From positions 1 to 37,441 of the forward strand of contig JAQUUG010000002.1 of the NCBI GenBank assembly GCA_028693965.1: a DNA stretch of 37,441 bases, in the 5' to 3' direction. A program made the position numbers and the translations under genes. Below, piece after piece: positions 1 through 37,441 of the stretch (position 1 is the stretch's first letter; each line of letters starts with the position of its first letter). The notes beneath the pieces were generated by a model, which was not told the DNA's origin, searched no databases, and saw nothing but the letters and a program-made list of their open reading frames with translations. Origin of the DNA: Bacilli bacterium (GTDB lineage Bacteria; Bacillota_I; Bacilli_A; RF39; UBA660).

Positions 1-1
1 C

Positions 2-1819
2 TTGGTGGAAACCAATCCTAATGTTTTTTACATTAATAAGAAATTAAACAAGATGAATTTTAAAATCAATATTGGGACAACATTATTAACAGTAGTTATT
101 TTTAATAGAGGTTATTTAAAAAGCAGATTAACAGTTGGAGTAGAATTAATAGTCATTGGCAAGATTGATTTTTTACATAATACAATTGTTGCTAGTGAAA
201 TAAGATTTGGTAAAATAAATGAAGATGGTGAAGTAGAAGCTATCTATCATACTACATATGGAATAGATAGTCGAATGATTAGAACTCATGTTAATTTAGC
301 CTTGCAAAATAAAGATATTAATTTAGTTAATTATGTACCAAGTGATTTAATGGAAAAATATCATTTTATGGATAAAAATAAAGCTATTAGAATAGTTCAT
401 CAACCCCAGCAAATAGATGAATTAAAAAAAGCCACTTTAATGCTTAAATATGAAGAACTTTTTTTATTTATGTTGCGAATGAACTACTTGAAGTTAAATA
501 AATATAAACATGACGGTCTTCCTAAAAAGATTGATTATAATCTAGTTTTGAATTTGATAAATAAGTTACCATATACACTTACTGATGATCAGAATAACGC
601 TATTCAAGATATATATAATGATATGATTAGTAATAAGAGAATGAATCGGTTACTTCAAGGTGATGTTGGTAGTGGTAAAACAATTGTGGCTTTTATTTCA
701 ATGTATATGAATTATTTAAGTGGTTATCAAAGTGCCCTTATGGCACCAACGGAAGTTTTAGCTATTCAGCACTATCAAAATATAAATAATATTTTTAGTA
801 ATTTAAATATTAAAATTGCTTTATTAACGGGAAAAGTAAAAACAAAAGAAAAAAAGGAAATATATCAAAAATTGATGACTGGTGAGCTTGATATAGTAAT
901 AGGAACACATGCTTTAGTCGTTGATAAAGTTAGTTTTAGTAATCTTGGATTAGTAGTTACTGACGAGCAACATCGTTTTGGCGTTAATCAAAGAGGAATA
1001 TTAAAAAATAAAGGGCAAAAACCGGATATATTATATTTAAGTGCAACACCAATACCAAGAACATACGCTTTGACTTTATATGGCGATATGGATATTTCTA
1101 GTATTAAAACGATGCCAAGTGGTCGTAAAGAAATTAAAACTTTTGTAAAAAAGGAAAAACAAATAACAGAAGTATTAAAAATGATGTTAAATGAATTAAA
1201 GCTGGGGCATCAGATTTATATTATTGCTCCTCTAATTGAAGAAAGTGAAAAAATTGATTTAGAAAACATAAATGACATTGAAGATAAAATGAATAGAGCT
1301 TTTGGTAAACTATATAACATTAAAACTTTACATGGTAAAATGAAAAATGATGATAAAGATATAATTATGAGAGATTTTAAAGATAATAAGATTAATATTT
1401 TAATAAGCACAACAGTTATTGAAGTAGGAATAGATGTACCTAATGCTACTATGATGGTTATTTTTGATAGTTTTAGGTTTGGATTATCAACGTTACATCA
1501 GTTGCGTGGTAGAGTAGGACGCAGTAATTTGCAATCTTATTGTATTTTAATGAGCAATAAACAAACGGAAAGACTTAGCGTTTTAGAAAAAACTAATGAT
1601 GGTTTTTTAATTAGTGAAGAAGATTTTAGATTACGTGGTAGTGGAGATTTATTTGGTTATAAGCAAAGTGGTGATATGGCTTTTGCCATTGCTAATTTAA
1701 AAAATGATTATAGTCTTTTAATGAGAGCTAAAGATGATAGTTTAAATATTCTTGATAAAAAGTTATATAAAGATACAATATTAGAAAAAATAATTAATGA
1801 AATGGCTGATTTAAATTAG
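2..1819 (+). CDS. recG: ATP-dependent DNA helicase RecG, N-terminus cut by window edge
   Basis: ORF is open to position 2. Walker A GDVGSGKT, motif II TDEQHRFG, motif VI QLRGRVGRS, and a C-terminal RLRGSGDLFG..QSG segment typical of RecG. Confidence 0.93.
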   Translation: MVETNPNVFYINKKLNKMNFKINIGTTLLTVVIFNRGYLKSRLTVGVELIVIGKIDFLHNTIVASEIRFGKINEDGEVEAIYHTTYGIDSRMIRTHVNLALQNKDINLVNYVPSDLMEKYHFMDKNKAIRIVHQPQQIDELKKATLMLKYEELFLFMLRMNYLKLNKYKHDGLPKKIDYNLVLNLINKLPYTLTDDQNNAIQDIYNDMISNKRMNRLLQGDVGSGKTIVAFISMYMNYLSGYQSALMAPTEVLAIQHYQNINNIFSNLNIKIALLTGKVKTKEKKEIYQKLMTGELDIVIGTHALVVDKVSFSNLGLVVTDEQHRFGVNQRGILKNKGQKPDILYLSATPIPRTYALTLYGDMDISSIKTMPSGRKEIKTFVKKEKQITEVLKMMLNELKLGHQIYIIAPLIEESEKIDLENINDIEDKMNRAFGKLYNIKTLHGKMKNDDKDIIMRDFKDNKINILISTTVIEVGIDVPNATMMVIFDSFRFGLSTLHQLRGRVGRSNLQSYCILMSNKQTERLSVLEKTNDGFLISEEDFRLRGSGDLFGYKQSGDMAFAIANLKNDYSLLMRAKDDSLNILDKKLYKDTILEKIINEMADLN

Positions 1820-1852
1820 ATGTAAATATGGCGTCAAATTATGAAATGATTG

Positions 1853-1881
1853 TTGACAATTTAAAAATTAATATTTATAAT
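1853..1881 (+). promoter_or_regulatory. sigma-A type promoter, TTGACA-N17-TATAAT
   Basis: Perfect -35 TTGACA (1853-1858), exactly 17-nt spacer, perfect -10 TATAAT (1876-1881), 34 nt after the recG stop. Confidence 0.5.
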
Positions 1882-1887
1882 TATTAT

Positions 1888-1980
1888 GACGTGATTAATT
1901 CATGTCACAACATTCTTACGGTTTAAGGTGAGAGTGTTATCCAAAACCCCCTGAAGGAGCCGAGAGGCTCCATTTTTTTA
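1888..1980 (+). ncRNA. candidate ~90-nt small RNA or terminator-type leader (family unassigned)
   Basis: Lies between the consensus promoter and the hairpin GGAGCC-GAGA-GGCTCC (1956-1971) plus AT7. A 5' hairpin TGACGTGA/TCATGTCA sits at 1887-1907. No credible ORF. The next CDS starts 235 nt downstream. Confidence 0.3.
1951..1979 (+). repeat. conserved hairpin/U-tract module, copy 1 (functional-looking intrinsic terminator)
   Basis: CTGAAGGAGCCGAGAGGCTCCATTTTT. 6-bp GC-rich stem, GAGA loop, T-run. Near-identical core at 3395-3421 and 4034-4061. Confidence 0.6.
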
Positions 1981-2214
1981 TAACTAATTAGAAATGATTA
2001 TATTTAATACAAATAATGTTAACTAAATTTAATTTTAATTAATAATGGTTAAAAATCTTGCAAACTTTAGTAAATCAACATCAAGATTATAAAAAATTAA
2101 TCAGTATGCAAGAAATGTGTATATTTTTTATAACAGAAAGCATTAAAATTGAATGTTTAATATGATATAATAAAATTAAATAAATAAATTGTATTTATGA
2201 AAGGAGTTGTTAGA

Positions 2215-3222
2215 ATGTATCATCCTAGATTAAAAGGTAAATATTACGACATGGGGTTACATTATGGAGAAATACTTTATAAAAGTGGTCAAAAATTTAA
2301 TAATTATATTGAGCTAAATAGTGAACAAATAAAGTTTGGAAATGAAGCAATAAAAGTATACGAAGAAATTTTACCAGATATTATGCAAGAGGTTAAAGGT
2401 TTAGCAGAAGGATCTAAAACTGATTATTTTAAAATGGCTACTTGGCTTATAACTATGTATGGATTTGGAAATATAAAAGGATGTACATGTTTTGCATTTA
2501 ATGATAATGATAAAATAATATTATGCAGAAATAGTGATATGTATCCAGAATTAAAAAAAACAAGTGAAAGTGTATTATATATGCCAGAAAATGGATATAA
2601 GTTTTTAGGTAATACAACATCATTTATTCAAATTGAAGATGGAATAAATGAATGCGGTCTAGCAGTTGGAATTAATTTTTTGCTAACTAAAAACTATAAA
2701 ATTGGAATAAATACAGGCTTTTTAATTAGAGCAATATTAGAAAAATGTAAAAATACAGAAGAAGCAATAAAATTAATTAAAAGTATTCCACTTTGTTCAA
2801 CTCAAAATATTATTATCGCAGATAATGAAGGAAACTTATCTGTAGTGGAAGCATCTCCTAATAAAGTATTTGTTAGAAAATCAAAAAATTATATTGTATC
2901 AACTAATCATTTTGTATCAACTGAGATGAAAGATGAATTTTTAAAAACTGAAGATAATTGGTATTTGACTGATGATAGATATAATACATGTATAGATTCT
3001 TTAAAAGAGAAAAACAAAAATGTCGATTTTGCAATTGATTTAGCAAGTGGTAAAAAAGGATTTATATGTCAATATAATAAAAAATTAAATTTTGATACAC
3101 TTTGGTCATCAATCTATGACATTAAAGAAATGAAAATATTTAGAGCGGAAGGTAATCCATCAAAGACTAAATATAAAGATGATAGCAGATTAGATTGGGG
3201 GATAAGAAAAAGCAATTGTTAA
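2215..3222 (+). CDS. C45-family Ntn hydrolase / acyl-CoA:6-APA acyltransferase-like protein
   Basis: RBS AAAGGAG (2200-2206) sits 8 nt before ATG 2215 (the track start 2197 has no RBS). Internal G-C-T nucleophile context NIKGCTCFAF and overall length are typical of autoproteolytic C45 peptidases. Confidence 0.65.
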   Translation: MYHPRLKGKYYDMGLHYGEILYKSGQKFNNYIELNSEQIKFGNEAIKVYEEILPDIMQEVKGLAEGSKTDYFKMATWLITMYGFGNIKGCTCFAFNDNDKIILCRNSDMYPELKKTSESVLYMPENGYKFLGNTTSFIQIEDGINECGLAVGINFLLTKNYKIGINTGFLIRAILEKCKNTEEAIKLIKSIPLCSTQNIIIADNEGNLSVVEASPNKVFVRKSKNYIVSTNHFVSTEMKDEFLKTEDNWYLTDDRYNTCIDSLKEKNKNVDFAIDLASGKKGFICQYNKKLNFDTLWSSIYDIKEMKIFRAEGNPSKTKYKDDSRLDWGIRKSNC

Positions 3223-3394
3223 AATAATAATTTATAGGATAGATTATCATTAATAATAATAATTTTACATCGAGTATTTTACAAACTAAGTTGCAAAAAA
3301 TTGGAATTGCATAAAATATTTTAATTAAAAACACTTTATAAATAAACATAAAAAGAGGGTATTAAACTAGAAAGATTTATATCTCTAGCGCCCT

Positions 3395-3421
3395 CTGAAG
3401 AATCTGAGAGGCTCCATTTTT
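3395..3421 (+). repeat. conserved hairpin/U-tract module, copy 2 (5' stem arm degenerate)
   Basis: CTGAAGAATCTGAGAGGCTCCATTTTT has 24/27 identity to copy 1, but the 5' stem arm is mutated (GGAGCC to GAATCT). It is preceded by a nested hairpin AGAGGG(3354-3359)...CCCTCT(3391-3396). Confidence 0.4.
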
Positions 3422-3428
3422 ATTTTCT

Positions 3429-3482
3429 CAATAAACATAAGAACTAAGGTGTTTTTGAAATTACAATAAACTATAAGAACTA
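3429..3482 (+). repeat. direct repeat CAATAAAC(T)ATAAGAACTA x2
   Basis: 18 nt at 3429-3446 and 19 nt at 3464-3482 differ by one inserted T. Start-to-start spacing is 35 nt. Confidence 0.5.
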
Positions 3483-3610
3483 CAAATATTATTTTAATAG
3501 AAATCCTATTTTTTCTGGTCTTTCTTGGTATTTTTGATTTAAAAATTTGTAATAATAATTGTTAAATAAATGATATAATATTAAATTACATAATACAAAT
3601 TTTATAATCA

Positions 3611-3621
3611 TGTGGTATAAT
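3611..3621 (+). promoter_or_regulatory. extended -10 promoter element (TGTGGTATAAT)
   Basis: TGnTATAAT-type element about 28 nt upstream of the small-ORF start. A second TGATATAAT lies at 3571-3579. Confidence 0.35.
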
Positions 3622-3648
3622 AAAATAGTAAGATAGAGGAGTGATAAT

Positions 3649-3822
3649 GTGGAAATATTAGGAAATATTCTTGCAATAGTTGGATTTATATCAATGGTTT
3701 TTAATGGTAAACCTCATTCATGGGGTAAAACAAAATCTGGCAAACCAGTATGGCAACATATAATAATAGATATTGTTAGTGCACTAATTATGGTGCTTGG
3801 ATTTACTTTAGCAGGTAAATAA
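3649..3822 (+). CDS. small two-helix membrane protein, 57 aa (below ORF-track cutoff)
   Basis: GTG start 7 nt after RBS AGAGGAG (3635-3641). Sequence VEILGNILAIVGFISMVFNG-KPHSWGKTKSGKPVWQH-IIIDIVSALIMVLGFTLAGK: two hydrophobic helices with a K-rich loop. Own promoter and own terminator. Confidence 0.5.
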   Translation: MEILGNILAIVGFISMVFNGKPHSWGKTKSGKPVWQHIIIDIVSALIMVLGFTLAGK

Positions 3823-3833
3823 TTAAAAAAACA

Positions 3834-3864
3834 AAAGGTCAGGAGCTAATCCTGACCTTTATTC
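3834..3864 (+). terminator. intrinsic terminator of the small ORF
   Basis: AAAGGTCAGGA-GCTAA-TCCTGACCTTT: an 11-bp perfect stem followed by a T-rich tract. Confidence 0.6.
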
Positions 3865-4033
3865 ATTTCAGTAATTAAATTTACAATATCACTAAAAGCA
3901 TATACCATAAAAATAAATCATTTGTTATAAATTTATTTAAAGATTATAATTTAAATAAAAATACAAAATTTATTTACCTGTATTAATGATTTATATGTAA
4001 TTTTAATACTTTAAAACATGATATTTATTCTTC

Positions 4034-4061
4034 CAGAAGGAGCCCAGAGGCTCTTTTTTTT
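4034..4061 (+). repeat. conserved hairpin/U-tract module, copy 3
   Basis: CAGAAGGAGCCCAGAGGCTCTTTTTTTT. Stem GGAGCC/GGCTCT (one G-U pair), CAGA loop, T8. Confidence 0.5.
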
Positions 4062-4098
4062 GAGGGAGAATAAAAGACTGCTCTTTTTAAAATGTCAT

Positions 4099-4323
4099 TT
4101 ATCTTTTACTAATAATTAACTCAAAATCATCAAGTAATGTGTTAGTCATTGGAAAATTGTGAACACTACTTTTAGTTTTTGGAATTGTTACTACAAATTT
4201 TTTTTTATTCATGTAAGTTCTTAAAGTAATAATTTCTGTTCTTCATTTTCTTTTGTTATATAATTGAATTACTTGTTTTTTAAAATTATCTGTAAACTAT
4301 CTTCTATTTCTTCTTTCTGACAT
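4099..4323 (-). mobile_element. IS3-family transposase OrfA remnant (pseudogene, two in-frame stops, no OrfB)
   Basis: Minus-strand translation is MSERRNRR*FTDNFKKQVIQLYNKRK*RTEIITLRTYMNKKKFVVTIPKTKSSVHNFPMTNTLLDDFELIISKR*. The RR.FT..FK.QV.QLY..G..R.EI core is the IS3/IS150 OrfA helix-turn-helix pattern. Confidence 0.5.
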
Positions 4324-4436
4324 GGTCTTATTCCTTTCATTTTTTTATTAATTATAGTTTAACATGTCCTTATAAAAACTGTCTAATTTATTGTAACCAA
4401 TCAAATTATTTTTTTATTAATTCGTTATAAAAACAG

Positions 4437-4488
4437 TTACATTTTTTATGATTACTACATACAATATAGAAGTACATCTATATAGATG
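4437..4488 (+). promoter_or_regulatory. putative ars promoter (TTACAT-N17-TACAAT) plus 14-bp perfect palindrome (candidate ArsR operator)
   Basis: -35 at 4437-4442 and -10 at 4460-4465. CATCTATATAGATG at 4475-4488 is a perfect palindrome 22 nt upstream of the arsR ATG. Confidence 0.4.
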
Positions 4489-4510
4489 GTTATCTATGAA
4501 GGAGAACAAA

Positions 4511-4822
4511 ATGAAAAAATATAATATTGATGAAAAGATACTAGTGTTTAAAGCATTATCAGATAATAACAGATTACAAATAATTGATATATTGTCTTGT
4601 GGTGAGATGTGTGCTTGTAATATATTGGAGAGTTTTAATATAACACAACCAACTCTTTCACATCATATGAAAACCTTAATTGATGCTAAATTGGTAACGT
4701 CAAGAAAAGAAGCTAATTGGATATATTACAGTTTAAATAAAGATACTATAGATGAGTTGAATGCATTTATAAATTATATATCTAGTAGCAAAGATGATTG
4801 TATTTGTAAAAATATAAATTAA
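4511..4822 (+). CDS. arsR: ArsR/SmtB-family metalloregulator
   Basis: RBS GAAGGAG precedes ATG 4511. Winged HTH with LSCGEMCACNI (the ELCVCDL-type As(III) site) and QPTLSHHMKTL recognition helix. First gene of the arsRDA operon. Confidence 0.85.
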   Translation: MKKYNIDEKILVFKALSDNNRLQIIDILSCGEMCACNILESFNITQPTLSHHMKTLIDAKLVTSRKEANWIYYSLNKDTIDELNAFINYISSSKDDCICKNIN

Positions 4823-4881
4823 AATATAGATAAAAGTCTTAAAAGATATGCTTAAAAAATATAGAAATGGAGAGATTTATT

Positions 4882-5253
4882 ATGAAAAAAATGAAAATTT
4901 ATGAACCTGCAATGTGTTGCTCTACAGGAGTTTGTGGAGTTGGAGTTGATTCTGAATTATTAAGAATATCTACTGTTTTAAATAACTTAACAAAAAACGG
5001 AGTAATAGTTGATAGATATAATTTATCCACTACACCACAAGAATTTGTTAATAATAAAAAAGTAAGTGATTTTTTAAATACTAAAGGAGTAAAAAGACTA
5101 CCTATTATTATATTAGATGGAGAAATTGTAATTGAAGGCAGATACCCTAGCAATGAAGAAATATCGGAGTTACTAGATGTACCTATGAGTAATTTTACTA
5201 AAGTAGAATCAAGTAATAATAATAGTTGTTGCAGTGGCGGAAGATGTTGTTAA
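4882..5253 (+). CDS. arsD: arsenical metallochaperone/repressor ArsD
   Basis: MKIYEPAMCCSTGVCG (Cys12/13/18 motif) and a C-terminal CCSGGRCC. RBS GGAGAG lies 7 nt before ATG 4882. Confidence 0.9.
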   Translation: MKKMKIYEPAMCCSTGVCGVGVDSELLRISTVLNNLTKNGVIVDRYNLSTTPQEFVNNKKVSDFLNTKGVKRLPIIILDGEIVIEGRYPSNEEISELLDVPMSNFTKVESSNNNSCCSGGRCC

Positions 5254-6992
5254 TGGAACAACTATTTAATCCTAAAAATATGGAATTAACCAAATATTTG
5301 TTTTATACAGGAAAAGGTGGAGTTGGTAAAACATCTACTGCTTGCGCTACTGCTGTTAATTTAGCAGATAACGGGAAAAAGGTTTTATTAATAAGCACCG
5401 ATCCAGCCTCTAATCTACAAGATGTATTTAATACTGAACTTAACAATAAAGGAGTACAAATAAAAGAAGTTCCAAATCTAACGGTTGTTAATCTTGATCC
5501 TATTAAAGCCGCATTTGAATATAAAGAAAGTGTAATAGCACCATATAGAGGTAAATTGCCTGATACGGTATTAAAAAATATGGAAGAACAATTATCAGGT
5601 TCTTGTACTGTAGAAATCGCCTCATTTAATGAATTTTCTAATTTTATTACTGATGAAAAAGCAGAACAAGAATATGATCATATTATATTTGATACGGCTC
5701 CAACAGGTCATACATTAAGAATGTTACAATTACCATCGGCTTGGAGTAATTTTATATCGGAAAGTACACACGGAGCAAGTTGTTTAGGTCAGTTATCAGG
5801 ACTAGAAGATAGAAAAGAAATATACAAAAAAGCAGTAGAAACACTTGCTAATAAAAATAAGACTACTTTAATTATAGTTTCAAGACCAGATACAGCACCT
5901 TTAATTGAAGCTGAAAGAGCTTCCAAAGAACTTACAGATATAGGAATAAATAATCAAATTATGATTATTAATGGGGTATTACAAAACTATGATGATAGTA
6001 TTTCAGAGGGTTTATATAATAAACAACAAAATGCCCTTAAAAATATGCCTAATGGTTTAAAAGATAAAGCTACATATATAGTTCTTTTAAGAGCTTATAA
6101 TATTACAGGAATGGAAAATGTAAGAGCATTTTTCACGCAAGATAATTTAAATATCAATACTGAAAGTTTAAATACTGATAATATACCTAACTTACAAAAT
6201 GTCATAGATGATATTTATAATTCAAATAAAAAGGTTATATTTACAATGGGAAAAGGTGGAGTTGGTAAAACTACTATTGCTTGTGCAATTGCTTTAGGGC
6301 TCGCTAATAAAGGAAAAAAAGTACATCTTACTACAACTGATCCAGCTCATCATATTAAATTATTTATGGAAAATAATGACTTAATTACAATGAGTCATAT
6401 TGATGAGCAAGAAGAACTTGCAAATTATAAAGAAGAAATCTTATCTAAAGCAAGACAAACAATGTCAGAAGAAGATATTGCTTATGTCGAAGAAGATTTA
6501 AGGTCACCGTGTACTCAGGAAATTGCAGTATTTAGAAAGTTTGCTGAATTCGTTGAAAAAGCCGATGATGAAATTGTAGTTATAGATACAGCACCAACAG
6601 GTCACACTTTGTTACTTTTAGATTCTACCCAAAGTTATCATAAAGAAATACAAAGATCACAGGGAGATATACCAAAATCAGTTAAGAGACTACTTCCAAG
6701 ACTCCGAAATAAAAAAGAAACAGATGTGATAATTGTAACATTAGCAGAAGCAACCCCTGTATTTGAAGCTATTAGACTAGAAGAAGACTTAAAAAGAGCA
6801 GGGATAAATAATAACTGGTGGGTAATTAATTCTTCTTTATATAAAACAGGAACAACTAATAGAATGTTACAAGCAAAAGCAAGTAATGAAATTAAGTGGA
6901 TAAATAAAGTAGATGAACATTCAAAAGGCAACTTTGCTGTTATTAGTTGGAGTCCAGAAGATATAAAGGGAAACAAATTATTAGAATTATAA
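5253..6992 (+). CDS. arsA: arsenite-stimulated ATPase ArsA (two-domain)
   Basis: TAATG overlap with arsD. Duplicated halves each carry GKGGVGKT(S/T) and DTAPTGHT. Metalloid-site cysteines lie in SGSCTVE, GASCLGQ and RSPCTQE. Confidence 0.95.
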   Translation: MEQLFNPKNMELTKYLFYTGKGGVGKTSTACATAVNLADNGKKVLLISTDPASNLQDVFNTELNNKGVQIKEVPNLTVVNLDPIKAAFEYKESVIAPYRGKLPDTVLKNMEEQLSGSCTVEIASFNEFSNFITDEKAEQEYDHIIFDTAPTGHTLRMLQLPSAWSNFISESTHGASCLGQLSGLEDRKEIYKKAVETLANKNKTTLIIVSRPDTAPLIEAERASKELTDIGINNQIMIINGVLQNYDDSISEGLYNKQQNALKNMPNGLKDKATYIVLLRAYNITGMENVRAFFTQDNLNINTESLNTDNIPNLQNVIDDIYNSNKKVIFTMGKGGVGKTTIACAIALGLANKGKKVHLTTTDPAHHIKLFMENNDLITMSHIDEQEELANYKEEILSKARQTMSEEDIAYVEEDLRSPCTQEIAVFRKFAEFVEKADDEIVVIDTAPTGHTLLLLDSTQSYHKEIQRSQGDIPKSVKRLLPRLRNKKETDVIIVTLAEATPVFEAIRLEEDLKRAGINNNWWVINSSLYKTGTTNRMLQAKASNEIKWINKVDEHSKGNFAVISWSPEDIKGNKLLEL

Positions 6993-7012
6993 TAAAGTGA
7001 TTCTATGAATAC

Positions 7013-7057
7013 TGGATTATCCATCTCATAAAAGAGATGAGACAATCCATTTTTTTA
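7013..7057 (+). terminator. intrinsic terminator after arsA
   Basis: Long hairpin TGGATT..TCTCAT-AAAAG-ATGAGA..AATCCA followed by T7. Confidence 0.7.
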
Positions 7058-7496
7058 TCTCTATTTTACGTGGATAAAATGGTCATAAAATAAAAAAATA
7101 TATAAATTTAGGTTACATTTTAGATTGTATTAAAATAAATAATTAGCATTAGTTAATATTAATAAACATAAACTTACGTGAGCCTTTATTAAGAAAGTAA
7201 AAGCTTTTGTTTTGAAAGTAATTAGAAAAATTTTGAAATCATATAAAATTATTAGTGATATTTTAAATTAAAATATTATTTTTTTTTTTGAACATTTTCA
7301 AAAACTATAGATTTAGAGAAAATTTTCTCGGCTTTTATAGCTATTTAAAATATATAGATATTAATGTTTAGTCATAATTATATAATAAATTATTTTAAGT
7401 GTTAAAGATGTTAAAAAATAATAAATTTTATAATAATTTTAAAATATGTTATAATTAACAGAGAAATAAATAATAATATTTTATTTGAACTAAAGG

Positions 7497-8609
7497 ATGT
7501 GTTTTTTGTTGAATGATTATATAGGTATAATAAAAATTGCATTGTTGATTTTTCCGTTTATAGCGTTATTAATAAGTACCCCTTTTATATTGATACAATA
7601 TCATAAGTATGGATCAATATCTTTTTTTAAAGCAACATTTATATATTCACTTGTTTTATATTTAATTTGTGCATACTTTTTAGTAATATTACCATTACCA
7701 AAAATAAGTGAAGTAGCAATACTTACAACACCAAGAATGCAATTAATCTTTTTTAATTTTATTAATGACTTTATAAGAGGAACGTCATTTAATATAACTA
7801 ACATACATTCTTACTGGCCAGCATTAAATGAATCTTGTTTTTATGTTCCAATTTATAATATATTTTTAACATTGCCATTTGGAATGTATTTAAGATATTA
7901 TTTTAAATGTGATTTAAAAAAGACAATTATATATACATTTTTATTAAGTTTATTTTTTGAATTAACTCAATTAAGTGGTTTATATTTTATATATCCAAGG
8001 GGTTACCGATTATTTGATGTTGATGATTTGCTATTAAATACATTTGGTGGGATAGTTGGCTATTATATTTCTAAACCATTAATTAAAAAATTACCTTCCA
8101 TTGAAAAAAAGAATTTAGAAGCAAAAGAAAAAGGTAAGAAAATATCTGGATTTAAAAGGATGACGTTGCTTTTATTTGATTTATTTATTTGTATTGTAAT
8201 TGAAATGTTTTTAATTATTTGCTTTTCTAGTTATATTAGTGATATATATTTAATATTATCTTGTTTTATTATATATTATTTTATAATACCAATATTTTTG
8301 AAATGTAGAACCTTAGGAGCAAAATTTTTAAATCTCCAAGTGTTAGATTATAATAATAAAAAAAATGTTTTAAGATTTCTTTATAGAAATACTTTATTTA
8401 TTACAATATATTTTGTAATTCCATATTTGAGTGTTTTTTGTATAAATAATTTAAATATTTCTGACAACATGAGAGAATTTGTTGGAGCAATTTTTATGGG
8501 TGTGATTTTAGTAGTATATATGGTATCATTAATTAAATATTTCTTTACAAACAAAAAAATGTTATATGAAAAAATTAGTAAAACAAAATTAATAAGTACT
8601 ATAAAATAG
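7497..8609 (+). CDS. VanZ-like domain fused to RDD-family domain, polytopic membrane protein
   Basis: N-terminal half has the VanZ pattern (FELTQL...RLFDVDDLLLNTFGGIVGY). C-terminal half after a KK-rich linker has an RDD-like start (GFKRMTLLLFDLFICIVIE) plus 3-4 TM. ATG 7497 abuts AAAGG, so TTG 7506 or 7509 may be the true start. Confidence 0.6.
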   Translation: MCFLLNDYIGIIKIALLIFPFIALLISTPFILIQYHKYGSISFFKATFIYSLVLYLICAYFLVILPLPKISEVAILTTPRMQLIFFNFINDFIRGTSFNITNIHSYWPALNESCFYVPIYNIFLTLPFGMYLRYYFKCDLKKTIIYTFLLSLFFELTQLSGLYFIYPRGYRLFDVDDLLLNTFGGIVGYYISKPLIKKLPSIEKKNLEAKEKGKKISGFKRMTLLLFDLFICIVIEMFLIICFSSYISDIYLILSCFIIYYFIIPIFLKCRTLGAKFLNLQVLDYNNKKNVLRFLYRNTLFITIYFVIPYLSVFCINNLNISDNMREFVGAIFMGVILVVYMVSLIKYFFTNKKMLYEKISKTKLISTIK

Positions 8610-8767
8610 GTTGATATGTCAATTTTTATACATTAATTACATTTATATATTGGCTTTCAAATAAACTTGAGAAAAAGAATATTACTGGCAAATATTTTGG
8701 TGAAAAAAATTAGAATTGATGCAATAAAATGATATTAATATACGTTATTATTATGAGAGGTGGTAGA

Positions 8768-9307
8768 ATGAAGTTAATTAATTTATCATTAAATTCCGGA
8801 ATATGTGATTCATTGATTAATAAAATTGCAAAAGGTGATGAACGAGCATTTGATGAATTATACGAAAAAACAAAAAGAATAGTATTTAGTACAGCCCTGT
8901 CAATAACAAGATCAGTTAGTGATTCTGAGGATATTACTCAAGAAGTTTATGTTAGAATATTTGAAAAAGCAGGATCTTATAAGGATAAAAATAAGCCTCT
9001 CGCTTGGATATATGCCATAACTAAAAATCAATCTATTTCAGTAATAAGAAAAAAGCAAAAAACACAAGAAATTGAAAACATGGAAGATGATATCAGATTT
9101 TCCAACATCAGTAATAATATAGATAAGTTAATCTTAAAATCAGCTTTGGAAATTTTAACTGAAGAAGAATTACAAATAGTAATGCTACATAATTCTGGGC
9201 TAAAACATAGAGAAATAGCTACATTATTGGATAAACAATTATCAACAATATTATCAAAGTATAATAGATCATTGTTAAAAATGAAAAAATATTTGGAGAG
9301 TAAATAA
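8768..9307 (+). CDS. ECF-type sigma-70 family RNA polymerase sigma factor
   Basis: Region 2 (DITQEVYVRIFEKA...PLAWIYAITKNQSISVIRK) and region 4 HTH (LTEEELQIVMLHNSGLKHREIATLL). RBS GAGAGGTGG precedes ATG 8768. Confidence 0.8.
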   Translation: MKLINLSLNSGICDSLINKIAKGDERAFDELYEKTKRIVFSTALSITRSVSDSEDITQEVYVRIFEKAGSYKDKNKPLAWIYAITKNQSISVIRKKQKTQEIENMEDDIRFSNISNNIDKLILKSALEILTEEELQIVMLHNSGLKHREIATLLDKQLSTILSKYNRSLLKMKKYLESK

Positions 9308-9318
9308 AGGAGGAATTT

Positions 9319-10527
9319 ATGAAAAGTTTTTCTAATAAACAAATTGAAAGAAGTTTGAAAAAATCAATAAGTAATATAACTTCACAAAAAATGTCCCCTA
9401 ATATTTTAATTGATTATAAGGAGAAATATAAAATGAATAGAAATAAATTATTTTTATCGTTGTTTTTAACAACAGTTACAGTTTTTGTTGCAGTCTTGGG
9501 ACTGGGAATAAATTATTATAATAAAAATTTAAGGATTAATTCAAATATAACAATAGATGTCAATCCAAGTATAATGTTATCAACAAACTTTTATAACAAA
9601 GTTATAAAAGTTAAAGCGTTAAATGATGATGGTGAAGAAATATTAAAGGATATAGACGTTAAAAATTTAACTGTTGAAGAAGCCGCCAATGTAATAATAG
9701 ATGAATTAATAAAAGAAAGTTATTTAGAAGGTGATGGCGCTAATTTATTATTTATGGTTCAAAATAATGATTTAGTAAAAGCACAAGCTATTGAAGCTTC
9801 ATTATTAGAATCAGTTAATCAAAAATTGGATGATGAGTATATTGCTGGAACAGTGATTACTCAAGTTGATACTATAAGAAAAAATATTGATGAAGATATT
9901 AAATCATTAATGGATACTTATGATATATCTTATAGTAAAGCATTATTTATAAGTAATATTATGGAAAAAGATGCAACTTTAACAATAGAAGAGTTAGCAA
10001 CTTTAAAAATCAGTGAAATTAGTAAATTATTAAGTGATAAAAATATTGATATAGATGATATTGTTGGTCATAATAATGATGATAGTATGTATGAGAGTGC
10101 TGCATTAATACAAGCTAAAAAAAGACTGGCTGAAGCAGAACAAACTAAAACTCAAGCAGAAAATAAAGCGCAGAGTTTGGATGATGAATTGCAACAACAA
10201 ACAAAAGCTGGACAAAATACTGATGCTATAGAAAAAGCTTATGAAGAAGCAGAACAAGAAAGAATAAGAGCAGAACAAGAGGTTTTGGCAGCCCAAAAAT
10301 CATATGAGGAAGCAGAAAAAAATAAAGGTAATACAACACAAAATACAGAAAATAATCAAAATAGTAATAGTGAAACAACTAATTCTACGTCAAGCAGTAA
10401 CCAAAAAAATTCAACAACATCAAGTGATACCAATGGTAACGGAGAAAATTCAACAACATCAAGTGATACTAATGGTAACGGAGAAAATGGTGCTGATAAT
10501 TCAGCAAGTAATTCTAATAAAAATTAA
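9319..10527 (+). CDS. putative membrane-spanning anti-sigma factor with coiled-coil and S/T/N-rich tail
   Basis: Starts 12 nt after the sigma gene with RBS AAGGAGG. Short cytoplasmic N-terminus, one TM (LFLSLFLTTVTVFVAVLGLGI), an extracytoplasmic domain, an E/Q/A-rich coiled coil, and a low-complexity tail. Confidence 0.55.
   Translation: MKSFSNKQIERSLKKSISNITSQKMSPNILIDYKEKYKMNRNKLFLSLFLTTVTVFVAVLGLGINYYNKNLRINSNITIDVNPSIMLSTNFYNKVIKVKALNDDGEEILKDIDVKNLTVEEAANVIIDELIKESYLEGDGANLLFMVQNNDLVKAQAIEASLLESVNQKLDDEYIAGTVITQVDTIRKNIDEDIKSLMDTYDISYSKALFISNIMEKDATLTIEELATLKISEISKLLSDKNIDIDDIVGHNNDDSMYESAALIQAKKRLAEAEQTKTQAENKAQSLDDELQQQTKAGQNTDAIEKAYEEAEQERIRAEQEVLAAQKSYEEAEKNKGNTTQNTENNQNSNSETTNSTSSSNQKNSTTSSDTNGNGENSTTSSDTNGNGENGADNSASNSNKN
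10408..10485 (+). repeat. 39-bp tandem repeat x2 inside the anti-sigma tail (NSTTSSDTNGNGE x2)
   Basis: Units 10408-10446 and 10447-10485 differ at one synonymous position (acc/act). Confidence 0.9.
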
Positions 10528-10745
10528 ATATTATTATTTAATTTACAAATAATGCTATATATGTAATGACAAAACATTTGCTATTTTTGTTTATCAGCCC
10601 TTTTGTTCTACTTCTTATGATTTTAACAATTATATCACAGATTTATCAGATGATGCTGTTTATTATGAATCTGTGCAAAATTTAAAAATATGGTTAACAA
10701 AATCTATTTTATTAAAGTAATCTTTGGATTTTGATATGGATATTT

Positions 10746-10772
10746 AAACTGTCTAAAATGGACAGTTTTTAA
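10746..10772 (+). terminator. intrinsic terminator following a gene fragment
   Basis: AAACTGTC-TAAAATG-GACAGTTT followed by a T-rich tract. Confidence 0.55.
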
Positions 10773-11102
10773 TTGCATATGATTGATACTAATTTTTAAT
10801 AAGTAGGGTTGACTGTTGTAGATAGAACTTTGTAATAGTAAAACAGCTTAACATTTTCAAAAATGTTCTTTCAATTAATTATGTAATTATGCTGTAACTT
10901 GTATTTTAAAAGTATTAAATATATGATAAACTTGTATTAGTGAGGGTGATGCAATGATTACAATAAAAGATGGAACGCTTGAAAGAATTGCAAAGAAAAT
11001 AAGCTTGATATTGTATATGGAGATATTTCTTATGAGAAATCAGGAAAACAATTATTTTTATTAAAATATTAAATGGCTAAAATGTAATTTAGGAGGATAT
11101 AT

Positions 11103-11282
11103 ATGTTTGAAGACAAATTATTCGAGTATTTAGTCGCAACAGATCAAATAAATGAAGTTTTTATATCCGATGAAAAAGATTTGCAAAATCAAAAACAAGG
11201 TGATATACAAAATGTAATAATTCAGCAAGTTGAACAAAAAATTACAAAAAATACAAAAGAAAAACAAGATAAAAAGATGTGA
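11103..11282 (+). CDS. hypothetical 59-aa acidic/K-rich protein
   Basis: Strong RBS AGGAGG lies 7 nt before ATG 11103. MFEDKLFEYLVATDQINEVFISDEKDLQNQKQGDIQNVIIQQVEQKITKNTKEKQDKKM. No recognisable family. One residue below the ORF-track cutoff. Confidence 0.4.
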   Translation: MFEDKLFEYLVATDQINEVFISDEKDLQNQKQGDIQNVIIQQVEQKITKNTKEKQDKKM

Positions 11283-11319
11283 TATGTTGTAATTAGAAAA
11301 ACCATGGTAAGGAGTAAAA

Positions 11320-12647
11320 ATGATTTACGGAATACAAAAATATAATCTAGTTAAACTTGAAATTATTATTGATAAAAAAGTAGTGACTATGAAAAATTAT
11401 ATAAAAATAATTTTAAAAAATACTTTTATTATAATTCAAGTAATGAGGTGTAGAAAAAGAAAAAATTATTAAAAATTTCCTTTGATCTTACATTACTTTC
11501 TTTAATACCCATACTATTATGGTTTGCCCTAAGTCTATTGATAGATAGAAGTTTAATTAATGTATTTACTTTAATCTATCCAATACAATTTATTTGGTGC
11601 ATTTGTAAATCAATTTTTTCAACGGGCGCAAACATAAGTAAGAAAAAAGATAAAAATAATAATGCTACTATGTCTGGAATTATGTTAGGATCAATAATAT
11701 CATTTTTTATTTTTGCATTTTTTATTATGAATATAGATAGTTACATAAATTTTATGAATATGGACATTGATAACTATAAAGATTTTGCAATTTATGCTAT
11801 TATACAATTATATATTCAACTTATTTTTAATTTTTATATTGAAAAGTTATATTATGAAGAAAAAAATACATTGGCTAATAAATATTCATTAGGATTTAAT
11901 ATGTTAAACTTTATAGTGCTTGTGATAACATCATTAGTGTTTAGAAGTAACCATTTTTTAATAATATGTATAACCTTGAGGGCTATTTCAATATATACAA
12001 TGGTAGTAATTATTAGACAATCAAATTATTTTAAAATAGAATTTAAGCTACTAAAATATATAAAATATGATTCTGTAGAATTATTTAAAAGTGTTATTTT
12101 TTTCTTTATTTTTTTGTTAGGAGTAAATCAAGTTTTAGAATATGGCGAAGCATATGCAACTGCTTTTGCATTTATATCTCTTATTACTGATACGCAGGAG
12201 GATGTATATAGTGCTATCGTAGTATCTTCAAAAATAGACATTGCTAAAAATAATTTTAATTATAAAGAACACCTAAAAAATGCCTATAAATTATTAGGAT
12301 TATTGATATTATCTATTTGCACTATGTTTTTATTATTATTTAACTTATATGATTTAAATATCAATATAGTAATTATATTACTAAGTATTAAATTAATAAA
12401 TTTATTGATATATTCACTTTAAATAATAAAAACTTGTTTTTTACAATTAGAATACTCAGCGTTAAAGACAACTGGAAATGCAATGGTTGTAACTACAACA
12501 AGATTAGCTTTTTCCTTTTGGGAAAATCCATATTGTACTGTAGTTGGACAGTTATACTCGTCTTTATATCAACTCTTTACTATAAACTACAGGTTTAATA
12601 AAAATTATAAGATTAATTTTTCAGAAAATGTCCTAAAAAGGGGATAA
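11320..12647 (+). pseudogene. disrupted polytopic membrane protein (family unassigned)
   Basis: Three consecutive pieces. Piece one is 11320-11472 (RBS AAGGAG). Piece two is open from 11454 to 12422 in another frame; the two overlap within the A-rich tract AGAAAAAGAAAAAATTATTAAAAA. Piece three is a 74-codon in-frame continuation (12423-12647) after a single TAA at 12420-12422. Confidence 0.4.
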
Positions 12648-12960
12648 CCTAAGTATTTATAATAAAAAAGCAATGATAAATATGAAATTGAAAAATTTAA
12701 TCATTATATAAATCATAATTTGCTAAGAACTTTAAATTTTTAAAAAATTAATCAAAATTATAAAGATAGAGGCGTTACTTTTAGAAAATAGTTTTTAGTT
12801 AGAAAGCTATTTTATCTTATTGTAGAAGATTAAATAGCTAATAAAATATGCTAATGTTTTCTGAAAATGCTTTATTTACACAAAAATGACACATTTATAG
12901 TATATAATTAAATGAGTGGGAGTTAAATATTTTCCCTGAAAACAAAAAAAGGAGAAAAAA

Positions 12961-13986
12961 ATGAAAGAAAATTTACAAAAATATGGTGTGGTTATTGGAA
13001 TAATATTTCTTTTAGCTGTAGTCTTGGTGTTAAGCAACCAAGGAACGCCAACTGAACTAGTTTTAGGTGATTACCTTAATCTTGATGTTGAAGTTACTTT
13101 AGTAAGTGTGAGTGATGAAGATGTTACTAACGGCGTTATTGATGATGTCGTAGCATCACAAGATGATGTTGAAATTACTGATAGGGCGGTTCGCAGTGGT
13201 GATACTGTTAATATTGATTATTCAGGAGCAGTTGATGGTGAAGTGTTTGAAAATGGAACGGCAACTGATTATGATTTAGAAATTGGATCTGGCGCTCTTG
13301 TTGACGGCTTTGAAGATCAAATTATTGGACATGATGTTGGTGAAACGTTTGACATAAATGTGACATTCCCAGATTCATATGATGAAGCTTTAGCTGGCAA
13401 AGACGCAGTATTTACTATTACTATCAATTCAATAACAGGTAAAGAAATTCCTGATGAAATAACAGATGATATGATAGCTGAAATATCTGATGATTATGAT
13501 AATGTTGCTACTTACCGTGAATATGTTAGAGGTGTTTTAGAAGAAGAAGCTGAAGAAGAAAATGAAACTCTTAAACAAGATGCTGTTTGGGCCAAAGTAG
13601 TGGATAACACTACAGTAGTAACTATATCAAGTAAAAAAATTGACTACTATGAAAACCTTTATAAGAATAATTATGAGTACTATGCAGAGGTGTATGGAGT
13701 TACATTATCTGATTTAGTTACAACATATATGGGTATGACTATGACAGATTTTAATATTGCAAAAAACAAATATGCTACTGAACTGGCAACTGTTTATGAA
13801 ATATCAAGTGCAATAGCTGATGAAAAAGATTTAAGTGTTTCTGATGAAGATTATAAAGATTATTTAGATGATAATGATATGACTGAATCTGATAATGCTG
13901 ATTATGAAGAGGCTACTAAAGATGAATTATTATATCAAAAAGTGATAGAATTAATTGCAAGTAATACTAATTTTATAACTGAATAA
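12961..13986 (+). CDS. membrane-anchored trigger-factor-like FKBP-type peptidyl-prolyl isomerase
   Basis: RBS AAAGGAG. N-terminal signal-anchor YGVVIGIIFLLAVVLVLS replaces the ribosome-binding domain. The TF PPIase core GDTVNIDYSGAVDGEVFENGTATDYDLEIGSGALVDGFEDQIIGH and a TF-type C-terminal arm domain follow. Confidence 0.75.
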   Translation: MKENLQKYGVVIGIIFLLAVVLVLSNQGTPTELVLGDYLNLDVEVTLVSVSDEDVTNGVIDDVVASQDDVEITDRAVRSGDTVNIDYSGAVDGEVFENGTATDYDLEIGSGALVDGFEDQIIGHDVGETFDINVTFPDSYDEALAGKDAVFTITINSITGKEIPDEITDDMIAEISDDYDNVATYREYVRGVLEEEAEEENETLKQDAVWAKVVDNTTVVTISSKKIDYYENLYKNNYEYYAEVYGVTLSDLVTTYMGMTMTDFNIAKNKYATELATVYEISSAIADEKDLSVSDEDYKDYLDDNDMTESDNADYEEATKDELLYQKVIELIASNTNFITE

Positions 13987-14020
13987 AAAAAGCTTCTCTT
14001 TAAATTAGAGAAGTTTTTTA
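13985..14020. terminator. bidirectional intrinsic terminator (TF-like gene / Crp-Fnr gene)
   Basis: A-run, CTTCTCT-TAAATT-AGAGAAG, T-run. Sits between convergent genes. Confidence 0.65.
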
Positions 14021-14683
14021 TTGCATTATTTTATATATTTCTTTTTCGTTTAAGATAGTTATTTTATTTCGACTTAATTTAATTAACTTTTCTTTTTCAA
14101 ACATTTTAAGAAGACGACTAATCACTTCACGGGCACTACCAAGATCTTTAGCAATTTTTTCATGAGTAATATCAATAACATTATTATTTGTTTCCTGTTC
14201 TAATAAATAAGCAGCTAATCTCTTATCTAAACTTTGAAAAACAAATTGTTCAAAAACCCACATAGTATCAGAAAAACGCGATGTTAAAATATCGTTAATA
14301 TAGTTAGCTAAAATATTATCTTCTTTAATTAATTGTTCATAAAGTTTTGTTTCAATTAAAAATATGTCACTATCTTTATCAGCACTTAGCTCAATATCAA
14401 AAGTTATGTTTTTCATTAAACAAGAGGCTGAAAAAACACATATATCATTAGGAAAAAGCTTGTATAAAGTAATTTGTTTACCACTTTCTGATGCTAGATA
14501 GGCTCTAATTATACCTTTTTTGACAATGATTAATCCAAGGCAACTCTTTTTACCACCACTAATTAACTCATCTTTTTTATAGTGAATAAAGATACCGTTA
14601 TTTAGTAATTTATCTTGGGTATTTTGTTTAAATTCATTCCAAAGGGGAAAACTACTTTTGAAAAATGTTAATGTGTCTTCCAT
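14018..14683 (-). CDS. Crp/Fnr-family transcriptional regulator
   Basis: N-terminal cNMP-binding beta-barrel region and C-terminal HTH ITHEKIAKDLGSAREVISRLLKMFEKEKLI. RBS GGAGATGA upstream of the ATG. Confidence 0.85.
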   Translation of the reverse strand: MEDTLTFFKSSFPLWNEFKQNTQDKLLNNGIFIHYKKDELISGGKKSCLGLIIVKKGIIRAYLASESGKQITLYKLFPNDICVFSASCLMKNITFDIELSADKDSDIFLIETKLYEQLIKEDNILANYINDILTSRFSDTMWVFEQFVFQSLDKRLAAYLLEQETNNNVIDITHEKIAKDLGSAREVISRLLKMFEKEKLIKLSRNKITILNEKEIYKIMQ

Positions 14684-14792
14684 AATGCTTCATCTCCATT
14701 ACTACTATTATAACATTATTAAATATTATGTGACATTGTTACTGAAAAATAATGTCAAGTTTAATATAATATCTATGCAAGGAGGAAATAAT

Positions 14793-15101
14793 ATGGAAAT
14801 AAAATATGCCAATGATAATAATTTTGATGAATTAGTTTTTAAAAGCAGTAATACTGTGTTAGTAGATTTTTATGCTGAATGGTGTGGACCTTGTAAAATG
14901 ATGGGTCCAGTGTTAGAAGACATGGCCAGTAACAGGTATCTAGATATAATCAAAGTCAATGTTGAAAATAGTCCTTTATTAGCTGCCAAGTACAATATTT
15001 ATAGTATTCCAACATTAATGTTAGTAAAAAATGGTCAAATCGTTAAGATGGAGCCAGGTTTTAAACCTAAAACATTATTAGAAAGATTTATTGAAGATTG
15101 A
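14793..15101 (+). CDS. trxA: thioredoxin
   Basis: RBS AAGGAGG lies 6 nt before ATG 14793 (the track start 14658 is an upstream extension). Contains VDFYAEWCGPCKMMGP and YSIPTLML. Confidence 0.9.
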   Translation: MEIKYANDNNFDELVFKSSNTVLVDFYAEWCGPCKMMGPVLEDMASNRYLDIIKVNVENSPLLAAKYNIYSIPTLMLVKNGQIVKMEPGFKPKTLLERFIED

Positions 15102-15397
15102 TTTTAAAAAAATTAGATAATAATAACTTTAGTGACTTTATAAATAGTAAAGAAAATGTTTTAGTTGAGTTTTATACTGATTGGTGTAAATATTGTCAAA
15201 TAGTAGATACTTTTATCACAAAAGAAAATAATAAAACAATAAAATTAGGAAGAGTTAATATTGATCAAAATCTAGAATTAGCTTGGAAACATCAAATTGA
15301 TAAAGTTCCTACTTTTCTTCTTTTTAATAGTGGAAATATTTTAAAGAAAAAATTAGTGATATCAGAGAAAGAGTTTGAATATTTAATTAATGAATAG
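15098..15397 (+). CDS. thioredoxin-fold protein with atypical WCKYC active site
   Basis: TTG start overlaps the trxA TGA stop. VEFYTDWCKYCQ and a cis-Pro context DKVPTFLLF. Confidence 0.65.
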   Translation: MILKKLDNNNFSDFINSKENVLVEFYTDWCKYCQIVDTFITKENNKTIKLGRVNIDQNLELAWKHQIDKVPTFLLFNSGNILKKKLVISEKEFEYLINE

Positions 15398-15440
15398 TAA
15401 GGAGATTGATTTATGCACTTGAAAAAAAGATTAAAATTTT

Positions 15441-15471
15441 AAAGGTCAGTAGTAAACTGATCTTTTCTTTT
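15441..15471 (+). terminator. intrinsic terminator after the thioredoxin pair
   Basis: AGGTCAGT-AGTAA-ACTGATCT (one G-U pair) followed by a T-rich tract. Confidence 0.5.
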
Positions 15472-15670
15472 GTCTACTTTTCCACATTTTCCCATAATTC
15501 TTTCAAATTATATACATAATTAGCTAGTACAATGTTAATTAATGGAGGTGATAAATGGAATAAAAAAGGATATAAAATTTTAATTATGTAAAACCAAAAC
15601 AAACTCCTAATTACGAAAAGTGAGGTGATAAGTATTAGATAAAGTGTTATACTAGTATCGAGGTGTAATT

Positions 15671-16327
15671 ATGTATAAAATTTGTTTAGTAGAAGATGAG
15701 GTTGATTTAAATAATTTGATTAAATCTTACCTTGAAAGAGAAAATTATGAAGTAATTAACTTTTACAGTGGCGAAGATGCATGGCAAAATATAGATAAAC
15801 AATTTCATCTCTGGATATTAGATATTATGTTAGGTGACAGTATTAGTGGCTATGATTTGATTAAAAAAATTCGTGATGTATCTCCTAATGTGCCAATTAT
15901 TTTTACGTCAGCTCGTGATCAAGATTTAGATAAGATCATTGGATTAGAACTTGGAAGTGATGATTATGTTACTAAGCCTTATTCCCCTAAGGAATTAGTA
16001 CTTAGAATCAATAATTTAATTAAAAGAACATATGGTAATCTTTTAGAAATTATAAGTTATGATAATTATCAAGTTGATCTAAAAAAACGAACTGTCTATG
16101 AACTAAATAATGAAATCAATTTAACGACTTTAGAGTTTGACCTTCTATCCTTCTTTCTAATTAATAAGGGACAAACATTTAGTAGAGAAGTTATTTTGAA
16201 TAAAATTTGGGGCGAAAATTATTTTGGAAGTGATCGTGTTGTTGACGATTTAATTAGAAGAGTGCGTAAGAAAATGCCTAAGATTAAGATAAATACAATA
16301 TATGGATATGGGTATAGATTAATATGA
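15671..16327 (+). CDS. OmpR/PhoB-family response regulator
   Basis: Receiver domain (LVEDE, phospho-Asp context WILDIMLGD, TKPYSPKEL) plus winged-helix output (LTTLEFDLLSFF...YGYGYRL). Confidence 0.9.
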   Translation: MYKICLVEDEVDLNNLIKSYLERENYEVINFYSGEDAWQNIDKQFHLWILDIMLGDSISGYDLIKKIRDVSPNVPIIFTSARDQDLDKIIGLELGSDDYVTKPYSPKELVLRINNLIKRTYGNLLEIISYDNYQVDLKKRTVYELNNEINLTTLEFDLLSFFLINKGQTFSREVILNKIWGENYFGSDRVVDDLIRRVRKKMPKIKINTIYGYGYRLI

Positions 16328-17589
16328 TTGCATTAAAAAATAATTTATTAAAACAATTATTAGCTATAGCTATCATTATGGTAGGCATTGTTTTTATCGG
16401 GTTAGGCATTATTTTACCAAAGTCATTAGTTCCAATATATGAAAAAAATATATATAGTCAGCTAAAGCAGCCACTAGAATTAGTAGGAAATGATTTAGAG
16501 GATAATGACATAATTGCTAATATGGCTTATTTGTACGTTACTTCTGATAACGAAGTTATTACTTCGGCTAATTTAAGTAGTATCATTCCGATAAGCACTG
16601 AACAAATTTTAAGTAAAATAGATGAAGAATACGGCAAATTTAAATATCAAGGTAAATCCTATTATTACAACACATCGACAAGTGATCATGTCTATAAAAT
16701 AGCAATTACTAATAGTAATTATATTGCACAAATGAGGCAAGATATTTTATATCAAATTTTCCCCGTTATTTTAATAACCATAGCTTTAATGTTAGTGTTT
16801 ATTATATGGTGGGCGAGAAGACTTGTTTTGAAAATTGAATTTTTGAAAAATAAGGTTGATAATCTTGATAATGACTCTTTTATTTTCAATGATAAAGTAA
16901 TTAAGGAAGATGATGAACTACATGCTTTATCCAAAGCTATTGATCATATGAGATTAGCTTTAAAGAAGCAAGAAGAGTTTAAAAATCAAATGTATCAAAG
17001 TATATCACATGATTTGAAAACCCCTCTCACTGTGATAAACTCTTATTTAGAAGCCATTGAAGATGGTGTTGAAGATGAAAAACAAGGTTTAAAAATTATT
17101 AAGGAACAGATTATAAAATTGGAGACAAAAGTTAGATCTTTATTATATTTGAATAAGCTTAGTTATATTCAAGATAATATGGATTATAAAAATGAAAAAG
17201 TTGATATTGCGCTTATTGCAGATAAGGCTATTTCTGATTTTAAAATTCAAAGACCAGATATCAAATGGGAATTAACGGCTGATAAAAAAGCAATTTTTAA
17301 AGGAACATATGATATGTGGGAAACAATCATTGATAATTTACTTAATAACTTTGTTAGATATGCTAAAAAACATATTAAAATTATTGTAAAAAACGGTAGA
17401 ATTATTTTATATAATGATGGTCCTAATATTCGAACTGACATTTTAGATGACCTTTTTACCCCTTACAAAAAAGGTATTAAAGGTCAGTTTGGTCTTGGAC
17501 TTTCTATAGTTAAAAAAACCCTTTCTTTATTTGAATATGAAATAATTGTAAAAAATGAAAAAAACGGTGTTAGTTTTATTATTAAATAA
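16324..17589 (+). CDS. sensor histidine kinase (two TM, HAMP-like linker, HisKA, HATPase_c)
   Basis: ATGA overlap with the regulator. H-box SISHDLKTPLT, N-box DNLLNNFVRYA, G-box GLGLSIVK. Confidence 0.85.
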   Translation: MIALKNNLLKQLLAIAIIMVGIVFIGLGIILPKSLVPIYEKNIYSQLKQPLELVGNDLEDNDIIANMAYLYVTSDNEVITSANLSSIIPISTEQILSKIDEEYGKFKYQGKSYYYNTSTSDHVYKIAITNSNYIAQMRQDILYQIFPVILITIALMLVFIIWWARRLVLKIEFLKNKVDNLDNDSFIFNDKVIKEDDELHALSKAIDHMRLALKKQEEFKNQMYQSISHDLKTPLTVINSYLEAIEDGVEDEKQGLKIIKEQIIKLETKVRSLLYLNKLSYIQDNMDYKNEKVDIALIADKAISDFKIQRPDIKWELTADKKAIFKGTYDMWETIIDNLLNNFVRYAKKHIKIIVKNGRIILYNDGPNIRTDILDDLFTPYKKGIKGQFGLGLSIVKKTLSLFEYEIIVKNEKNGVSFIIK

Positions 17590-17598
17590 ATTAACTTT

Positions 17599-17631
17599 AA
17601 AGACATTATCATAATTTGATAATGTCTTTTG
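17599..17631 (+). terminator. intrinsic terminator after the two-component operon
   Basis: AAAGACATTATC-ATAATTT-GATAATGTCTTT: a 12-bp perfect stem. Confidence 0.65.
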
Positions 17632-17783
17632 ATAATATAGTATTTACTCGTTCAAATAGTAAGAAAATATTTAATATTAATAATATTTATTCTGCTTTAA
17701 TTTCTGTGAAAGGGTTAGAATAAGATTGACGATAGATAAGTTTGTTGATATAATAATTGATAATATGGTAGAGGAGAGGAAAC

Positions 17784-18326
17784 ATGAAAATTAAAACAAT
17801 ACCAGTTGGTAATTTACAGGCCAATTGTTATTTACTTATTAAAGATAATCAGTGCTTAATTATAGATCCTGGTAGTGAAAGTAAAAAAATTATGGAAATT
17901 ATAGGTGATTTACAACCGCTTGCTATTTTATTAACTCATCATCATTTTGACCATGTTGGGGCGTTAGAAACAATAAAAAACAGATATAATATTGATGTAT
18001 ATGATAATGACAACTTAACAGAAGGATTTAATAAAATAAATAATTTTGCTTTTGAAGTTATCAAAACATATGGTCATACTGATGACTCAATAACATATTA
18101 TTTTAAAAAAGAAAAAATGATGTTTAGTGGTGATTTTATATTTAAAGGAACCGTAGGACGTTGTGATTTACCAAGTGGTGATTTTAATATTATGCTGAGC
18201 AGCATAGCTAAAATAAAGAAATATGATGATGATATTACTATTTATCCAGGGCATGGTGATATAACGAGTCTTAAAGAAGAAAGACAAACTAATCCTTATT
18301 TTAATTATAAAAGTACATTAAACTAA
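17784..18326 (+). CDS. MBL-fold metallo-hydrolase (glyoxalase II-like, short form)
   Basis: LLTHHHFDHVGA metal motif, later GHTDDS and PGHG. RBS GAGGAGAGG. Confidence 0.85.
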   Translation: MKIKTIPVGNLQANCYLLIKDNQCLIIDPGSESKKIMEIIGDLQPLAILLTHHHFDHVGALETIKNRYNIDVYDNDNLTEGFNKINNFAFEVIKTYGHTDDSITYYFKKEKMMFSGDFIFKGTVGRCDLPSGDFNIMLSSIAKIKKYDDDITIYPGHGDITSLKEERQTNPYFNYKSTLN

Positions 18327-18366
18327 AGATAACTTATGTCAACTTGACAACATTATCTTTTTTTTT
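18325..18366 (+). terminator. intrinsic terminator
   Basis: Nested stem AGATAA..TGTCAA-C-TTGACA..TTATCT followed by T10. Confidence 0.6.
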
Positions 18367-18411
18367 GTGAAAAAAAAGGTTATAATACTAGTAGAATGGA
18401 GTGGAATTATA

Positions 18412-19683
18412 ATGAAGGGCGTTAAAATACCAAAACATAAGAAGCTAACTCAAAATAAAAAAATAAGAATATACAATAAACCTAAAATAGTTTACATTCC
18501 TTTAGTAAGTCAAAATGATACTAATATAACTGTTATGGTCAAAAAAGATGACTATGTTTGTAAAGGTGATATTCTAGGTAAACGAAAAGGTAGTTTTAGA
18601 ATTCCCATTCATGCTAGTGTTAGTGGAATAGTAATGGGGTTTGAAGAAAAAGATTATATGAATGGGTACAAAGTAAAATGCGTTGTTATTGAAAATGACT
18701 TCAAAGAAAAAGTTGCTGATAAACCTAATGTAAAAAAACATATAACCGATTACACTAAAGAAGAGTTTATTGAAATTATTAAAGAAGCTGGAATAGTTGG
18801 ACTAGGAGGAGCAGCATTTCCTACTTATGTAAAATATGATACGAAACAAAAAATTAATACTTTAATTGTTAATGCTGTTGAATGTGAGCCATATATCACT
18901 TCTGACTATGCTATAGTAGAAGAAAAATGTGAGGAAATATTAGAGGCAATAGACGCTATTGTTAAAATCAATAATATTAATGAAGCAATTATTGCTATTA
19001 AAACAGGTAACGACATTATTAACGTTATTAACAATTTTATTGGTACTTATCCTAAGATAAAGGTTCATCTAGTTCCCAATGTATATCCAATGGGCTGGGA
19101 AAAAGCTTTAATTAAAGAAATTAAAAATATTTCTTATGATCATTTACCAATTGAAAAAGGAATAGTTGTTAATAATATATCAACAATATATGCGATTTAT
19201 GAAGCTTTAAAATATAATAAACCATTAATAGAAAGAATTGTGACTTTTAGTGGAGAGATGTTTAAAGAACCACAAAATATCTTAGTTAAAATTGGAACAC
19301 CAATTAAAGAAATTATTGAATCAATTGGTGGTTATAAAAGATATAATGATATTTCTTTGGTAGCTGGTGGACCTATGATGGGGATGACTGTTTCTGAAGA
19401 ATTAATTATTAGTAATAATTTGAACTGTTTATTAGCGCTTAAAGATACAGAAACAAAACCACCTTTAGAATGTTTAAGATGCGGAAAATGTATTGAAGTT
19501 TGTCCAGCTAAATTATCGCCGGTTTTGATTAAAGATAGTCTGCAAAAATATAATACTTTGCAGTCTTTAGAACCAAACCGTTGTATTGAATGTGGCTTAT
19601 GTTCATATATTTGTCCAGCTAAAATAAACGTTAGAAAATGCGTGATTCAGGGTAAAAAGAATTTAATGAAAGGGGAAAAATAA
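18412..19683 (+). CDS. rnfC: Rnf complex subunit C
   Basis: RBS GGAGTGG lies 7 nt before ATG 18412. GLGGAAFPT nucleotide/FMN site and two 4Fe-4S motifs, CLRCGKCIEVCP and CIECGLCSYICP. Confidence 0.9.
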   Translation: MKGVKIPKHKKLTQNKKIRIYNKPKIVYIPLVSQNDTNITVMVKKDDYVCKGDILGKRKGSFRIPIHASVSGIVMGFEEKDYMNGYKVKCVVIENDFKEKVADKPNVKKHITDYTKEEFIEIIKEAGIVGLGGAAFPTYVKYDTKQKINTLIVNAVECEPYITSDYAIVEEKCEEILEAIDAIVKINNINEAIIAIKTGNDIINVINNFIGTYPKIKVHLVPNVYPMGWEKALIKEIKNISYDHLPIEKGIVVNNISTIYAIYEALKYNKPLIERIVTFSGEMFKEPQNILVKIGTPIKEIIESIGGYKRYNDISLVAGGPMMGMTVSEELIISNNLNCLLALKDTETKPPLECLRCGKCIEVCPAKLSPVLIKDSLQKYNTLQSLEPNRCIECGLCSYICPAKINVRKCVIQGKKNLMKGEK

Positions 19684-21120
19684 ATGAAAAAATTTCATTT
19701 TGGTTTGGGACCTTTTATTAAATCCAATAATAAGACAAGTAAAATTATGCTTAATGTTGTCATAGTATTAATTCCTATTATTATTTTTAATTTTTATAAA
19801 AATGGTATTATTCCATATTACTACCATAGAACAGATTTATTAGGATTATTTTATCCGTTAATTTTTGTTGCTATAGGTGTTATATCATCATCATTTTGGG
19901 AATTTCTATATGATTATTTATTGTTAAAAAAAAGGAATGATGAATTAAAAGAAACTTTATTAAATTCTTATATTTTTTTTCCTGGTTTATTTTTAAGTTT
20001 GATTTTACCTATTAATACGCCTTTATATATTCTGGTTTTTGGATGTTTTATAGCAATTATATTAGGTAAAATGCTTTATGGTGGTTTTGGTAACAATATC
20101 TTTAATCCGGCATTACTAGGATTTTTAATTATTATGAGTAGTTATTCATCTTTAATTAGTAGTAATGGTGGTTATTTGAATAGCTATGAAATAGATGGTG
20201 TTGCTAGTGCTACTCCTTTGTCACAAATAACTGAGCAGATAGGTAGTTATGAGACATTAGTAGAACCTTATGGTAATCTATGGAACTTTTTTATTGGAAC
20301 CATTCCAGGAGCTCTTGGTGAAACTAGTTTTATGTTATGTTTATTAGCGTTTATTTATTTAAGCTTTACTAAAACCATTAAGTGGAAAATACCTTTTGTT
20401 TACATATCTACAGTATTTGTTATGACTTATTTTATTGGTAACTTAAATGGATTAGGCATTTGGTATCCCTTATTTCAAATTATGAGTGGTGGGCTTGCTT
20501 TTGGAGCTATATTTATGGCAACAGATCCTGTTACTAGTCCAACTACGCCAGTTGGACAAATACTATTTGGCTTATTTTTAGGAATATTAACGGTTATTAT
20601 AAGGTATTTAACACCATACCCAGAAGGTGTTATGATAAGTATTTTGACCATGAACATGTTAGTATTTATTTTAGATGATATTGGTGCAAAATCCCGTTTT
20701 AATTTCAATCATACTTTAATATCATTTGTTTTGGCTTGGTGTTTAATTCTAGGGCTTGGTCTTTACATAGGAAACAGTTATAAAACTACTGATGAAACAG
20801 ATAATAATTTTAAAGTCATTGAAAAAAGTGTAGATAATCAAACTTATATCTATACGGTGAGTCAAAAAGGTTTTTCTAGTACTATCAAAAGTGAAATAAC
20901 AATTAAAGATGGTAAAATTACGAATATTAAAATATTAGAGGGTAAAGATAGTTATTTTAGTAAATTAACAGATAATAATTACTTAAATACTTTAATAAAA
21001 AAACAAGATGATATTGATAATGTTGATGCTGTTAGTGGCGCTACAGTATCTTCTAATGCTGTTAAAGATATGATTATTAATACTTTAAAAGAATATGCTG
21101 GTGATAATAATGAAAAATAA
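19684..21120 (+). CDS. rnfD: Rnf subunit D fused in-frame to Rnf subunit G (FMN_bind domain)
   Basis: Residues 1 to ~335 are polytopic RnfD with the flavinylation context GVASATPL. Then comes a TM (ISFVLAWCLILGLGLYIG) and a ~130-aa FMN-binding domain ending DAVSGATVSSNAV (RnfG flavinylated Thr motif). No separate rnfG gene is present. Confidence 0.85.
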   Translation: MKKFHFGLGPFIKSNNKTSKIMLNVVIVLIPIIIFNFYKNGIIPYYYHRTDLLGLFYPLIFVAIGVISSSFWEFLYDYLLLKKRNDELKETLLNSYIFFPGLFLSLILPINTPLYILVFGCFIAIILGKMLYGGFGNNIFNPALLGFLIIMSSYSSLISSNGGYLNSYEIDGVASATPLSQITEQIGSYETLVEPYGNLWNFFIGTIPGALGETSFMLCLLAFIYLSFTKTIKWKIPFVYISTVFVMTYFIGNLNGLGIWYPLFQIMSGGLAFGAIFMATDPVTSPTTPVGQILFGLFLGILTVIIRYLTPYPEGVMISILTMNMLVFILDDIGAKSRFNFNHTLISFVLAWCLILGLGLYIGNSYKTTDETDNNFKVIEKSVDNQTYIYTVSQKGFSSTIKSEITIKDGKITNIKILEGKDSYFSKLTDNNYLNTLIKKQDDIDNVDAVSGATVSSNAVKDMIINTLKEYAGDNNEK

Positions 21121-21205
21121 AAAAATGCAAGGTATTATAACTTTAACAGTAACCGTTTTTATATGTTCATTACTGTTATATTTAGTTAATTATTTGATAG
21201 GTTAG
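21110..21205 (+). CDS. possible 31-aa single-TM peptide between rnfD/G and rnfE
   Basis: MKNKKMQGIITLTVTVFICSLLLYLVNYLIG. Overlaps the rnfD/G stop by 11 nt and ends immediately before the track's GTG 21206 (9 nt before the called rnfE ATG 21215). No clear RBS of its own. Confidence 0.25.
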   Translation: MKNKKMQGIITLTVTVFICSLLLYLVNYLIG

Positions 21206-21214
21206 GTGAGAAAA

Positions 21215-21859
21215 ATGAAAATGATAAAAAATGGTATTATTAATGAAAATCCTCTTTTAGTTTTACTCCTTGGCTTATGTCCAGCTCTAGCCGTAACTAA
21301 TAATTTTGAAAATGCTTATATTATGGGTTTGTCATTATTATTTATTCTTGTTTCATCTAACATTATCATTTCTTTGCTTAGAAAAACAATTCCAGATAAT
21401 GTACAGATTGTTGTTTATGTGGTAATTATTAGTACTTTTGTAACATTAATTAGTTTACTCTTAAAAGAATATGCACCATCTTTGAATCAAGCTTTAGGCA
21501 TTTATTTGCCAATCCTTACAGTTAATTGTGTTATTTTAAGTAGAGCATTAGCCGTTGCTTCAAAAGAGAAGGTAAGTAAAACCTTTTTAGACGCTTTGGG
21601 AATTGGTCTAGGTTATACATTTGCTTTAATGTTAATTGGCTTAATTAGAGAAGTTTTAGGAAATAATACCATTACTATTATGGATGGGATTAGTTCAGTA
21701 ACCGGATATCGAATGATATATCATGTTTTTCCAGACAATAATTTCATTCCAATGAATTTTATTAAAGAACCGTCTGGGGCTTTCATCATTTTAGGATTAG
21801 TTATAGCATTATTTAATAGCATTTATAAGAAAGAGGTGAAACCTAATGAATCTAATTAG
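21215..21859 (+). CDS. rnfE: Rnf complex subunit E
   Basis: NENPLLVLLLGLCPALAVT and LPILTVNCVIL motifs. RBS AGGTGAG lies 5 nt before ATG 21215. Confidence 0.9.
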   Translation: MKMIKNGIINENPLLVLLLGLCPALAVTNNFENAYIMGLSLLFILVSSNIIISLLRKTIPDNVQIVVYVVIISTFVTLISLLLKEYAPSLNQALGIYLPILTVNCVILSRALAVASKEKVSKTFLDALGIGLGYTFALMLIGLIREVLGNNTITIMDGISSVTGYRMIYHVFPDNNFIPMNFIKEPSGAFIILGLVIALFNSIYKKEVKPNESN

Positions 21860-22415
21860 TTTATTTATAGCCTCAATTCTAACTAGTAATGTGGTTCTAA
21901 CTAAATTTTTAGGTCTTTGTCCTTTCATAGGTGCTTCTAACAATAAAAAAGATGCATTAAAAATGGGAGTATCAGTAACAATTGTTTTAATAATTACTAG
22001 TATTATTACTTATTTACTATATTATTATGTTTTAGTTTTGTTAGATGCTACTTATCTGGTAAACTTGTTATTTATTTTAGTTATTGCTTTTGTTGTTCAA
22101 ATGTTAGAAATGATTTTCAAGAAATACTTTTTAAATGTTTATCATGTTTTAGATATATATTTACCATTAATCACAACTAACTGCGCAATTATGGGACTGT
22201 TACTTATAAATATTAATAGTGATTATAATTTAATAGAGGCTATTATTAATAGTTTTGGTAGTGGTCTAGGATTTACTTTAGTTATTATCGTTTTTGGTAG
22301 TATACGAGAGAAAATGGAAAACAGTAATATTCCAAATAATTTTAAAGGGACACCAATAGCTTTAATTACGGCAGGAATTATGGCATTACTTTTTGGGAGT
22401 TATATGGGTGGTTAG
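21846..22415 (+). CDS. rnfA: Rnf complex subunit A
   Basis: NVVLTKFLGLCPFIGAS and LPLITTNCAIMG motifs. Overlaps rnfE by 14 nt. Confidence 0.9.
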   Translation: MNLISLFIASILTSNVVLTKFLGLCPFIGASNNKKDALKMGVSVTIVLIITSIITYLLYYYVLVLLDATYLVNLLFILVIAFVVQMLEMIFKKYFLNVYHVLDIYLPLITTNCAIMGLLLININSDYNLIEAIINSFGSGLGFTLVIIVFGSIREKMENSNIPNNFKGTPIALITAGIMALLFGSYMGG

Positions 22416-22688
22416 ATGTTAGCAGTTGTTATTATGACTATTATATCATTATTTATCAGTATTATATTAGTTAATACTAATGAGTATTTAGATGACAAAA
22501 GTAAGCAAGAGAAAAAAATAATGTCTTTTCTTCCTTTATATAATTGCGGAGCATGTGGATTCAATAGTTGCGAGGGAATGGCTGAAGCAATTATAGTTAA
22601 TCCTTCTAATTATTTAAAATGCAAACCAATGACGGATAAAGGTAAAAAAGAAATAGAAGCTTATTTGAAAAAGAATAAATTAATATAA
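22416..22688 (+). CDS. rnfB: minimal Rnf subunit B (TM anchor plus single C-X2-C-X4-C-X16-C cluster domain only)
   Basis: 90 aa. N-terminal TM, then CGACGFNSCEGMAEAIIVNPSNYLKC, which fits the RnfB N-terminal Fe-S domain spacing exactly. No ferredoxin-type CxxCxxCxxxCP motifs follow. Confidence 0.7.
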   Translation: MLAVVIMTIISLFISIILVNTNEYLDDKSKQEKKIMSFLPLYNCGACGFNSCEGMAEAIIVNPSNYLKCKPMTDKGKKEIEAYLKKNKLI

Positions 22689-22690
22689 TA

Positions 22691-22724
22691 AAAATACTAT
22701 CATAATCAGATAGTATTTTTATTT
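22691..22724. terminator. bidirectional terminator shared by rnfB and rpmB
   Basis: AAAATACTATC-ATAATCA-GATAGTATTTT flanked by A- and T-runs between convergent genes. Confidence 0.7.
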
Positions 22725-22917
22725 ATTCAGCATTAATTGCTACTTTTTTATCAGTTTTTTTAAGTGTTCTAAGTTCTCTAGCACTCATCATAATAGCTTC
22801 ACCATTATCAAGCGTTACTTTTTGTAGATTTGGTTTTTGAGCATGCCTAGTTGCATTTAAAGCATGGCTTCTTCTATTACCAAATAAAGGTTTTTTACTT
22901 GTTACTTTTCTAGCCAT
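22723..22917 (-). CDS. rpmB: 50S ribosomal protein L28
   Basis: [25 protein letters not shown]... is the canonical L28 N-terminus. 64 aa. Confidence 0.95.
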
Positions 22918-23134
22918 TTAAAATTCTCCTTCCGACTTGTTTTTCTATGCCATATAACTTTATCATATATTCTAATATAAGTCAAATATTTTTGATGTTT
23001 TTTATAGCTTATATGATAGTTTATGAATATAAAACTATAATTATTTTATAAAAGATGTTGTAAGATAAATAATCTAATTGACATTACTTAATATTTCTAG
23101 TATATTAGTTGATAGAGATTAGGATGTGATACTA

Positions 23135-24808
23135 ATGAATAAAAAAGCTTTTACTTTAGTAGAAATGATCGCTGTTATTATTGTTTTGGCAGTTATTGCT
23201 TTGATTTCAACACCACTTATATTAAATGCTATTAATAGTTCTAAACAAGCTGCTTTTAAATTAAGCGCTAAAAGTATAGCTGAGGCAGCAGCACAAGGCT
23301 ATAAAAGGGCTCTAATTACGGATTATGTAGCAGAATATACAGAATATGAAATAGTAGATTCAACTATAAATAAAATAGAAGGAAATGTCAAACTTAATTA
23401 TGATGGAAAAAGTCCTGTTAGTGGTAATATTATAATTGATACAGATGGTGAAATTTCTTTGGCTTTTTATGATGGAACAAATTGTGCGAAAAAAGGTTTT
23501 TCGGAAACTGAAGTAACAGTTACTAAAACAACAAAGGGAAATTGTAATGTGCAAAGAGGTTATGAAGAAGAAATATTAAATGGAGCTTATCCAGAATTAG
23601 ATAGTGGTATGATTCCTATATATTATGATGGTAATGTTGCTAAGAAAGCCAATGTTAAAGAAGAATGGTATAGTTATGAAAATCAAAAGTGGGCTAATGT
23701 CATTTTAGTTAAAACTAGTGCTCGTGATAAGTATCAAGATATGGAAACTGGTAAAATAATAGATGAAGATGATATACTTGCTTATTTAGTATGGATACCG
23801 CGATTTAGTTTTAAATTATTTAATATTGCAGGAAGTGTTGATACTGGAAATGAAACAACAATTGATATTGTCTTTGAAAGTAAAACGACAACTAAATCAA
23901 CTATTATAGCTAATGGTAATTATTATACACATCCAGCGTTTACTTTTGGTGATGAAGAATTAAACGGTATCTGGGTTGGTAAGTTTGAAACTAGTGTTGA
24001 TTCTGAGAGTACTTGTTATAGTAGTATGAATACTACTAATTGTAATAATGATGAGCAAAGTCCAAGAATATTACCTAATGTTAAATCATTAATCTATCAG
24101 CAGGCAGCTAATCAATTTTTAACAGCGCAAAAATTTACTAGTGATACTTATGGAATTACTAGTGAGTCTACAATGATGAATAATAGTCAGTGGGGAGCCG
24201 TAGCTTACCTTTCACATAGTGCTTATGGAATTGATAATGAAGTACGAATTAATAACTATGCAAGTAGCAATAATACATTAACAGGGTGTGGATCAAGTGT
24301 TAGTAATGATATATCGACAGCTTCATCAACATGTGACATTATTTATGGTACGGTCACGGATTATAATTATCCACAAAGTACAACAGGTAATATTACCGGT
24401 ATTTTCGATATGGCAGGGGGTACCTGGGAATATGTACTTGGTATGAGATCAGACGCTAATGATGTCCCTTATTCAGGAGTAGACGAAAGTAATAATTCGG
24501 GTTTCAATGGTAATTATTCTAATGCTGAAGGATCTTTAACAACAGGAATAAATTATCCTTTAGAAAAATATTATAATTCTTATCCTTCTTCAACTAGTTG
24601 TAATGTTTATAAAAATGTTAGAGATGCTATTTATATGGTTAGAGGATGGTATGGTGATATAGCTAACTGCCCAGCAACATTATATCCTTGGTATGTTCGT
24701 GGTGGTTACTATAGTTCTGGTATCGAATCTGGCATCTTTGACGCCAGAACCAGCAGTGGTAGATCTAATAATGTATCTTTTAGAACAGTTATTCTTGTAA
24801 ATAAATAA
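23135..24808 (+). CDS. prepilin-type N-terminal domain fused to a large FGE-sulfatase (SUMF1)-like domain
   Basis: MNKKA/FTLVEMIAVIIVLAVIALISTPL is a type IV pilin/pseudopilin leader with Glu+5. C-terminal motifs SQWGAVAYLSHSAYG, GIFDMAGGTWEYVLG, VRGGYY and VSFRTVI follow the FGE-sulfatase pattern (W.yAa / yDM.GNvWEW / RGGsw / GFR). Confidence 0.7.
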   Translation: MNKKAFTLVEMIAVIIVLAVIALISTPLILNAINSSKQAAFKLSAKSIAEAAAQGYKRALITDYVAEYTEYEIVDSTINKIEGNVKLNYDGKSPVSGNIIIDTDGEISLAFYDGTNCAKKGFSETEVTVTKTTKGNCNVQRGYEEEILNGAYPELDSGMIPIYYDGNVAKKANVKEEWYSYENQKWANVILVKTSARDKYQDMETGKIIDEDDILAYLVWIPRFSFKLFNIAGSVDTGNETTIDIVFESKTTTKSTIIANGNYYTHPAFTFGDEELNGIWVGKFETSVDSESTCYSSMNTTNCNNDEQSPRILPNVKSLIYQQAANQFLTAQKFTSDTYGITSESTMMNNSQWGAVAYLSHSAYGIDNEVRINNYASSNNTLTGCGSSVSNDISTASSTCDIIYGTVTDYNYPQSTTGNITGIFDMAGGTWEYVLGMRSDANDVPYSGVDESNNSGFNGNYSNAEGSLTTGINYPLEKYYNSYPSSTSCNVYKNVRDAIYMVRGWYGDIANCPATLYPWYVRGGYYSSGIESGIFDARTSSGRSNNVSFRTVILVNK

Positions 24809-24810
24809 AT

Positions 24811-24835
24811 GTGTTTTTAAAAACACTTTTTTTTA
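24811..24835 (+). terminator. intrinsic terminator
   Basis: GTGTTT-TTAA-AAACAC followed by T8. Confidence 0.55.
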
Positions 24836-24887
24836 TTCACAAATCTTTCTTATTTCTTTCATAATTTTACCTTTATAGTAAAATATA

Positions 24888-25619
24888 ATGTTTATTAAGG
24901 AAGTGATTATATTGTATAAAAATGTATTTGATCGTGTTGAAAAAAAATATTTACTTAAAACAGATAAATATGATGAATTAATTAAACTATTAAGTAATTA
25001 TATGGTTTTAGATGAATATGGCAGTTATACAATAAATAATATATATTTAGATACTGATAATTTTGATTTAATAAGAAGTTCTTTAGAAAAACCGATTTAC
25101 AAAGAAAAAATGAGACTAAGAAGTTATAATCAAACAAATCTTGATAGTAAAGTTTTTTTGGAAATAAAGAAAAAATATAAAGGAATTGTTAATAAAAGGC
25201 GGATTAGTTTAAAGCTAGAAGATGCTAATAAATGGATAGACAGTTATTATAACGGTAATAGTGATTCACAGATCAGTAAAGAAATTACATATTTTATGAA
25301 ACTTTATCAAGTTAAAAGGAAAATATTTATAGCTTATGATCGCACAGCTTATTATAATAGTGAATATGATTTGCGCATTACTTTTGATACTAATATTAGA
25401 AGTAGGGAAACTGATTTATATTTAGAAGCTGGAAATCAGGGAATTCTTTATTTCAAAGAACCTACTTATTTAATGGAAATAAAATGTAATGGTGCAATGC
25501 CGTTATGGTTAACTCAAATTTTATCAGAATTATGTATATATCCTCAATCATTTTCTAAATATGGTAATTTTTATAAACAAAAATTATTGAAAGAAATGGA
25601 GTGTAGAAACAATGTTTAA
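24888..25619 (+). CDS. VTC-domain (polyphosphate polymerase-like, CYTH-fold) protein
   Basis: FDRVEKKYLL, MRLRSYNQ...VFLEIKKKYKGIVNKRR and YDRTAY follow the VTC domain pattern. TTG 24912, after AAGGAAG, may be the real start. Confidence 0.7.
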   Translation: MFIKEVIILYKNVFDRVEKKYLLKTDKYDELIKLLSNYMVLDEYGSYTINNIYLDTDNFDLIRSSLEKPIYKEKMRLRSYNQTNLDSKVFLEIKKKYKGIVNKRRISLKLEDANKWIDSYYNGNSDSQISKEITYFMKLYQVKRKIFIAYDRTAYYNSEYDLRITFDTNIRSRETDLYLEAGNQGILYFKEPTYLMEIKCNGAMPLWLTQILSELCIYPQSFSKYGNFYKQKLLKEMECRNNV

Positions 25620-26283
25620 AAGTATTTTATCGGACGTTACAGGGACGCTAGCAATTAGTGATGGACTTATCTGTATTATATCGTCATTGGTATTAGGAAT
25701 TATTATTGCCTTTGTTCATATGCATAGTCAAAGGTATACCAAAAATTTTATTATCTCTTTAGCTCTTTTACCGGTTTTAGTTCAAGTTGTAATTATGATG
25801 GTAAATGGCAATTTAGGAACATCAATTGCGGTAATGGGAGCCTTTTCATTGATTCGTTTTAGGAGTGTTCCTGGAACTTCCAGGGAATTAATTAGTGTCT
25901 TTTTTGCAATGGCAGTTGGACTTGCTATTGGTATGGGGCATGTTATGTATGCATCAACTTTCACTGTAATATTGTCAGCGGTATTAATTATTATGAGTAA
26001 AACAACTTTTGGAGAAAGTAAAAAACATTATCAAAAACTTAAAGTCTTAATTCCTGAAAATTTAGATTACAATCATGTATTTGATGACGTTTTTAGTAAG
26101 TATACTAATCAATCTAGATTAGATAAAATTAAAACAACTAATATGGGAAGTATGTTTGAATTAACTTATATAGTGATTTTAAAAGATGGTAATGATAAAC
26201 ATTTTATTGATGATTTAAGGTGCCTTAATGGTAATTTAACAATTACTTTATCTAGTAATCTAGAAAATATTAATGAATTATAA
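25612..26283 (+). CDS. DUF4956-like membrane protein (usual partner of bacterial VTC proteins)
   Basis: 8-nt overlap with the VTC gene. Four TM helices with FSLIRFRSVPGTSRELISVFFAMAVGLAIGMG, then a soluble C-terminal domain. Confidence 0.65.
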   Translation: MFKSILSDVTGTLAISDGLICIISSLVLGIIIAFVHMHSQRYTKNFIISLALLPVLVQVVIMMVNGNLGTSIAVMGAFSLIRFRSVPGTSRELISVFFAMAVGLAIGMGHVMYASTFTVILSAVLIIMSKTTFGESKKHYQKLKVLIPENLDYNHVFDDVFSKYTNQSRLDKIKTTNMGSMFELTYIVILKDGNDKHFIDDLRCLNGNLTITLSSNLENINEL

Positions 26284-26557
26284 AATTAAAAAAATTGATA
26301 AGTAAAGTAAATCTTATAGTGGAACATTTTAAATATAAATATTAATTAAATAAAATAGTATCTTCTTTATTGATGGTGCTATTTTATTATAGGAAGAAAA
26401 GTTAGAAATTGAAATTATTTTATAAAGATATAATAATTTAAAAATCCAGCTTATAAATGGGATTATTATCTTCATTCTAATTTTTAATTTTGATTGTATT
26501 ATCAAAAAAACTTTATTATTATTTTATATGTGTTTTTGTGATTGATTAATAATTTAA

Positions 26558-26586
26558 TTGTAAAAATAAATAGATTATGATATTAT
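26558..26586 (+). promoter_or_regulatory. putative promoter TTGTAA-N17-(TGA)TATTAT
   Basis: -35 at 26558-26563, 17-nt spacer, and an extended -10 TGATATTAT ending at 26586. Just upstream of the small pilin gene. Confidence 0.4.
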
Positions 26587-26602
26587 ATAGTTATAAAAGT
26601 AG

Positions 26603-26924
26603 GTGTTAAAAAGGATTTACTTTAATTGAAATGATGGGCGTTCTTGTAATAATAGCTGTGATTGCATTGATAACAACGCCTATTATTAATTATATAATTG
26701 GTGAAATAAAAGAAAATGCTTTTAAAAATAGTTTATATAGTGTTTTTAGAAGCACAGAATATTATTATAAAGAAAACAGTTATGAAACAATACCTACTAA
26801 AGGACTAGATGTTACAAGTGATAAGATAATACTAAAAAATAAAAATGAGGATTTAGATTTAAAAAATGTCACTAATAATGTCTATTGTGGTAATGGTTAT
26901 GTTATTATAACTAAAGTCAGTTAA
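26603..26924 (+). pseudogene. small prepilin-like protein with defective start/leader
   Basis: The frame is open from 26610 and reads KGFTLIEMMGVLVIIAVIALITTPI (a perfect pilin N-terminus). No start codon precedes it in frame (TAA at 26607-26609). GTG 26603 is out of frame by one base across an A5 tract (26608-26612). Confidence 0.5.
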
Positions 26925-26942
26925 AAAACAGTTATTTATGCT

Positions 26943-26974
26943 TAAAAGAACATATCATTAGATATGTTCTTTCA
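26943..26974. terminator. bidirectional terminator between convergent genes
   Basis: AAAGAACATATC-ATTA-GATATGTTCTTT: a 12-bp perfect stem. Confidence 0.65.
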
Positions 26975-26983
26975 ATAGTATAT

Positions 26984-27481
26984 TTATATAGTTGCTTGTA
27001 AATAGTCAATAGTAACATCAAAATTTACACTTTCTGGATTAGCATTAGTTGATGATGCATTCCAAGTAATAACAATTGTTCCATTAGTAACTTCATTAAC
27101 ATTCAGTGTTTCACCAACAATATTAGATAATCCATTAATAACAATATTAAAGTCATCAGTACTATTGTCATTAATATTTAAATTGCTAACGGTGGCTGGT
27201 AACGAACCAGTATTTTTAATTGTGAAAGAAATACTAACGGAGTCACCAGGATATGTTAAGTCGGCATCAACAGTTAAAGATGTTTTAGTACTATCTAGCG
27301 ATGCTGTAGCCTTCGCATCATCTGATATACTAAAACTACTAAATTCAATCTTAAAATCACCAGTTCCTGAAGCTGTACCAGAAATATTTAAATTCGCAGC
27401 TAATAAAGCATAAACTCCGGTTAAAGCTAAAGTAAAGAGTAGAAGCCCGACTAATACCATTTTGTTTTTTTTCTTGTTCAA
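26984..27481 (-). CDS. secreted S/T/N-rich beta-type protein, candidate SipW substrate (TasA/camelysin-like role, homology unverified)
   Basis: TTG start after RBS AAGGTGGTGA. K-rich n-region, hydrophobic core, then VYALLAANLNISGTASG. The mature ~135 aa has alternating polar/hydrophobic beta-strand character. Confidence 0.6.
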   Translation of the reverse strand: MNKKKNKMVLVGLLLFTLALTGVYALLAANLNISGTASGTGDFKIEFSSFSISDDAKATASLDSTKTSLTVDADLTYPGDSVSISFTIKNTGSLPATVSNLNINDNSTDDFNIVINGLSNIVGETLNVNEVTNGTIVITWNASSTNANPESVNFDVTIDYLQATI

Positions 27482-27622
27482 AATATCACCACCTTATAAA
27501 TACATTATTAGTATACCTTTAATAAAAATATTTAAACTCATATTTCCAAACAGCCAAAAATTACTAATTAGTATAATATTAAGCTATTAAATCATAATAA
27601 TAATGATGTGGTATGTGATAAA

Positions 27623-28420
27623 ATGAGAAGAAAAAGAAAAACAAAAATAATTTTAATAATAGTTTTAATATTAACAATGAGTCAAGTTGCTTATGCTTAT
27701 CTTAAAACGTCTTTAAACATTACAGGGCAGGTAGGTGGTAATTATGACGATTCTTATGTTTTGGACAATAATAGTACAAAAGATTTAACAATAACTAATT
27801 TAGAAGTTAATAGTTGGCAAAATGGTAATATTTATTATTATCAATATACTTTTAATGTAAATAATGTCAGTTCCATTGATTACGATAATTTTAAATTACT
27901 GCTTAATTTCAGTGCTGATGTGTTGGTTACAAATATATGGAATTATAGCTATGAGGAAGAAGGAAGTTCTATAACTATTATTAACAATAGCTATGATTTA
28001 AATACTAATAATACTTTAATTGTTTCTTTTATATTACAAACTTCAGTATCTAATTTAAAACTAATAAAAATTAAAATAAGTGCTAACAAAGATACTAATT
28101 TAGTAACTTCTGATCAAATGCAAGTAACGTTTAATAAGACTAATAGTTGGGGAACTTATACATATCAGTATGAGGTTATCATTACTAATAATAGCGGCAA
28201 TAAAATTACTTATTGGCAAATTGAACTGATTTTACCAAACACTACTATTTTTAAAAGTGGCTGGGGTGCTACATACGAAATGAATAATAGTGTTTTAACT
28301 ATTAAAAATGCTAGTTATAACGGCCGAATAGAAAACAAATCTTCTGTTACAATTGGTTTGCAATTAACCACTACTGATGTTAATTTTAAACCAAGTAACT
28401 ATAGTGTTTTAATTAGGTGA
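27623..28420 (+). CDS. secreted protein with two tandem CBM2-like beta-sandwich modules and the same signal-peptide motif
   Basis: MRRKRKTKIILIIVLILTMSQVAYAYLKTSLNITGQVGG. Each module shows the CBM2-type pattern (SW..Y.YQY...I.N.S...I..W.I.L.....I...W.A.Y......L.I.N..YN..I....S..IG). Confidence 0.55.
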   Translation: MRRKRKTKIILIIVLILTMSQVAYAYLKTSLNITGQVGGNYDDSYVLDNNSTKDLTITNLEVNSWQNGNIYYYQYTFNVNNVSSIDYDNFKLLLNFSADVLVTNIWNYSYEEEGSSITIINNSYDLNTNNTLIVSFILQTSVSNLKLIKIKISANKDTNLVTSDQMQVTFNKTNSWGTYTYQYEVIITNNSGNKITYWQIELILPNTTIFKSGWGATYEMNNSVLTIKNASYNGRIENKSSVTIGLQLTTTDVNFKPSNYSVLIR

Positions 28421-28424
28421 TAAA

Positions 28425-29567
28425 ATGAAAAACAAATTATATTTAGTTGGATTATTTTTATATGTTATTTGCTATAAACTATTAATAAATAATTCAAATT
28501 ATTTTTTTATTTATATTATAAATCCTACTATTTGGCTTATTTTAAGCACTTATATCTTTTTTCATAATAAAGATATTTATTATAAATATCAAAAGCAAAT
28601 TATTTATCTTCTTTTTATTATAGCTACTATTTATAATTTAATTTATTATGGGCTAGGATTTATTTTTGGATATGCTAACAATGCTTATGATACTAGTTTA
28701 GAAGGAATTATTATTAATCTATTTAGTCTTGTTATAGTTGCTTTTTGTAAGGAATATATTAGAGCTTTTTTAATAAATAGTATATTTAGAAACAAATTTT
28801 TTTACTATTTCTTAATAACTATCTTTTTTATTATAAGTGATTTAAATATTCAAACTATATATAGTGATATAACAGATAAAAGTGATATATTTATTGTTTT
28901 TTTAGAAAATGTTACACCTAGTCTTACTTATAATTTTTTAGCGCTTTTTCTAATTATTCACGGTGGAATTTGGTCAAGTTTTATATATAAATGTTCTTTT
29001 ATTATTCCTAGTTTAATAATAAATATTACGCCTAAGTATGAACTTATGGAAACAACGATATTTAATGTTTTAACTCCTGTTTTTACATATTTATATATTA
29101 ATTATAATATTGAAAAAAAGAAAAAAGATTCTAAAAGATATATTGAATCTCCTAAAAAATGGATACTCATTTTTTCATTGTCTTTAGTATTATTACTCTT
29201 TTTTTTAGGTGTTTATCCAGTTAAACCTGTAGTTATATTATCAGCTAGTATGAAACCTAGTATAAAAGAAGGTGATTTAGTTATTGTTACACCTTGTGAT
29301 ATAACTAATATTAAAGAAGGCACTATTATTCTTTACAAATTAAATAATTATCAAGTTTTACACCGTGTTGTTGATGTTATTAATAGCGAGGAGGGAATAA
29401 AACTAGTTACTAAAGGAGATAATAATAACAAAAAAGATAGTGGTAGTATTTCAGAATCAAATATAATAGGGTGTTATCAATTTCGAATCCCTTATTTGGG
29501 ATATCCATCTTATTTATGGCATAAATTTTTTCAAAATCAGGAAGTTGATGTAGAAATTGGTGATTAG
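28425..29567 (+). CDS. SipW-type (ER/archaeal-type) signal peptidase I with ~260-aa polytopic N-terminal extension
   Basis: RBS AGGTGA overlaps the upstream stop. The C-terminal ~115 aa carry SASMKPSIKEGD (Ser nucleophile box, nt 29241-29258), VLHRVV (His box) and KGDNNNKKD. They are preceded by about 8 predicted TM helices plus the canonical anchor. Confidence 0.75.
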   Translation: MKNKLYLVGLFLYVICYKLLINNSNYFFIYIINPTIWLILSTYIFFHNKDIYYKYQKQIIYLLFIIATIYNLIYYGLGFIFGYANNAYDTSLEGIIINLFSLVIVAFCKEYIRAFLINSIFRNKFFYYFLITIFFIISDLNIQTIYSDITDKSDIFIVFLENVTPSLTYNFLALFLIIHGGIWSSFIYKCSFIIPSLIINITPKYELMETTIFNVLTPVFTYLYINYNIEKKKKDSKRYIESPKKWILIFSLSLVLLLFFLGVYPVKPVVILSASMKPSIKEGDLVIVTPCDITNIKEGTIILYKLNNYQVLHRVVDVINSEEGIKLVTKGDNNNKKDSGSISESNIIGCYQFRIPYLGYPSYLWHKFFQNQEVDVEIGD

Positions 29568-29578
29568 GTGGTGATATT

Positions 29579-30619
29579 TTGAAAAAAAATGACAAGTACC
29601 GCATTATAATTTTATTGTGTACTGTCTTTTTAATAGCTATTTTATTACTATTAAATGTTTTTTTTAGTATCAAAAAATTATGGTTTCGTAGTGTTTTATA
29701 TCAGGGCAATATAACTCATAATATGAATTATGAAGTACATATTTTTGAAAATAATTATATTGAAAATGATGTAATAACTAATAACTATTCTTTTATTACG
29801 GATTTAGTAGATTACCTTGTTTTAAATTATAATTATACATATAACTTTAATAAAACGATGAATCTAAACTATTCATATGTAATAAAAGCTAATGTTATTA
29901 GTAATGATGAAGAAAATAGTACTAATCCGGTCCTAAATAAGGAATATATTTTATTTTCAAGTGATAATAAGGAAATCTTTTCTAATACTATTAATATTAA
30001 TGAAAGTACCAGTCTTAGTTTAATAGAATATAATGATTTAATAAATAATTTTATCGAAGATTTTAATCTTTCTTTAACTAGTGTATTAGAAGTGAAGTTA
30101 ATTGTTAATATTGAAGGTGATATCAATGATAATAATATTAATAAGGAACATTATCTTCTTTTTTCTATTCCTCTTGATGCTAAGACTTTTGATATTACAA
30201 CTTCAACTAATTTTACCAAAGAAGAAAAAATTTATAAAAGTGAAGATATTGATGAAAAGGAAATATATGTTGATATCATTATAAATATCTTGGTTTTATC
30301 AATTTTAGTAGGATGTAGTTACTATATTACTAAACATATTTTAGATAAATATAATAGTAAATATCATATGGAAAAGACTAAAATATTAAAAGACTATGAT
30401 AGTATTATTGTTGAAGTTAAAAGTTTTGTTAATTACATGAAGTGGGAAACGGTAGAAGTTGAAACTTTTGAAGAATTATTGAATCTCTCAAATGAAGTTT
30501 TTGAACCTATTTTCTTTTTTGAACAAGGAACATACGCTAATAGGGAAGCTTGGTTTTGTATTTTAAGAGAAAAAGTTTTATATAAGTATGTCATTTATAA
30601 ACAAAATAGTGTAAAATAA
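29579..30619 (+). CDS. bitopic membrane protein of unknown function (N-terminal anchor, ~200-aa ectodomain, second TM, ~90-aa cytoplasmic tail)
   Basis: TTG start after RBS AGGTGGTGA, 11 nt after the peptidase stop. TM1 is IIILLCTVFLIAILLLLNVFF and TM2 is IIINILVLSILVGCSYYI. May correspond to the DUF5305 family, but that is from memory only and unverified. Confidence 0.55.
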   Translation: MKKNDKYRIIILLCTVFLIAILLLLNVFFSIKKLWFRSVLYQGNITHNMNYEVHIFENNYIENDVITNNYSFITDLVDYLVLNYNYTYNFNKTMNLNYSYVIKANVISNDEENSTNPVLNKEYILFSSDNKEIFSNTININESTSLSLIEYNDLINNFIEDFNLSLTSVLEVKLIVNIEGDINDNNINKEHYLLFSIPLDAKTFDITTSTNFTKEEKIYKSEDIDEKEIYVDIIINILVLSILVGCSYYITKHILDKYNSKYHMEKTKILKDYDSIIVEVKSFVNYMKWETVEVETFEELLNLSNEVFEPIFFFEQGTYANREAWFCILREKVLYKYVIYKQNSVK

Positions 30620-30650
30620 AGATATAAGTTAATCTTAGAAAGTCGCATGA

Positions 30651-30776
30651 AAAGTTTTGAAGACATATTTATTGAATAATGGAACAGTAAAGGCTACAAA
30701 ATCTAATACTTATGGTCAATTAGACGATGGCACAAAAGTTAATAAAACAACCTCTGTTGATATTATGTTTAAATGA
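30651..30776 (+). pseudogene. RCC1-repeat-like gene fragment
   Basis: A 41-codon open frame with no start reads KVLKTYLLNNGTVKATKSNTYGQLDDGTKVNKTTSVDIMFK. The G.V.a.G.N.YGQLGDGT pattern is recognisable. Confidence 0.3.
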
Positions 30777-30895
30777 GTGCATTTCAATAAGTAATGAAAG
30801 ACAAAATTTAATAAAGTGTAAATAAAAAATGTAAAGTTGTAATAGCTTAACATTTTTGTTATAATTAGTTATATCATTGGATATAGGAGGCAGTT

Positions 30896-31414
30896 ATGGA
30901 TAAATATATTCCAGATATATACCAGCAAAGTATATATACGATTGATTATCAAAAATTAAAAGATTGCGGTATTAAATGTTTATTATTTGATTTGGATAAC
31001 ACTTTAGTACCTGCTAAAATAGATGAACCAACTAAGAAAGTAAATGAATTATTTAAAGAACTTAAAAAAGATTTTAAAGTGATTATTTTTTCTAATTCTC
31101 ATAAGAGAAGAGTATCAACTTTTAGTGAAAAATTAAAGGTAGATTTTTATCATTCAGCTTGTAAACCTTTCACAAAAAATTTTAAAAAGGTCATAACTAA
31201 TAATGATTATAATATTAGTGAAGTTGCTATTATTGGAGATCAAGTTTTGACAGATATTATTGGTGGTAATAAAGTTGGAATAACGACTATTTTAATTAAT
31301 CCTGTTAGTCCTATAGACAGTTTTTTTACTAAAATTAATAGACATATTGAAAAAATCATTATTAATAAACTAACTAGTCGTAATTTATTTTTTAAGGGTC
31401 ATTATTATGAATAA
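30896..31414 (+). CDS. yqeG: YqeG-family HAD-IIIA phosphatase
   Basis: LLFDLDNTLVP, IIFSNS and GDQVLTDIIGGN motifs. RBS AGGAGG. Extended -10 TGTTATAAT at 30857-30865. Followed by yqeH, as in Bacillus. Confidence 0.85.
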   Translation: MDKYIPDIYQQSIYTIDYQKLKDCGIKCLLFDLDNTLVPAKIDEPTKKVNELFKELKKDFKVIIFSNSHKRRVSTFSEKLKVDFYHSACKPFTKNFKKVITNNDYNISEVAIIGDQVLTDIIGGNKVGITTILINPVSPIDSFFTKINRHIEKIIINKLTSRNLFFKGHYYE

Positions 31415-32393
31415 AAAATGTCCGGGTTGTGGTAGTGTTATTCAAAATGAAAATATTAATGAAGTTGGTTATGTTAAAGAATTAAACAGTGATATTTGTG
31501 AAAGATGCTTTCGTATTAATAATTATAATGATTATAAAAAAGTTCAAAAAAGTAATAGCGATTTTATTAATATTTTAAAAGATATTAATAAAACAAATGA
31601 TCTAGTATTACTAGTTGTTCCTTTATTTGATTTGCCAAAAAATTTTCATTTAATAACTAAAGAATTAAATAATGATATTTTATTGGTTTTAACTAAAAGA
31701 GATTTACTACCTAAAGTAATAAAAGACGAAAAATTACTTAATTATATGGATAATTATAACATTAATTACGTTGATAAAATAGTTATAAGTTCTAAGAAAA
31801 ATTATCAATTAGATGAATTATTAGAAAAAATTAATCAACATAAAAGAAGTAAAAATGTTTATGTAGTAGGTTATACTAATGCTGGTAAATCAAGCTTAAT
31901 CAATAAAATGATTTACAATTATACAGATTTAAAAAATACAATTACTACTAGTATGCTTCCTTCAACTACAATTGACAATATTGTTGTACCAATAAATGAT
32001 GATTTAACATTAATTGATACTCCAGGTATTATTGAGGACGGTAGTATTGTTAATCATATTTCTTTAGAAAAACTTAAATTAATATTACCTAAGCAAGAGG
32101 TAAAGCCGATAACTTACCAAATTAAAAATAAACAAAGTATTATTGTTGATGATCTTTTAAGAGTTGATACGCAAAATACTAATTTGACCTTTTATTTTTC
32201 TAATCAGTTATCGATTAATAGATATTATAAAACGAACAAACTAGATGATTTGGTTAAAAGAGATTTAATTGTTAACTATAATAGTGATTTAGTTATAAGT
32301 GGTTTTGGGTTTATAAAATGTGTAAAAAAATGTAAATTGACAATTTATATTGATAATAATGTTGAAGTATTTGTAAGAAACAGTTTAATATAA
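31407..32393 (+). CDS. yqeH: ribosome biogenesis GTPase YqeH
   Basis: N-terminal zinc ribbon CPGCGSVIQ...CERCFR. Circularly permuted GTPase motifs TKRDLL, GYTNAGKSSLIN and DTPG. Confidence 0.9.
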   Translation: MNKKCPGCGSVIQNENINEVGYVKELNSDICERCFRINNYNDYKKVQKSNSDFINILKDINKTNDLVLLVVPLFDLPKNFHLITKELNNDILLVLTKRDLLPKVIKDEKLLNYMDNYNINYVDKIVISSKKNYQLDELLEKINQHKRSKNVYVVGYTNAGKSSLINKMIYNYTDLKNTITTSMLPSTTIDNIVVPINDDLTLIDTPGIIEDGSIVNHISLEKLKLILPKQEVKPITYQIKNKQSIIVDDLLRVDTQNTNLTFYFSNQLSINRYYKTNKLDDLVKRDLIVNYNSDLVISGFGFIKCVKKCKLTIYIDNNVEVFVRNSLI

Positions 32394-32408
32394 CTGTTTC
32401 TTTTATTA
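32377..32408 (+). terminator. intrinsic terminator overlapping the yqeH stop
   Basis: AGAAACAGTT-TAATAT-AACTGTTTCT followed by TTTATT. Confidence 0.55.
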
Positions 32409-32451
32409 CTTAATATGGTATAATTGTTGTATAAAGATAGGAGTGTTATTC

Positions 32452-34224
32452 ATGTTAGGAAAAATAATTGGTATTGAGGAAAATGTTATTTTATTTAAAG
32501 TTAATGTTGAACTTGGTAAATTTGAAAATCTAATCAATTTATTAATTGTTATGGAAGAGCCAGATAAGAAATTTATTGGTGAAATTACAGATATTAAAGA
32601 TGGAGTAGCTTATGTTAATTTACTAGGAGAGTTTATAAATGATAAATTCGTTTTTGGAGTTATTCGTAAACCTTCTTTTGGAGCTGCTATTAAATTAGTT
32701 TCTAAAGAGAAAATACCTATGATTTTAGGTGTTAACAATTACCGAGAAAACAAAGATTTATATATTGGTGAAAGCCCTATCTATAACGGCGTTAAAATAG
32801 GTGTTAATGTTAATGATTTTTTTGCTAGCCATTTTGCTATATTTGGATCAACAGGAAGTGGTAAATCATCAAGTGTTGCGCGTATTTTTCAAAATTTATT
32901 TGAAAAGAAGAAATCTATAGCATATAAGTCAAGCATTTTTATTTTTGATGCATATGGTGAATATCATAGTGCCTTTGATAAACTTCATGATAAAGTGAAT
33001 GAAATTAATTTTAAAACTTATACAACTAATTTAAATTTTAGTGAAACGGAAGTGTTAAAAGTACCTCTTTGGTTATTAGGTGTTGATGATATAGCATTAC
33101 TTTTAGGAGCGGAAAAGCATACGCAATTACCAATTATTGAAAAAGCTCTAAAATTAGTCACAATTTTTGGTAGAGAAGAAGATTTGGTTTTAAAACATAA
33201 AAATGATATTATTGCTAGAGCAATATTAGACATTTTAGCGAGTGGAAGACCTCCAGCACAGATAAGAGATCAAGTTTTTTCTGTTTTATCATACTATAAA
33301 ACTAAAGAACTAAATCTTGAAACAGAAATTTTTCAACCTGGTTATGTTAGACCTTTGAGACAATGTTTATTAATTGATGCTTCTGGGAAAATAAGAGATA
33401 TGGAATTAATTACTAATTTTATGGAATCATTTTTAAATGATGATTTAGAACTTAATTTACCAGATGGTTCTTTTCCTTATACACTTAAAAATTTAACTGA
33501 TGCTTTTGATTTTGCTTTGATATCAGAAGGTGTTTTGAAAAGCGACAAAATTTTTGATGAATCTAACATTTTGAAAGTGCGACTTCATTCTATTGTTAAT
33601 AGTGATTATAGTGTTTATTTTAGCTATCCAGAGTTTATAACTAGAGAAAAATATGTTCGGGATTTACTAACAGCCCCAAATGGTAGAAAAGCACAAATTA
33701 TTAATTTTAATATCAATTATATTGATGATAGATTAGCAAAAGTTATTACCAAAATATATTCTAAACTTTTATTTGACTATGCTAAAAGTTTAGATGAAAG
33801 GGCTAGCTTTCCAGTTCATATTATTTTGGAAGAAGCACACCGTTATGTGCAAAATGATACAGATAATTTCTTGCTAGGTTATAATATTTTTGAACGAATT
33901 ACTAAAGAGGGACGAAAGTATGGTGTTATTTTGGGACTTATTTCGCAAAGACCATCAGAGCTTTCAGAAACAACTTTGTCACAATGTAGCAACTTTTTAA
34001 TATTTAAAATGCTTCATCCTAAAGATGTTTCCTATATTAAAGAAATGGTCCCAAATATTACTAATGAAATTGTAAAACGATTACGTATTTTGCAGCCAGG
34101 AACTTGTATTGCCTTTGGCTCTGCTTTTAAAATACCAGTTTTGGTTAGATTAGAAATGCCTAATCCAGCTCCTTCAAGTAGTAGCCTTGATATTAGTAAA
34201 TTATGGTTTGTTAATAAAGATTAA
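32452..34224 (+). CDS. HerA/DUF87-like (FtsK-HerA superfamily) P-loop ATPase with N-terminal HAS-barrel-like domain
   Basis: RBS AGGAGTG before ATG 32452. Extended -10 TGGTATAAT at 32416-32424. Walker A GSTGSGKS (nt 32845-32868), Walker B VHIILEEAHRY (nt 33814-33843), and later GLISQRPSEL. Confidence 0.8.
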   Translation: MLGKIIGIEENVILFKVNVELGKFENLINLLIVMEEPDKKFIGEITDIKDGVAYVNLLGEFINDKFVFGVIRKPSFGAAIKLVSKEKIPMILGVNNYRENKDLYIGESPIYNGVKIGVNVNDFFASHFAIFGSTGSGKSSSVARIFQNLFEKKKSIAYKSSIFIFDAYGEYHSAFDKLHDKVNEINFKTYTTNLNFSETEVLKVPLWLLGVDDIALLLGAEKHTQLPIIEKALKLVTIFGREEDLVLKHKNDIIARAILDILASGRPPAQIRDQVFSVLSYYKTKELNLETEIFQPGYVRPLRQCLLIDASGKIRDMELITNFMESFLNDDLELNLPDGSFPYTLKNLTDAFDFALISEGVLKSDKIFDESNILKVRLHSIVNSDYSVYFSYPEFITREKYVRDLLTAPNGRKAQIINFNINYIDDRLAKVITKIYSKLLFDYAKSLDERASFPVHIILEEAHRYVQNDTDNFLLGYNIFERITKEGRKYGVILGLISQRPSELSETTLSQCSNFLIFKMLHPKDVSYIKEMVPNITNEIVKRLRILQPGTCIAFGSAFKIPVLVRLEMPNPAPSSSSLDISKLWFVNKD

Positions 34225-34336
34225 ATTGTCTTTTGAACATCAAATATATTTTCAATATTTTAAAATTTTAAAATAATTATTCTAAAGAAGATATATATTC
34301 ATATAATTTAGTGTAGAAAGAGAGGCATTAAATTAT

Positions 34337-34597
34337 ATGGAAACACTTAAAGTTGGAGCTAAATCAAATCCAAATTCAGTAGCAGGAGCTTTGGCTAATG
34401 TATTTCGTGAAAAAGGTACTGTAGAAATACAAGCGATAGGAGCTGGCGCTTTAAATCAAGCGATAAAGGCAATTGCTATTGCACGAGGATTTGTAGCTCC
34501 TAGTGGTAAAAACTTAGTTTGTATTCCCGCTTTTACGGATATAATAATAGATGGAGAAGAGAGAACAGCTATTAAATTAATTGTTGAAACCAAATAA
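34337..34597 (+). CDS. spoVS: stage V sporulation protein S family protein
   Basis: METLKVGAKSNPNSVAGALANVFREKG...AIKAIAIARGF. 86 aa, the canonical SpoVS sequence pattern. Confidence 0.92.
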   Translation: METLKVGAKSNPNSVAGALANVFREKGTVEIQAIGAGALNQAIKAIAIARGFVAPSGKNLVCIPAFTDIIIDGEERTAIKLIVETK

Positions 34598-34621
34598 ATC
34601 CTACTTATGTAGGTTTTTTTA
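34597..34621 (+). terminator. intrinsic terminator after spoVS
   Basis: CCTAC-TTAT-GTAGG followed by T7. Confidence 0.55.
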
Positions 34622-34684
34622 TGAAATAAGTTGAAAAAAAAATATAATTATGGTAACATTAATAAAGATATGGGAGGAATGAAA

Positions 34685-34996
34685 GTGAAAAAAGTATTAG
34701 CAATAATTAGTTTAGGGGTTGTATTATTAATAACTGGCTGTGGTGATAAAACTGCTGATTATGAAGCTATTATGGAAGAATATGGACGCGATTATTTTGC
34801 AAAATATATGCCTATTGTTGGTTTTGATGAAGTAGAAGTAACAAAAGATATGTTAAATACAGCAAATGAATCAGCAGGAGAGACATATGATTTATCTAAA
34901 TTAGATAATTGTTCTGATGATACTAAAGTTATTTTTACTTTGGATTCTGAGAGCGGAGAGATAAAGAGCGCATCTTTTGATTTAGATTGTAAATAA
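34685..34996 (+). CDS. small lipoprotein of unknown function
   Basis: GTG 34685 lies 7 nt after GGGAGG (ATG 34679 is only 1 nt after it). Signal MKKVLAIISLGVVLLITGC with lipobox LITGC. Acidic mature domain ending in a second Cys. Confidence 0.6.
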   Translation: MKKVLAIISLGVVLLITGCGDKTADYEAIMEEYGRDYFAKYMPIVGFDEVEVTKDMLNTANESAGETYDLSKLDNCSDDTKVIFTLDSESGEIKSASFDLDCK

Positions 34997-35030
34997 TACA
35001 AAAATTATTTATTGGTATTCTAATTGTATG

Positions 35031-35068
35031 AAAAAAGCTAAAATTGAAATATAATTTTAGTTTTTTTG
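35031..35068 (+). terminator. intrinsic terminator
   Basis: CTAAAATT-GAAATAT-AATTTTAG followed by T7. Confidence 0.55.
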
Positions 35069-35153
35069 TATTCAATTATTAGTAAACTATTGATATTTCT
35101 CTTTTGAATAAGTATGGCAAATAGTTTATATTAATTAAGAAAGGAGGAAAAAT

Positions 35154-35486
35154 ATGTTAAATCAAACAATAATAGTTGGAAGATTAGTAAAGAGTCCAGA
35201 ATTAAGGGAAACAGATAAAGGGCATAAAGTAACTAATTTAACATTGGCTGTTCCAAGAAATTATAAAAATATTAATGGTGAATATGATGTTGATTTTATT
35301 TCTTGCGTTTTGTGGAAAGGAGTAGCAGAAAATACTGCCGAGTATGTCAAAAAAGGCGATCTACTTGGTATAAAAGGACGCATCCAAACAAGAACAATTG
35401 AAACAAATGATGATAATTTGAAGCATGTTGTTGAAGTAGTGGCTGAAAGAGTAACTTTTTTATCAAGTAGAAACAAGGAGGCTTAA
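35154..35486 (+). CDS. ssb: single-stranded DNA-binding protein, short form lacking the acidic C-terminal tail (SsbB-like)
   Basis: RBS AAAGGAGG. OB-fold pattern MLNQTIIVGRLVKSPELR...NLTLAV...DFISCVLWKGVAEN...KGDLLGIKGRIQTR. Ends ...FLSSRNKEA with no D/E-rich IPF-type tail. Confidence 0.88.
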   Translation: MLNQTIIVGRLVKSPELRETDKGHKVTNLTLAVPRNYKNINGEYDVDFISCVLWKGVAENTAEYVKKGDLLGIKGRIQTRTIETNDDNLKHVVEVVAERVTFLSSRNKEA

Positions 35487-35498
35487 TCCTTGTTTTTT
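35367..35498 (+). repeat. direct repeat copy 1 (ssb 3' end plus terminator)
   Basis: Matches 37016-37144. The first 72 nt are identical, then one mismatch, then 22 identical nt. The last ~35 nt, which hold the terminator hairpin ACAAGGA..TCCTTGT, are diverged and carry a 3-nt indel. Confidence 0.9.
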
Positions 35499-35511
35499 AA
35501 AAGAAGTAATT

Positions 35512-36420
35512 ATGAATTATTATAATGAAATTAAAAAAGAATTAATTAATAATGAAGTATATAAACGGGCTAAAGATTATAGTAAAAATAGAAGTGATTT
35601 AAATACTTATTATAATGTAGGTAAATTACTGATAGAAGCTCAAGGTGGAGAAAATAGAGCAAAATATGGTGATAATTTAATCAAAGAATATTCAAAAAAA
35701 CTAACTTTGGAAATAGGAAAAGGATACTCTTCTAGAAATTTGAGGAGTATGAGGAAATTTTATATTTTGTTTAAGGATGAAATTTGGCAGACGCTGTCTG
35801 CCAAATTAACCTGGAGTCATATTCAAGAATTATTGTGGATTGAAAAATACAATAAAATTATATATTATTTAAAAATATCTGATAACTTAAATCTTTCGGT
35901 TAGAGAATTAAGAACTAAAATTAAAAACCAAGAATATGAAAGATTAGATGATAGCACTAAAGAAAAACTAATAAATAATGAAGAAAATAAAATTGAAGAT
36001 TTTATTAAAAATCCCATATTAATTAAAAATAGTTATAATTATAGTGAAGTAACCTAAAAACTATTAAAACAATTAATATTAGAAGATTTGGATAGTTTTT
36101 TGACTGAACTAGGTAGTAGTTTTACTTATATAAAAAATGAATATAAAATAAAAATTGGCAATAGGTATAACTATATTGATTTATTGTTGTATAACATAGA
36201 TTTTAATTGTTATGTAGTAGTTGAACTTAAAGTTACGGAATTAAAAGCTGAACACATAGGGCAAATCCAAAAATATATGAATTATATTGACAAAAATATA
36301 AAAACAATTAATCAAGATAAAACAATAGGAATTGTTATTTGTAAAAATCATAATAAATTTATAATGGAATATTGTAGTGATGATAGAATATTTGTAAAGG
36401 AGTATAATTTAATTATTTAA
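35512..36420 (+). pseudogene. DUF1016/YhcG-type PD-(D/E)XK nuclease split by one in-frame TAA
   Basis: The N-terminal YhcG-like helical part (35512-36057) and the C-terminal nuclease core (LTELGSSFTYI...YIDLLLYN...VVVELKVTELKAEHIGQIQKYMNYID, 36088-36420) lie in the same frame. They are separated only by TAA 36055-36057 plus 10 sense codons. Confidence 0.65.
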
Positions 36421-36474
36421 AAATAAATAATCGTAATATGTTTTATGATATAATATGATTGGGATGATTTTATA

Positions 36475-37050
36475 ATGGATATAGCAAATAAAATAATGGA
36501 TAATATGAAAGATATTGAATATGGATGGGTTAATATTAATGGGGTAAAAAATACTGAAATAAACAATTTGTTTTCTAAAAGTTATGTGTTGCAATCTCCA
36601 CCTGAATTGATTAAAAATAAAATTGGAATTTGTTGGGATCAAGTAGAGCTTGAAAGATTTTATTTTAATGAAAACGGTTTGAATATTGATACATATTTTG
36701 TAGTTCATTATGACGATGATAAATGTCCTACACATACATTGCTAATTTTTTATGACGACAACAAATTCTATTGGTTTGAGCATTCATGGAAAAAATTTAG
36801 AGGAATTCATATGTATTCTTCATTAAATGAACTTTTAGTGGATGTCCAAGATAAATTTATAAAATATGAACTTAATAATAAGTTTAATAAAAATAACCTT
36901 TTTATTATTAAATATACAAAACCTAAATATGGAATATCAGTATTAGAATTTTATAAACATTGTGAAAAAGGTGAATATGTAAAACTAAAAAAATTTATAC
37001 CTAATGGCCTTAATAGGTATAAAAGGACGCATCCAAACAAGAACAATTGA
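36475..37050 (+). CDS. hypothetical protein with transglutaminase/papain-like Cys-His signature; 3' end runs into the ssb repeat
   Basis: GICWDQVELERFYFNENGLNIDTYF...CPTHTLLIF...WFEHSW resembles the transglutaminase-core Cys...His...Asp/Glu layout. Extended -10 TGATATAAT at 36446-36454. The last 11 codons are out-of-frame ssb repeat sequence. Confidence 0.45.
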   Translation: MDIANKIMDNMKDIEYGWVNINGVKNTEINNLFSKSYVLQSPPELIKNKIGICWDQVELERFYFNENGLNIDTYFVVHYDDDKCPTHTLLIFYDDNKFYWFEHSWKKFRGIHMYSSLNELLVDVQDKFIKYELNNKFNKNNLFIIKYTKPKYGISVLEFYKHCEKGEYVKLKKFIPNGLNRYKRTHPNKNN

Positions 37051-37144
37051 AACAAATGATGATAATTTGAAGCATGTTGTTGAAGTAATGGCTGAAAGAG
37101 TAACTTTTTTGTCTAATAAAAACAAGGATTAATCCTTGTTTTTA
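37016..37144 (+). repeat. direct repeat copy 2 (orphan ssb 3' end plus terminator)
   Basis: See copy 1. In the ssb frame it would read GIKGRIQTRTIETNDDNLKHVVEVMAERVTFLSNKNKD*. Clean terminator AACAAGGA-TTAA-TCCTTGTT plus a T-run. Confidence 0.9.
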
Positions 37145-37194
37145 AGCAAACATACAAAAATTAATTAAATTATCATTTGTTATGAAAATAAAAA

Positions 37195-37407
37195 TTATTT
37201 GTTAGATAATTTATTTATATAGTAATCATAAAATATTTGATCAGGAGTTACGTGTAAAACATTAGCAATTTTTATAGCCATAATATATGATAAACCTCTT
37301 TTTTCGTGTTCGATTTGCCAGTAATAGGTTTTACTTACTCCTAAAAGTTCACCCATTTGCCGATAGTTATAATTGTGTAGGATTCTTAATTTTTCTAATT
37401 CTTTCAT
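37195..37407 (-). CDS. XRE/Cro-CI-family HTH transcriptional regulator
   Basis: 70 aa. YRQMGELLGVSKTYYWQIEHEKRGLSYIMAIKIANVL is a classic HTH_3 pattern. RBS AGGTGGTGTGA upstream of the ATG, near the window edge. Confidence 0.8.
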   Translation of the reverse strand: MKELEKLRILHNYNYRQMGELLGVSKTYYWQIEHEKRGLSYIMAIKIANVLHVTPDQIFYDYYINKLSNK

Positions 37408-37441
37408 ATCACACCACCTATGTTAATTATAAGTTAATTTG

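Follow-up and report, generated by a model that had tools for sequence, protein, structure and literature searches.

The question raised by this locus is whether a divergent cluster of four genes with an ER-type signal peptidase, found in an uncultured Bacilli bacterium, constitutes an undescribed export/assembly system, as the preliminary description proposed, or belongs to a family of fibres that is already known. The window, i.e. the whole stretch of DNA that was analysed, comprises 37,441 nt. The results presented below indicate that the cluster adds a new bacterial member to the recently described AbpX/TasA biofilm-fibre systems, in which a self-polymerising fibre protein is combined with an unusual signal peptidase of its own, and that it probably encodes an AbpX-type (TasA-superfamily) extracellular fibre together with dedicated processing machinery.

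Organization and conservation of the cluster

The gene for a 165-aa protein (26984–27481) is located on the minus strand, with a TTG start codon behind the ribosome-binding site (RBS) AAGGTGGTG. A divergent intergenic region of 141 nt (27482–27622) separates it from three genes on the plus strand, which encode a 265-aa double-CBM2 protein (27623–28420; ATG start), a 380-aa signal peptidase (28425–29567), and a 346-aa DUF5305 protein (29579–30619). The RBS of the peptidase gene (AGGTGA) overlaps the TGA stop codon of the 265-aa gene, and the 346-aa gene starts 11 nt past the peptidase stop codon; the four ORFs, their tight spacing, and the RBS/stop overlap are all present as first described. 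The homologues of the 265-aa protein likewise begin with MRR or MRK, in line with the ATG start. From position alone, both promoters are presumed to sit in 27482–27622; a promoter scan, which yielded 61 sites against 46 ± 8 expected, is uninformative in this DNA (~25% GC). Just 3' of the stop codon of the 165-aa gene lies a perfect 12-bp hairpin (AAAGAACATATC-ATTA-GATATGTTCTTT; 26945–26972), with a predicted folding energy of −17 to −18 kcal/mol on either strand and a trailing U-run on the minus-strand transcript. It is likely the intrinsic terminator of the 165-aa gene, and was missed by a consensus terminator scan because its stem is AT-rich. Elsewhere in the window, a SigI/RsgI-like pair was found at 8729–10527; such pairs are known from polysaccharide sensing in clostridia.

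The related loci come from MAGs of uncultured low-GC Bacilli, one of which is a single 1.49-Mb chromosome, and co-occurrence was scored where the flanking DNA was long enough. In this check, suggested in the preliminary description, all four genes were found in the same arrangement in every such locus, the DUF5305 gene being kept in all complete ones, while the flanks of the module differ between genomes. Among the four, conservation is highest for the gene of the 165-aa protein (51–79% identity among related loci). A separate housekeeping S26 peptidase adjoins the module in two loci (L002 and L003), and the related genomes appear to be walled, judging from genes for LtaS (L004) and Asp/Glu racemase (L002). 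The cluster had been placed in an accessory block; yqeG was confirmed downstream of the module, together with yqeH and a DUF87 gene, but the vicinity of pilin-like genes to the module is not conserved in the related genomes.

The 165-aa protein and the shared N-terminal motif

By sequence comparison, the 165-aa protein is assigned to the TasA superfamily, in which it is closest to AbpX. The top PDB matches in a phmmer search were archaeal AbpX structures (9rhp, E = 9e-4; 9sj2, E = 2e-3), with which it has a YPG...F.[IL].N.G..PA core in common; this single-sequence similarity is modest (E about 1e-3) and spans about half of the protein. A profile of the 165-aa family again retrieved AbpX (E = 4e-3), followed by TasA, and 22 of the 29 family members weakly matched Pfam Peptidase_M73. 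A bridge profile (A4) was built from subunits of the loci L023, L008, and L007, from Chloroflexota and elsewhere, in which these subunits adjoin homologous peptidases. It matched AbpX 9sj2 at E = 3.3e-9, with the match beginning at W2, and TasA at 3e-3. When compared by hhalign with the family found in the window (A1), this profile gave 85% probability (E = 6.6e-6), and the subunit L007-223 gave 88%. The statement that the substrates are not TasA-like thus does not hold for the 165-aa protein. The tie to the TasA/camelysin family itself nevertheless extends to the superfamily level only, with scores below the cut-offs of both PF12389 (13.3 bits vs 22.5) and the NCBIfam TasA model NF046066 (13.1 bits vs 450).

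In the AF2 model of the 165-aa protein (pLDDT 81), eight strands form a beta sandwich, and the N-terminal extension is of low confidence, as has likewise been reported for AbpX. Foldseek with this monomer model gave generic beta-sandwich matches, with TRAP-beta and CEP192 on top and the TasA fibre at rank 23 (E = 0.04); AbpX was absent from the top 50. The mature protein (140 residues, pI 4.05, 11.4% D+E, 2.9% K+R) resembles the acidic beta-sandwich subunits of AbpX loci, which are roughly 140–160 residues long, with pI about 4.0 and 14.6% D+E in AbpX.

Both secreted proteins carry the motif Y-A/x-L-x-x-x-L-x-I, in which the slash marks the predicted cleavage site. The pattern Y[AS]x[LW]xxxLx[IV]x[GN] has exactly two matches in the six-frame translation of the window, namely the two secreted proteins, against a chance expectation of about 0.055 per 34,000 shuffled residues, so that the common motif noticed earlier is beyond chance. 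The two N-termini are 38% identical over 40 residues (BLASTP). Of 15 homologues of the 165-aa protein, 14 have the motif, as do the double-CBM2 homologues with a single exception, which is an N-terminally truncated ORF call.

This motif very probably corresponds to an AbpX-type cleavage site and N-terminal donor strand. In the 165-aa protein, the predicted signal peptide comprises residues 1–25 (27407–27481, minus strand), with cleavage after V-Y-A25, and the predicted donor strand residues 26–37 (27371–27406, minus strand), giving VYA/LLAANLNISGTA. In the 265-aa protein (plus strand), the corresponding segments are residues 1–25, with a predicted A-Y-A25 site, and residues 26–37, giving AYA/YLKTSLNITGQV. 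The −3/−1 residues (V-x-A and A-x-A) independently fit cleavage after residue 25. In the AbpX donor strand (WSETLSLSATI, beginning with W2), W2, L6, L8, A10, and I12 are buried and E4 binds calcium. L2, L6, and I8 of both window proteins are in register with AbpX W2, L6, and L8, and the hydrophobic positions of the mature 165-aa strand are L2, L6, I8, and A12 (AbpX pattern: 2, 6, 8, 10, and 12). In the hhalign alignments to AbpX-like subunits, one of which (L023) reads AAYA/LWYEDLTLSATV, Y-A falls on Y-A and L27 of the 165-aa protein on W2; L27, L31, and I33 hardly vary among 29 homologues. Like AbpX, both proteins have an amphipathic stretch of about 12 residues in the same register straight after the predicted cleavage site.

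Several features differ from AbpX. [quoted passage not shown] Position 4 is occupied by Ala/Thr in the 165-aa family and by Thr, Ser, or similar residues in the CBM2 family, in place of Glu/Asp (in AbpX, the calcium-binding Glu). Where AbpX has its calcium ligands D46, D48, and E52, the alignment places A60, D63, and T67, of which D63 alone matches. Because of Ala/Thr at position 4 and the loss of most calcium ligands, calcium-triggered assembly is doubtful.

The absence of the aromatic clamp and the acidic residue would also be compatible with the 165-aa protein being a monomeric or lattice-forming acidic surface/matrix protein, its motif serving as a peptidase recognition signal as in a SipW-cognate signal peptide. 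The motif directly adjoins the signal-peptide core, the helix in the AF2 model continues through residue 30, and Foldseek gave no specific fibre-subunit match. We regard this explanation as improbable, however. Hydrophobic positions 2, 6, and 8 are in exact register with buried residues of the solved AbpX strand, a structurally unrelated partner bears the same strand, as expected for co-assembly, and the experimentally studied members cited (TasA, AbpA, AbpX, TafE/TafA, and BsaA) all polymerise by strand donation. The 165-aa protein is thus best viewed as a putative AbpX-like major fibre subunit.

The signal peptidase and its partner proteins

The 380-aa protein matches the archaeal-type signal peptidase I model TIGR02228 at residues 249–364 (E = 1.2e-27; 96.7 bits vs a cut-off of 51.85), and scores below the cut-off of the SipW equivalog NF046067 (71.9 vs 190 bits). 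Its catalytic domain (residues 267–355) contains Ser275, His313, Asp332, and Asp338, which are invariant in the family alignment and represent the S/H/D set of the ER type. Human SEC11A/C were the top Foldseek matches of the AF2 model (pLDDT 81). The large extra membrane domain noted previously was borne out: about residues 1–238 form 8 predicted helices, followed by an anchor helix (residues 243–260), i.e. 9 membrane helices, or 9–10 if a short C-terminal helix is counted, vs the ten TM helices stated for AbpX-associated peptidases. In contrast, a SipW equivalog, as in the Bacillus operon, has about 190 aa and two TM segments. The N-terminal domain matched no Pfam family, but its own family includes 1,335 protein clusters at E ≤ 1e-10; among the best 150 of these, almost all have lengths fitting fusion to this peptidase type. 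The domain is also common to Chloroflexota peptidases that adjoin canonical AbpX-like subunits.

The 346-aa protein, for which no function had been assigned, belongs to the DUF5305 family (PF17231; E = 2.9e-17; 63.3 bits vs a cut-off of 29). It had been described as bitopic but is not single-pass, because hydropathy analysis gave two hydrophobic segments (about residues 4–36 and 226–255); the deduced topology is an N-terminal TM and another TM at about 226–255, with an extracytoplasmic domain between the two and a cytoplasmic C-terminal domain. By analogy with TafG and the DUF5305 proteins of AbpX loci, for which such a role has been proposed (PMC11821415; PMC12337348; bioRxiv 10.64898/2026.01.04.697558), we propose that it may be an accessory subunit of the signal peptidase.

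The 265-aa protein contains two CBM2-like beta-sandwich domains after the putative donor strand (Pfam CBM_2, PF00553: two stretches, E = 2.5e-15, 57.1 bits vs a cut-off of 24). EngD, ChiC, and Cex have cellulose/chitin-binding CBM2s to which the second domain can be aligned, and the three aromatic positions of this domain are W-W-Y, as in EngD. Having a donor strand and complete domains without an acceptor module, the protein would be able to fill only the groove end of a fibre. It is probably a donor-only subunit, either an adhesin at the fibre tip or a nucleator/anchor comparable to TapA.

As one version of these roles, a cell-proximal anchor or nucleator that binds the cell's own wall glycan through its CBM2 domains, instead of a distal adhesin for external cellulose or chitin, is a possibility of some weight, but of rather low probability. 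The gene occupies the tapA position immediately upstream of the peptidase gene, the protein combines a donor strand with the lack of an AbpX-like acceptor domain, the related genomes appear walled as noted above, and in bacterial AbpX loci, SLH/LPXTG wall anchors are reported to join the fibres by donor strand (bioRxiv 10.64898/2026.01.04.697558). On the other hand, CBM2 modules with the W-W-Y strip occur in cellulases and chitinases whose targets are insoluble polysaccharides outside the cell, no SLH, LysM, or LPXTG wall-binding domain was detected in the protein with Pfam, and in a fibre that grows from the membrane, a donor-only subunit added first would come to lie at the distal end.

It is very improbable that the cluster is instead an accessory of polysaccharide utilisation, with a free CBM2 binder, a general secretion peptidase, and a 165-aa protein adjacent by coincidence. 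CBM2 domains are typical of cellulases and chitinases, and the SigI/RsgI-like pair would suit such a function. The module, however, lacks a glycoside hydrolase, its four genes travel together across differing genomic contexts, the housekeeping S26 peptidase is a separate gene where it adjoins the module, and a specialised N-terminal motif is common to both secreted proteins. An AbpX-type fibre system remains our preferred reading.

Relationship to known fibre systems and proposed assembly

AbpX loci are known from Pyrodictium abyssi (9sj2 and 9rhp), with homologues in archaea, Bacillota, and Chloroflexota (bioRxiv 10.64898/2026.01.04.697558; PMC12518558). Besides the homologous subunit, the cluster shares with them a dedicated TIGR02228 peptidase with an extensive polytopic membrane domain, an accessory gene for DUF5305, and one more protein, of a 'tip or minor' kind, that bears a putative donor strand and whose fold is variable; here it is a tandem CBM2 protein. 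Unlike AbpX loci, the module contains no SLH/LPXTG anchor, sortase, kinase, or c-di-GMP gene, and its hosts are uncultured low-GC Bacilli. The polytopic peptidase domain and the DUF5305 partner are hallmarks of AbpX/Tafi loci (bioRxiv 10.64898/2026.01.04.697558; PMC11821415; PMC12337348). Clear homology to a characterised TasA/BsaA-type operon, which the preliminary description had itself named as grounds for refuting its proposal, exists at the level of the AbpX clade, and the system cannot be called undescribed.

The proposed analogy to tapA-sipW-tasA of B. subtilis, in the sense of a dedicated-peptidase export/assembly module, is supported, as is the co-occurrence of the four genes. Both have a dedicated ER-type (Ser/His) peptidase, a donor-strand subunit of the same superfamily, and an accessory secreted protein gene directly upstream of the peptidase gene. 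Membership in the Bacillus system was rejected, with the TasA and SipW models below cut-offs and no TapA homologue (no match of TapA/YqxM models among the four proteins at E ≤ 0.1 in Pfam and NCBIfam); in addition, a DUF5305 gene is present here and the major subunit is transcribed divergently.

The haloarchaeal/Thermococcales Tafi system likewise pairs a signal peptidase with a DUF5305 protein, and deletion of its peptidase TafD stops subunit processing and fibre formation (PMC11821415; PMC12337348), which is the best experimental precedent for the present module. The Tafi fibre is formed by donor-strand exchange among TasA-like subunits, as is predicted here. However, Tafi subunits belong to a different clade (DUF1102/TafE-like), those of haloarchaea use the Tat pathway, and TafD has 4 TM helices and two external domains, against 9 helices here. 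Inspection of the N-termini revealed no RR in the 165-aa protein (MNKKKNKM) and no Tat consensus in the 265-aa protein (MRRKRKTK). Membership in Tafi was thus rejected, DUF5305 being the only shared part.

The sipW-bsaA-bsaB-bsaC locus of Clostridium perfringens, also a Bacillota anaerobe, combines a dedicated SipW with a TasA-like donor-strand polymer, comparable to what is predicted here, and pilin genes have been implicated there (PMC11580942), whereas the pilin-like genes near our cluster are not conserved neighbours. In BsaA, a donor-strand Asn and an acceptor Lys and Glu form an intermolecular isopeptide bond (PMC11580942). This Asn-Glu-Lys 'lock' is not conserved in the present system, which also lacks a VWA protein, and an 'exchange-and-lock' mechanism was rejected, with the donor-strand Asn varying across homologues (N/T at position 5; N/R/T/E/S at position 7).

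Assembly of the fibre may proceed as follows. Both secreted proteins would be exported by Sec and cut after the conserved Y-A (residue 25) by the polytopic ER-type signal peptidase, probably with the DUF5305 protein, and cleavage would free an amphipathic N-terminal strand of roughly 12 residues (x-L-x-x-x-L-x-I...). The strand of one 165-aa subunit would then fill the open beta-sandwich groove of its neighbour (donor-strand complementation), generating a thin acidic fibre, at the groove end of which the double-CBM2 protein would sit, either binding polysaccharide as a tip adhesin or serving as a nucleator/anchor in the manner of TapA.

More speculatively, and with rather low confidence in the combination as a whole, the peptidase N-terminal domain and the DUF5305 protein may form a 'cleave-and-polymerise' platform replacing a chaperone/usher, the Leu2/Ala4 strand may define a calcium-independent subclass of AbpX, and the product may be a CBM2-tipped adhesive pilus. 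If so, cleavage of the signal peptide and insertion of the donor strand would be directly coupled on this platform, and anaerobic Bacilli with reduced genomes would attach to insoluble polysaccharide via cellulose/chitin-binding tandem-CBM2 tips.

Organization and conservation of the four-gene module

The four ORFs of the preliminary description are present in the sequence at the places given there, and the GC content is ~25% throughout the window. The gene for P165 (165 aa; 26984-27481, minus strand) has a TTG start codon preceded by AAGGTGGTG, and a perfect 12-bp hairpin (26945-26972; -17 to -18 kcal/mol) lies 3' of its stop codon. The genes for P265 (265 aa; 27623-28420), the signal peptidase (380 aa; 28425-29567), and P346 (346 aa; 29579-30619) are on the plus strand. 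The ribosome-binding site of the peptidase gene (AGGTGA) overlaps the TGA stop codon of the upstream gene, and the P346 gene begins 11 nt past the peptidase stop codon. A promoter scan was uninformative in this AT-rich DNA, and Rfam and tRNA scans of the window returned no matches.

At 90% identity the P165 family falls into 56 clusters, every one of them from metagenomes or MAGs that carry the label Bacilli or Mollicutes, and it is found in at least 13 GTDB species representatives. In six annotated loci, corresponding to five distinct genomic places, its gene is divergent from genes for a CBM_2 protein, a 370-389-aa peptidase, and a DUF5305 protein. The flanks vary between loci (a NUDIX gene and the peptide deformylase gene def; dnaJ-murI and holA; ltaS and an ars operon; feoAB and yqeG; pgi and RNHCP), and yqeG-yqeH-DUF87 adjoins the module in two other loci. 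By tblastn, all four genes were found in the same order in every locus with enough flanking sequence, and the co-occurrence of the four families across genomes, put forward earlier as a check, was thus confirmed. Several records with this low-GC Bacilli-type module (among L014, L015, L016, L020, and L022) bear the title ‘uncultured Muribaculaceae bacterium’ or ‘Ignavibacteriales bacterium’ and are probably mislabelled or mis-binned MAGs.

A functional tie to the neighbouring type IV pilin-like genes was rejected because none of the six related loci with annotation keeps them as neighbours of the module. The pilin-like ORF at 26610-26924 (+) carries the prepilin motif K-G-F-T-L-I-E-M-M-G-V-L-V-I-I-A directly after an in-frame TAA (26607-26609), with no start codon between them and the first ATG beyond the cleavage motif; this pilin gene appears to be truncated at its 5' end or decayed. 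The 560-aa product of 23126-24808 (+), which has a prepilin-type N-terminal methylation motif (TIGR02532/PF07963), is unusually large for a pilin-like protein, and its C-terminal region of ~500 residues has no family match. Overlapping genes for a VTC-domain protein (E 2.5e-43) and a DUF4956 membrane protein (24888-26283, +) lie amid the pilin-like genes. On the 3' side of the P346 gene, in the 276-nt spacer that separates it from yqeG, a short open frame (30690-30776, +, frame 2) ending in NNGTVKATKSNTYGQLDDGTKVNKTTSVDIMFK resembles, by eye, one RCC1-like repeat (G-x-N-x-Y-G-Q-L-G-D-G) and is probably the remnant of a gene. At 35512-36420 (+), two consecutive ORFs encode DUF1016_N (35512-36057) and a YhcG_C PDDEXK nuclease domain (36088-36420), which are normally halves of one YhcG-like protein; this gene therefore appears to be split. 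The region 8729-10527 (+) encodes a sigma-70 region-2 protein and, downstream of it, one whose central domain is of the RsgI-like anti-sigma type (E 3.3e-21). Sigma/RsgI-like pairs are sensors of extracellular polysaccharide in cellulolytic clostridia, and by analogy this pair could be relevant to a CBM2-tipped fibre. Together with recG, an ars operon, a two-component system, an Rnf cluster, yqeG-yqeH-DUF87, and spoVS, this SigI/RsgI-like pair, the prepilin-like genes, and the VTC/DUF4956 pair make up a gene content that points to an anaerobic member of Bacillota as the host.

P165 and the AbpX clade of the TasA superfamily

A January 2026 preprint describes an AbpX clade of the TasA superfamily, distributed in archaea, Bacillota, and Chloroflexota, whose subunits have a pI of ~4 and polymerise by donor-strand complementation (10.64898/2026.01.04.697558). 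P165 scored above threshold for no family in Pfam or NCBIfam. In a plain phmmer search of all solved structures, however, its best matches were 9rhp (‘Archaeal bundling protein X’; E 9e-4) and 9sj2 (AbpX; E 2e-3), both of the fibre protein AbpX from Pyrodictium abyssi, with which it shares the core Y-P-G-x-x-V-x-[IV]-x-F-T-[IL]-x-N-x-G-[ST]-[LI]-P-A. A profile of 29 P165 homologues found AbpX again and then the TasA fibre, and 22 of the 29 touched Peptidase_M73, the TasA/camelysin family of Pfam (best E 2.1e-5). The preliminary description, which regarded the parts as non-TasA-like, has to be revised on this point. Mature P165 has a pI of 4.05, and the N-terminal extension of its monomer model (AF2) is of low confidence, as is likewise reported in the AbpX paper. 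A Foldseek search of the PDB with the full-length model, including the signal helix, returned generic beta-sandwich matches, none at E<=1e-3. Identity among loci is 51-79% for P165 versus 30-47% for the other three genes, which fits a role of P165 as the major structural subunit.

Distant members of the peptidase family are found in three bridge loci, L007, L008, and L023, the last in a Chloroflexota genome. The secreted neighbours of these peptidases begin ...GAAYA/LWYEDLTLSATV, ...SAYT/LWFEDLTLAANV, and ...GAGYA/YWTQALTINNTV (slash, predicted cut); the first reads W2-E4-L6-L8-A10-V12 and in essence matches the donor strand of AbpX. A profile of five secreted proteins from these loci matched AbpX 9sj2 at E 3.3e-9, with the alignment starting at W2, and TasA (5of1, 8aur) at E ~3e-3. 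The P165 family in turn matched this profile (85% probability, E 6.6e-6) and the 223-aa protein of L007 (88% probability). L007-183 and L008-239 gave no matches when searched singly against the PDB; the joint profile alone succeeded. In L007, an IS element (HTH_28 and rve integrase; 9001-10040) lies between the subunit-like gene and the DUF5305 gene, and genes for a histidine kinase and a LuxR-type response regulator are located directly upstream, as reported for bacterial abpX loci.

The N-terminal motif noted earlier in P165 and P265 was borne out. In the six-frame translation of the window, Y[AS]x[LW]xxxLx[IV]x[GN] is confined to P165 and P265 (0.055 occurrences expected), their N-termini align with each other by BLASTP, and the motif is kept among homologues of both. 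The residues around the predicted cut are V-Y-A/L-L-A-A-N-L-N-I-S-G-T-A in P165 and A-Y-A/Y-L-K-T-S-L-N-I-T-G-Q-V in P265. In alignments of the P165 family with the bridge proteins, Y24-A25 falls on Y-A, L27 on W2, L31 on L6, and I33 on I8, placing the motif in register with the AbpX donor strand. This register suggests that the motif combines a predicted cleavage site with a donor strand of AbpX type, i.e. ~12 N-terminal mature residues (26-37) predicted to insert into the neighbouring subunit. The -3/-1 rule (V-x-A in P165 and A-x-A in P265) independently supports a cut after residue 25.

In the solved AbpX fibre (mature N-terminus, xWSETLSLSATISTGSLDVDI), W2, L6, L8, A10, and I12 of the donor strand are buried, and calcium is bound by E4 (10.64898/2026.01.04.697558). 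The aromatic residue at position 2 of AbpX is replaced by Leu in P165 and P265 and the acidic residue at position 4 by Ala or Thr. Of the AbpX calcium ligands D46, D48, and E52, only D48 is matched in P165, by D63. Given these changes, P165 would be expected to assemble without calcium dependence of the AbpX kind. The Asn-Glu-Lys isopeptide lock of Clostridium perfringens BsaA is not conserved here, and a lock of this type was ruled out because the donor Asn varies among homologues.

The peptidase, P346, and the CBM2 partner

Published AbpX loci encode a dedicated signal peptidase with ten transmembrane helices and a DUF5305 ‘accessory’ protein, as well as minor subunits and tip proteins of variable fold (10.64898/2026.01.04.697558). 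In the haloarchaeal Tafi system, the signal peptidase TafD has TafG (DUF5305) as its partner; when TafD is deleted, the fibre subunit is no longer processed and no fibres form (PMC11821415, PMC12337348). P346 belongs to DUF5305 (E 2.9e-17) and has two transmembrane segments, as published for DUF5305 proteins; the fourth gene, to which no function had been assigned earlier, thus falls in a family known from both Tafi and AbpX loci.

The C-terminus of the peptidase matches S26/S24 in Pfam and, at residues 249-364, TIGR02228 of NCBIfam (archaeal/ER-type signal peptidase I; E 1.2e-27); the protein falls below the SipW equivalog cut-off. The family alignment shows that the ER-type catalytic set (Ser275, His313, Asp332, and Asp338) is kept, as are R113 and P203 in the N-terminal domain, where E110, G78, and G82 are nearly invariant. 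The AF2 model (pLDDT 81) contains eight membrane helices, a Lys-rich loop, an anchor helix (243-260), and a catalytic beta domain, and its best Foldseek matches are human SEC11A/C (E 2.6e-5). Because a separate 179-aa housekeeping S26 peptidase adjoins the module in L002/L003, the 380-aa enzyme appears to be an additional, dedicated one.

Pfam yielded no match to the N-domain, whether searched by itself or through 14 members of the family at E<=10. Its profile found 1,645 proteins at E<=1e-3 (1,335 at E<=1e-10) among 1.84 billion representative proteins, and nearly all of the best 150 matches listed measure 370-410 aa and have the domain at residues 1-245, a length that fits a fusion of the N-domain and peptidase. 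One family representative, P0080 (655 aa; N-domain at residues 273-510), suggests either a gene call that reads through or a peptidase fused to a protein encoded upstream that is close to P265 in size. A further, word-indexed protein search with the N-domain profile yielded mostly Chloroflexota relatives and no archaeal names; any homology with the peptidase of P. abyssi itself is therefore putative. A fold like that of CPBP/Rce1 (CAAX protease Rce1) is retained as no more than a weak lead from the model (4cad_L; Foldseek rank 26, E 0.33, TM 0.34/0.45): the conserved residues (E110-x-x-R113, G78, G82, N98, and P203) include no His, and the CPBP catalytic motifs are thus absent.

P265 contains tandem CBM_2 domains (two stretches; E 2.5e-15), the second of which aligns to the cellulose/chitin-binding CBM2s of Clostridium cellulovorans EngD, ChiC, and Cex, with W, W, and Y at the three surface aromatic positions, as in EngD. 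Since it consists of a donor strand and complete CBM2 domains with no AbpX-like acceptor domain, P265 should be a donor-only subunit that caps the fibre at its groove end. If P265 is the first unit added and growth proceeds from the membrane, it would be a distal polysaccharide-binding adhesin; alternatively, it may be a TapA-like nucleator or anchor, a reading favoured by its occupying the tapA position in the operon. In L018, the donor-strand protein upstream of the subunit gene has 347 aa rather than ~270 aa and matches P265 at its N-terminus alone; even this one lineage therefore seems to be variable in its tip or accessory subunit.

Proposed assembly and significance

Both secreted proteins would be exported by Sec and, with TafD genetics as precedent, cut after residue 25 by the dedicated peptidase together with the DUF5305 protein. 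P165 may then polymerise by chaperone-free donor-strand insertion, and P265 would cap or nucleate the fibre. The analogy to tapA-sipW-tasA was right, but the module is not an undescribed system: among the fibre systems of the TasA superfamily, it is a further member of the AbpX-type branch, from an uncultured Bacilli lineage, distinguished by its variant donor strand and tandem-CBM2 partner. Cross-domain fibre systems of the AbpX/TasA kind, recognised only recently, thereby gain an uncultured lineage of low-GC Bacilli, in which the module is a compact, mobile four-gene unit present in at least 13 species-level genomes. The polytopic N-domain of its peptidases defines a large family (>1,300 clusters) without a Pfam model, and P265 stands out as a candidate for the tip or anchor through which such a fibre would bind carbohydrate. 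The donor strand, which naturally lacks the Trp clamp and the calcium-binding Glu, provides a test case for what drives chaperone-free polymerisation.

What the first reader, a model, noticed from the sequence alone, without database searches (positions are those of the whole stretch)
28425..29567. SipW-type signal peptidase with a ~260-aa, roughly eight-helix N-terminal membrane domain
Seen: the catalytic boxes SASMKPSIKEGD, VLHRVV and KGDNNN occupy only the last ~115 residues. They are preceded by the usual anchor helix (WILIFSLSLVLLLFFLGV) and, before that, about 245 aa of very hydrophobic sequence with about eight predicted helices and no motif I recognise.

Established: B. subtilis SipW and archaeal/ER-type SPases are roughly 180-200 aa with one or two TM segments.

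Inference: the extension may form a substrate-docking or translocation/assembly platform, analogous in concept to sortase- or rhombosortase-like polytopic processing enzymes.
Basis: partly seen in the sequence, partly recalled or inferred. Interest (0 to 1): 0.7.

Follow-up and report, generated by a model that had tools for sequence, protein, structure and literature searches.

The report
Many-helix signal peptidase of a fibre locus
This gene is a real, intact signal peptidase fused to a large membrane domain of unknown fold; it belongs to a widespread family that sits in operons for TasA/AbpX-type biofilm fibres, and a 2026 preprint has already noted the architecture without studying it.

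Summary
ORF 28425-29567 (+) encodes 380 aa. Residues ~246-364 are an ER/archaeal-type (S26B, TIGR02228) signal peptidase with Ser275, His313, Asp332 and Asp338. Residues 1-245 form eight confidently modelled membrane helices.

The fusion is not an assembly error. An N-domain profile finds 1660 50%-identity clusters, and the full-length ones inspected all carry the peptidase. The domain has no Pfam, NCBIfam or PDB sequence match and no reproducible PDB fold match. Five residues are about as conserved as the catalytic ones: G78, N98, E110, R113 and P203.

Context explains the gene. In 80 genomes (Bacillota, Chloroflexota) the long peptidase usually lies next to AbpX/TasA-like subunits that share an N-terminal "GYA|xF..LxINGT" signal and donor-strand module. 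A DUF5305 gene lies directly downstream in 63 of 80. The window has all of these.

bioRxiv 10.64898/2026.01.04.697558 already states that AbpX-associated SPase I has ten TM helices and a DUF5305 accessory. This is therefore a new member of a barely described kind.

The docking-platform idea is plausible but untested, and kinship with sortase, exosortase or CPBP families is not supported.

The parts
28425..29567 (+). Gene for the long-form ER/archaeal-type signal peptidase I (380 aa)
   Evidence: ORF. TIGR02228 at E 1.2e-27. 21 same-length homologues. Best PDB sequence match is SEC11C/SEC11A at 1e-25.
28425..29159 (+). N-terminal polytopic domain, aa 1-245: eight TM helices, N-terminus in the cytoplasm; uncatalogued family
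   Evidence: AF2 helices. The positive-inside charge pattern over 159 sequences gives N-in and loops 3-4, 5-6 and 7-8 outside. No Pfam, NCBIfam or PDB match. The profile finds 1660 clusters.
28752..28763 (+). Codons for E110..R113, the near-invariant E-x-x-R in the cytoplasmic half of TM4
   Evidence: E110 and R113 each occur in 99% of 159 diverse members and are nearly invariant.
28656..28718 (+). Outer-face conserved patch 1: G78, G82, (F)xxN-P-Y88 loop and N98 at the outer end of TM4
   Evidence: Frequencies are G78 0.99, G82 0.86, Y88 0.87 and N98 0.98. Loop 82-91 is placed outside by charge bias.
29022..29045 (+). Outer-face conserved patch 2: loop 7-8, consensus P-I-x-P-x-x-x-W (window: N200-I-T-P203-K-Y-E-L207)
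   Evidence: Frequencies are P203 0.99, P200 0.94 (N in the window) and W207 0.74 (L in the window). AF2 models a short strand at 201-203 and another at 83-85.
29151..29204 (+). TM9, the classical signal-anchor helix of the peptidase (aa 243-260), preceded by the Lys-rich cytoplasmic loop
   Evidence: AF2 helix 243-260. Loop 8-9 has net charge +2.0.
29220..29516 (+). Extracytoplasmic catalytic domain (aa 266-364) with Ser275, His313, Asp332 and Asp338
   Evidence: These columns are invariant. Foldseek top hits are human SEC11C/A, 7p2q and 7p2p.
29579..30619 (+). DUF5305 membrane protein, putative peptidase accessory subunit, 11 nt downstream
   Evidence: Pfam DUF5305 at 2.9e-17. It is directly downstream on the same strand in 63 of 80 long-peptidase genes, median gap 11 nt. 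The literature proposes it as an SPase I accessory.
27608..28420 (+). 270-aa secreted protein with the same signal and donor-strand module (..VAYA|YLKTSLNITG..) and CBM2-like beta-sandwich domains; probable minor or tip subunit. The likelier start is the ATG at 27623.
   Evidence: Sequence. CBM_2 at 2.5e-15. Homologues occupy the same position in L029, L037 and L043. It is fused in frame to the peptidase in P0027.
26984..27481 (-). 165-aa AbpX/TasA-superfamily fibre subunit, predicted cleavage VYA|LLAANLNISGT; mature pI 4.05
   Evidence: Homologues lie within 2.5 kb of 66 of 80 long peptidases. The family profile hits AbpX in PDB (9sj2 at 1.2e-5, 9rhp at 3.5e-5) ahead of TasA (8aur at 0.077). 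Peptidase_M73 hits occur in 8 of 34 members. pI.

Best explanation
The gene encodes the dedicated signal peptidase of an AbpX/TasA-superfamily donor-strand-exchange fibre (biofilm matrix) operon.

Shown: the C-terminal 115 residues are an intact ER/archaeal-type Ser-His-Asp signal peptidase facing outward. The N-terminal 245 residues are a conserved eight-helix membrane domain that, in every full-length homologue retrieved, occurs fused to this peptidase. The gene is flanked by fibre subunits that share one N-terminal module, and by a DUF5305 membrane protein.

Inferred: the subunits are exported by Sec and stay tethered by their signal-anchor. The peptidase cuts after the small-aromatic-small motif (G/A-Y-A|). 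This frees the new N-terminus (x-F/L-x-x-x-L-x-I-N-G-T) as the donor strand that inserts into the next subunit.

The eight-helix domain is most likely non-catalytic. It would act as a built-in membrane scaffold that holds the substrate's signal-anchor helix and positions the cleavage site at the active site. Two conserved outer-face loops (G78..NPY88, N98 and PIxPxxxW) would sit beside the catalytic domain. The E110-x-x-R113 pair in the inner leaflet would lie near the Lys/Arg-rich start of the signal peptide. On this reading the domain does in one chain, together with DUF5305, what the non-catalytic subunits do for SEC11 in the eukaryotic signal peptidase complex.
For: Peptidase identity rests.

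The fusion is conserved and exclusive. Searches show that all N-domain profile hits with Pfam data carry S26 and are 378-444 aa. Of the 192 proteins retrieved, 159 are 360-430 aa. The ten sequences of other length that were read are nine broken-off or frameshifted copies and one fusion to the upstream gene.

The operon is conserved. A DUF5305 gene is directly downstream in 63 of 80 long-peptidase genes, and AbpX-like genes lie within 2.5 kb of 66 of 80.

The subunit family matches AbpX, then TasA, in PDB.

The shared N-terminal module appears in 75 proteins of 48 loci, including large 290-630 aa proteins. [quoted passage not shown]

The domain has no conserved Ser, Cys, His or Asp that could form a known catalytic set.

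Literature: a ten-TM SPase I plus DUF5305 is reported in AbpX loci, with the SPC analogy drawn for DUF5305. TafD peptidase is required for processing of the fibre subunit in Haloarcula. A model in which TasA-like BsaA stays membrane-anchored until SipW cleaves is given.
Against: No experiment or complex model links the N-domain to substrate binding, and I could not inspect model coordinates or PAE.

Near-invariant E, R and N inside the membrane are more typical of an active site or transport site than of a passive scaffold.

DUF5305 also pairs with the differently built four-TM TafD peptidase, so the N-domain is not needed for that partnership. Classical TasA/SipW systems manage with a short peptidase.

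A check for co-variation between the outer-face motif and the substrate P2' residue gave only a clade-confounded hint.

I count nine TM helices in this protein, not the ten stated in the preprint. Homology to the P. abyssi enzyme itself was not tested.
Confidence: 0.55

Rival explanations
1. The N-domain is an assembly platform rather than a substrate dock. Together with DUF5305 it would hold the base of the growing fibre, or the next subunit, at the membrane. It would couple cleavage to donor-strand insertion and so act as a polymerisation machine analogous to an usher or pilus-specific sortase.
For: The three-gene cassette is tightly conserved. The conserved outer-face loops include two short predicted strands, 83-85 and 201-203, that could pair with a donor strand. 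The C. perfringens model has oligomers membrane-anchored until SipW cleaves. One metagenomic protein fuses the CBM2-like subunit to the peptidase (P0027).
Against: Recombinant AbpX polymerises without any chaperone or machine when calcium is present (abstract and text). The P. abyssi locus has only the subunit and the peptidase. There is no direct evidence here.
Confidence: 0.2
2. The N-domain is a second enzyme: a divergent glutamate-dependent intramembrane hydrolase of the CPBP/Rce1 fold. It would clear the cleaved signal peptide or make a second cut.
For: It has eight TM helices with both ends in the cytoplasm and a near-invariant E-x-x-R in the cytoplasmic half of TM4, where Rce1-type enzymes carry EExxxR (my recollection of that family). 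The full-length model hit Rce1 4cad_C at Foldseek probability 0.92, TM 0.49 by target, over 271 columns. The residues are as conserved as catalytic ones.
Against: The Rce1 hit has E 0.18 and is absent from the 50 matches listed (of 144) when the N-domain model is searched alone, where the best E is 1.1. No member matches Pfam PF02517 or any CPBP NCBIfam model even at E<=1. The spacing is E-x-x-R, not EE-x-x-x-R. There is no conserved His or His/Asn motif in later helices.
Confidence: 0.1
3. The N-domain has a general membrane role unrelated to the substrate. Possibilities are stabilising or oligomerising the peptidase, localising it, thinning the bilayer, or sensing or regulating.
For: No substrate-linked signal was found. 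The fold has no known relatives. Polytopic partners that merely orient single-pass hydrolases are known in Gram-positives, for example SpdC with SagB (from memory).
Against: The domain is strictly co-inherited with one particular class of substrates and with DUF5305. Its strongest conservation is on the face that carries the active site.
Confidence: 0.14
4. The long ORF is an artefact: two genes joined by a frameshift or a lost stop codon.
For: None, beyond the unusual length.
Against: The same continuous architecture occurs in hundreds of independent assemblies from several phyla, including isolate genomes of Lachnoanaerobaculum, Filifactor villosus, Peptostreptococcus canis and Bellilinea caldifistulae.
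Confidence: 0.01

Closest known systems
Ten-TM SPase I of AbpX loci (bioRxiv 10.64898/2026.01.04.697558; P. abyssi WP_338249487.1)
   Same: It is a TIGR02228-type peptidase with a many-helix membrane extension. It is encoded beside AbpX-like TasA-superfamily subunits and a DUF5305 protein, and the preprint reports it in Bacillota and Chloroflexota as well as archaea. All of these features were found here.
   Different: I count nine TM helices, not ten. The window's subunits lack the aromatic position-2 and acidic position-4 donor-strand residues emphasised for AbpX (VYA|LLAAN). Direct sequence comparison with the archaeal enzyme was not possible. The preprint gives one sentence and no analysis of the domain.
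Bacillus subtilis SipW (tapA-sipW-tasA operon)
   Same: It is an ER-type Ser/His signal peptidase dedicated to TasA-family fibre subunits, and its cleavage after small-aromatic-small (TWA|AF, from memory) parallels GYA|AF here. The SipW model NF046067 matches the catalytic part at 5e-20.
   Different: SipW is about 190 aa with one N-terminal and one C-terminal TM helix (from memory). Here eight extra helices precede the anchor and there is no C-terminal TM. The score of 71.9 is far below the SipW equivalog cutoff of 190. The partner is DUF5305, not TapA.
Eukaryotic signal peptidase complex (SEC11A/C with SPC12, SPC25, SPC22/23; PDB 7p2p, 7p2q)
   Same: The catalytic domain is the closest solved relative by sequence (1e-25) and by fold. 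The catalytic subunit works with extra non-catalytic membrane helices.
   Different: In the SPC the extra helices belong to separate subunits, whereas here they are fused in one chain. No homology between the N-domain and any SPC subunit was detected.
Haloarchaeal TafD/TafG (Tat-fimbriae)
   Same: It pairs a dedicated signal peptidase with a DUF5305 protein beside donor-strand fibre subunits. The peptidase was shown genetically to be needed for subunit processing.
   Different: TafD has four TM helices and a second extracellular domain C-terminal to the peptidase, not an N-terminal eight-helix bundle. Its substrates use the Tat pathway.
CPBP/Rce1 intramembrane proteases
   Same: It has eight TM helices and a Glu/Arg motif in TM4. 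One weak Foldseek hit to 4cad was found.
   Different: There is no sequence-model match and no His motifs, and the fold hit is not reproducible.

Membership tests
Signal peptidase I, ER/archaeal type (MEROPS S26B; NCBIfam TIGR02228) | Matches the family model above its curated cutoff | tested here: met
   TIGR02228 scores 96.7 bits against a cutoff of 51.85, E 1.2e-27, over residues 249-364. Pfam Peptidase_S26 scores 26.8 against 22.9.
Signal peptidase I, ER/archaeal type (MEROPS S26B; NCBIfam TIGR02228) | Catalytic Ser in the S-x-S-M box, His (not Lys) in the H-R box, and the G-D-N-N..D box | tested here: met
   S275, M276, H313, R314, G331, D332, N334 and D338 are invariant in 21 sequences, and S275, M276, H313, R314, G331, D332 and D338 are invariant (N334 99%) in 159. 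They align with SEC11C.
Signal peptidase I, ER/archaeal type (MEROPS S26B; NCBIfam TIGR02228) | Signal-anchor helix with the catalytic domain outside the membrane | tested here: met
   Helix 243-260 follows a loop with net charge +2.0. This is a prediction, not an experiment.
Signal peptidase I, ER/archaeal type (MEROPS S26B; NCBIfam TIGR02228) | Cleaves signal peptides of exported proteins | not testable with these tools
   It needs processing assays. Predicted sites are VYA|LL (165-aa protein) and AYA|YL (270-aa protein), read.
SipW sensu stricto (NCBIfam NF046067 equivalog) | Scores above the equivalog cutoff | tested here: not met
   The score is 71.9 bits against a cutoff of 190. It is SipW-like, not a SipW orthologue.
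AbpX-locus many-TM SPase I (bioRxiv 10.64898/2026.01.04.697558) | About ten TM helices instead of one or two | tested here: met
   There are nine long membrane helices plus short helices at 142-150 and 360-369. The count differs by one from the preprint's statement.
AbpX-locus many-TM SPase I (bioRxiv 10.64898/2026.01.04.697558) | Encoded next to an AbpX-like TasA-superfamily subunit | tested here: met
   The profile of the neighbouring 165-aa family hits AbpX chains 9sj2 and 9rhp (1.2e-5, 3.5e-5) ahead of TasA at 0.077. Mature pI is 4.05. The window subunit lacks the aromatic-2 and acidic-4 donor-strand residues.
AbpX-locus many-TM SPase I (bioRxiv 10.64898/2026.01.04.697558) | DUF5305 accessory gene in the locus | tested here: met
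   Pfam DUF5305 at 2.9e-17 for ORF 29579-30619. It is directly downstream in 63 of 80 homologous loci.
AbpX-locus many-TM SPase I (bioRxiv 10.64898/2026.01.04.697558) | Sequence homology of the TM domain to the P. abyssi or other archaeal enzymes | not tested
   The sequence of WP_338249487.1 was not retrievable with the tools. The 80 best genome loci are all bacterial.
CPBP / Rce1-like intramembrane glutamic proteases (Pfam PF02517) | Match to the family model | tested here: not met
   None of 20 N-domains matches PF02517 at E<=1, and none matches a CPBP NCBIfam model.
CPBP / Rce1-like intramembrane glutamic proteases (Pfam PF02517) | Motifs EExxxR, FxxxH and HxxxN/D (as I recall them) | tested here: not met
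   Only E110-x-x-R113 is conserved, and there is no conserved His anywhere in residues 1-245.
CPBP / Rce1-like intramembrane glutamic proteases (Pfam PF02517) | Rce1 fold | tested here: inconclusive
   4cad_C scores E 0.18, probability 0.92 and TM 0.49 with the full-length model. It is absent from the 50 matches listed (of 144) with the N-domain model.
Exosortase / archaeosortase / rhombosortase-type polytopic sorting enzymes | Match to family models; conserved Cys-Arg-His (exosortase) or Ser-His (rhomboid) residues (from memory) | tested here: not met
   There is no NCBIfam hit at E<=1. There is no conserved Cys, His or Ser in the N-domain.

The most novel reading that the evidence does not exclude
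The eight-helix domain is an active machine, not a passive anchor. Its near-invariant intramembrane E110, R113 and N98, with the outer-face loops, would capture the class-specific signal-anchor and hand the freshly cut donor strand to the growing fibre, or hydrolyse and clear the signal peptide. That would make this a single-chain prokaryotic counterpart of the multi-subunit signal peptidase complex, with a membrane fold not yet seen in the PDB.
Probability: 0.2. Interest if true: 0.7.

Novelty: new member of a known kind. Interest (0 to 1): 0.35.

Why it matters
TasA/AbpX-type donor-strand fibres are emerging as a cross-domain biofilm scaffold. How their subunits are held, cut and released at the membrane is unknown. 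This family offers a compact handle on that question. It has more than 1600 clusters at 50% identity, reaches cultured oral and gut Bacillota and Chloroflexota, and has a confidently predicted membrane domain with five near-invariant residues that can be mutated. It also has no curated model, so the whole protein is annotated only as 'signal peptidase I'. For this particular window, however, the gene is one more ordinary member of that family.

Tried and rejected
1. Pfam and NCBIfam scans of 20 isolated N-domains at E<=1 gave only scattered single-member noise.

2. A PDB sequence search with the N-domain profile gave zero hits at E<=10.

3. Foldseek of the N-domain model against PDB gave a best E of 1.1 and TM about 0.2, to rhodopsins, GPCRs and channels. 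This is generic helical-bundle noise. The Rce1 hit seen with the full-length model was not reproduced, so I do not rely on it.

4. A test for an internal 4+4 helix duplication (hhalign of residues 1-121 against 122-240) gave probability 1.4%, so there is no repeat.

5. I searched for N-domain-only proteins or other fusions. All hits carry the peptidase. The shorter entries read are broken-off or frameshifted copies. One 655-aa protein (P0027) fuses the upstream CBM2-like gene to the peptidase.

6. I looked for co-variation between peptidase position 207 and the substrate P2' residue. Tyr at P2' is enriched where 207 is not Trp (6 of 13 loci against 1 of 55 by my count from the table). These loci look like one clade, so this is not evidence.

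7. The promoter and terminator scan of 26250-31000 was uninformative in this 20-27% GC DNA: 62 sites against 44 expected, and one terminator-like site inside a gene.

8. The sequencing-error fusion was rejected (see rivals).

9. The 87-aa antisense ORF at 29410-29673 is the kind of spurious ORF expected in AT-rich DNA. I did not analyse it further and did not pursue it.
Full report
**1. The observation**

The ORF listing returns ORF 28425..29567 (+), ATG start, 380 aa.

Curated models match only the C-terminal third. NCBIfam TIGR02228 (sigpep_I_arch) covers residues 249-364 at E 1.2e-27, 96.7 bits against a cutoff of 51.85. Pfam Peptidase_S26 and S24 match the same part. The SipW equivalog model matches at 71.9 bits, far below its cutoff of 190. 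The protein is therefore SipW-like but not a SipW orthologue.

By sequence the nearest solved structures are human SEC11C and SEC11A (E 1e-25 and 4.6e-25). By fold the nearest are also these two (7p2q, 7p2p).

Nothing in Pfam or NCBIfam matches residues 1-245.

**2. The fusion is real**

A first homology search returned 21 relatives, most of them 370-406 aa and aligned over their full length.

A profile built from residues 1-245 only (alignment A2) was run against 1.84 billion cluster representatives. It found 1660 proteins at E<=0.001, 1380 at <=1e-10 and 464 at <=1e-30. The best 150 are nearly all 370-400 aa. Of the 192 proteins retrieved in all, 159 are 360-430 aa.

I read ten sequences of other lengths. 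Nine shorter ones break off or frameshift inside or just before the peptidase. One 655-aa protein (P0027) is the upstream CBM2-like gene fused in frame to the peptidase.

A second, word-indexed search with the N-domain profile again returned only 378-444 aa proteins. Where a source names them, it calls them 'signal peptidase I'.

In an alignment of 159 full-length members Ser275, Met276, His313, Arg314, Gly331, Asp332 and Asp338 are invariant. The 'two genes joined by an error' explanation is excluded.

**3. Anatomy of the N-domain**

AlphaFold2 models are confident. The full-length model has mean pLDDT 85 and pTM 0.76. The N-domain alone has pLDDT 87 and pTM 0.84.

The helices are:
- 2-21
- 26-45
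- 56-81
- 92-118
- 124-139
- a short helix at 142-150
- 155-180
- 182-198
- 207-234
- the anchor at 243-260

Two three-residue strands are predicted at 83-85 and 201-203.

Charge counts over the 159-sequence alignment follow the positive-inside rule:
- Cytoplasmic: the N-terminus (+2.0), loop 2-3 (+2.2), loop 4-5 (+1.0) and loop 8-9 (+2.0).
- Outside: loop 1-2 (+0.1), loop 3-4 (+0.5), loop 5-6 (-0.6) and loop 7-8 (-0.6).

This gives nine TM helices, N-terminus inside and catalytic domain outside.

The conserved residues of the N-domain are about as invariant as the catalytic ones:

| Residue | Frequency |
|---|---|
| G78 | 0.99 |
| N98 | 0.98 |
| E110 | 0.99 |
| R113 | 0.99 |
| P203 | 0.99 |
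| P200 | 0.94 |
| Y88 | 0.87 |
| G82 | 0.86 |
| P165 | 0.85 |

By the topology above, several of these lie on the outer face, the side of the peptidase active site. They are G78..NPY88, N98 and the P-I-x-P-x-x-x-W loop. E110-x-x-R113 lies in the cytoplasmic half of TM4.

There is no conserved His, Cys, Ser or Asp in the domain. There is also no internal 4+4 repeat (hhalign probability 1.4%).

The window's own protein departs from the consensus at three outer-face positions: A87, N200 and L207.

**4. Fold and family searches for the N-domain**

The PDB sequence search with the profile gave no hit at E<=10.

Foldseek with the isolated N-domain model gave a best E of 1.1 and TM about 0.2, which is noise.

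With the full-length model one hit to the CAAX protease Rce1 appeared (4cad_C: E 0.18, probability 0.92, TM 0.49 by target). It did not recur with the domain alone. No member matches the Pfam or NCBIfam CPBP models. The CPBP histidine motifs are absent. I treat the CPBP link as unproven.

No exosortase, archaeosortase or rhomboid model is matched either.

**5. Context**

Scanning one genome per GTDB species gave at least 520 loci that encode a relative. The match pattern lies in the peptidase box, so short-form peptidases are not excluded from this count. The best 80 loci were kept. By record title they come from uncultured Clostridia, Bacilli, Oscillospiraceae, Christensenellaceae and Lachnospiraceae. 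Several records are labelled Muribaculaceae. Chloroflexota are also represented (Bellilinea caldifistulae, Thermanaerothrix, Anaerolineae, Dehalococcoidia). Four isolates appear: Filifactor villosus, Peptostreptococcus canis and two Lachnoanaerobaculum strains.

I called ORFs in all loci and searched them with the window's neighbours. Homologues of the 346-aa DUF5305 protein (Pfam 2.9e-17) lie directly downstream on the same strand of 63 of 80 long peptidase genes, with a median gap of 11 nt. Homologues of the 165-aa protein lie within 2.5 kb of 66 of 80, often in two to four tandem copies. The window's other neighbours are not conserved.

The 165-aa family carries a strikingly uniform N-terminus. 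It has a Lys/Arg-rich start, about 15-18 hydrophobic residues, then (V/I)-G-Y-A followed by x-(F/L/W)-x-x-x-L-x-I-N-G-T. The same module heads larger proteins (290-630 aa) in many loci. In the window it heads the 270-aa CBM2-like protein encoded immediately upstream of the peptidase (..VAYA|YLKTSLNITG..).

A profile of the small-subunit family matches AbpX in the PDB (9sj2 at 1.2e-5, 9rhp at 3.5e-5) ahead of B. subtilis TasA (8aur at 0.077). Eight of 34 members touch Pfam Peptidase_M73/camelysin. The predicted mature window subunit has pI 4.05.

**6. Literature**

The term DUF5305 occurs in only four held papers.

The haloarchaeal Tat-fimbriae study shows genetically that the locus peptidase TafD is needed to process the fibre subunit. 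It proposes that the DUF5305 protein TafG works with it.

[quoted passage not shown] It places AbpX homologues in Thermoproteota, Bacillota and Chloroflexota. [quoted passage not shown] It names DUF5305 as a putative SPase I accessory subunit reminiscent of the eukaryotic complex.

The Chloroflexota subunits found here (AYA|LWSETLTINGT) reproduce that donor strand exactly if cleavage is after A-Y-A. The window's subunits (VYA|LLAAN.., AYA|YLKTS..) keep the L-x-I-x-G register but lack the aromatic and acidic pair.

The C. perfringens BsaA work proposes that TasA-like subunits stay tethered by their signal sequence until SipW cuts.

I found no paper that analyses the many-helix domain itself.

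**7. Interpretation**

Shown:
- An intact outward-facing ER-type signal peptidase.
- An eight-helix conserved domain found only in fusion with it.
- A conserved cassette of AbpX-like subunits, long peptidase and DUF5305.
- A shared N-terminal module on all putative substrates.

Inferred: the enzyme cuts after G/A-Y-A and so creates the donor strand. The N-domain is a non-catalytic scaffold that docks the signal-anchor and positions the scissile bond, with the outer-face loops next to the active site and E110/R113 near the charged start of the signal peptide. The last point is the weakest.

Near-invariant charged and polar residues inside the membrane leave room for a more active role. That could be an assembly machine or a signal-peptide hydrolase. 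DUF5305 also partners a differently built peptidase (TafD), so the N-domain is not explained by that partnership. A crude co-variation check was confounded by phylogeny.

**8. Verdict**

The gene is a new member of a kind that a 2026 preprint has already pointed out in one sentence. The membrane domain remains uncharacterised, has no curated model and has no relative in the PDB. For this window the finding is ordinary. For the family, a modest open question remains.

Noticed in passing
window 26601-26924 (+): This is a type IV prepilin-like gene (ComGC-like; NF040999 at E 0.064) whose G|FTLIE motif is directly preceded by a stop codon: '*KGFTLIEMMGVLVIIAVIALI..'. A GTG at 26603 is in the +1 frame. 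An A5 run at 26608-26612 lies between them, and one A fewer would give M-L-K-G-F-T-L-I-E. This could be a frameshift, an assembly error or phase variation. The gene lies next to the fibre locus. In C. perfringens, export of TasA-like BsaA/BsaC depends on type IV pilus genes.
   Followed up: partly
P0027 (metagenomic protein, 655 aa): A homologue of the window's 270-aa CBM2-like protein is fused in one reading frame to the long peptidase. This is either a genuine substrate-enzyme fusion or a lost stop codon. Either way it confirms the conserved gene order.
   Followed up: no
L044, L051, L052, L059, L077, L078 versus the other loci: Where peptidase position 207 is not Trp (N, D, E or K), the predicted substrates tend to have Tyr at P2' (..A|AY, A|TY). 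This holds in about 6 of 13 such loci against 1 of 55 with Trp. These loci also share I or V at position 87, so they are probably one clade. The association may be inheritance rather than co-adaptation.
   Followed up: partly
window 26984-27481 (-) and 27608-28420 (+): The window's two putative substrates lack the aromatic position-2 and acidic position-4 residues reported as conserved in AbpX donor strands (VYA|LLAAN, AYA|YLKTS). The window's peptidase is also atypical at three outer-face consensus positions (A87, N200, L207). The major subunit gene is on the opposite strand, diverging from the operon, unlike most loci.
   Followed up: partly
L044:4701-11650: One Bacilli MAG carries two copies of the long peptidase plus DUF5305 pair within 6 kb, one of them in the reversed order (DUF5305 then peptidase).
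   Followed up: no
L050, L063, L066, L069, L079 (Chloroflexota loci): The long peptidase is present, but no DUF5305 homologue was detected nearby with the window protein as query. The preprint notes that Anaerolinea thermophila fuses DUF5305 to an SPase I, so the partner may be arranged differently or be too diverged in this phylum.
   Followed up: no
window 25612-26283 (+): This DUF4956 membrane protein (Pfam 2e-14) has a weak prokaryotic-STING-domain hit (E 0.032, below cutoff). It is not conserved next to the fibre locus elsewhere.
   Followed up: no
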